A stretch of 62,755 nucleotides of DNA, counting the filler, from Sphacelaria rigidula (taxonomy: Eukaryota), in NCBI GenBank assembly GCA_964200075.2. It is 9 parts of 9 records of this genome, joined end to end, with 100 filler letters (N's around TTAATTAATTAA, not from the genome) between each part and the next. Parts side by side here need not be neighbours in the genome. Positions count along the whole stretch, not along the records: positions 27,939 to 34,822 come from CAXNAA020017584.1; 8 more parts are not named here. One strand, written 5' to 3'. Each line of letters begins with the position of its first letter. Within the stretch, counting starts at the first letter, position 1. The position numbers were made by a program, and so were the translations under genes. Positions 1 to 62,755 of this stretch are shown here, piece after piece. The notes below the pieces were generated by a model. It did no database searches. It saw only the letters and a program-made list of their open reading frames with translations, and was not told the DNA's origin.

Positions 1-1
1 A

Positions 2-139
2 GCAGCAGATGTACATAAGTACAAAAGGCGAGGAGAAGTAATGTTAGTGGGCGATTTTAATGCAAGGGTAGGAAGAGCAGGCCAACCGGACGATATCATT
101 GGGCAATACGGGGAAGGTACGAAGAACGTGAATGGGGTA
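2..139 (+). mobile_element. Non-LTR retrotransposon (LINE, RTE/CR1-like) AP-endonuclease fragment
   Basis: Frame 2 reads AADVHKYKRRGEVMLVGDFNARVGRAGQPDDIIGQYGEGTKNVNGV. GDFNARVG...IGxYGxGxxNxNG is the hallmark APE motif of LINE ORF2. Cut off at the element starting at 140. Confidence 0.85.
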
Positions 140-396
140 GAGCAATGCTACGGTAGGGGTGCACTTTTTTCGCGAAATTTTGTCTGGTTCAGGGGCTCCT
201 AACGATTTTAGACGCACAAGAATACGGGTCAGGGTATCCCCATTTGCAGATTTATTCGGGATATCCCCAGCACATAGGAATAGTAATCTTGGCGTACTCT
301 CGCATTTTTTTATAAGTCGTGTTTTGGATGAGATAGGGGGCTCCTAACAATTTTAATCTCAGAAAATATTTCTGTACCCCTACCCTAGCATCACTC
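140..396. mobile_element. MITE with 24-bp imperfect TIRs inserted in the LINE fragment
   Basis: GAGCAATGCTACGGTAGGGGTGCA (140-163) vs the reverse complement of 373-396 (GAGTGATGCTAGGGTAGGGGTACA). Internal direct repeat GGGGCTCCTAAC(G/A)ATTTTA. No TSD recognised. Confidence 0.7.
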
Positions 397-620
397 GCCG
401 TTTCTTAAGTTTGTCAGAAATTTGAGGCTGATTTTTTTACTGACACGTTTCTTTCTAGTGGACCGGTACTGTACACATTATGTTCGGGCGTGTGTAGAGT
501 TGTGTTGTGTGTGGAGTGAACTGTCTGTAAATAAAATGGGGGTGGGGAGCTGAGCTGTCGTGTGGGTGATACTCCCGCATCCACACCACCACCATTGAAG
601 CCGAAAGGTAATAACTTGAT

Positions 621-785
621 ATGGCTTCATCCACACCGAAAAGCAAGATCGACCACCCAACGATGGGCAGAGAGCGCAGCGGATGGTATCATTCCGCGGT
701 TGCGGCGGCGGCGGCGGGAGCCGCACCCGCAGCAGGGAGCCTCATCGTCTCGGGTTCTTCATGCGAGGAGCTGCGGACGGCACAG
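621..785 (+). CDS. Putative exon of unknown gene (5' boundary and frame uncertain)
   Basis: GC-rich stretch open in all three + frames, ending at a good donor CAG|GTATGC at 785/786. Confidence 0.3.
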
Positions 786-1222
786 GTATGCCTTCGGGTT
801 GCGCCTGTTTTTCACGCCTCGTTGCTACATGCACGGCACGCAGTCTAGTGTGGATGTGCAGTGTTGATATTTCATGAGTTGTTGGGTTGAAAATGTCACT
901 CCTGTACGATAGTCTATAATGGGCGGCACTGGCATGTGACACGGACACCTGTCGTCCGAAGACAGTGTGTGGATTGATCTTCGTTGTAGATGTGCGGTCG
1001 TGATCTCCACACATTTAATATGTCGGTATTGAGTTCCGGCTACGGGGGTGCTAAGTTTTCGTCAAATCCCCGGTAACGCGCTCTCTTTGGCGTGGGTGAA
1101 ACTTCAATGACGACAAGAAGAAACCTCAATGAAGACAAGAAGGTAGGTATCACAGTGCATACACGTGATGATACATGGAGACTACAAGTTACGACGCGGA
1201 AGCCCACATTTTCCCACAATAA

Positions 1223-1703
1223 GACCGACTCTTATGGGAGCCGTTCAAAATTTCTGTTCAAAACTGCCTTTTTGGCCCTTCTCCGTCGTTTCACGCGTGA
1301 AAAGAGGGCTAGGCGAATGTTGACCCCTTGGAATGACTTGCTACTATATACTCATCATGGAGGCCGTTCCAGGGTAACTTTGCATTTTCCGCTCGCCGCA
1401 CTTTCATTTTTGGCCAAACACGGATTTTCAACAAAAAACGGTCAAGCGGAAAAAAATCAGGGGGGCATATTTTAATCACCTGACCGTCTTTTACTGAAAA
1501 TCAGTGTTTGGCCCCATTTGGCCGAAGACAAATGGCGGCCAGCGGGAAATCCAATTGTTTCCTAGAACGGTCTCAACGAGTACAGCAAGTCATTCCAAGG
1601 CGTCAACATCCGCCTAGCCCTCTATTCGGGCGTAAATCGATGGAGAAGGGCCCAAAAGGCAGTTTTCGACGGGAATTTTGAACGGCTCCCATTAGAGTTG
1701 GAT
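1223..1703. mobile_element. Fold-back MITE family A (PIF/Harbinger-like, TAA TSD)
   Basis: The whole element is an imperfect palindrome (CCGACTCTTATGGGAGCCGTTCAAAATT ... AATTTTGAACGGCTCCCATTAGAGTTGG). TAA at 1220-1222 and 1704-1706. Relatives at ~16860, 26680 and 27161. Confidence 0.8.
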
Positions 1704-1731
1704 TAAGCAACTGCTCGCGATGAAACAAATG

Positions 1732-1932
1732 CACGGTTAGGACAAATCATCACGACTCAAAACCACCAAATTCACGATTTCTTCGGCCTGATTGCCAAAA
1801 AAAAAGAAAAACGTTTATCGGCGGTCCAAGGGGTATCCACGCAACTTTTGCGCNNNNNNNNNNCGTCACGAGTCGACTCATCATACTAAAACCAAGTAAT
1901 TTCCAGACGAATCATTATTTGTCCGACCCTTG
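1732..1932 (+). mobile_element. hAT-like MITE family B, copy 1 (contains a small N gap)
   Basis: Termini CACGGTTAGGACAAAT / ATTTGTCCGACCCTTG. Flanks AACAAATG and AACGAATG (8-bp TSD, 1 mismatch). Homologous to the copies at 10825, 17665 and 30301. Confidence 0.85.
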
Positions 1933-3730
1933 AACGAATGTTTTTTTCAGCCATCGAAAATCCAAGATCCCTCATGTGTTGCACAGATACCTTTGGGTTT
2001 TCGCCGCATGTTTATACATGGCGACTAGTGTGTCTGTTGTGCTACAGATTCCGTGCACGTATGGGGAAGCTGTCACTCCTTCTCTCTCTCCACGTATCAT
2101 ACCATTTTCTCCAATCTTATACTCGTATGCTGAACGGCCTTTCCCGTGACTCACTCATCAGATCACTTATTATCATGTTATACATGGTGGCGCAAGTGTG
2201 CTACGACTGGGTACTCCCGCACCACGTTCCAACATGAACAAAAAGAGCTGGAAGATACGATGATGCGCGGTATACTGTTGTCTGTGCAGTTGTACACAGC
2301 CCAGCAAAACCGATGGCACGAGATAATACAGAAACCAGTGGTACAGCACTAACTGACTGCGTACTGTACTTGTACGGTCGTTGTCGCTGGATGACGTGGG
2401 GCACACAGCACGAAACTCTGCGGGCTTTGTGGCGAGACTGTCACAGTTTTGTTCCATGACAAGTCAGGATATAGCAGAATAACGCTTCCTTCGTCCAGCA
2501 GATAATTTCAAGGTAATGTTCAAAACTGAGCGCATTATGATGATATCTTGGTATGCTTTTCGTGCATATATACGACAAGGGCAATCCATGTCTCGATGCT
2601 CAAGCATGATTCGCCAGACTCACAAAACGTTTACAACCAATATCTTATGGTACGAACGTGACCGACGGGACTGTAAAATAGTTTAAAACCTATTGTGATA
2701 TCTTGTGACGTAGCTCGTTTCAACATATGCATGCATACCGTGGGTGAGGTAACGGCGTGGATCGAGACGGCTGTACAGTAACGATGGGCCCGATACCAAG
2801 ACGAAAATTCGTTTCAGTGGGACGAAAGTTGTGGGTGCTTCTGTCGTCGTCGGTGAGTGATTCGAGTGTGCTTCGTCGCTCATAGATTTCGATATCTAAA
2901 GCAACACCGTTCACTTTGGCAGTGGTACCAAACCAGATACTCGTAGACGACGATCACCCGCCTTAATATGATGGCATCACCAATATCTTTGCCATTAGCC
3001 TGTGCGCAATTGATATCGCATGCCAGATACCCATTGCCGGGATCTCTGCTATTTATGTGATGATACTCCGATCCTATGCACGTCTGGTAGCGGTACATGT
3101 AGGAAGCCGAGCTTCGCTCATGCAGCTGACAGACCGTTACACTCTGATTCTTTGATAACGCATGTCGGATATACCCGTGGATGGACCATCTGATGTACAC
3201 GTGATGATGCGGTACCACGTTCCCGCGCACACTTCGTAGCAACTCATGTAGTTGGTCGACGCCCGTTCATGCAGATAGTCAACCGTTACATTTTGACTCC
3301 TTTCAGAATAGCTTGCCCAGGGAATGTCTTTGAGCCTCTCTTGAACATAGTTTATGAAATAGCTGTGATACTAATAAATCGATTGTTGTTTGTGTTGCTG
3401 CGGGTGGATCGAGGCCAGTTTACAAGCGATGGGCTACTAATGTCCATGGTTGACACGATTTTACAAGTATCGCTACCGTAACCCTAACCCCAACCCAACG
3501 AATACCGAGAACCCTCGGGCAAGGGAGGTACATATATTCAAAGGGCGGTCTTGGTAGACCCCAAATCGGCACCTGCGGCGCCGATTTAAACGAAAGCGCG
3601 TTCTGCGCACGCGAGGAGCACGCGGGACTGTCAGCCCCACTACATTTCCGATTCTCGCTGTTCAGGCTCACATCAAGTAATATCAACCATGAACATCTGT
3701 AGCCCAACGCCGGTAAACTCCACAGATCTG

Positions 3731-5135
3731 AGATAGGGGTAGCTCAAAGTGAATTGAAATCTTTTCGTGCGAAGCGCGCTTGTGGCCGAGCGTTTGAATA
3801 CCGCCACTCGGCAAAAATCGAGGACCCACTCGAAATCAGGTGAAGAACTATCGCATGATGAGACATGTCCTGTATCACTGTGCTGCAGCACAAACACACT
3901 CATGCTCTCTCTCGTGTGCTGTAGCTGTCGCTGCGCTGTGGTTCTTAGGCCTTGGTAGAGACGGTTTGATCTCCGCTGGGACTGCCTGAGTTGCTTGATT
4001 TTGTCATTACGTTCGTCTCTATGAAAAAGAAAGTTGTCGGCGCGCAGTGCTCTCTCTCTACACACTGTTGAAACCCTCATGGTGTGTTTGCTGTTTTGTC
4101 TCGAGTCAAACGAACAAGGCGCTTCCCAAGCCCATCATTTTTATGCTGTAGTTGTCGGTGTGCTGTTGTGCGTCTAAACACTCTACGACGATCACGGTGC
4201 GATGTGCGCTGGAGAGTGCCTGAATATTTGTGCTGCTGCATGCGGTGTTTCGGTGTGCACAGAATTGGGGTGGGATCAAAGTGTTGTCCAACAAAGAAAG
4301 GTTTACACAATCGTCACGTGACGGCTGTGCAGCTGTCTGTTGCGTCTTCTCTGGTACTTCAGTTACAGTCGGGTGCTGTGATCGGGGAAGACACGCAAGG
4401 CGGGTGCGTGCAGGTTGGGGCAAACAAACTGAGCCATCACGGAGCTGCTGTATCCTCGGTGATTGGTGGTAGCAGCTGTCTGTCTCGCAGCGGCGCAATG
4501 TGTGGACCAATCAGAGCTATTTGACCACTCAATTCCCACTTCTCTCATCTAATCGAAGGAAGGTTGCCGTCTTTTGGTATACTGAGAGACTCTGGTAGAA
4601 AAATACTGCCAGTAGAAATTATTCATTGGCTCACTGTCAAGACTTTTGGACCAATCAGAGCCTCTCAATATACCATAATGCGGCAACCTTTACACGGCAT
4701 GCAGCAGTGTAACTGTTCAAGCACTCTCCAGCGCACATCGCACCGTGATCGTCGTAGAGTGTTTAGACGCACAACAGCACACCGACAACTACAGTATAAA
4801 AATGATGGGCTTGGGAAGCGCCTTGTTCGTTTGACTCGAGACGAAATAGCCAACACACCATGAGCGTTTCAACAGTGTGTAGAGAGCACTGCGCGCCAAC
4901 ATTATTCTTCATAGAGACGAACGTAATGACAAACTCAAGCAGCTCAGGCAGTCCCAGCGAAGACCAAACCGTCTTTACCAAGGCCTAAGAACCACAGGGC
5001 AGCGACAGTTTCAGCACACGAGAGAGAACATAAGCGTGTTTGTGCTGCAGCACAGTGATACAGGACATGCCCCATCATGCGATAGTTCTTCCTTCGCGCG
5101 AAAAATTTTCAATTCACTTTGAGTTACCCCTATCT
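3731..5135. mobile_element. Non-autonomous DNA transposon with ~450-520-bp terminal inverted arms
   Basis: 3731-~4250 is the reverse complement of ~4690-5135 (AGATAGGGGTAGCTCAAAGTGAATTGAAA ... TTCAATTCACTTTGAGTTACCCCTATCT). The right arm lacks a ~65-bp block. Possible TA TSD outside GGGG...CCCC ends. Confidence 0.85.
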
Positions 5136-5180
5136 GCGGGAGGTGAGCCTGGATGCTGCCGGTTTGGTCCACGGAGGAAG

Positions 5181-6664
5181 CAGCCGATCATCCATTTTGA
5201 GGATGCGGCTTTTCATTGAGGATGAAAACCCGTAGAACTAAAATCTTCAACACGTCGAATAGATTAGCTCCCTGTAGCTCGAGCTAGTTCTTTTTTAGCG
5301 TAGCTCCCTAGTGAGCTATGAGAGCTACATGAGCTACGCATGATTACCCTGGTTGAGCTCAAGGTCTGCGGGAGCTACGCCGATCATGGAGTTGTTTCTG
5401 TTCCAATGCCCATGCACGTTGAAATTATACGTACTTGACGACGGTTAAATGTGCACACATCTGTGTTCCGTTTCGTGTAGCGGTGGATTTGCTTTTTATC
5501 AACATCAACATGGCTGCATCAGGAGTCATCCACATCATAGCCACTACACACACACAACCACAGACTCACACACAACCACAGACGCACACACAATTCTCCC
5601 TCCATGGCGACCGCGGGGGGCAGCAGCTGTAGCGGCCCTCCAGTCGGAAACGAACGAGGATTTGTGTCGATTTATTTTCTTCCTATCGCGAAGAGTGAGG
5701 CAAAACACCACAACATAATGGTATGTGACGTCATCCGTTCGAACAAGAATGTTACATCATAAGCGATACCGGGTCGGCGAGCTAGTCACATGACGTGAAT
5801 GAGCTACAAGCATGTGTCCCTGGGATGAGCTACCAGGCTTATCTTATCCGCTTATGTTTTCCCCGGGTGAGCTCAAGAGCTGCGTGAACTATACACGTTT
5901 ACCTTGGGTGAGCCATCGAGCGTAGCTCATCCGCATGTGTTTCCCTGGGTGAACTATGAGAGATGCATGAGCTACACCTGTTTGCCCTGGGTAAGCAACC
6001 GTATGTGGCTCATCCGCACGTGTTTGCCCTGGATGAGCTATGAGAGCTTCATGGACTACAAATGTATGCCCTACGTGAGCTACCAACCCGTAGCTCATCA
6101 GCTCAGATTCTCCGTGGGTGAGCTATGAGAGCTGCATAAGCTAGGCATGTTTGCCCTGGGTAAGCTACCAACTCGTAGGTCATCAGCTCGTATTCGTCCT
6201 GGGTCAGCTATCGGACGTAGCTCACATGTACATGTTTGACTACAAGTGAGCTACGGCTCGCAGATGAGCTAGCTCATGAGCTGTTCGACGTGTGAAATCT
6301 TCGCATCCACACCAACTCTTCGAGACATGGTTCATTTCTTTCATCTGCTGGTAGTTATGACAGCTGCTACACACTGTACAAATTTGAATTCCGATTGCCG
6401 AAATTTTGGGGGTCCTACATGAAGAAGAAACCGTTGGGTACGTGAATAGTACCCAACATTTTTTTCACCTAGGACCCCCAAATTTCGGTAATCGGAATTC
6501 AATTTTTTACAGTGTGTAGCAGTTGTCATAGCTACCGGTAGATGAAGGAATGGAACGATATCTCGAAGAATTGGTGGAAAGAATTGGTGTGGATGCGAAT
6601 ATTTGTTTCCTCCGGGTTTTCATCCTCAGTGAAAAGCTCCACCCTCAACATGGATGATCGGTTG
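5181..6664. mobile_element. Fold-back MITE family C, interrupted by a nested hAT-like element
   Basis: CAGCCGATCATCCA ... TGGATGATCGGTTG termini. The palindromic body resumes at 6295 after the insert. Flanks GGAGGAAG / GTAGGAGG (6/8 match). Confidence 0.8.
5249..6294. mobile_element. Non-autonomous hAT-like element with GAGCTA subterminal repeats
   Basis: TIR AACACGTCGAATAG / CTGTTCGACGTGTG. Exact 8-bp TSD AAATCTTC (5241-5248, 6295-6302). Dense GAGCTA/TAGCTC motifs and CCCTGGGTGAGCTA-type repeats at 5780-6290. Confidence 0.85.
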
Positions 6665-6815
6665 GTAGGAGGACGTCGTATTGGTCGAACGAACAATCTC
6701 AACCAATGCTCCTGAAACGATACAAAATGGAGACCTGAAACGGTACGAAAACGAAGAAAGATGAGAAAAGATGGAGATACCAGATCTCAACTGCTGGTCA
6801 GTATTGTTTTTTCAG

Positions 6816-6885
6816 CTCTATATTCAAAGCGGTCTACGACAACCGGTACATCGCCCTGGCCACCAAGATCAACCTCCTGAAGACT
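6816..6885 (+). CDS. Partial exon, unknown protein (SIFKAVYDNRYIALATKINLLKT), truncated by contig end
   Basis: Polypyrimidine TTTTTTCAG acceptor at 6815 and strongly GC3-biased codons. Confidence 0.5.
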
Positions 6886-6985
6886 NNNNNNNNNNNNNNN
6901 NNNNNNNNNNNNNNNNNNNNNNNNNNNNNTTAATTAATTAANNNNNNNNNNNNNNNNNNNNNNNNNNNNNNNNNNNNNNNNNNNN
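6886..6985. other. Artificial contig spacer N44-TTAATTAATTAA-N44
   Basis: 100-bp spacer whose core has stop codons in all six frames. Confidence 0.98.

Positions 6986-7037
<52 letters not shown>
6986..7037. repeat. Poly-G tract at contig end
   Basis: ~50 G; such tracts commonly break assemblies. Confidence 0.9.
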
Positions 7038-7217
7038 CGGGGGGGCTCGAGCCAGTTCTTACACAAAAGAATCTGTCACTTGGAAGTATCGCTGCAAGCA
7101 GCAAAGTTTGTTTGAGTGCTCGTGGTATCAACACAACAAAATGCGCTCATTGAAACTACCCAACAACGGTTTCCACACGCAAAAACGGTTTCCACCTCAT
7201 GAAAGAAGCGGGCGCAC

Positions 7218-7220
<3 letters not shown>

Positions 7221-7252
<32 letters not shown>
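7221..7252. repeat. (GT)16 microsatellite
   Basis: Direct reading. Confidence 0.95.
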
Positions 7253-7254
<2 letters not shown>

Positions 7255-7544
7255 TCCTGTACCAAAATGTATGAACCCCTCTTTCTGTGCAGTCCAACAC
7301 CTCCCCCATCCTCCCATCGGAAGATCGCTCTAGAACAGCCCGTCCTCCACAGCTCTCGAGTCTCTCGTCCATACGTCGAACATTTTCAAAAACCTTGCGC
7401 TTTTAAGTATTCCCCCCGTCCCCCGCTGCTGCTGCTGCGGGTCGCGCTGCTTTTCTGCTCTGCTTTGCACACACCCATGATGTCGCACTTTGTTTCTTGT
7501 AATGTTGAAAAAACACGCACGCGCCCCACAAAAGTGGGGAATAG

Positions 7545-7705
7545 CCTTGTATGCGGCAGCTGATGCAGTACCGCAAGGGGGAGCAGGTGGCGGTGGCGCG
7601 GTCGGTGCGGGCATGGAAGCAGGAGGGGAGGGTGACATGGATATGGCGCCTGTGGACCTGGAGCAGGCCATGGGATCTTTCTCTCCAGAGTGGGCAAACG
7701 ACACG
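7545..7705 (+). CDS. CS (p23/NudC-like) domain protein, upstream exon (Gly/acidic linker)
   Basis: AG|CCTTG...ACG|GTGAGC. Reads LYAAADAVPQGGAGGGG...EWANDT and ends in phase 0, joining the exon at 9890. Confidence 0.65.
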
Positions 7706-9889
7706 GTGAGCAGCAGAACGTATGAGTACCGTAGCTCCGCAATAGCACCACCGCTATACCCCTGTGAAACCGTGATGAGGCTGGATAGCGACGAGCAATG
7801 ATGGTCCACCGTATCAAGCGCACCCTGTTCGGCGGTTAAGGCCGTCAATAGTGAAGCTTTATCAAGCAAGACGTTGTGACACGCCAGTACCACGGACCCC
7901 TTGTTGCTGGTCCCGCCGCCTTTCTAGGTGCAGCCTTATCATGGGTCCGCTACAGCACCGCTGCACAGGAAACGTCATGCCGAACGACAGAGTGAACTGT
8001 ATCATACCACCACTATCACCTCCAGCACCTCCAACATTACCCGTTATACATTTATCAATCTTCCGTGTTAATTTCGACATTTGCATTCTCTATTCAGGAG
8101 CGTTTGGTCAAACATTATGTGCCTCTTCGATTGTAAATACGGATCACTCGACCCCACCTCAGAATATTGCTCGTGGACTCCCGAACTCCCACAGCCTAAT
8201 AGTCACCATTCCGTGAAACATATGACGGAACACGTTGCCCTAGGAACTTATCGACGCATGAGCAATGTGCCCTTCTGGATGTCCTCGACCCTATCGAGAC
8301 GTTGTGCGTGTCTTATCCTCCGCGTGCGTACTTGCGGCCGAAAGATTCCCGCTCCCGCGCGCCTCCGCTAAAAAATACAAACCGCAGGAACGCGTCGACC
8401 CAAAGCAGCAGCAGATCGCGGGAAGCGTAATTCTGGCTAACCAGACGGATTTTCCTTACTCGATCGACAGCTTCCCGCCTAGAATCAACAGCGAGGTGAG
8501 TGGTCGATGGAGAATACGGTAGATACCGCCCACTGTCCCGTAATGAAGTAACGGTTCAGCCTCAATGTTCTTGCTGAGGCCTTCCTGATATGCACGAGAT
8601 CATTTGGTGACAGTGCACAGTTGAGGCCCCTCCATAGTGCAGTCCCCCAAGGTGTAAAACCCTACCACGATGTCATCAAGATCACTCGTGACAAAAGTCC
8701 GGTTCTTTCAACATGTAAGGTTTTCAGGCAATTTCACTTCTCTAGTGCAGGGCACGATCCTACAGTACAGGAATACAACATTGCCGGGCTGTTAACCCAC
8801 CGCACCCTCACTCTACACGGTCTTCCCTGTCGGGATAATGGGCGTCGAAAAGAACGCGCATCAGGGGGTGGTGTCCACCGTAGTGCACGTTGTTGGCAGA
8901 CAAGGTAAGATGTTCCCTAATATGAAGTATTGGGGGGTCCACATTGGTACATTTGTGGTGCCTTTTATGTACGACGTGCAATCTGTTTTCATCGCAGTTC
9001 GAATGGGATTTTTCGGCGTGGGGACGCCATCTTGCCCCTGTAAAGGTGTTGTGGGCCGTCTACGAGGTGTTACAGACTTCGCGGTACAGATTGCTTGTGT
9101 GCCACGCGTGACCCGTTGAGGCCCAGAATTCTCTCCCAAAAATGGGGCCCATTAGAAGGTGGGTCGTCCGTGTTCTCGTCGGGATGTCATTCATGAAGAA
9201 CATTGACGAACAAGAAGTGCCCCTAGAGTGCCCGCGCAGAGCATTCCTGCCACTATCAACCCGAGGGTTAGGGCATGTGCGTATTGTAAAAGTTCAGTTT
9301 GTGAGGACCCTGATTCCGCCCTAGTGACCAGCATTCCTTGGTCAAAATTTTTGCTTGCCTGTATGCTGATGCTACTAAATGTGTGGCTCGGCCCCACGTT
9401 CGGTTTGATGCCGAGGACATCACGTCGTATCGCACGGATGTCCCGCGAGTGCGCGTGTTCAGGTCGGCCAAGTTGGGTTTTTCGTCTCTTGTATGCCGCT
9501 CGCTCGTTGGACCATTTTTTGTTCTTGTTTGAATGCCCATGTTTGCAGCATGTTTCCGTTCCGCATCGTGTTTTGTGTTGTGTAAATACAACCGTGCAGC
9601 ATGGATCGGTTCATGGGTGAGGAGACGAGTAGGGAAGAGGTTTATCAATGACCGGTTAGCACAAGTCATGATCCATAGGTCGGTTAGGTGTATCTGGTAC
9701 AACGAGCTCGCTGCACGAGCCAGACAATTACGGTTCTTCGGGGTCATGTTTGATGTGATTATTATTTATCTTGGTGGTATACAGAGGTGGTTAAACCACC
9801 CCCTTCTTCTGTTTGTCAATGTGCGCTTTCATCATGAACGCTTGGCGTTTCGCCCAAACGTCTTTCGTGGTTGTTGTTGTGTGTATTAG

Positions 9890-10042
9890 GTGTACTACAA
9901 CGGCACAACGGAGAGGTATTGGTGGAACCAGGACGAAGATTCGGTATGCGTGTACATCCCCGTGGCTCAAGACTTCAACCTGTCGACCGTTGAATTCGTG
10001 GCCAAAACCAAGCACGTCTCCTTGAACCTCGGGGGCGAAGAG
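9890..10042 (+). CDS. CS (p23/NudC-like) domain protein, exon with N-half of domain
   Basis: TAG|GTG...GAG|GTAGGT, 153 bp. VYYNGTTERYWWNQDEDSVCVYIPVAQDFNLSTVEFVAKTKHVSLNLGGEE matches the CS-domain YxWxQxxxxVxVxIPV pattern. Absent from the ORF track. Confidence 0.85.
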
Positions 10043-10696
10043 GTAGGTAAATAAATGTGTTGTCTTCCCTCTTGTGTTTTTTGTTTCGGGCAAGACTGTG
10101 CCGCTCTTTGAAGCCTGCGACAACCGAGCAGTCCTTTTGAATCTACATATGCCACTGCTTCTGCACACGGTTGCTTCTACTACACGCTAAAAGGCCCCGA
10201 AAATGCTCGCGACCAAAGAAATTGCGAAAACAAAGTCCGGAAAAGACACCTTCCTTGGGAAAATGTCCAGTCAGTCTTTTTTCAAGTGCGTGTTCCTCGA
10301 AGCAATTCGTTGTCGACTCTATTTGGAGGCAGAACCGTTCTACGAGATCGGGAGCACATTTTTACGAGGGGTGCCTTTCCCGTCCCTCTCATCGGAGCAA
10401 AATGCGGACTGCTTTCGGATAGATTGAACTCCGTTGGGAAAGTTGTACACGAATCGACTCAATCAAGCATGCTGTACCGAGCTGTATGAAACGTACGGAT
10501 AGCACACCTATTCCACGGTCCTGCACACCGATGCCGCCGAGCCTCGGTGATGGAAGTGGTGCGTCTTTGATGCTTATTTGGGGCCGGGCCGGCTAAAGGA
10601 TTCGAATACCGGCATACATGAGTTTTCTTTTCTGAGTAGTGTCTGATTCCCGTCGTTTGAGACGTGAGTACGTGAGTAACAATCGAGAGTTGACGG

Positions 10697-10816
10697 GTGT
10701 CGACGCGGTGCGGAGCAGCTTATCAGGATCCAATCTGCGATACCATACTTATGATGCCTGGCGTGTACCGGGGAAGAAATGGGTTGATCCCCTGTGGCCG
10801 CGGGTTCGTCCCGAGG
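10697..10816 (+). repeat. Dispersed repeat family F, copy 1
   Basis: GTACCGGGGAAGAAATGGGTTGATCCC core, similar to ~52700 and to the reverse complement of ~28077 and ~56448. Confidence 0.6.
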
Positions 10817-10824
10817 AAGTGGTG

Positions 10825-11082
10825 CACGGTTCGGACGAATCATCTCCGAAACAAATGACCAAATCCACGATGTTTCAGACCTGATTGCTCAACAAAGAGA
10901 AGAACGTTTACTGGTGGCCAAAAAGGTCTCCACGCAATTTTTGCGCCATTCCTCGTGCCTGGGCTGCGCGTACCTGGGTTGCAACGCTGGAAACAAAGCC
11001 ACAGGATTGATTCGTACGGTACGAATCAATCACACTAGAATCAAGTAATTTTCAGACGAACCATTAGTTCGTCCGACCCGTG
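10825..11082 (+). mobile_element. hAT-like MITE family B, copy 2
   Basis: TIR CACGGTTCGGACGAA / TTCGTCCGACCCGTG. Perfect 8-bp TSD AAGTGGTG (10817-10824, 11083-11090). Confidence 0.92.
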
Positions 11083-11727
11083 AAGTGGTGGGTGCGGTAA
11101 AACAAGCAAATCAAATCTGCCATTAAAGCAAAGGAACTCGAGAGACTTGACAAGAAGTTAAACAGCAAGAAGTACACCCCAGAGAAGTATGTGGATTCCA
11201 AACGAGAGTATTGGAAGATCCCCAGGTACCGACGGAGAAACACAGCAAGGTTTCCGGGAAGACGGCAGATGCACTAGCGAGCACGCTACGCTGCGGGTTA
11301 CCTTTTACGCTTTGGCGACCCTCAACAGTCAACAGTCACAAAGGAAACCCTAGTGATGAGAACGCGTTGGTTGCGTTCACTTGCGTGGTAGTCCAAGTTG
11401 CCACATAAGTTGCCACATACATGTAAGCACCTTCCTTCACGACACGGCCCCACTCGTAAAAATGTTGCGCGATCTGCGTCCATGACGTCGCTTTTATACC
11501 GAAGTTGGAGCAGTACTCGGGGGTTACCGATCCTTGGGGCGCCCCTAGATGGACAACTGCGGCGGCCGGCCATTCTATCTCAAGCGAAGGAGGACATGAG
11601 CGTGACAGACGAATATTTGGGCGATCAAGGCTTTGAGCATGCACCACGGTCTCACATGCACTATGAATAACCCCCTCACCCTCTCCGTACGCCGTCCCTA
11701 GACCTCTTCTTTTCCCCGTGGTTTCCA

Positions 11728-11730
<3 letters not shown>

Positions 11731-11760
<30 letters not shown>
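11731..11760. repeat. (GT)15 microsatellite
   Basis: Direct reading. Confidence 0.95.
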
Positions 11761-11761
<1 letters not shown>

Positions 11762-11937
11762 CTCCGTGTGCGTTTGTTGCCTGTTACTGTTTTGTTTTCG
11801 CCTCCAATGTCGTTTTTCATTACTTTTTGTGTGGTTTCCTCTTCTCGCTGTTTCCTTCTCGTCCGTTGCTTTGCTTTACCCTCCTTTTGCCGTGCCGCCT
11901 TGCTTGGCTTTGCTTCGCCTTATTTGGTTTGTCGCAG

Positions 11938-12111
11938 ATATTGTCGGGGACCCCGTTCTACCGCATTGACGGGTACGAATCCCTGTACGTGGTGGACCTC
12001 GAGAACGAACCCCCGTACGTGCAGTTGGAGCTGTACAAGTATAGAGAGTACCAGAATTGGGAAGACTTCCTGATCGAGGGATCGAAGTTCACGCCACGTG
12101 GTTCGGGATGA
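11938..12111 (+). CDS. CS (p23/NudC-like) domain protein, terminal exon
   Basis: Long pyrimidine tract, then CGCAG|ATA. ILSGTPFYRIDGYESLYVVDLENEPPYVQLELYKYREYQNWEDFL...* completes the CS fold (LxLxK....W). Phase 0 matches the previous exon. Confidence 0.85.
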   Translation: MLSGTPFYRIDGYESLYVVDLENEPPYVQLELYKYREYQNWEDFLIEGSKFTPRGSG

Positions 12112-13600
12112 TGACAAAGAGCAAAAAATGATAAATGAGGACCCTCAGATTGAAATGAACATATGTCGGCCGGATCCCTCAGGTCCGCAATTGGAGATAT
12201 GGCGACAGAAAAGGCCAATGCCAACCGCGTTCAGTGTAGTTACTTCTCTTCAGGCATACTCAGTCTGACCCCTGAGACACGCGGTCAGAGGTTTTCATCC
12301 AGCATACGGGTCCCGAAGAAACGTACTCGTCGCCCGATTCTCGCTACTCCTGTTCTGTGAACTCCCCGCGCTTGAGCATCGGTTATTAGTCATGAATTTT
12401 TCCAAAACCTCGCTTTCTACTATCCATCAAGGTGGAGTTGTTTTTTCCGTCACGTGCTTCTATTTTTTCTCCCGCGCGTGTAGAGCATGGACCTCAGATA
12501 TCATTAACTCGTTGTATGTACTACCGTGGTGCGGTGCCATTATTACCCAAGACTGGAGACTGAATACAGTTGATCCATTCCCGTCAGGGAGTGCCTTCGC
12601 CCCTTGAGCTTCGAAACCCCGTCGGGCCTTATTATATTCAGGCCAGGAGCAGCCCCCCCCTCCGTTGGATACTGTCGAGAAGAGTAAAATCTAGGACAGA
12701 GACCTCATTATTCTGTTTCTCCACCGGTACACACAATTCCATATCGCCGCCACCACCTACGGATTGAGTTTGCGTGAAGAGCTCAAAACGAGGAGTTTTG
12801 GTGCCCTTGGTGTCGAGGAGGGGTATGGGCTCCAGTAGCACTGTGGTTCGAGGTCGGAATCACTAGCATCCACTCTCTCATCATGACATTTGTATGGTAT
12901 TACCTCCATGGCTACCGTATCCCTTGAGTTTAGGGTAGGATCAAACCACTTTCGTTCAGTATGGTATCCACCAACGAATACTGAGGTACGCCTCTTCCCT
13001 CAGAGTCTCGCTCATGATGGGTTTTCCTACATCTGGGGGTTGTGGCTCCTGACCTGCAGTTGGTAGGGCCATTGCAGCAACAATTCGCCTGTTCAGAGCA
13101 TAGCATTTGCTGGAGTATGAGCCTGTAGGCCCATTTTCACTGAAAGAGAGGGGAAATATAGCCGACTCTAGACGGAAATTTAGTGCCGAAGATGACAATT
13201 GTGGAATCGGCGTTCTTTTCACTTGAAACGTTACTACGTGACCCTGATCACCAACCCTGACGATGAAAGGCTTAACATTCCGAACGGTTGATCGCGGTAT
13301 ATATGATCTCAAATCAAACACGAACACATCATTCCTTAAAATCGCAGCGGAAATTACTCCACTCTCGCATTCAACTTATGAATCGGAGAAAATATATTGC
13401 AATGCGTGCCATTATGAGCGAGGTATAATTGCCAGGGTTCGAAAATACAGCGGCGCATGAGAGGAATGTTCCAATGAGTGATGCCGCCATGCATTCCTGT
13501 TATTTTGATATCTGCTCAATATATCGCATCGTTCCGTATTAATACTCGCACGTTTTACGACCCTAAATCTGAACGTATGTCGCAACTCCACTCGTATTAA

Positions 13601-13870
13601 CCCTTTGACCGCTAGAAAAGGTGATGATATGTTGCATCGGCATCATTTACACTCTTGTTCCATCCACTAACGAACGCATGTACACAACGCGTTCCTCAAG
13701 AGCTTATTACACTCGACACTTTCTACGATAGCCCCCCCCGAAAAAGTGCATGGTTTCGGGAGGCAAAATCTTCACGTAAATCGAAACGGGAAAAGCCATG
13801 CTTGGGTTCGTTCTAGCCAACGTCGCCAATATGAGGCGCTTCATGCAGCCTGAACCCGAACATCAGGCGC
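13601..13870 (+). mobile_element. Left end of a piggyBac-like (TTAA) element, truncated by contig end
   Basis: TTAA|CCCTTTGACCGC plus the internal ATCGGCATCA motif shared with the TTAA mini-elements. ~13715-13870 matches the reverse complement of ~32802-32995. Confidence 0.55.
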
Positions 13871-13970
13871 NNNNNNNNNNNNNNNNNNNNNNNNNNNNNN
13901 NNNNNNNNNNNNNNTTAATTAATTAANNNNNNNNNNNNNNNNNNNNNNNNNNNNNNNNNNNNNNNNNNNN
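13871..13970. other. Artificial contig spacer
   Basis: N44-TTAATTAATTAA-N44. Confidence 0.98.
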
Positions 13971-14443
13971 TGGGAGCCAATCGGAGATGGGAAAATCATG
14001 AAGCTATATCGGAACAAAATCGTGAACGGGCTCTTATGTGTTTGATCCCAACCTCACTGTGTTCATAATGAGGTTGCCGTCGTCCCGCAAGAGAGTTCCC
14101 AGAGCTCGGCGCCCCAACCCCCAGCTTCTTCCCTGACTTCTCGTTTGATTTTGCAATAACAGGCTTGAGTACTCCCCGCCTACTGACAGACTTTCCACGC
14201 GCAAGGTCAACACCACGCGTCAGAGGTGGGCGGGTGTTCGACGCCTCAGCGGCCGCTGCGGCCGACAACTCCGGCGGGTCCAGTTCGTTGCGCACGCCTG
14301 TTCAGTGAGCCGGAAGCACCAGGGCCCCGCGTTCTCCACGTGGTGTGACGCCGAGGGTCCCGACCCCGTGGCGCACGAGGTACCCATCTATACCACCGTT
14401 CCTCCCGCCGCTGAAGAGGAGATGTAACATAGACGCGTTGGGA

Positions 14444-14990
14444 TCAAACACATAAGAGCCCGTTCACGATTTTGTTCCGATATAGCTTCATGATTTTCCC
14501 ATCTCCGATTGGCTCCCAAACCAAGACATTACGCCGCGACGCTACAGCAGAAAATGCGGACATCTGCACGGGGGTCCACTCGTAGGAGTCCACATCGGTC
14601 CTTAAGCATCGTTTCAGATCGCCCACAGTCCAATCCGCCTTACGTGAGAACTGCACCTCCATCCCCATCCGTAGGAGCATGTCCCTGCGTTCGCCAGGCA
14701 CAACCTTGGGCTCGCTTTCGGCATTGCTTTCCTCCGCAAGTTCTGACGTTCGATCGTCGATCGTCCGTCTCAGAACCTCTGCATTGACCGCCGCCTTCAA
14801 ATGCGTGACCTCTTCGTCCGACGGATGACGCTCACTGGTTGCTCTGATGAGGGAGTGCCAACAACAGTCGCCAGTAGACGACGTATCCAAGATGTTACAA
14901 GAACTGAGAGAGCACGCATTCAGCGCGTGTAGCTTGCTTGCGAGATCGATTCTCTCATCGATGACGGTGCGTGGCCGACCTCCCCTCCTC
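14444..14990 (-). pseudogene. OTU-like cysteine protease fragment, probably TE-borne
   Basis: CNILDTSSTGDCCWHSL resembles the OTU Cys loop (DGNCLFxxL). YEWTPVQMSAFSAVASRRNVLVW resembles the WGxxxEIxAxxxxxxxxIxV box. No His motif; flanked by rearranged duplicates. Confidence 0.5.
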
Positions 14991-16859
14991 TCTGAACTAC
15001 GTGCCTTGCTTCCCGGGAGTCCTGACCATTCCTCCCGCCGCTGAAGAGATGTGACGTAGACGCGGGGGGATCAAAACATACAGAGCCCGTTCACGAATTT
15101 GTTCCGATATGGCTTCATGATTCTCCCATCTTCAATTGGCTCTCAAACCAAGACATTACTGACAGACTTACCACGCGCGAGGCCCACACCGTGCGTCAGG
15201 AGTGGGCGGGTGTTCGACGCTTCAGCGGCCGCTGCTGCCGATAGCTCCGGCAGGCCCAACGCAATGCGCGCGGCGCCGGTGGGTTGCTTGCATAGGTTGC
15301 AGAAAGGGCGGCGGGAGGAGCAACTGTGTGGGAAAGGGTTGAAGAAGATGTGCTCATAGCATGGGATCGCGGGGAGTGGAGGTGGTGCCGAGAGACGTCG
15401 GGCAAGAGAGCACGAAAAGGCGGTGATGGTGGTGTGGGCTTCAGTGGCAACGACCTCGGCTCAGATGGAGAGCTGGAAGCGGGTAATCCTCTCAAGGATG
15501 CCGCGCCTTTGTTCAAGGAAGGCGAGAAGAAGTTGGACGCTCGCGTGAAGAACATTCTCCCGCTGTGTCAGGATCCTTTCCGCTTTGTGCATGGTTTGCA
15601 CGTCACCTCCAAATTTGTGAGTTCCCAACGTATGTAAGGGTGTGTGTTGTGTGGGTGTGTCGGGAGGGGGGGGGGGTAAGAGACGCTTTCCCTTTTGGTG
15701 CGTGCGCGACGACCGTAATCATACTTGCTGTGGTGCCTTTGTCTGGTCGCTTAGGGTGGGGGATTACGGCGTGTCTTGGCATTTTCTTTTCCGATAAAAA
15801 AGGGGTGGCCAATTTTTTATTTCGTCATCTCCAAGGCCCGCCGCACTTCTGTTCGTAGAAGGCCTCAACTCCAAGTTATAACTAGCGGCGTGTGGATGAA
15901 GAGGTATCGTGGACCACGGTCATGGACAGTGCTGGCAGTACGAAGTGTATATTGTGCAAGTCCTTCTCACGTCGCATTGTACGCAGATGGAACAGATTGT
16001 CTTGCGTTGTTTACATTGCACGTTCCTCGCTTCTCTTCCGTATCTTCCTGTACGAAATACGAACAAAGTCATCAGGACACAGTGCATGCAAAACAGTGCA
16101 GATGTAACAGACGATCTGTACAGTATACAACAGACCAAGTACCGTTTCACAACTGTCACTGCCTTTTTTCCGATCGAAAGGTTGATATTTCGCTTGGGTC
16201 CGTTTCGACAAGAATGAGCGAATTTTGCTGAGATCAATTCCACCGCTCCGTCTTTGCGATCGGAGAAAAGATATGCTGAGACATCCCTCAAGCTCCTCTT
16301 GTTGCCAGGTTGGAAAAGTGATGTGATGGCGGTGCAGTCGTTGTGTCTTGTGCGGGTGCTGACATACACGTGCAACACTCCCAGGTCACGTCAATTTCAA
16401 TTTGTATATGAGGATTTCAGTCCATCTCTTCGCGCTCTCCTCCTGTAGATTGGTTTTTTGGATCCCACTCCGTGGGCCAATGTATGCCGGCTGCCTGTGC
16501 CAATACCATCTCAGTTGTCCGATTGTCCGGTCGTTGACTTGTGGTGCGTCATCCGTCTGCTCAAACGGGGATAATCCCGCACCTTTCCCCACTAAAAAAC
16601 TAAACAGTCGAAAATGGGGGCGGAAGCGGAAGTGTCCCCATTTAAAGAAGCAGGTGATGCATCAAACGTCAACGTCTGCAAAATCGGGTAATTGATGTGG
16701 TTAGCCCACAGGTAGCCGAAAAACATTGCCCAACGGGCAGGGTTCCGAAAGAAACGAACCACGAGAAAAATTAGCGTGGAAGCGGGCTGAAATCGTCAGA
16801 AATGTACTAATCGGCAATGGTTGCCATGAACGGCTGAAAAAGGGACAAGTCTGGCAAAG

Positions 16860-17195
16860 GCGCTTTCTTGGTCCATTTTCGTCATTTTGCGTCCTAGAAG
16901 AGACGCAGGCGGAGTTTGACACCTCGGAAGGACTTGCTGTATTGGTGGAGGCGGCTCCACGACATCTTGGTGTCTTCTGGTGGCCGCATTTTTTAATTTT
17001 GGGCGAAGAAGCACTCTTGTCTTCAGACGTCTTGGACTAAACTGCTAATTTGGCCAAAATAAAAGCCGCGGCCACCGGATAACGCGGAGATATACCGGAA
17101 CCGCGTTAAAGACTATGGGAAGTAATTTCCAGGTGTCAACCTCCGCCTAGCTACCTTCTTGAATGTCAAACGAAGAAGGATTAAAATAAGAAATC
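16860..17195. mobile_element. Diverged fold-back MITE family A
   Basis: AGGCGGAGTTTGACACCTCGGAAGGACTTGC ... GGTGTCAACCTCCGCCTAG inverted pair, homologous to 1223-1703. Confidence 0.6.
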
Positions 17196-17664
17196 CAACA
17201 GGCTTTTTTCCTCTTGGTTGTTACAAGGAGCGGCCTTAGTGCGTTTTCGTCTGTCCTTCGAAAATCAGCAGTAGAATATTTATCTTGTTTTGACCACGGG
17301 TTGGAGACATCGGACTAATGTGCGTAAATAAGAATATCTGCCGATGTCATGGGTCAACCGCATATCTGCCTCTACAAAGCTAGAACGTGTTCATTTAGTC
17401 GGTGGCGCGCGGACCTGAGGTGAAGTACAAACTAGGTGAGATCAGTTGATCAAAAACATGGCGGCGAAAAGTACCACTCCGCACTTGAGTCCATACTTGC
17501 AAACGACCACGCCAGGTACCACCAGTTCACAGATCCGTGCAGACTCCGTACAATGATATCTCGGCTGCCACTGCCACCGGCGGCATAGGGGCGAGTGACG
17601 ACAGTGATAGATTTTTGCCAGTTGCTTGGGTATGTTTCGTGTGCTTCCCGTGGGGGGAAACTTG

Positions 17665-17923
17665 CAAGGCTCCGACTTTAATTCATGATTTGTCTGGAAA
17701 TTACTTGATTTTAGTGTAACTGATTCGTACCGTGCGAATCAATCCTTAGGCTTTGTTTCCAGAGTTGCAACCCAGGGATGAGCACCTCAGACACGTGGAA
17801 AAACCAAGAATTGCGTGGAGACCTTTTTGACCAGCGGTCAACTTTTTTCTTTCTTCCGAGCAATCAATCCTGAAAAATCGTAGATATGGTGATTCGAACC
17901 GGTGATGATTCGTACGTCCCGTG
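17665..17923 (-). mobile_element. hAT-like MITE family B, copy 3 (diverged)
   Basis: Reverse-complement homology to 10825-11082. Both flanks carry GGGAAACTTG. Confidence 0.75.
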
Positions 17924-18815
17924 GCGGGAAACTTGAGCATCATCTGTCATGGTGGGGGTGACCGACGGCGGTGCGTCGTAGGGTGAATACCCGGCTTGCG
18001 TACACCCTCATGGACGTTGCAGGCAGTACAGAGGTGCACGTTGTATACGTCCTGCTTACGTCGCGTTGTCATCAGGGTTAGGAGATTGTCCCGCGCTGTC
18101 TATACTGCATGATGCCGGCTTCTCGATTGGCCTGCTACTTTACGGTGCGAAACACGCACACAGACACCTACAGTAGACACACAACATGCGGACAGCGCAG
18201 ACAAGGCCGACTCTCTGTGCTGCAGAGACGAGGGATCAATTACCGCTTCATGACTCTCGTTTCCAATTTTGGAAGTAAAGTATGGAAAGTCGCCTGGACC
18301 CAAGTCAACAAGATGTACAAAACGAGGTCCACATCAATTCCACCGCTCCATTTTTGCGATCGAAATAACATGTGCCAAGACACGTCCATGTAGGTCGATT
18401 TTTTTTCACGAAATAACTCGTTTTGATGAGGTTTTGGAGACATCTGCCGGAACGCCACCCACATTGTGTCATTTTCCATCTCCATTACCTCTCGCAACTA
18501 TTATACGACCCTTCTCTACAGAGGGAGATATTTCCACGCCGTGAACAATGAAATACACAGTCAAAAAGTGTACAGCGTACAGTATCAACTTTTGCGCCTA
18601 TTGCAACATGCAATAGATTCCATACTGTACGCAGCACATTTTTTTGCACTATAACCTGTCTAGGGTGTTGAAATTTCCAACACTGTCCGCAAGCAGCCAT
18701 CACTTATCAGGGACTTTTGTGACGTGTGATACATGACGTTACATCATATACTCGACCCACGCTGCCCCCGCAGTTGTATAGTCAGCTCTCCATCATACTC
18801 TCGGCGCATACATGA

Positions 18816-19180
18816 GCCGGTCGCCCCGGTGGCTCAGTTGACAACCTCGAAACCTTCTGACGGTTGGGTGGTCAGTTTGCATCTCGTTGCAGTCACACGA
18901 TCTGGGATTTTTTCTCACACCATGCCCAACAGTGGACAACGACTATGTCGTGGGTAGACAATAATTCGACTTCACGGTCGACGAGGGAAAGGGACCGCTG
19001 AATCCCTCTCGCGATAAGTAACAAGGCAAGCGCCGCAGAAGGAAGGTGGATTACTAAATCAAAAGACGGAAAAAAAATCCCGTGTTGGCCTTCCTCCTGG
19101 GAGATCCCGACTGGTGCGCCCACATATACCGAAAGGTGTAGACTGATGCCCAGGATAGATGGGATGGGATGACACACACC
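18816..19180 (+). mobile_element. tRNA-derived SINE, copy 1
   Basis: A-box-like GGTGGCTCAGTTG, degenerate B box, a body shared with 28800 and 44976, and an (AC)n tail. Confidence 0.8.
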
Positions 19181-19205
19181 TACACATGCAAATGTAGCAC
19201 ACGCC

Positions 19206-19711
19206 GGGCGAGTCATTAATCGTCGAAACGAGTGCACTCGTAGTTTTTTTTTCAACACAACGAGCAATGACTCGTGTGCTCGAGTCCTGAACTTTTTTTT
19301 CACAACGAGCAATGACTCGCGTGCTCGGGCCATTTATTGTTATTATATGGAGTAATGATTCATGTGCTCGAGTCATTCATGTTTTTTAGAACGAGAATTG
19401 ACCCGCGTGCCCGAGTCATTCATTTTTGCTCAACAAGCAATGACTCGCGTGCTCGAGTCATTCTTGTATTTACAGCGAGCGATGACTCGTGCCCTTGAGT
19501 CAATATTTTTGCTCACCATGAGCAATGACTCGTGTGCTCGAGTCATCATTTTTTTTTCCCAACGAGCAATGATTCGAGTGCTGGAGTCATTTTTTTTCCC
19601 AACGAGCAATGAGTCGTGTGCTCATCTCATGATTCTTTTTCATGACGAGCAGTGACTCGTATGCTCGAGTCATTCATGTTTCCACAACGAGCAATGATTG
19701 GAGTGCTCGCC
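19206..19711. repeat. Tandem array of ~11 x ~42-bp hairpin units bounded by GGGCGAG inverted ends
   Basis: Unit consensus CAACGAGC-AATGACTCG-TGTGCT-CGAGTCATT plus a T-rich linker. GGGCGAG at 19206 and CTCGCCC ending at 19711. Confidence 0.85.
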
Positions 19712-20854
19712 CTATATATGTACTACTCGAGAGATACTCGCCGCAACATCACTCACTGACCCGGTCCGCGCGACCATATATCCACGCACCACGTGACACC
19801 TCTAAAATTCACCGCAGCTTTGGCCCCCGACCCGTCGCCTTAACTCTCCGCAGGTTTGGACGTGGCGTCCAAACCACTCCAGAATGTATCCCAGCCTTCC
19901 TGCGAAACGGCCGGCAGATACTGGAGGGCACTCGCTGTGGGGGTGAAGTCAATGTCATTGTTAATTTTCGCGTGTATGTCATCGAAGACAGGCTTATGCT
20001 TCTCTTCCGGGATCCCTCGCGCACTCCTATCCCCATCGTACCTGGCCGCGGGGGGGAAGGGCGGGCACGCCGCCGGGGCTGTGCAATCGGAGCCTGCGCC
20101 GCCCCGGGACGCCGCATGACCGGACTTGTGAGCGACATACAAGGTCTCTTCCTTCTTCTGCGGATGAGGTCCGGAGTAGAGAAGCACGCAGGCGATGTCG
20201 CGTTCGGTGCCTTGCAGCCTATGGGGCCACCGGAAGTGCACCAACTCGTCGTGGATATCGTGAGTATCGCCGTCGCCGCGTCTTGGGGGGTATATAGATA
20301 TATCCACACCATTGTAGGCACCGCGAAACCGTGCTCGCGTACTATTTCCGCACCGTGACATGTCACGGCATCCGAGGTTAGGCCCGCATTGCGCTCGTGC
20401 TATGCCGGCGTCCATGTGCGGCTCTTGCAGCAGGTGTACGGGCGCGGAGGAGTCTGGATGATCCCTGCCTCACTGGTTCCGAAATCGCGGCTACTTGCGA
20501 CATATGAAAACACTCGCTGCGGGGACAACTATATACCAACTATGGCTGGTCGTTGACGTTTAATTCTCTGTGTTGACGTATATGTCATCATCGTCGCGAC
20601 TGCCGCGTATAGCCGCTAGGATTCACCGATAGACGTCGACTTCTCGAGTGTGAGGCATATCCCGGCGCCGCGTGCGGCGACTATATATATACTCCGTGTG
20701 CACGACGTCTTCTTCCACTGTCATCCATGTGGCGCGCGGCCGACATTCCTGCTTTCTCGTGTCGTGCGACCGTGAAGAATGTCAGATTAGTTTACTATTG
20801 CTGCGCCTCCTGCATGAACCCCCCCCTCCCCCCAGGCCGACCCCCGATGAGTTT

Positions 20855-20954
20855 NNNNNNNNNNNNNNNNNNNNNNNNNNNNNNNNNNNNNNNNNNNNTT
20901 AATTAATTAANNNNNNNNNNNNNNNNNNNNNNNNNNNNNNNNNNNNNNNNNNNN
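20855..20954. other. Artificial contig spacer
   Basis: N44-TTAATTAATTAA-N44. Confidence 0.98.
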
Positions 20955-23411
20955 ATGGCAGGTATTTCTGTCTGCAGCAGGCGGTTGAATGTATGCTGCA
21001 CCCAGGCATTGTCTTGCGACTTGTCGTCGCTCAATACAACGAACGAGTATACCCAAACGTTGACGTTGACTTAAAAAAAACTGGAACGGGAAACAGCGTA
21101 GTAGAGTCGCAATTCCAATGCTGGGATTGCATCTCATCCTACTCGTCATGCGTATAGCGCTCTTGGAAGTGTGCTACCATGATCACATGTCCATCATCGA
21201 GAGTGGCGATCAACTCATTGAGGGCCGCACGCTGGACCTGTTTCTGTCGCCGATGAGGGAATAGGTGTAGTGCAATAGATCTGACGTCCGCAAAGAATTC
21301 AGCCGTGGAAGCAGTCCTCCACATCACCGCCTGATTCCACCGCGGGAGGTTCGGAGGTGAAGGGTATGGGATATAGACGAGCCTGCAAGGAGTGTTAGTG
21401 TGTTCGTCTTGATGATCAGTGGACTGAATGCAGAGTGATCTTCGTTGTAAAGAAGTCAGTGAGAAAAAGTTGGACCTACCCTTATACGTGTTCACCGTCC
21501 AAAGACCGGAAATGTTGAGCCGTCACGACAGCAGGCTCCAGCTCCGGTTGCTGAAACGGAGCTGAGGGGGGGTGAGCTGTGCGTGCGGATATGTATGGGG
21601 TGAGTAGAGGGCGGATAATCTCCATCAAACGCGGTTTGCGTGGCGCTTATGCGTCGGAGTATATGCTGCGTTCGCATACTATAGTTTGGAGTGTGAACGA
21701 CGCGAGAGAGGATGAGGGGGGAATCATGTACGTGGTGAAACCGACCAGAATTATTGGCAAACTTAGGCTTGTGATTAACAGATTCTGATGTGTGTTTAAT
21801 GACGTTATGGCGGGTCATTCTTGTCCGGCATCAAGGAGCTAAGGGTTGGCTTAATTTGGGAGGCTATCCATCTTTGTTTCCCTTATCAGGTAAATGTCTC
21901 AAACACTGTCGCGCGGCGAATTTCAAACTGAGCGCTTGTGATGGGCTACGATTGTTCCATCGCAGCGGGTGTGTAGCCACGGTACACTCGGGACATGGTT
22001 GTGTTTCGTCGGTTATAGCAAAACAATATTCCGACACACCTTTCTAGAACGTGATTGCGTCCCCGTTCCTGGAGGTTCCCAGGAGTCACCGTCGCCGTTG
22101 TCGTCGTCTGCTCGACGATGCCCCCCCTGCCCCTGCGGTCGCAGAACCTCATGCCCCTTGTCATCGACCGTGACGAACGCCTCCCATTTAATTTTTAGTC
22201 CTTGAACAATCTCTGGTATGTCCTCCACGTCGTGGGGTGACTGTCGATGGCGGGGGCAATCGAAGAAGCGCCGCTGTCGTACGTCGCAGTTCCGGCAATC
22301 CCCCATCACGCATGTGCTCAGGTGTGCTGCGACCTCGTTCCCTCCTCCTGTTCGGTATAGCAGAACCTTGTCACAGAGGAGCTTTTCGCAGAAGTCTCCC
22401 ATGCTGTGGACATCTTTCACGCTCATGGTTGGTAGGAAATGTTTGTATTCGCCGTTGGCGCAGAGGTCACACCGGCACGTGCATGGCGATCCGGGGGTGT
22501 CGCCGCAATGAAGTCGCGGCCACAGCCGCACCAGCGACTTCATGATCAGCTTACCTTTGTAGCAATGCGGACATAGGCAGCATCGCGCTGTCTGCTTCAC
22601 AACATTGAATGGCATAAAGTTCGTGAAGGTAGATCTTGATATGCGATCGGTCTCCACTTTCCCCTCTCGGAACTGTGGGATTGTGGCGCGGACGCAGCGG
22701 AGTGGGGGTAAGAGTCATATCAGTTGGGGTCGAGTGCAGTAGAGTTGACAGAAGACGGCGAAGCACTCCCTCCATTGGGGGATTGGCTATCATGTGATCG
22801 CAGGCCGGGTGCCACCTGCGACAGCATCATCCAGTGCGAAGACTTTCGGGTCGAGGGGCCACGGTATGTCCTATCTCCGTTGACGAGTGAGGTGTCGACA
22901 ATTAGTAGGATAAATACATTTCGCTGAACAACAACTAGTCTTATTGCCGACCATGCTGTAGCACGTTCTGTATATGACAACCTGTTGTATGTTGCGGTCT
23001 GTCGTGGAGCGACGAGCTTACCGCATCTTGCAGGGACTTGCACACGGTCTCGTGTAGTTGCGTCTCTGAACCGAGCAGGAAGCGCACGCCTTGTCTTGGA
23101 CATCTGTCGGGGTGGAGACATTGTAGGGACCGATCTACAGGGGAGCGTCGATGCAGTCCTGGGCTGAGGTCGTGATTTATCCTAGTGTCGCAGGGAGATG
23201 GTTGCGTGTTGTCGTCCATCACATCGGCTATCATCGCCACTGCATTTGGATTCCGGAGGTCGAAACAGTTTCTACGTCGCGGCCGTTTCCCCATCCTGCC
23301 ACAGGCCAAGGGATTGTCCGAAAGAGAGCAATATCGATAACGGAAATGTAAACTGTGTTGCCGGGATCGTCTTGAAGGGCAGCCTGTTTCTGTACTGCCC
23401 GTCGTGTACAT
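20955..23411 (-). pseudogene. Sola2-type transposase relic with two spliceosomal introns (22673-23021, 21331-22039)
   Basis: The spliced frame gives ISRSTFTNFMPF..CCLCPHC..LLC..CVMGDCRNC..IKWEAF, then VAHFQERY...*DEMQSQHW...TTLFP, then VLSDDKSQD. This matches the recalled Sola2 pattern DFxENY/QxExQSxHW/SDDxxHD. Carries a TAG stop at 21139-21141, D->H at the first catalytic position and a frameshift near 21075. Confidence 0.75.
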
Positions 23412-23518
23412 CCCGCACTCGGCCGGAACACGTTCTCATCATATCGCCATTAGGACTCACACTCGCCACTGTGTCGTCATGGACTTTGGGCGCTGATAAC
23501 CATCTATCGTAACTGCAC

Positions 23519-24145
23519 TCACGGTTCAGAGGCGTCTCCAGTAGTCAACGCGCGTTTTCTTCTCGTCGAACATTCGGCGAAGTGACTCCTCTGCAGTGGC
23601 CCGATGGCTTCTGTGAGGGCTCTGTATGGTACCCGACTCCCCGACAATGCTGCGATGAGTACTCGACGAGCATGCGAACCTGCAGTCGAGGCAACAATGG
23701 TAGGATTACACAGCCACTCATTCATCTCCTCCAAGGCCTCGATCGTCGCCAGGTGATCTCCATTTGGTGGCCCATGCTCGTGGACTACACCTTCGCGGTG
23801 GAACGGTCGGAAATACTTGTGGCGAATGAGTTTCTGAATCATCGCATGACGGAGATCAGCGTGTCGTACGTCATCATCATTGCTTCTTCCACGCAAAGTC
23901 TGGACGGCATCGTCGACGGCCTTCAATATCCTCCGCTGATTATCATCGGGCCTAGCACGTCTCCGTCCTTGTGCACCCGTCGACACGGGCTCCGTACTGG
24001 ATGGAGGATGGGCGATTGCAACAATACCAAGGAATTTATACCGGATTGAGTACCGTCGAAATATGTTAAATGGCAGCATCAATATTGTTGGTGAGGGGGG
24101 TGAGGTGAGGGGGGATTTACCTCTACCGGACACTGAACCACTCAT
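23519..24145 (-). pseudogene. Probable 5' coding part of the same element (uncharacterised)
   Basis: 208-aa ORF on the same strand directly upstream of the transposase exons. No motif recognised. Confidence 0.35.
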
Positions 24146-25720
24146 CGGGAAGCATGTTCAATGAATGGCATCTCGCATCAGTACCACATATGTGGACATC
24201 GAATACGATGATCGGGTTGCACGCCACCACCCTCGCTCGCGTTCCTCCTCGTGATATATACAAGTTCAGCATCCCGACCACACTATGATACCGAGCGACT
24301 CAACAGCCTGTGTCTCCTGTTGTCCTTGCGCTCGATATGTTCATGTAGGAGAGGAACGTCATTCCTTCTGTATTCAATGTGTTCGTCTCGTGGTCGGTTT
24401 CGTGAATCAGCTTATGTGGAGTAAATTCGTCAATGACCACACGATTCAAATAACATGTGATTGTTGAATGTGAATTCGAATCAGTCTTCATGTCCGTCTT
24501 ATTTTTAGTTGCTGGGTGCGGATTTACGTTAATAGGATTGGCGAGGCCGATGGTAGCGTCATGTTGTGTGATCTTTCCTGCGATTGTTTCGACAAATCTT
24601 GAACGGGAAATGGAAATGCCAAAGTGACAGCCGTGCTGCTACTCCCTGTCTACATCGTCTTCTTATCTATAAACCTCCCCTGACCTCGCCATGGTCCCAT
24701 CGTGGTCGGTTCCGAAAACCCGCCGAAATAAAACGGGTGACGGCCGTTGAACTTAGTGGGTCCGACGATACACGGTCGGGCGTGCCTCTTACGGACGATA
24801 CAGGCAATTCACATCACCTCAGAAGCTGCATCGAGATAACATGTTTGCGGGCCCTTGACGTGAGCACGGAATCAAGCACGCGATATAATTGTTGACATCG
24901 TATGTCGTCGGTTTCTGAAACCGGCCATCCTTGGTGATTCTGTATGACAAAATCGCCCCGTCTCCTTCGATGATTGTTCGAAGTGTACCCGTCCGTGCAT
25001 GGTGTGATCAGTTGTTGTACGAATATAAAGTTCAATGGTGGCACTCTCGCTACAACGTATTGACATATGCGATATTTCACTTGTTCCGGAGGTCAAACGT
25101 CGATTCGCGAAACCGGCCCGTTGTTGAGGGTATGGGTTTCTTTTGTATTCCAGTCGAATGATGAAGTAATATTGATTTCGACCGAAATGGAGGGTCTGAT
25201 GTTTACAACGCTTCTATGAGTCCATGACCCGATGAACTCGGTGTGTTCGATGGACCCCGATTGGTTTTAGCGATATTTTCTGTGCGGATGCCGACGTCTA
25301 CATGGGATTTGTGCCCGTCGCCGAAGGTATACGCGCGGGTGTGACCATGAACGAACATATAATTCATGTCATATGCAGGCCACTGCAGCGTTCCAACCGC
25401 CTTTCTCGTGTTCGATATGCAGACCACTTCAGTGTTTCCAGTCTCCTTACTCATGTTGCGGCAGGATAAGGAAGTTGTGTGTACTAGCTGTGTGTACTTG
25501 GTGCTGTTGAAAGACTGCGAGGTTTTTTAGGGAGTATCGTGTGCGGGATGGTGTGTTTTGGGCTTGCGCCGAAAAGCGGTGCAGTTTGTGTGGGACTCTC
25601 AATCGCAAGCGTGTATGACGGGTAGCTTTCGCGTGCGTGGTTCGAGGTCGACTCGGGGGGGAGGAAATTATCACAATCACGGCCCTTATTGACGAAGGGG
25701 ATTTTGGCCCTCCTTCTTGA

Positions 25721-25821
25721 CCCTTAGACCGCTACGGTAGTCCGCCTGGATCATGCGTCGTTTCTTTCAAGTGAGAGACAATTGGCGATTCAAGAAATGA
25801 CCTGCTCTCGGCGACGGAGGG
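25721..25821. mobile_element. piggyBac-like mini-element (diverged)
   Basis: TTGA|CCCTTAGACCGC ... GAGGG|TCGA; homologous to 30653 and 39555. Confidence 0.6.
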
Positions 25822-25970
25822 TCGACGAAGGGGAAAATGCCCTTCTTCAAAATCCCCGTATGGCAACCCGACGGCTATTAGGTCGCCGCGATACCACCGC
25901 CGCCCCCCCAAAACAAAGAAAAGAGCGCAATTTGCTCAGTGTTCCCCGTTGTTGGGGGGGTCAGGAAGTA

Positions 25971-26416
25971 ACACGGGTGCCTCAAAATTGGATCTGGATC
26001 TGCTATTGGGGATTATAAATCAGGAGAATTAGAGTTTTCGTATCCGCGCCAAGTCTTTGAGTTATGGTTCCATTTGTTCACCTGCCGATATATGTTGGGA
26101 TCTGATGCATGCCGTAGAATTTGGATTTCGATCACCAAAGTGTTGGATTGGAGTATTAGGTGACAAACCAATTTCGGAACCAGTTCTGCGTCCGTTCGGA
26201 CACCCGGATTTCCCCAACATTGGTGTTTCACTGGGGATCCCAGCAATTAGGTGATCAAAATCCACATTTCTATGGCGTGTAGCAGTCGTCAATAGCCGTT
26301 AGTAGGTGAACAAGTGGTGCCATATTTCGAATATTTGTCGTGGACACGAACGTTTTAATTCTCTGGCTTTCGCATCTCCGACAACATACTCATCACCAAC
26401 TTGAAAGATCCCGTGT
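25971..26416. mobile_element. Fold-back MITE family C
   Basis: ACACGGG...CCCGTGT ends; palindromic body homologous to 45825-46268 and 6295-6660. Confidence 0.75.
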
Positions 26417-26679
26417 GAGGTGCGAAAAGACGTCCTGAAATCTCCTTTTCAAAACGTCCACACCTAAAATGACTGAAAAAAAACAGAATCCGGCCAACAC
26501 TTAAATCGGGGCTGCAAAAGATCGGACAGCCGCGCTGGAATCCTCGTGAAGAATGAAGCAAATCTTCCCGACGGGGCAAAATCCGCCAAGGCCCGTATTC
26601 CGCCAAAAATCCATGATGAGAGGTAAAAAAGGGCAGTTCTCAGGCAGATTTGTTTTCAGTCTATATAAGAAGCGGCCTA

Positions 26680-27156
26680 AGGCTAATTCTTATGTATCAA
26701 AAAGTGAACCTTGTTCACAAGTACATTTTTGGCCCTTCTCCGTCGTTTTGGTCCCCAAAAGAGGGCTAGGCGGATGTGGACACCTTGGAATGACTTGCTC
26801 TACTCGCTGAGACCGTTGTCCAGAGCACCTGTGCGTTTTGTCTAGGTCACAGTTCCGTTCTTGGCCAAAATTGCGTTTTCAATAACAAACGGTCAAATTA
26901 TCGAAAAACAGGGGGAAAACTGCATTTTTTTCAACAACTCGACTGTCCGTTATCCAAAATGCATTTTTGGTCAAGAGCGCAACTGTGACCTAGACAAAAC
27001 GCAAATGTGCTCTGGAGAACGGTCTCAGCGAGTAGAGCAAGTCATTCCATGGTGTCCACATCCGCCTAGACCCTCCTTGGGGGACAAAAACGACGGAGAA
27101 GGGCCAAAAATCCCCTTGTGAACAAGTTTCACTTTTTGATACATAAGAAGCAGCCC
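26680..27156. mobile_element. Fold-back MITE family A (well-preserved palindrome)
   Basis: TTCTTATGTATCAAAAAGTGAA ... TTCACTTTTTGATACATAAGAA; ~230-bp arms. Confidence 0.85.
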
Positions 27157-27160
27157 TCAA

Positions 27161-27375
27161 AAGTGCTTTTTTGGCCCTTCCTCGCTGTTTTTCCCCCGGA
27201 AAGAGGGCTAGGCGGATGATGACACCTTGGAATGACTTCCTGTGCTCGTAGAGACCGCCTGAGAGTATCTTTGCGTTCCCCGTAGGTCACAGTTTTGTTT
27301 TTGACCAAACTATTATTTTCAATAATAAACGGTCAACTTATTATCCAAAAACAGGGTGAAAACTGCCATTTTTCT
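27161..27375 (+). mobile_element. Half-copy (left arm) of family A in tandem
   Basis: TTTTGGCCCTTC...GAGGGCTAGGCGGATG...ACACCTTGGAATGACTT repeats the preceding left arm. Confidence 0.7.
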
Positions 27376-27838
27376 GATGACTTGAAACACTATATTCGTG
27401 AGATTCCGATGGTAGTTTCAGATTCAGAGTGGATGCTCAGCGTTCCTAACAGTGAACTTTTGTTCCTCTTTATTAGCTTCAGCACACGTGCTGTGCATGC
27501 AGCTACCGTACATTATACCCCATTCGAGGAATTCGGCGGTCTGGTTGGTGAGATACCGCACAATGCATTATGACGCCTGGGGGGCATTTAGCACTATATT
27601 CGTGAGATTCAGAACGTAGTTTCAAATTCAGAGTCAGACCCGAAACGATTGACTTTCCCGTCGATTTTGATATCGCCACAGTTCGAGGAGTCATGCGCCC
27701 AGCCGGTGAAGCAGAGGCTTCAATGGAAGCTGTCACCTACACGATCAATTTGAACCATCACTTGATCGCAACGACGTAGTCACTACGTTGCAACAAAAAC
27801 TCCCCTCTTTCAGGAAAAACCGATTAATGTCTGAAACA

Positions 27839-27938
27839 NNNNNNNNNNNNNNNNNNNNNNNNNNNNNNNNNNNNNNNNNNNNTTAATTAATTAANNNNNN
27901 NNNNNNNNNNNNNNNNNNNNNNNNNNNNNNNNNNNNNN
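27839..27938. other. Artificial contig spacer
   Basis: N44-TTAATTAATTAA-N44. Confidence 0.98.
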
Positions 27939-28076
27939 CTAGATACTGACTATCCTCGATTTCTGCTGTGTTATGGGGGAGGAGCTGAGGTGAATGGCGG
28001 TGGTTGTTAGTATTTGTGCTTGTGCTACGACGACAATTCAAAATTTATAAAAATGATATATACCGTCATACTCCAT

Positions 28077-28212
28077 TTTCAACCCTTGCCCTTGCCTGGG
28101 ACACCGATGAGTCAGTCAATCCGTAGTCTCATGGGATAAACTCTCATGTTTCCCCCCGGTACGAGTACAAGCCTGGAATTTTCGTGCTGATCAGCACTCC
28201 CGCACTGTGTCG
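28077..28212 (-). repeat. Dispersed repeat family F, copy 2
   Basis: CCGTAGTCTCATGGGAT...CCCCCGGTACG...TCAGCACTCCCGCAC matches 56448-56575. Confidence 0.6.
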
Positions 28213-28799
28213 ACTTTTTTTGCTAGACAATCACCGCGCAAAAATACTGGCATTTCCTCAGGTTTCTCATCACTACCCGAACTATACCGCGCAAACATAT
28301 TGCTCCCAGTTTCCTGTACAGGAAAGCAAAATGAACTCCACTAGTCAACATGGCGTCACCCGAGTAGGTCAGTGGTACAGGCTGGTTCAGGGTGAAGGAC
28401 TAAAGTTAACTCCAGTGCCTCCTCACATTTTGTTCAACGACGGGACTCGGGTACTTCTCGGAATGAAAACACACACACACATTTACCGGGATTCAGATCC
28501 TCAATCTTGCGCCCTATTCCGCTCCAAGGCACACCAGTTAAATCATCGAGACACGACGGACGGTATGTAGGTGTTTCATCTCTGTAAGGGATCGGAGATA
28601 TATGGACAAGTATGTGACTCAGCTGGTCCATGCCAGAGTGGACGTGAGACACACACACTACCTTCAACTCATTTTGTATACGGGTACATTAAAAAACACC
28701 AGCGAAGTGCTCACGTCTCTGTGGCCGAAGCTACAACGCTTGTGGTTGTTGCAAAAGGATTCAGAGCGACCAAAACTTTAACCAAGCGATTAACAGGGT

Positions 28800-29148
28800 G
28801 AATCTCCCCGGTGGCTCAGTTGATAACCTCGAAACCCTCTGAAGGTTGGGTCGTGGGTTCACCTCTCGGAGCGATCTGGGATTTTTTCTCACGCCGTGCC
28901 CAACAGCGGAGAGCGACCATGTCGTGAGTACACAAAATTCGACTGAACGGTCGACGACGGAAAGGAACTGCTGAACCCCTCTCGCGATAAAAAAAGAAAG
29001 GCAAGCACCGCAGAAGGAAGGTGGAGTGCTTGGAAAAAGAAAAAAAAAGCCCCGGTGTTGACCTTTCTCCTGTGTGACCCCGGCTGATGCGCCCACATAT
29101 ACCGGAAGCTGTAGACCGGCGTCCAGAATAGAAGGGACGACAACACAC
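28800..29148 (+). mobile_element. tRNA-derived SINE, copy 2
   Basis: CCCGGTGGCTCAGTTG ... GTGGGTTCACCTC head, shared body, ACAACACAC tail. Confidence 0.85.
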
Positions 29149-29192
29149 GTTCAAGATTGTGTTTTGTAGGATGTACCGGCTGGAATTATCAA

Positions 29193-29326
29193 CCCTTTGG
29201 GAACCCATCGATGATTTTTTGGTATTGTCAATCGGCACCACTTTGATTTGAAAATGAGTGATTTGAAAATGAGTGAAAATGATGTCGATTCTCAAAAACA
29301 AAGATCGTTAATGGGTTTTCAAAGGC
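29193..29326. mobile_element. piggyBac-like mini-element (subfamily 2)
   Basis: TCAA|CCCTTTGGGAACCCAT ... ATGGGTTTTCAAAGGC|TTAA, with inner IR AATCGGCACCA / TGATGTCGATT. Confidence 0.75.
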
Positions 29327-29503
29327 TTAATAATAAGATAGTTACACAAGTAAAAAAGAGGAGTTGTATTAGTAAATGACCTTCCGGACCATATCGGAGT
29401 GCTCGGACCAGGTTTGTCTCCCGCTTTTCAACAAAAACAAATCCACCCCCAACAACCCCAACAAATCCCAAACAACAAATAAACGAACTTTAAATTAAAA
29501 TAA

Positions 29504-29621
29504 CCCTTTTGGAACTCATTGACGATTATTGTTTTTGTGAATCGGCATCATTCTCAGTAATTTTCGAGTCAAAATGATGTCGATTCACAAGAACAAAAGT
29601 GGTTGATGGGTTCCCAAAGGG
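29504..29621. mobile_element. piggyBac-like mini-element (subfamily 2)
   Basis: ATAA|CCCTTTTGGAACTCAT ... ATGGGTTCCCAAAGGG|TTAC, with inner IR GTGAATCGGCATCAT / ATGATGTCGATTCAC. Confidence 0.75.
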
Positions 29622-30093
29622 TTACATCATATACTTATTACATTATCTTCCCCTCTGTCAAAAATATAACGTTCACTTCCCATCCCAAAAACATTCCCAT
29701 TCCATCCTGAGGCAAACATCGTCAATTATTTCTTTGATTAATATATTCATCAATTTATTGTGGAGGATGAAACGCTTCGTATCAACTTCAATTTCTTACA
29801 ACGAAGAGAAATCGTGACAATTTTGGAAAGAAAAATTGCACTCCGGGAGGGAGGGGAGGGGAGGGGAGTATCCTTCCGACCCATACCAGAAATATTCGGC
29901 ACAAACTTCGGTATGGTTCACGCCAACCGAAAATTTCCCCCTTCCAGATATATACCCTATATAAATACCGAACACAACCTTTGAATAATTGACTGGCCCG
30001 GACAGGAGACACCGGCGGGTGCAGAGGCTTTGACTACCCGATTTGAGGTTAAGTAATAAATCCTACTCGTGCTCCCCACGTACGTGCCCGCAC

Positions 30094-30263
30094 CTTGTCA
30101 TCCAGCGTGAAGGCGCTGTTGAAATTCTCCACGGCGCGAATCGCCATCATGCTCGTCGTCGCCACAGCGGGACGAGACCGTGATGAAGTTGATGATCGTC
30201 GTGATCCAGGCCTACTCCTTCGTCCTCCGGCATGAGGGACGGAGTTGGTAGATAACCGTACAC
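30094..30263 (-). CDS. Putative exon, Ser/Arg-rich transit-peptide-like stretch followed by MMAIRAVENFNSAFTLDDK
   Basis: GCAG|GT acceptor and AAG|GTGCGG donor on the minus strand; 170-bp open frame. Confidence 0.45.
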
Positions 30264-30300
30264 CTGCACACATATCGATTGATCCATCAATCAATTGGTT

Positions 30301-30564
30301 CAAGGGTCGGACAAATCAATGATTCGTCTGGAAATTGCCTGGTTTTAGTGTGATTGATTCGAATCGTACGAATCAATAATCCCTAGGCTTTGTTTTCAGC
30401 GTTGCAACCCAGGAGGTACACGCAACCCAGACACGTGGAATGGCGCAAAAGTTGCTTGGATACCCCTTGGACCAGCGGTCAACTTTTTTCTCCCTTTTGG
30501 GCAATCAGGCCGAAGAATTCGTGGATTTGGTGATTCGTAGTCGTGATGGTTCGTCCTAACCGTG
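30301..30564 (-). mobile_element. hAT-like MITE family B, copy 4
   Basis: CAAGGGTCGGACAAA / TTCGTCCTAACCGTG termini. Perfect 8-bp TSD AATTGGTT (30293-30300, 30565-30572). Confidence 0.92.
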
Positions 30565-30652
30565 AATTGGTTGATTGGTTGACTGCCGCACACTATCTGC
30601 CTCGACACGGAATCCAGCCGTGGTCAGTCGGTAAAAAGACAGACGAGCTTAA

Positions 30653-30749
30653 CCCCTAGACCGCGAGTGTAGGTCGTCTGGCCATGCAGTCATTTTTCGA
30701 GTGAGATTGATGCTGATTCAACAGATGACCTATACTCGCGATCAAAGAG
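30653..30749. mobile_element. piggyBac-like mini-element (97 bp)
   Basis: TTAA|CCCCTAGACCGCGAGTGTAGGTCGTCTG ... CAGATGACCTATACTCGCGATCAAAGAG|TTCA. Confidence 0.75.
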
Positions 30750-31851
30750 TTCAGGGGAATAAACGGAAGCCACTCCCCCAATAGGGGAAAAAAAAAAAGT
30801 AGTCAGCTGCAATGGCACTGGGGAAGTCGAGGACGAAAGCGAGGCTGTGATGGCTCTGTATGCGTAGAGGTCACGTCTGCGTCTTTGCAATCGCCAACGG
30901 CGGCCCACACGCGTTTCAGTGAGGATGATTGATGTCCATGTTCCGGCTGCATTCGCGCTGCACAAGGAGGCCCCGCCGGCACCAACTGGCGAAGCCTCCC
31001 TTGCGACAATGGGAGATGTTTGTAGTGGAAACGGGCTGGTACTGTGGGACATTGCCCATGTTCACCGATCGTCCGATTGGACAACGTCGTCTTCATCTGC
31101 ACGACACCCTCGGACCCCAGACGACAGTTCAGCTTACAACGACGAAGCCGATTTCTTTTCTACGCCAGCACCTAGTCATGTGGTGAACCCGCCAGGTGAT
31201 TCGTTTTTTGTCTGTCTGGTTCAAAGGTTCCGATCCAGCTTGACGTTGTCTATTAATCGTTATGGTGATTCGTGTATAATTTTGTGCCGTAATCAGATTT
31301 CGTCCCGTAATTAATTTCACACCAAGTGTGACATTGGTTCCTAATTTGTTTCCGTGCTTCTGCGTAGATGATGTGGAACAGGACGAGGGAGGTTCGGACG
31401 TCGATGTTGAATGTCATCGTGATAAGAGCGGTAGCAGCTGGTCGTGTCAAGCAAACCACGCCGGCGGAGCAGGGGCGGGAGAAGGGAGCGAAGGCAATGT
31501 GGACCGTGTGAGGATCGCCAACATTGTGACGAGCGCGACCTACGTTTTGTTGTTGTTGTTGTTCTGGCAACGCTTGGCAAGCCATGTTTGTAGGGCTGTA
31601 AACTGGACCAGTTTGTACTGGCGATTAAAGTGGAAGTGGAGTTTAACTGGAACTGGTGATGAGGACTGCAGTTTATCAAGTTTATTTGAAGTTTGCCGTT
31701 ACCGACTATTTTTATACCGAGTTTAGTGTGGGGAGTTTATGACAAAGATGCTTACATCATTACGAACAAAATGACAGTAGAATTGGGGCCTGCACCTGAC
31801 AGCAGTACAAGTACAGACAGTACTCGTGCTACGAGGTGGGCCAGCCTAGAA

Positions 31852-32159
31852 GCGGATTCGGAGTTTCACGCTCATTTGCAATTTGATACTCGGAGTGGGA
31901 TTCTAAATTTTGGTATGGACAATCAGTAGGGCATAATAACAAAAATGTGCATGAACTCACAGTTTCTTCTTTTTTTTTTTCCATGATTTAACGGCAGTTT
32001 ACTAAAACCTGGAAACTGATTATTGCCTTTAACTCATGAAAAACGAAGAACTGTTTGGGTCCACGTACAACTTCTTTTTTATGCCCTATTGATTGTCCAT
32101 ACCAAATTTCAGGGCCCGACTCCAAGCATTGAATTACGAATGGGCCGTTTAAAATCCGC
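31852..32159. mobile_element. Fold-back element (further family)
   Basis: TTTGGTATGGACAATCAGTAGGGCATAA ... TTATGCCCTATTGATTGTCCATACCAAA inverted arms. Confidence 0.7.
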
Positions 32160-32801
32160 GTGGGTAAAAATTCGGAACATTATTGTGTAGGCCACTTACC
32201 GGCCCATGTTGGGTGTTTTGTGTAGTGAAATTTATGTGGGACCTCGCTAGGGCATGATGAACCAAAAAAAGTGAGTCATTTTTTTTTTCATGGTTTAGGC
32301 CGTTATAGTATGGTAACGACCATTTTTGTACGAGAACGCCCGAAACTCTTCCCCTCCCCCAAAACGAAGGCCCATTCTATTTCATTGAGCATACTTTTAT
32401 CCCCGCGTGCTGCCAGCCTTGGCTAGCTTGCATCCTCTTCTCCTCACGGAGAGTCTGCTGCTGCATATCACAGATGAATGATTGTCGAATCGGTCACCGC
32501 TTTGAATGGGATTTAAATGCCATCCAAGACTTTTGGCTCCTCAATGTGAGGGGTCACATTTTCCACATTTTTTAAATATTTATTGAAGGAAAAACAGGCC
32601 AAATGACGCAATTTTTCTCGCCTACACCGGCGCCCCGGGGGGGCCCCTCACTATCCGCGGGGAGCCGTTTGCGGCTGGTGGCTTCACCCCTCGCACGACT
32701 TCATCACTTTTCTGCAGCGCGTAAGCATCATACTTGACAGTTTTTACGATAGCTCCTCCCCCCAAACCAGCCCAAAAGTGTCACTAAAAAAATGGTCATA
32801 C

Positions 32802-32995
32802 AGCGCTTCATTTTTGGGTTCAGGCTGCATGAAGCGCCTCATATGGGCGACATTGGCGAGAACGAACCCAAGCGTGGGAATTCCCAGCTGTTCGTTGTGC
32901 TCGGCTTTTTCCACTTCGATATACGTTAACATTTCGCCTCCCCAAACCAGGCACTTTTTTCGGGGGTGGCGGGGTATAGTAGAAAAAGTGTCACT
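32802..32995 (-). repeat. Dispersed repeat shared with ~13715-13870
   Basis: GGTTCAGGCTGCATGAAGCGCCTCATAT...AGAACGAACCCAAGC is the reverse complement of the contig-2 segment. Confidence 0.75.
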
Positions 32996-33073
32996 TGTCG
33001 CACGCCGTTCTGTTGTAAGTCATCTCGTTTGTATCGTTGGCGTCTCTAACGTGGGCGGGAAGGTGCCGAGAGC

Positions 33074-34590
33074 GCGATCGCGGTTCGCCTGGACATTTTC
33101 CATGCACCCCAACGCATCTCGCGCTTGTTGATGAAAAGCCACGGGGCGTTCAAGCCTTTCATGTCTCGGTTAAGAGACGCATACCTCATCGTGAATCGAG
33201 ACGGCATGACGGAGACAAGTAGTCTTCACCACGTCGGCAGCGCTCCCACCGATATTTAGATAACTAACAGACAAAAAAAAAAATTAATCCCAACCACAAA
33301 CGCCCATGGTATAATCGCCTCACGTCTTCGCAACACGCGGCAGGCTGAGAAAGCTCTCGAATCTGCAGGAATGACACCGGTGGGCGGATACAAGGATAAA
33401 AACTGGACGTACTTCTTGAAGCACTGCCGTCGGTTGGTACCGGAACGGGAGCGTTTGTTGGCGCGATTCGATTCGGTGATCAACCATTTCAATGGTGTTA
33501 TCGATTCGAAATCGGGGGAAGAATTGCTGCGACCGAAAGTACTGGCAGCCATCAAGCTGCTCCGTCTGCCTATCTCCGACGGATGCCTGAGTGACCCGGA
33601 AGGAGTCCCGCTGTACTACACGATGGGCAGGAGTCGGCGATGCGTCAGAGGAACACGCAGCACGGAGGTTGGTTGTGATCAATGTATTCAGGAATTTCCG
33701 GTACATTCCCCCCCCCCCCTCATGTTCTTCGGATGGCGTAGCTCTTGGTTCTCCGTAAGTATCGCTCGCCCAGGTGTTTGTTCGTCTGATCTTGAAACTC
33801 AGGGTAGACTGGCACATGTCGCCGAACATAGTTCCGATTCGCGCGTTCGTCTTCTTTGCTTCAGGGCTATCACCGCTATCTACGGACCCTGCTCTCGTCG
33901 CGTCGTATTGTGCCTCTCCTAAACTCGCCCACTCCATCCTTCTCGAGTTCAATTATCGCTGGGACATCAATGTGGCTGTGAAAAACCGTGGATTGCAGAC
34001 GGCGCTCGATTCTTTCTTTACGACCAGTCAGATATTGACACCATACAGTGTAAGATGGCTGATTGGTATCCAGACACACCTCTTCTTCCTCATTGGGTCT
34101 CTGCGCTTGATGCCGCAGATACTGGTGAAAGAAGCGGGCTTTCTCAAAGTACGTGGGGGTCTCTTGATGCTGATGTAGAGGCGAACCCGCCGAGTGGAGA
34201 CGTGCCGGTAAATATTTTCGACGAGCAGGGTTCGGTTCAAAACACCGTGCCATTCCCAAGACTCACGCACTCCGCCAAGCGATATGCACGCATGATGAAG
34301 GCTGGAATGCCTGAAGTGCCGGTGCACACTGGTGGAGCAGAGAGACGCATATTCAAAAGCGAACTCGACGACAAACCGTTTTTGCCCTGAAGATCAAAGC
34401 GGCAGACTCCAACAGCATCAGCATATCATTTTCGATAAGTGAGCAGTAAAGTGGAACAAGTACTGTGAACACATCGAGTCCGGCGAGGTAGGGTGGGAGG
34501 CAGTCCATCGAACGACCTCTGAGCAACTGGAGGGGTACCATGAGCAACATATGCAGAGTACGAATATCACGCTAACAATGCTTCCAACTC
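33074..34590 (+). pseudogene. Dada-type DDE transposase relic (C-terminal half) with introns 33215-33343 and 33668-33864
   Basis: Motifs in order: VRLDIFH (DxxH, 33083-33103), SHGAFKPFMSRLRDA, HCRRLVP, GCLSDPEGVPLYY, RCVRGTRSTE|GYH (catalytic E at the splice junction), LEFNYRW, PVHT..ERRIF, KWN...EQLEGY. Frameshifts, a stop and a degenerate first donor show decay. Confidence 0.75.
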
Positions 34591-34822
34591 GTGTACAGCA
34601 CCAGCATTTGCGCACAGATTTGCAGCTACTTGCGGGAGGGAAACAATTTGATCGCTTGGTCGGCGAAGCAGTACCCGAGCCAACCCCACAGAAGCGACCT
34701 CGGGAAGGCGTCACCAGCAGTGACGAGAGGGGTTCGGCAGCGGGGGGGCTGTACTCATGATAATGCATGCCATAGTCATAAGACCATTGACCTCGCATCC
34801 CAACAAAGCCGGGACGGAGCAC

Positions 34823-34922
34823 NNNNNNNNNNNNNNNNNNNNNNNNNNNNNNNNNNNNNNNNNNNNTTAATTAATTAANNNNNNNNNNNNNNNNNNNNNN
34901 NNNNNNNNNNNNNNNNNNNNNN
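34823..34922. other. Artificial contig spacer
   Basis: N44-TTAATTAATTAA-N44. Confidence 0.98.
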
Positions 34923-35189
34923 GTGTCAGCCCTGGCCTAGCATGTCCTTCGAGAGTGAAGCCAGTATCACCTCGTGATCAGACCACGACAGGGGCACAGT
35001 TGCACGTTCTGCCCACAAAAAGAGGCAGAAAGAGATCGATCTTTGGAGTGGTCAGCGCGACAAACCAAACCCGGATACGTCAGTCAAGATGCGGCAAGCC
35101 GAGCCGCATCTTTGGTTTGAGCTGTACAACTAGCCGCCTGCAGTTGTCGTGCCGAGGGAAGGGCTGGGAATTTGTGTGAGTAGTAGTAA

Positions 35190-35310
35190 CCTCCTGCCGA
35201 TCTCTCGACAGATTGGGAATCACCAAACGAAGACGCGCAAAGGGCAAGGGCGAGGACCTTCCTCTCCGCCATTGCTCCTTCGGTGGTATCGTCATCGACA
35301 CATGTGTACA
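35190..35310 (+). mobile_element. Possible DIRS/Ngaro-type reverse transcriptase remnant
   Basis: SLDRLGITKRRRAKGKGEDLPLRHCSFGGIVIDT loosely fits the RT C-terminal pattern LxxLG....KG.......LGxxIDT. Confidence 0.3.
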
Positions 35311-35618
35311 CCGAATTGAGCGCACTCAGCCACACCTAGTCAAGCTTTAACACGAATACAATAGCTGCGAGTGCTTTCCTGACCCGAACTATTCTGGCGG
35401 AAACGGCGAAAATCCAAACTCAGATCCAACCTCACCGCGAGCTTGAACCCAATGTTCGGGGTACCCACTTTACTTTACGAACGGAGCTGTCAGGTTTCGC
35501 CAGTGCCATCATCTGCCCGGTTTTTGCAAAAAAGGAGTATGACGCCCACCTGGTACCACCACGCGTTGTGAGTGATCGGTATCCACGGTGTGCTATGGTG
35601 CCTGTTTCGGATGTACAG

Positions 35619-35758
35619 ACGTGGATACGTATGACAGTGAAAAGGCTACAGTTCTCGGCGGAGTTGGCTCGGCTGGAGGCCTTACGCATCGCCCACGAGA
35701 GGAAAGTAGCTTCGACGATCATTCAGCTCTGGTTTCGACACGTGGCTTGGAACTACAA
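35619..35758 (+). CDS. IQ calmodulin-binding motif protein, exon
   Basis: TACAG|ACG...TACAA|GTAAGT. (Q)TWIRMTVKRLQF and STIIQLWFRHVAWNY are IQ-like motifs. Ends in phase 2. Confidence 0.75.
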
Positions 35759-36387
35759 GTAAGTGGGATTGCGGAGCTACGAGTGAGTGGAATCACGGGG
35801 GGGTATGCCAATTTGTCTTCATCGATTGACTCGAAGGATGGAAGGAACAGCACTGTGGGCAACTCCAGATAATATCGCTGCCCTTCGTTTTTTTGCAACC
35901 GCATGTACACTGTCACATAATTGGGATCCCGTCCAAAACAAGTATGCTCAGTAGCATTTTCTTATCTTACGGATGCTCTATTGTTTTCTTGTTCTTGCCG
36001 CCGGCCTCACCACCAGCCACACGCGGTCCGGATAGCTAGAAACACAATACTGCCGTGGTTGTCCGCCTTGTATTGTCAAGTGGTGGGGCAGATATGCCAC
36101 GCACTGATTGACGTTTGAGATTATACCCAATACGATTTTTCTAAGATGGCTAATATTTCCCCCTCAGTTTAAACGCGGTGCACCTTGGGTATTCTGAAAC
36201 ACGAGGAAGGAACTGCAAGGATCCTGGATTTGGACCCTCAGCTTCATCTGTGAATATGAGGGTGTTACATTCGTCTCATACACACCAGTGCGCACGGCAC
36301 ATGGGGAAACCGTGGCAGAACATATGGGGGTGCACTCATGATCTTACATGCCGTAGTCATCACACCATCTATGCCTCTCTTGGGGGG

Positions 36388-36454
36388 CGTACTCATTTGT
36401 TGCTTGCCTTAGTCATTTGACCATTGACCACGCATCCCTTTCGAGACGGAGCAA
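36388..36454. mobile_element. 67-bp insertion flanked by a 15-bp direct repeat
   Basis: GCCTCTCTTGGGGGG at 36373-36387 and 36455-36469. The insert is homologous to 34742-34821. Confidence 0.65.
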
Positions 36455-48889: not shown

Positions 48890-50268
48890 ACGGAACGCGA
48901 TTCGACCGGTTGATCGGTGGTTGGAGCGGAATCTGGTGTGGGCGGCGACGCCGGCGACCGACTTGGGGGGAAGGGTGATTCCACAGGTTGCTCAGGGGTT
49001 GGGAATGACATCGGCGATGGACTCGACACGGAACGCGAGTCCATCGGTTGATCGGTGGTTGGAGCGGAATCTGGTGTGGGCGGCAACGCCGGCGATTGAC
49101 TCGGGGCAAGGGGTGATTCCACAGGTTGTACAGTGATTGGGAATGACATCGGCGATGGACTCGACACGGAACGCGAGTCCACCGGTTGATCAGTGGTCGG
49201 GGCGGTAGCTGGCGTGGGCGTTGAAGCCGGTGATTTACTCGGGGTGAGGGGGGATTCTACCGGTTGGTCGGGTATCTGTGGTGCCATGCCGGGCGCAGGT
49301 GTCGTGTCCGGACTTATTGGATTTGGCGCCTCTACGGGTGCCACTGTCATCGGCTGCGGAGGGCTACCCGGAGGTGCTGTTGCCGCCGGTTGCGCTGTAG
49401 TAGGTAGCTGTGTGGTGGTGGGACGGAAGGGGAGGGAAGGCATAGGGGAAGCGGGAGGTGAGCCGGGTGACACCATCACCGGTGATGACGTAATAGATAC
49501 GGTCGGTTCTGGTGTAAACGGAGTGGGTGGCGTTGCAGACGGTGCCCATGTGTTGGACGGGGCCAACATTGCAACAGGGGTTGGGGTTGCAAGTGTGCCA
49601 GTACTAGGGTTGGAAGTTGCGACCAATCTCTCTCGCGCTGCTGGAGCAGTCGCAGCTGGTGCAGCGCTTGGCGTCGGACCAGGCGACAGTGGAACTTGTG
49701 AGACGGGGAGAGAAACCACCGGTTCACCAGTGGGTAAAATCGAAGCTGGTGACGGGGTTGGGGCAGGGGGCGCAACGGCGGGTTCAGGAGTGTTTGGCAC
49801 GGATATGGTTTCTTGCGTGGGCACGTTGACCTCGTTGGGGGTTACTTCAGGTGTCGGAGAGGGAGTGGAACTTGCCCCCCGAAGCGATGTCGGAGACGGG
49901 GTTCTCTCCGCTACAGAAGCGGTTGCGGGTGCGACCGTCTCTGGAACAACAGGGTTACGCGTTGTTGACTCCTGCGTGAAGGGTGCCTTAGACGGGCCTG
50001 CTGGGAAGAGTTGTGCTGCACTGGGAAATATGGTTCCTGGGAATCCCCCTCTGAGCGAAGTTGGGGAAGGGGTGTCTAAAACAGCGGGAAATCCCGGGTT
50101 CGGCAAAGTTGAGACCGTGGGCGACGGTATGCCCGTGACGGGTGTGTCCGACGATAATAATGGGTCTGAAGGTGGATTAGAAGTAGGGAAGGCCATTTCG
50201 GGCTGTGCAGTCGCAACCGGACTTTGAGTTCGAACAGGCGACAAAACTGGCTGTGAACTCGCACCCGG
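48890..50268 (-). CDS. Pro/Thr/Ser-rich mucin/extensin-like protein, large exon with 46-aa repeats (truncated by contig end)
   Basis: GCGCAG|CCG acceptor (phase 0) and a ~460-aa open frame. 138-bp repeat unit SAPTTDQPxxSRSVSSPSPMSFP...PTPD. Confidence 0.8.
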
Positions 50269-52527
50269 CTGCGCAGGAGTACAAAGCGCAATAAGGAAGG
50301 CGGGGGAAAGGGGGGCGGAGCAGGGGGGGCAGGAGGGAGGAGCCGTCACACCGGTGACTTCGTCAATGAGCACGCGGCGGGAAATGGGGGGAGATCGGCT
50401 TGGAGGTTATGACTTGTTTGGTGTGGAACGCCAGAGGAAAGAAATGCCCCTCACCGGAACGGCGGGCAACACCGACGCGGCCGGCGGCCCTCCGGCACCC
50501 TCCGAAGAAAAGTGCTCCCTGCGTAATGCGCTATTTTGCGTCACTCTCCCTCATATCTAGTGCGTTCGACGGACTGCCAAGATCGATGGTTTTACGCGAA
50601 GTACGGCTGGACATTCACATGATGCGCATACAGTATTTCATGGCACTTTTGTCATGCACAAGTACTGGAATCGCTCTGACTACTTCGGACAACGACACTG
50701 GAGTCAACTACAAGTCCGGATATCGATTGCGTTCAGATATACTGTGAGGTGACTGATATGCCGGCATGATATACCATGTACACCGTACTGTTAAAAAATC
50801 TATGTGTCAGTTGGGCAACACCGCACGAATCAGCCTCAAGTCTCAGCATTCTGCGACTCAAGAACCTAGCTTTGGCGGCAAGCCGCCGATCACCCGAACA
50901 TCTTCCAGCACATCGCCTCAACTCCGCAATCTTATTTTCGTCTGGGGAACACCAACGGTCACTGCTACCAGGGTTACCAGTCTCATGTACGGGAAGGCGG
51001 GTTTACTTTGAAGTGCAACTTTGCCTCCGGCGATGCAAGTGCCCCGTGAGCAATAAGGTTCGTATGTGTTACTTGACGAGGTTTCAGTAATATCAATCGG
51101 GTGGACGGTGCTCATGGCGACTGTTGATCCATTATCCGCTGCAAGGATAGTGTTCGGCGTCTTGGAGGAAAGCGTTGTCAGTGCTAAAATAAAAATAGAA
51201 AATGAAATTGATCGACGCATGATCTTGTGTTCGGCCAAAAATACTCAGCGGCGATTTTGACGTTGGTGGGGTCGCGTCAGCAACATGCAAGGTCTGTGCA
51301 CTCGGGAGCAGGCGAGTGCCATCTTTATTCGTAAGCATCACGTCGAAGATGGCGCTGTCATGGGTATTTCAACCGCAAAGGGTGTTGCAATATCGAACCT
51401 GCAAAGCAGTTGGATGAGTCACGTTGTGGAGACACTGCACCAGATACCGGCGTCACACTTCGTCCACACGGTAGTTGATTTATGTTGAACAAGAGAGTCG
51501 CTCTGACCGGGCTATCGGTAAATCTGCCGTCGACGCCCGCCGCACGTAGCACGGAAGGACAAATGCATGAAGCGCGCAGACGGTGTATTGAGCTCAACAC
51601 CACCACTGCTATCCTAGTAACTACGTGCGTCGCTTGGTACATCATGTGCCCTCGCGACTGAAAGAATTAGACATTTTATTCCAACACGTGAAGTGTGGGG
51701 CGAAAGACCACGAATGCATGAATCAGAGCAGCGAAGCGAGCACTCGAGCTTGCCTCCTGTCGCCCGTCAGGCAGGTCGGACTTGGAACCTACCGGTGTAA
51801 CATTAACAGTGTAACATCATGTGTATGGCGGTGTATATCATTTTGAAAAAAATCATTACAGGGAAAATCCTCCGTTTTTCGATCACCGAGAATCATCACC
51901 GTGAATGCGGATGTTCAAATATTTAGAATTGGAACACACTAGAACCAGCAAATCCTGAGATATCATCGTGACGACCATCACTTTTGAACGACCAACCGGC
52001 TAACCCGCCATCGAGTCTCACGAGCATACATTTCCATCTTTACGCTACTTGATCTTTTCGTTCATTTGAACCAAATATCCTCAACATTACTGTGGTTTAT
52101 TTCGTGTTATATTAGCCATCATTTTGCCACGAACTGACATATATTTCTTTTCAACGAACGTTATCAATACGGTACTGAAATTTATTTCTTTTCAACGAAC
52201 GTGATCAATACCCCCTCCCCCGCCCCCGTGGACATGGGTTCAGCTCAGTGATGTCTCAACAACGCAAGGGAAATGGGTTGTACTCAAGATCCGTTTCTTT
52301 AACGGACACCTACGGATTCTAGAGTTTTCAAGCGTGACGCGTCGCCGTTGGTTGAAACATCCTCATCAAAAGGATCCAGTATCCAAACGTAGATCGCTGT
52401 ATATAGGTACACAGGGAGAACGCAATGCATCTTTGTACCTCAAACCAAGGTGTCGGTCCAAAAGCCGATTACGCCTCCACAAGGGTAAAAAACCAATTAT
52501 TCGATACAGAGCTAAATATCAACAGTC

Positions 52528-52610
52528 GCACCCCGGCGTTCTAAATTGAAATGGTAAGACTGAGGCCACGAGATGCGGTAAACGCGGGTTCGATCCCCGC
52601 CAGCTCCATC
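52528..52610 (+). repeat. tRNA-like Pol III head (SINE-like or tRNA pseudogene)
   Basis: T-arm GCGGG-TTCGATC-CCCGC followed by a T-run; no complete cloverleaf. Confidence 0.45.
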
Positions 52611-52699
52611 TAGTTTAGCTTTTTTCGCAGAAAAATCTCACGTTTGCTCTTAAAGGCAGGAAAACGCGTGGCAAAAGGAGTGCTCAAGTTTGTAGACGA

Positions 52700-52803
52700 C
52701 AGTCGACGCTGCGTGGGAGCCATGATCGAGTTTGCGTCACCAAAAATATACGGTGCGTGCCCATGGAGACACTGGTCGATCCCTTGAGATCACGGATTGT
52801 CCC
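52700..52803 (+). repeat. Dispersed repeat family F, copy 3
   Basis: GATCCCTTGAGATCACGGA matches the reverse complement of 56477-56497. Confidence 0.55.
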
Positions 52804-53850
52804 AACAGTTGGAAGTGAGAGCAAGAGAAACGTGAGCGCTACATCCATCATCAATATTTCCAACACCACGGTCGCGCGGATATATCACCGAAGACTCCAG
52901 GCAGATGAGCGTTGTTACCGTGGTTAATAAACGTACAGAGCGAGATACAAAAATGGAGGCCGTCGGCGGTGGCGGTATGCCCCCAGAGCGCCAGTGAGGA
53001 GCATACGGATGCTCGATGACAATACTCAACGGGACATACTGTCGAAGCATGTGTAACAAATAAAAAAAAATAGAGCATTACTTTTCCGAATATGGCGCGA
53101 AGCCGATGAAGCTCGCAACGCCGTGCGAACGTTTGCTTTCAACAAACAATAAGTGCGCCGCTGCCTCGCTGCCGGGTGGAAATACATGGGTTTCAAGAAC
53201 CTGTCGATCATTCCAGCCGGTAGTAAAGGGTGCGCTGCAGCTGTTGCTGCCCCTGCTGAAACTGATGTTATGACTCTAGGATCAGCGGCAGTGCTTTCAG
53301 GACTGGGAGCATCATCGCCGTTACTACCATCGACTATGATGATTAGGATCACTGTGTCGATAAAAAAGATTCCGTACATGAGCACGGAGGGTCGAACGTT
53401 CGCGCACAACTTTTTCAGGTACCGCTGAACGAGCGAGGTCACGTTTAACGAGATGCATTCGGACGAGCTTCCACAGGGTTTACTCGGGAATAAGCCCCGT
53501 ATACTGGCTGAAACTCGACTGTGAAGGTGAACGGCACCAAGGAGTATGAGTCCTTCCACATGGTAATACCGCTCGGCCAACTACATTCGCCACTAGCGAC
53601 GAATCCAGATGGAGAAGGTGGAGATGACAGTTGATGGAAGCTCGTCAAGATCGATCCGTCTTCCGCCTCCCGTCTCCTGCTTCTCGGACTTCCGCTACAT
53701 GTCCTGAATACGGCTGTAAGTGGCCGTTTGGAGACCATGAAACATTCCCTTACGACATGAAACTCTCACATCTTCGAAGTTCCGAGTAGCCGATCATGGC
53801 ACGTGAGCTCGATCTAAATAGCCGATGTAAACTGTCCAAAATGCACGTAC

Positions 53851-53985
53851 CTCGGCAGCTATGGGCGAGGATGTCGACGACGGGGTCGTTGAGCGGTCGA
53901 TAGGCTCCGTCGCTCCCGGCGCCGGCGACGGTGCCACAACAGTCTCAGGATTACGTGAGGGCTCTGTTGTGGGCGTTAACGGTGC
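53851..53985 (-). CDS. Mucin-like protein, 135-bp phase-0 exon
   Basis: TTGCAG|GCA...GAG|GTACGT; reads APLTPTTEPSRNPETVVAPSPAPGATEPIDRSTTPSSTSSPIAAE. Confidence 0.75.
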
Positions 53986-55325
53986 CTGCAACCCCGCGCA
54001 CGCGATGAGCAGCATGTGATAGAATGTGATCCACCCGTCATCGTAACAAATCTACAGTGTCCGTGGACCAGTGAGGGTGCCTGAGCGTTGACCGAAAGCG
54101 TGCTGAGCTTGTGACATGTTCCACGAAGACTGAATTAGGAATATCTTGATTGCGAACGCTTCGACTGCTGACTCTTCGGGGCCTGGACGTTGACGACTAG
54201 AATACATCTTGTTCGGAGGTTTCTTGCGGATGTTTTCATCGCGAGTATTATAACAAGAGAGAAACTGCACTCACCTCGCAAATGCGTGCGTCAGGGGAGA
54301 TCCAGTCTCTCTTTTCCAAACTGAGGCACGTTACTCGTCATGTTTCGGGTCTAATTGAGTCGCCTTCAATGTGCCGCTGTCAACGTGAATCGACGTTCAC
54401 ATCGTCAGAGAATATATCTTCAAAAATGGGATACACAGTAAATTCCTCTAGAGAAAGAGCAGATGTCAAAATAAACACATGCACATATCCACATTTCATT
54501 CTGTTTTCATGATCAGAACAAAGCCTTAGACAAAACAGAGTACAGATGCCGTTATCTCGTACGTCAGAATATTGATGGCATGGTTCATACGGGCGGGCGA
54601 GGGGTGTCACGGTCATGAAACAATTTTGGGATATGTTGTCCTCGACAGAAGGTGTCGGTAAAAGGCCCACCGCTGCTCGGACACCCTCCTGTCCTTTTAC
54701 AAATCAGGGAGCGGCCTCAAAGAAAAACGGAACGAGGCACGAAAGAACGAATACTGTCACGGTACCAACACAGTTCAGAGGAACTTACGGTCGAAACACT
54801 GGGTATCCTCTGCGATCGCCCGAGAGAACCCTTGAACGGAATGTGTGTTCGGGAGATGATATTCAGCCTGGGTACCCTACATTACATGATACTTTCGCCT
54901 GCCAACCTCAGTGGTGGCCAAGAGTACTCTGTGTTTTGGCAATTTATATCCCACGCAACCTGATATGTTTGTTGCTGCGATAGCCCTTCAACAGATCGTA
55001 CCCTCCCCGTCGAAACCGAATGCTGAGACCTCGTCAAGTTTTTTCGTGTGTTCCTAGCCCATGTCACGCGTCAAAAGCGCAGCGCGCACAGCAAGGTCCG
55101 TGCCTTACAGAGCAGTTGTGAGATGAAGGGAGAGCAGACGCCACAGGCAACCATCATGTTCTTCTGTGTCCTTCTGTATTTTTGCTGCACATTGTGTGAC
55201 CCCGTGTTCTTCTGTGTTCTTACTGTATAACGTGTGACTCCGTGCCCGCTCTGGGAAAATTCAAGGAAAGCACAACCGACACGGCCTGCAACACGTGCAA
55301 CGCGAAGCGAAGAACGACGACGTAC

Positions 55326-55772
55326 CTCCGAACTTGCAATTGGTGGCGAATCAGGCTGTTCTGTGCCATCAGTACGTTCCAAGGTCGGTGCCATGAAAGG
55401 CGCGGGAGCGGGAGTGCCGGTAGGGACCCCGACATTCGGATCTACTGCAGTAGGCCGTTCTGTGGGGGTGGGCGGTTCTGTGATACTCGGCGGGTTTGCA
55501 TCCACGGGCGACTTGGTACCAACTGGTGCCGGGACAGGATCCAATGTTGATGCGTCTCCCGCGACAGGTGACGCCGCGGGTGCTGGCTGGGGTGTGGGGG
55601 CGCTTGGTACCTCGAATGGCTGTTCTGCGGCGGTGGGCGGTTCTGTGATACTCGGCGGGTTTGCATCCACGGGCGACTTGGTACCAACTGGCGCCGGAAC
55701 GGGGCCCAACGTCGATGCGTCTCTCGCGACAGGTGACGCCGCGGGTGCGGGCTGGAATGTGGGGGCGCCGGG
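55326..55772 (-). CDS. Mucin-like protein, exon with 55-aa repeats (5'-truncated by contig end)
   Basis: 165-bp repeat PVPAPVGTKSPVDANPPSITEPPT...; donor GAG|GTACGT in phase 0. Confidence 0.78.
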
Positions 55773-55872
55773 NNNNNNNNNNNNNNNNNNNNNNNNNNNN
55801 NNNNNNNNNNNNNNNNTTAATTAATTAANNNNNNNNNNNNNNNNNNNNNNNNNNNNNNNNNNNNNNNNNNNN
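55773..55872. other. Artificial contig spacer
   Basis: N44-TTAATTAATTAA-N44. Confidence 0.98.
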
Positions 55873-56145
55873 CAAGCGTACAGCAGTAGCCTGGTAGACT
55901 GATACAACAGTAGTCATACGAGCCTGTAGTGCTGCGCGATGGCATCGAGAACGTCAACAGCTCCATCATGGAAGAGAAGCTCCCAGCCGACGGTCATTTA
56001 CCACCGTAAGAGGGAGAAGTTCTACCTCAAACTGTACTATACACCCCCAAGATGCAAGACCGTCACCAAAATGTCGAAACACTTCGCAACGCCTGAGAAA
56101 TGAGGCATGATGCACAAAAAAATGCCAGATTATGCGCAAGAACAA

Positions 56146-56219
56146 AATGGTCGTGTCGGGATTTGAACTCGTGACCTCTGTGATAAAAGGCGGCTCTACC
56201 AGTTTGACCACCGGGTGCC
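56146..56219 (-). repeat. tRNA-like SINE head
   Basis: Reverse complement reads GGCACCCGGTGGTCAAACTGGTAGAGC...GAGTTCAAATCCC (A and B boxes). Confidence 0.55.
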
Positions 56220-56447
56220 AGACGAAAAAGTGCATGATGCTGTGGGTAATTCGAAGAATTAGGCGCTGAAATTTTGACACAACATGTTTATCATCACTGC
56301 GCACAGCATTTCTCGGGGTGCATCCGTATTCTTTTTTATTTTTCACGGCGTTATAGCATTTTTCTCGTTTTTACAGATTCTTCCAAAAACTTCAAATAAA
56401 TCGCTTGGGCTTCTTGTTTTTTTTTGCGATTATTTTTTTCCTCACAC

Positions 56448-56575
56448 TTTCAACCCCTCCCCTTCCTCGGGATGAGTCCGTGGTCTCAAGGGATCAACCC
56501 ATCTCTCCCCCGGTACGTGCCTTTCATTTTGGTCACGCGGATTGGGTCAGCACTCCCGCACCGTGTTTGCTCCGC
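56448..56575 (-). repeat. Dispersed repeat family F, copy 4
   Basis: Homology to 28077, 10697 and 52700. Confidence 0.6.
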
Positions 56576-56576
56576 C

Positions 56577-56662
56577 GCGCCCCGGTGGTGTAATGCGGTC
56601 CGACTGTCGCCAATAATAGGATGGAGAGAACGGGGGTTCGATTCCCGATGCGTTGGATTTTT
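56577..56662 (+). repeat. tRNA-like SINE head
   Basis: CCCGGTGGTGTAATGCGG ... GGGGTTCGATTCCC ... GGATTTTTT. Confidence 0.55.
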
Positions 56663-57049
56663 TCTTCGTAATGTATGATTTCCACCGTGGAAAGCGTGAG
56701 AACGTGAGTAAACGAAGTAGTCGACTGGGATTGTGTGGCGTGAGTTGACGCACCTCGAGAAATGTTGTGCGTAGTGATGATAAAAATGTTGTGTCAAAAT
56801 TTCAGTGCCTAACCTCTTCAAATTACCCACAACATCGCCAAAATACATTTTAAAAGCACTCTCAGCTGGCCCAGCCTGTACCTTTTGCCTCCAATCGCTT
56901 CGCTCCGTATGTCATTCGCCATCGTATCGCGAATTTTGGCTGGTTTGCAGGCCAAAGTTGGGTTCGACCCGAATTCTACTTCCAACTTCACATTTAATGA
57001 TAGATGGTATATTGTACAGCTTAGTTTTCTCCGATCTACTTTGTCATAG

Positions 57050-57194
57050 AGCAAAAAGAGTTGCCCCGTTGCCACGTCGGTGCGCGTTGCCCAATACTCG
57101 TACGGGTTCCCGACTCCTGGAACCGACCTGGTTCCAAAGTTCAAGTACTGGAACCATACTCACCGCAGCATCCTCACAGAATCACCTCATCACG
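57050..57194 (+). CDS. Exon of unknown multi-exon gene
   Basis: CATAG|AGC...CACG|GTATGT. Phase 0 to 1; reads SKKSCPVATSVRVAQYSYGFPTPGTDLVPKFKYWNHTHRSILTESPHH. Confidence 0.6.
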
Positions 57195-57353
57195 GTATGT
57201 GTACTCTGTACTTTGCCGTCCATTACGATACAAGTGTTTTGCACAGCAGCGTTTGCGCGAACGAGCGAAGAGGGGAGGCTGAATTGTTTTTATCTGCAAT
57301 ACCTATCCATTGTTTCGGCGATTGATTTGTCGCTGTGTATTGCAACACCACAG

Positions 57354-57460
57354 GCATGGATGGGGTCAGGCAATTTTTCGAGGAGATATTTGCGCAGCCG
57401 AGCAGAAATAGCCGCAGGCTCAACCTCGAGAAGGAGATAGAGGAGTTGAAATTTGAAGAG
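57354..57460 (+). CDS. Exon of unknown multi-exon gene
   Basis: CACAG|GC...GAG|GTGAGT. Phase 1 to 0; reads GMDGVRQFFEEIFAQPSRNSRRLNLEKEIEELKFEE. Confidence 0.65.
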
Positions 57461-58141
57461 GTGAGTGCGGCGTACACTACTGTACGACTGTATTGACTGC
57501 CCTGCTATAGTTTTCGTCAGTTGCTACAACAGTAAGTCTAATCTTCATTTCTCGCAATGCTCAAGCTGCGGTACCGTATTTTCCTGATGCTCTACTTCTT
57601 CACTGTCCACGTTCTCCTGCACACAAAAGTGTGTTTGCCCGAAGTATTGCGTGAAACACAGAGCACGGTGGGTACACGAGTAGAGGGAATGTTGCGGTGC
57701 ATTGCGAAACACACTACGGATCGTGTTGGAGTATGCGAGATTTCGGCGAGGTTATCTACAGTAAACTAAGATAGCTGCTGTACCTTGGCTGTAACGCACT
57801 AACTTGAAACGAACGCAAGCCAACAAATCTCCGTAACACCTTCTACTTCCGCTAATAACGACACAATCCGAAGTTGCCAGTATCGTGGCGTCTAATTTGC
57901 CCGCAGGGTGCGGTGCACTCAATTCGGAGAGTTGTTCACGACAGCAGAGTCAGGTCAAGTACCAACGAGCCAAGGCTGAAGGATAGCAACATTCCCATTT
58001 ATTACACCAGCTCACGGCGGGCTATCCCCTGTGTTCTGCTATAGATGGTGTAAGTACCGTGCAGTACAGTACAGTATATAGTTCATGCCCTCACAGCCTG
58101 TTGTTGGTCCCGAACCGCCTCCCCCGCAGCCCCGAAAACGG

Positions 58142-58619
58142 CTGTGTTCTGTAAGGTACCGGTACATTCTGTAGGGTATGAGATTCCTCACAGAACTTGT
58201 CTTATACGGTATGGGAGGCTTACAGAAAACCGGTGCCGGCAATCGGGTATTTCTTCAAGGGGATACCCGCCCTTCGGGTCATGGGAAAGTTTCTGTACAT
58301 ACCTCGCAGAACTGTCGGGTAAGGGTATGCGAGGCTTCCAGAACTCACAGAAACTGTCGGGGAGGGTATGGAGGTTGCACAGAAAACCGTACCCGCAACC
58401 GAGTATCTTATCAAGAGCATACCCGTGTCCCCCGGTAACGACACGGGAGGCTCACAGACTTCACCGAGCTATCGGGTACGGGTATGAAGGTCCTACAGAG
58501 ATTACAGAAGTGTCGGGGATCGGTATGGAAATCGTACAGAGTTTACAGAACTATCGGGTACGATGAATACCCGGCAAAATACCCCGGGTATACAGAAAAC
58601 CGTACCCTACAAAACACGT
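58142..58619. mobile_element. hAT-like non-autonomous element family E with internal ~36-bp repeats, copy 1
   Basis: GTGTTCTGTAAGGTAC / GTACCCTACAAAACAC termini; repeats of ACAGAACTGTCGGGTAxGGGTATG. No TSD recognised. Confidence 0.75.
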
Positions 58620-59294
58620 TCTTGGTATTATCATCACCCCTGTGGTGTGACCTTCGTCACTACAACAGTGGCGAAATACAGATGACAGTTCACGAAAACT
58701 CCGAACAGCTTCACGGGGTTGACAGAGAAAGACTACACGAACAATCGCAGTAGTACATGTGCACGGGATCTTCAACTTCTATTGGTTTCACGTACACTAC
58801 CAGAGAGTACATGAAGGAGCATTCACGGCTACCCGTTCTCTAGAAGCCCTTCAGCACGCGACAAAATCGCCGCCGGCCTTGACTTTCGGTGGCAGCTCAT
58901 ACTCTGTGCCGTACATGTCGATAAGGGTCTGGGGTTTGGTGACCACGACACAACCACCATTAACGTGGATGCCGTGCGTCTTGCCACTTGCTCCTCTAGT
59001 GGCGCAGATGAACGACCCCCGCTCGACCCACCACTCGAGCCTGGGGTTGATCCATGCTGACGGTCTGCAGGGCTGCTCATGTTTTGCGTTTCCACCCAGC
59101 GGTACCTCGTATCCCGTCAGATTCCAAACCAAAGAACTTTTCAACATTGAATCATTGTTGGTGTGCAATTTTGATTGAAGGAGTTGGGTGGGTTGATCGA
59201 TGGGAGGTACATGTTCAGGTCATGAGGTTGTGTTTGGATTCAACCTATATCCGTACCTCCCTAAGGTATATACCTGTGCTCATACCTGCAATCG

Positions 59295-59789
59295 GGTACA
59301 TCTGTAACGGTATACCCTAACCCCGGGTAGGGGTATGGAAGGCTTACAGAGCTCACAGAACTGTCGAGTACCGGTACTGGATGAAAGTCGTACAGAAATA
59401 CAGAACTTGTCGGGTACGGTATGAGGGACTTCCAGAGAACCGGCACCGGCAATCGGATATTTCTTCAAGAGCATACCCGCGCTCCAGGTACGGGTAAATA
59501 TTTTGTACAGAACTCACAGATATGTCGGGTAAGGGTATGAGAGACTTGCAGAACTCACAGAAACTGTCGGGTAGGGTATGGAGGTTGCACAGAGAACCGT
59601 ATCCGCAATCAGGTATCTTCTCGAGAGCGTACCCGTGCCGGTAACGGTACGAGAGTCTTGCAGAGATTACAGAACTATTGGGTAAGGGTATGAAAGTCTT
59701 GCAGAGATTACAGAACTGTCGGGTACGGCAAACACCCGGCAAAATACCCCGGGTATACAGAAAACCGTACCCTACAGAGTACAACCCTG
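59295..59789. mobile_element. Family E, copy 2 (left end degenerate)
   Basis: Colinear with copy 1, including ACCCGGCAAAATACCCCGGGTATACAGAAAACCGTACCCTACA; ends ...ACCCTG. Confidence 0.75.
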
Positions 59790-60190
59790 AAAACGACTGC
59801 TTTGCTGTCGCACGTCTGTGCTGCGATTGGCGTATGTACAACTGGAGTTGTAGTGACCTGCACTGACCGTATACTGTACCAACGTAGAACTGTATTTTCG
59901 GGCAACGCTTCTTCGGGGCTGTCGTGGGGCTTCTTTCTGGTATCTGTAGTACAGACAACAATGCTACGTCCTTCTGCACGGATCAGTGTTGCGTCAAGAG
60001 AAAAAACATGATTTCTTCAGAACATAACTTGAACGCTTTTCCCACTTGTGCGCACTGCTGCAACGCGCAGCACCAGAGATGATGTGGAACTGTTGACTGT
60101 GGTTCTTTTTATCTGTAACCAAAGTTACAGCACCTTCCAGCGTCTACAGCGCGCGTAGGGCCGTGCGTCATGAACTGCGCACCTCTGCAG

Positions 60191-60301
60191 ACAATTATGC
60201 CGATCGGTACACTACCGATGGTCATGATCCAGAAAGGGCTGCAGGATAGGCCGGTATCAGTTTACTGCAATATCGGCCGCCCAGCCGCTCAAGATGTCGA
60301 A
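60191..60301 (+). CDS. Putative exon (phase 0-0), unknown gene
   Basis: CTGCAG|ACA...GAA|GTTAGT; reads TIMPIGTLPMVMIQKGLQDRPVSVYCNIGRPAAQDVE. Confidence 0.45.
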
Positions 60302-62160
60302 GTTAGTGGACGTACGCGTGCATATATGCATTCACATCTAGTGCACGAAGTCTGGACTGCGGGATAGCCGCTTTGAGGGCGCATCGACGGCTTTCCCCGA
60401 AATTGCTTGTGGCCGTGCTGGTAATTTGTGGGGGGGCCAATCGTGCGGGCGCTTGGTGTACATGTTACCTGTGTTGTGTCCGACTCGTGCGCAAAGTTTC
60501 ATGGGGGAACGTGTAGTCGCAGGCGAGGAATCCACAACGAAAGTTGCTCTGAAATTGGCCGTTTACCGTAGGAAAGTATCAAAATAAACACGAGATTTGG
60601 TTACGCCCTGGTTACGCAGTATTACGGTACTGTCAAATGCAGTACGGACAGTACAGACAGTACATTGCATCAGCAATTATGCTGCACTTTATAGTGGTCG
60701 AGACAGAGTTTTCAAATTCAAAAGCCACCAGCTGCGCCGCCAGGCATGCGTGCCAACGATCATGCCGATCTCATTTGTGCTGAAATCAATTGAGATGCTT
60801 CTGTTTCAGACGTATTACACACTCCATATACAACACCCTAGGCGTGGTGACGGACGGGAACGCGAACCGTGGCCGCCAACTATCGGCGTACCATGGGGCC
60901 CGCAAGGCACCCGTACCGAGCAACACCATGCACACCACTGAACGCGGGACATAATCACGTTTTCAGCCTGCAACTTACACCGACGATCCAGCCTCAAACA
61001 TAGCTTGTCAGATATGCCGCCTGTTGAGCCGTAGGTCCTTCCCAAGGAGCTTCCGGCTCGTGTGGATCCTCTAAGCTGATATTTTATACGATGACTCTTG
61101 TACGCGAAAATCCGAATCTATTTTACTATTTTTTTTCTCTTGGCGCAACACTGGGATGCTGTCGTTACACGGACTTGCGCTGTTGGTGTCCGATGCACGA
61201 CCGATCGCTTTCCGCCGTCTTCAGCACCCAAGAGCGTGTTCACGAAATACAGACGCCGATGCAGTAGTATTTTCGACTTTTTGTTCCTTGACGATAGTAC
61301 TCTCCGTATCCGGCAGCAGGTGTGACATGTACAGAAACTCAACGAGGTCTGTCAAACGACGCACGTCCCGCCGTCACCATGCTTGGAGATGGACATGCTA
61401 TTGTAGCACTGTGTCCTGCTGTGGCACCGCAGCCTCGCAGAAATCTATGCTGCGGACATCTCCATCTCGGGGGCCTCAACATATCCTCCTGGTATGGCCC
61501 ATTATTATCAACGCTACTGTTGCAGGCCTCCGATTTTTGGGGACTGGCAAGGTACCTGATGACTCTCGAAAGTTTGCGAGCGCCGCGGTGTACGCACGGG
61601 GTAGCTGTCGGAAGTGCTGCGTGGCAGTCCTAATGTTTCGGACTTCTCCAAATATGAAGCTTGCCGCTTCGTCTTGAGAGAAGTCTGAACCTAGTCCAAA
61701 AAGTCGGAAATTTTCTCGTGTCTCCGGAAGAATAGTGTCGATAATAATGGGCCTAATAAATAGATCCGCGCTTCATCTCCTGCGACAACACAAAAAGTAT
61801 TCCGAAATATCGAGCTGCACAGTTTTTTCCCGAGGCTGAAGCGTGAGAAATGGGGGCAACGGACGTGACGGGAAAAAGGGGAGGGTGCCTTTGGACAAGC
61901 AGGTCATTTCCAAATGTCTTCGAATATAGTGGTGTGTACGTGGGGGTTATTGGGCGAATCTTGGGGGGGTTGAGCTTGGCACGTCATGGTGGAAAAACAT
62001 CTCGGAATGACTAGAGTGTCCGGACCGTTGACCGAATGCCCGATTTTTCCTGCAACATTTTCAAAGATGCTTGGGATAGGGTAGAGTCCGAGTACGGGTA
62101 AGGTGAGGTGAAGTGTCGATCACCCAGTTACTCTGAGATTTCCAGTATTTTCCACACTAC

Positions 62161-62242
62161 GTGTGTGTTGTGAGTTATCGTCCCATCTACTCTGGACGCC
62201 GGTCTACACCTTTCGGTATATGTGGGTGCACTAGCCAGGGTC
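62161..62242 (-). mobile_element. 3' fragment of the tRNA-SINE family
   Basis: TCTGGACGCCGGTCTACACCTTTCGGTATATGTGGG is the reverse complement of the SINE 3' end, with an AC tail. Confidence 0.75.
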
Positions 62243-62315
62243 ATTTGTTCTCTTTTTTGTTTGTTTTAGTTATCCTCCTTCCTTGTGCGATCTGGAGAAT
62301 GTATATTTTTAATAG

Positions 62316-62542
62316 ATGGTGGCAATAGACAAAACGTGTCCTGCGTGAAGTATAGGCCGTTTACCCCCTTTGCAGATAAAGTTAACCCTCGTACAGTCAC
62401 GGGTGGGTCGGGTCATGTGGGCGATAACGTTTTTCAAGTGACATTGATGCCGATTCAGCGGGTGACCTGTCCTGACGGTCAAACGCCAAGGCAAGTTGCC
62501 GTTTGCGATTTGCGAACGTTGGGATACTCCTCGAATTGGAAA
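62316..62542 (+). CDS. Putative exon, unknown gene
   Basis: TTTTTAATAG|AT...AAA|GTGAGT; 227-bp open frame (phase 1 to 0). Confidence 0.5.
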
Positions 62543-62755
62543 GTGAGTTAAACTACTCAGTGAGGTGATGAATAATATCCATGACACATGGAAGTAATAT
62601 GTAATATGTCCTGTCTCGGGGCCAGCAACTCTGTCAAATGATCCGTACACCATACTTTGAACAAGACCCCTTACCCCCCCCCCCCCCCCCCTCCCCCCCC
62701 CCCCCAACCGGCCCCCGACCAGACGCACACCACCAACTGACCCCGCAAAGAACCA

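Follow-up and report, generated by a model that had tools for sequence, protein, structure and literature searches.

A dead Dada-1_ES-clade transposase relic in Sphacelaria rigidula, with relatives that have TIRs, 8-bp TSDs and A/T-rich target sites

Introduction

A broken, intron-containing transposase gene of Sphacelaria rigidula raises the question of which transposon family left it behind, and of whether that family inserted into small-RNA genes. The original prediction had named an uncharacterised lineage of Dada, with tRNA-headed SINEs of the genome as possible targets. As described in PMC3706591, all Dada elements with definable termini were located in small-RNA genes with TSDs of 6–7 bp, and no TIRs were found for Dada-U6 and Dada-U1. 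The locus, its relatives, and their insertion sites were compared with these properties.

Results

Structure and decay of the relic

The window, that is, the whole stretch of 62,755 nucleotides analysed here, was composed of contigs joined by N spacers. The relic was located on contig G000:C17584 (CAXNAA020017584.1, positions 27939–34822), spanned approximately 30772–34748, and corresponded to about residues 222–887 of the protein P0004. Its exons and introns, and the repeats inserted in it or adjoining it, were as follows.

30654–30751, no strand assigned: ~110-bp TTAA-flanked MITE adjoining the 5′ break of the relic (alignment of seven copies)
30772–31200, + strand: upstream transposase exon from the region after the exonuclease, with one stop (tblastn: P0002 residues 282–404, E 7e-17; P0004 residues 222–365, E 1e-13)
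31368–31500, + strand: probable acidic/Gly-rich linker exon (comparison with P0002 by eye)
31590–32694, + strand: 5′ 1.1 kb of a very high-copy MITE of ~1.2 kb with the ends TAGGGCTG/CAGCCCTA, inserted in the relic
32733–32992, no strand assigned: second repeat inserted in the relic, unclassified
33068–33214, + strand: exon with the DxxH motif (RLDIFH) and SHGAFKPFMSRL
33215–33343, + strand: intron with an AC donor in the relic and an AG acceptor (alignment of copies)
33344–33667, + strand: exon of the helical insertion region, ending at the putative catalytic Glu (HCRR, CLSDPEGVPLY, RCVRGTRSTE)
33668–33864, + strand: GT–AG intron immediately after the Glu codon (alignment of copies)
33865–34748, + strand: last exon, with GYH from 33865, LEFNYRW, and the C-terminal region to about residue 887 of P0004 (tblastn, E 3e-72, four segments)
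34743–34822, no strand assigned: unrelated repeat reaching the contig end at 34822

The motifs quoted in the original prediction (RLDIFH, SHGAFKPFMSRL, HCRR, CLSDPEGVPLY, RCVRGTRSTE, GYH, and LEFNYRW) were all recovered on the + strand, and the GT–AG intron that it had placed directly after the Glu codon was borne out by the aligned copies. The donor of this intron was GAG followed by GT in 7/7 copies, and the acceptor AG was followed by GG(C/T)TA in the six of seven copies that reached it. The donor of the intron 33215–33343, which was AC in the relic, was GC in five of six other copies (GAG, AAG, or CAG followed by GCAAG) and TC in the remaining one. The intron sequences differed between subfamilies and the exons were alignable. 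The exon 33344–33667 carried two short in-frame deletions, and the helices of its insertion region were taken from the predicted model of a sister protein. This exon had 10 matches among 12 candidates in its own genome and matched eight database proteins (E 2e-34 to 7e-20), of which the species-named ones were from brown algae; it is therefore not a chance similarity.

The relic contained three frameshifts (near 33900, 34016, and 34385) and two stops, one inside the exon 30772–31200 and the other at 34440. Nothing remained of the N-terminal zinc finger, the two Asp motifs, the exonuclease, the C-terminal finger, or the two ends, and inserted repeats accounted for ~1.4 kb in total. The exon 30772–31200 was present in one copy only at the DNA level, and transposase homology 5′ of 30772 was not found on the contig. 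A Pfam search of the nine window pieces gave nothing significant, and a close copy of the relic's own subfamily was not found in the genome. No end-like site was detected on G000:C17584, where the best score of a 20-bp matrix was 9.5 vs 12.8–24.2 for the training ends. The remaining ends of the relic were not found, and contig G000:C8278 could not be linked to it. The relic is a dead, single, 5′-truncated copy of the WRN-exonuclease type of Dada, and it is now inactive.

The ~1.2-kb MITE at 31590–32694, which we take to be hAT-like, had 5423 first-look candidates in the genome, 40 of which were scored, and contained an internal palindrome of ~280 bp. Its right end was not found at the relic. 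A TIR-like 40-mer at 32190 was rejected as a transposon end, being located inside this high-copy MITE. The ~110-bp MITE, presumably piggyBac-like from its TTAA ends, had another copy at 39553–39651 and occurred within the 3′ region of subfamily B elements as well; a reverse match of 30649–30770 to the 3′ region of a sister was explained by this independent MITE. Further multi-copy or palindromic MITE-like repeats were observed at 30300–30566, 1225–1701, 26681–27373, and 45825–46268, and tandem arrays at 19244–19709 and 58187–59776.

Assignment to the Dada superfamily

The best named match to the exon 33344–33667 was the Ectocarpus protein P0002 (63% identical, E 4e-34), in which the exonuclease row printed for Dada-1_ES in Fig. 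S1 of PMC3706591 was found, by visual comparison, without a single letter changed. The relic fell within a starred clade of six rows (100/98) in a tree of 36 rows, together with P0002, P0001, and subfamily B of the same genome. The identity of the relic in the tree alignment was 67% to P0002 (222 core columns) and 65% to C3587, and subfamilies C and D were 52% and 37% identical to it. The row match and the starred clade support the predicted Dada membership. Dada-1_ES was named in 2013 and the relic is its close sister; the relic therefore does not represent an uncharacterised lineage.

The DxxH motif and the Glu were present in the relic, and the Asp motifs GDASF and xDECC were present only in the sisters C3587 and C1395; the catalytic residues were assigned by motif. 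The protein of the relatives was ordered as a CCCC finger, two Asp motifs, an inserted DEDD exonuclease, DxxH, Glu, and a C-terminal CCHC-like finger. The two fingers were identified by eye in C3587. The exonuclease, located between the second Asp and DxxH, was complete in the sisters; PF01612 was detected on P0004 (E 2e-9), and the exon with the fourth exonuclease Asp was found in G000:C3587 (YACLD) and also in C287. The predicted model of a sister protein had a WRN fold with a poor mean pLDDT of 50.8, and among the structural matches shown only exonucleases were matched.

Among 20 distant relatives, those with names being brown algal, fungal, or protist, PF01612 was found in 18, and DUF6729, an N-terminal domain outside the relic, was above the cut-off in eight. 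Two distant relatives also had protease domains: P0077 carried OTU, and P0115 carried UCH with no exonuclease detected. MULE or hAT Pfam transposase domains were found in none of the nine window pieces, six close relatives, and 20 distant relatives, and the core profile had no sequence match in the PDB. None of 18 pattern matches in viral contigs was confirmed as a relative. The 20 proteins looked up and a profile search contained no identified fish Dada, with 150 of 2377 matches listed and 8000 candidates scored in the profile search; the link to the target-specific Dada therefore rests on PMC3706591, where the alignment of Kojima and Jurka includes Dada-1_ES together with all Dada and shared zinc fingers are listed. 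The fingers of that list were present in the sisters.

Ends, TSDs, and non-autonomous copies of the relatives

TIRs starting with GGC were found in five sister subfamilies, B, C, D, and E among them, and in the metagenome relatives L120 and L121. The full element of the relatives was ~8.2–8.6 kb long, with a multi-intron gene and imperfect TIRs of ~25–45 bp. Subfamily B had three long copies, C3587 (8398 bp), C287 (8609 bp), and the internally deleted C83 (3581 bp), with TIRs starting with GGCAC and TSDs matching at 8/8, 6/8, and 7/8 positions, respectively. Within the first 24 bp, the TIRs were identical at 22 positions in B, 19 in C, 21 in D, 19 in L120, and 16 in L121. Subfamilies C and D had their own GGC-starting TIRs with TSDs of 3/8 and 6/8, the TSD at C1395 being only 3/8. 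In L120 the TIR was 24 bp long and the 8-bp TSD was perfect, and L121 had a weaker TIR and a TSD of 3/8. The ends of C, D, and L121 were from one copy each, with boundaries placed by eye. The last 14 bp were identical among L120, L121, and G000:C4562. Six of eight metagenome loci matched the exonuclease only and were set aside.

Searches with the subfamily B ends gave 205 and 140 candidates, of which 40 each were scored and 30 each fetched. Both ends of a 0.6–1-kb non-autonomous copy were found at 18 distinct loci of these 60, one duplicate having been dropped, and all 18 MITEs matched the full element over the first 440–545 bp (70–78%) and over the final ~60 bp. When TSD lengths of 2–12 bp were scanned for these 18 MITEs and the three long copies (n = 21), the only peak was at 8 bp, with 6/21 exact and 11/21 within one mismatch, compared with 0/21 at 6 bp, 0/21 at 7 bp, and 0.5% in a mismatched-pair control. 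For the family E MITE, 278 candidates were found and 40 scored; 29 other loci were analysed, and 20 of these were two-ended. The 8-bp TSD was exact in 7/20 and within one mismatch in 14/20, compared with one at 6 bp, two at 7 bp, and none in the control. Family E was tied to a transposase only by a zinc-finger fragment (34% identical, E 6e-6), by 71% identity over 215 bp to a B MITE, and by a shared subterminal palindrome. When both families were pooled, an 8-bp TSD with at most one mismatch was present in 25/41 two-ended insertions (controls at most 0.5%), more than one mismatch was present in 16/41, and lengths of 6 and 7 bp were seen in 1/41 and 2/41. The TSD in the sister subfamilies was thus 8 bp and not the expected 6–7 bp.

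Since the relic had neither ends nor a close copy, its end features were transferred from the relatives by phylogeny, and by this reasoning the relic and Dada-1_ES would have had the same kind of ends.

A near-palindrome of the type TCGCGCTTCGCGCGA was located ~45 bp inside the right ends of the divergent subfamilies B, C, and E (e.g., L011:9345–9360) and is a candidate transposase-binding site. Subterminal tandem repeats of ~200–300 bp were observed in B and E. At G000:C3587:276–9772, a full-length Dada element was nested in another element with inverted ends of ~35 bp and its own exact 8-bp duplication. A rearranged family E Dada-type MITE on another contig (~3716–5149) had two inverted arms with right ends outward, at 5094–5149 (+) and 3772–3731 (−), and a palindromic centre near 4560–4690.

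Insertion sites

The targeting of small-RNA genes was tested on the sister subfamilies because the relic has no ends. No tRNA gene was detected at the default score in any of 41 rejoined empty sites. Relaxed-score tRNA calls at 3/41 sites were rejected as background, since 90/400 random controls also scored. Eleven Dada-type target motifs were absent from the target 8-mers of two sets (0/68 and 0/42), and neither tRNA nor snRNA was found by Rfam in 60 end loci, 13 long loci, and two metagenome loci, all outside family E. The targets are A/T-rich and otherwise unrelated: positions 2–7 were 59–75% A/T (n = 56), compared with ~50% GC in the window. Two observations spoke against complete randomness of the sites: several flanks were within repeats, and the right flanks of the subfamily B loci L062 and L069 mapped to one repeat, only a few bases from each other, through either shared ancestry or local preference.

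The predicted tRNA-headed SINEs were indeed present in the genome. The copy nearest to the relic was the following.

28803–29148, + strand: tRNA-headed SINE with A-box-like and B-box-like stretches (by eye) and a CA-repeat tail (relaxed ARAGORN)

The window contained three near-full copies (28803–29148, 18810–19197, and 44971–45329) and one fragment (62163–62243). SINE contact was seen in 0/79 subfamily B flanks and 1/49 family E flanks, the latter in a SINE tail, and no flank was in a SINE head. On G000:C1991 the SINE was inserted in a Dada copy, and not the reverse. The SINE at 28803–29148 is context and not a Dada target, and the suggestion that small-RNA genes or SINE heads were targeted was not upheld in the sister subfamilies. 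No tRNA-derived SINE is named in the main text of the Ectocarpus TE paper.

End-to-end junctions

Two junctions of a right end with a left end were found (G000:C10571:4372–4377 and G000:C8278:2808–2813). Their partners were non-identical, and the spacer was 6 bp long in both. Each spacer matched the right flank of the downstream copy at 4/6 positions, in the expected register at C8278 and one base off at C10571. One of two first junction candidates, C7932, was a chance match. When 63 left ends were tested, one junction was found (C10571), the C8278 locus not being in that set. A looser junction pattern gave nine matches, one of which was a real junction, vs seven in a control. The 6-bp junctions (n = 2) are a lead toward a copy-out mechanism.

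Discussion

Origin of the relic and alternative explanations

Taken as a whole, the locus is very probably a dead relic of the Dada-1_ES clade, whose relatives have TIRs, 8-bp TSDs, non-autonomous copies of ~0.9 kb, and no targeting of small-RNA genes. An origin as a domesticated host gene, or as a host gene for a WRN-like exonuclease, would agree with the annotation of P0002 as "similar to Werner syndrome protein" and with the single copy of the relic at the DNA level, but it is hardly credible for a gene with three frameshifts and two stops that has also lost a splice donor and its N-terminal half and taken up MITEs, and whose relatives are bounded by TIRs and TSDs. Kolobok, for which a TTAA TSD of 4 bp and RR..YY termini are described in PMC9587614, was rejected; the GG..CC termini alone would fit, but the TSD was variable and 8 bp long, and an exact 4-bp TSD was found in 0/41 insertions. 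It is very unlikely that this Dada lineage targeted the A box of tRNA genes, snRNA genes, or SINE heads. Targeting of this kind is known from the Dada of fish and Perkinsus (PMC3706591 and PMC8869645), and both the Dada membership and the tRNA-headed SINEs hold; nevertheless, targeting is contradicted for subfamilies B and E by the absence of default tRNA calls and of Dada-type motifs at their targets, by relaxed calls no more frequent than in controls, by the 8-bp TSDs, and by the SINE lying inside a Dada copy.

The exonuclease-bearing TIR elements would form a separate group, nearer to MuDR/IS256 and merely lumped with Dada, if their TIRs, TSD length, targeting, and exonuclease, all unlike described Dada, were given most weight, together with the lack of fish Dada among the proteins looked up and the profile matches listed. 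This is unlikely in view of the alignment of Dada-1_ES with all Dada and the listed zinc fingers recovered here (PMC3706591), and of the lack of MULE or hAT Pfam families in the 20 relatives.

Proposed mechanism

For the Dada-1_ES-clade elements preferred above, the transposase would bind the TIRs and the subterminal motifs, strand transfer with a stagger of 8 bp would insert the element without targeting of small-RNA genes, and the MITEs would have been mobilised in trans. The exonuclease may trim the ends, after an untried suggestion of Kojima and Jurka.

Cut-and-paste is the default expectation from the eukaryotic C/DxxH relatives. The same elements could instead have followed an IS256-like copy-out/paste-in route, in which one end would attack ~6 bp outside the other, and the resulting circle junction would be integrated with an 8-bp TSD; the 6-bp flanks carried by fish Dada would be the same spacer. 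This route is a tentative possibility. The two junctions shared the spacer length and the 4/6 flank match, and the rough chance of one such neighbour pair was 0.002–0.06 (200–1000 ends). On the other side, there were two junctions only, with one among the 63 left ends tested, the looser pattern was not enriched, no identical tandem dimer was seen, and one-ended events also happen in cut-and-paste elements. Published parallels are the 6–8-bp spacers of ISCth4 (IS256 family), with the best integration at 6 bp and A/T-rich 8-bp TSDs (PMC7780238), the Dada-U1A/U1B tandems 6 bp apart (PMC3706591), and the 6-bp flanks carried with Dada-tA/tY (PMC8869645). The broadest version is doubtful. In it, exonuclease-bearing Dada would carry TIRs, make 8-bp TSDs, and move by way of a circle of the IS256 kind with a spacer of 6 bp, so that a copy-out/paste-in pathway of bacterial type would operate in a eukaryotic nucleus; the TIR-less, small-RNA-targeting fish Dada would be derived from them, with a 6-bp "TSD" that is partly carried spacer.

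Significance

The relic itself is an ordinary remnant, and its clade was already known. At the level of the family, the anatomy runs counter to three published Dada hallmarks and changes the definition of Dada: the lack of TIRs, 6–7-bp TSDs, and small-RNA targeting are not general. The sister subfamilies predict the missing ends of Dada-1_ES, make hundreds of unclassified ~0.9-kb MITEs assignable to Dada, and provide an untargeted, TIR-bearing comparison group for the origin of target specificity. Should circles underlie the 6-bp junctions, copy-out/paste-in by a eukaryotic transposon could be put directly to the test.

Comparison with known systems

No published description of a TIR-bearing Dada with 8-bp TSDs was found in the open literature; Repbase and subscription journals were outside this scope, and an earlier mention is possible. 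The terms "inverted repeat" and "TIR" are absent from the main text of PMC8869645, and Dada TIRs are undescribed in the accessible text of PMC5751038, PMC9587614, PMC4455052, and PMC12973397, the last of which lists Dada among the superfamilies screened by a TIR pipeline.

The relic is filed with the Dada-1_ES clade, and not with the U6, U1, tRNA, or 5S lineages. Its DxxH motif, Glu motif, and splice position after KE agreed with P0002. Its relatives and Dada-1_ES/Dada-1_Ec32 have in common an exonuclease of the WRN type located after the second Asp and before DxxH, whereas the relic has lost its exonuclease half along with the two ends. The Dada-1_Ec32 entry in the 2025 Ectocarpus library (PMC12477816) is listed as incomplete with TSD "?", whereas the sister subfamilies here gave ends, an 8-bp TSD, and MITEs.

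The target-specific Dada (Dada-U6, -U1, -tA, -tL, -tY, and others; PMC3706591 and PMC8869645) share the DxxH-type DDE transposase, the CCCC and CCHC-like fingers, and the introns, and tandems 6 bp apart have been reported for them as well. They are described with fixed sites in small-RNA genes and 6–7-bp TSDs, and for Dada-U6 and Dada-U1 without TIRs, whereas the sisters here combined TIRs and an exonuclease with 8-bp TSDs at unrelated, A/T-rich sites. The Laccaria elements Dada-1_LB and Dada-2_LB (PMC3706591) have the exonuclease at an equal place, and fungal and protist PF01612/DUF6729 relatives were recovered; however, the fungal and protist rows were distant in the tree, with 26–42% identity in the core.

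A C/DxxH-type DDE transposase, TIRs, and an A/T-rich 8-bp TSD are shared with IS256 (ISCth4, PMC7780238) and with eukaryotic MuDR/hAT/P, and the 6-bp spacers of the two junctions would correspond to the end-to-end spacer of ISCth4. In contrast to these systems, no Pfam match to them was found in the 20 relatives, and the Dada gene is far larger, intron-rich, and equipped with an exonuclease.
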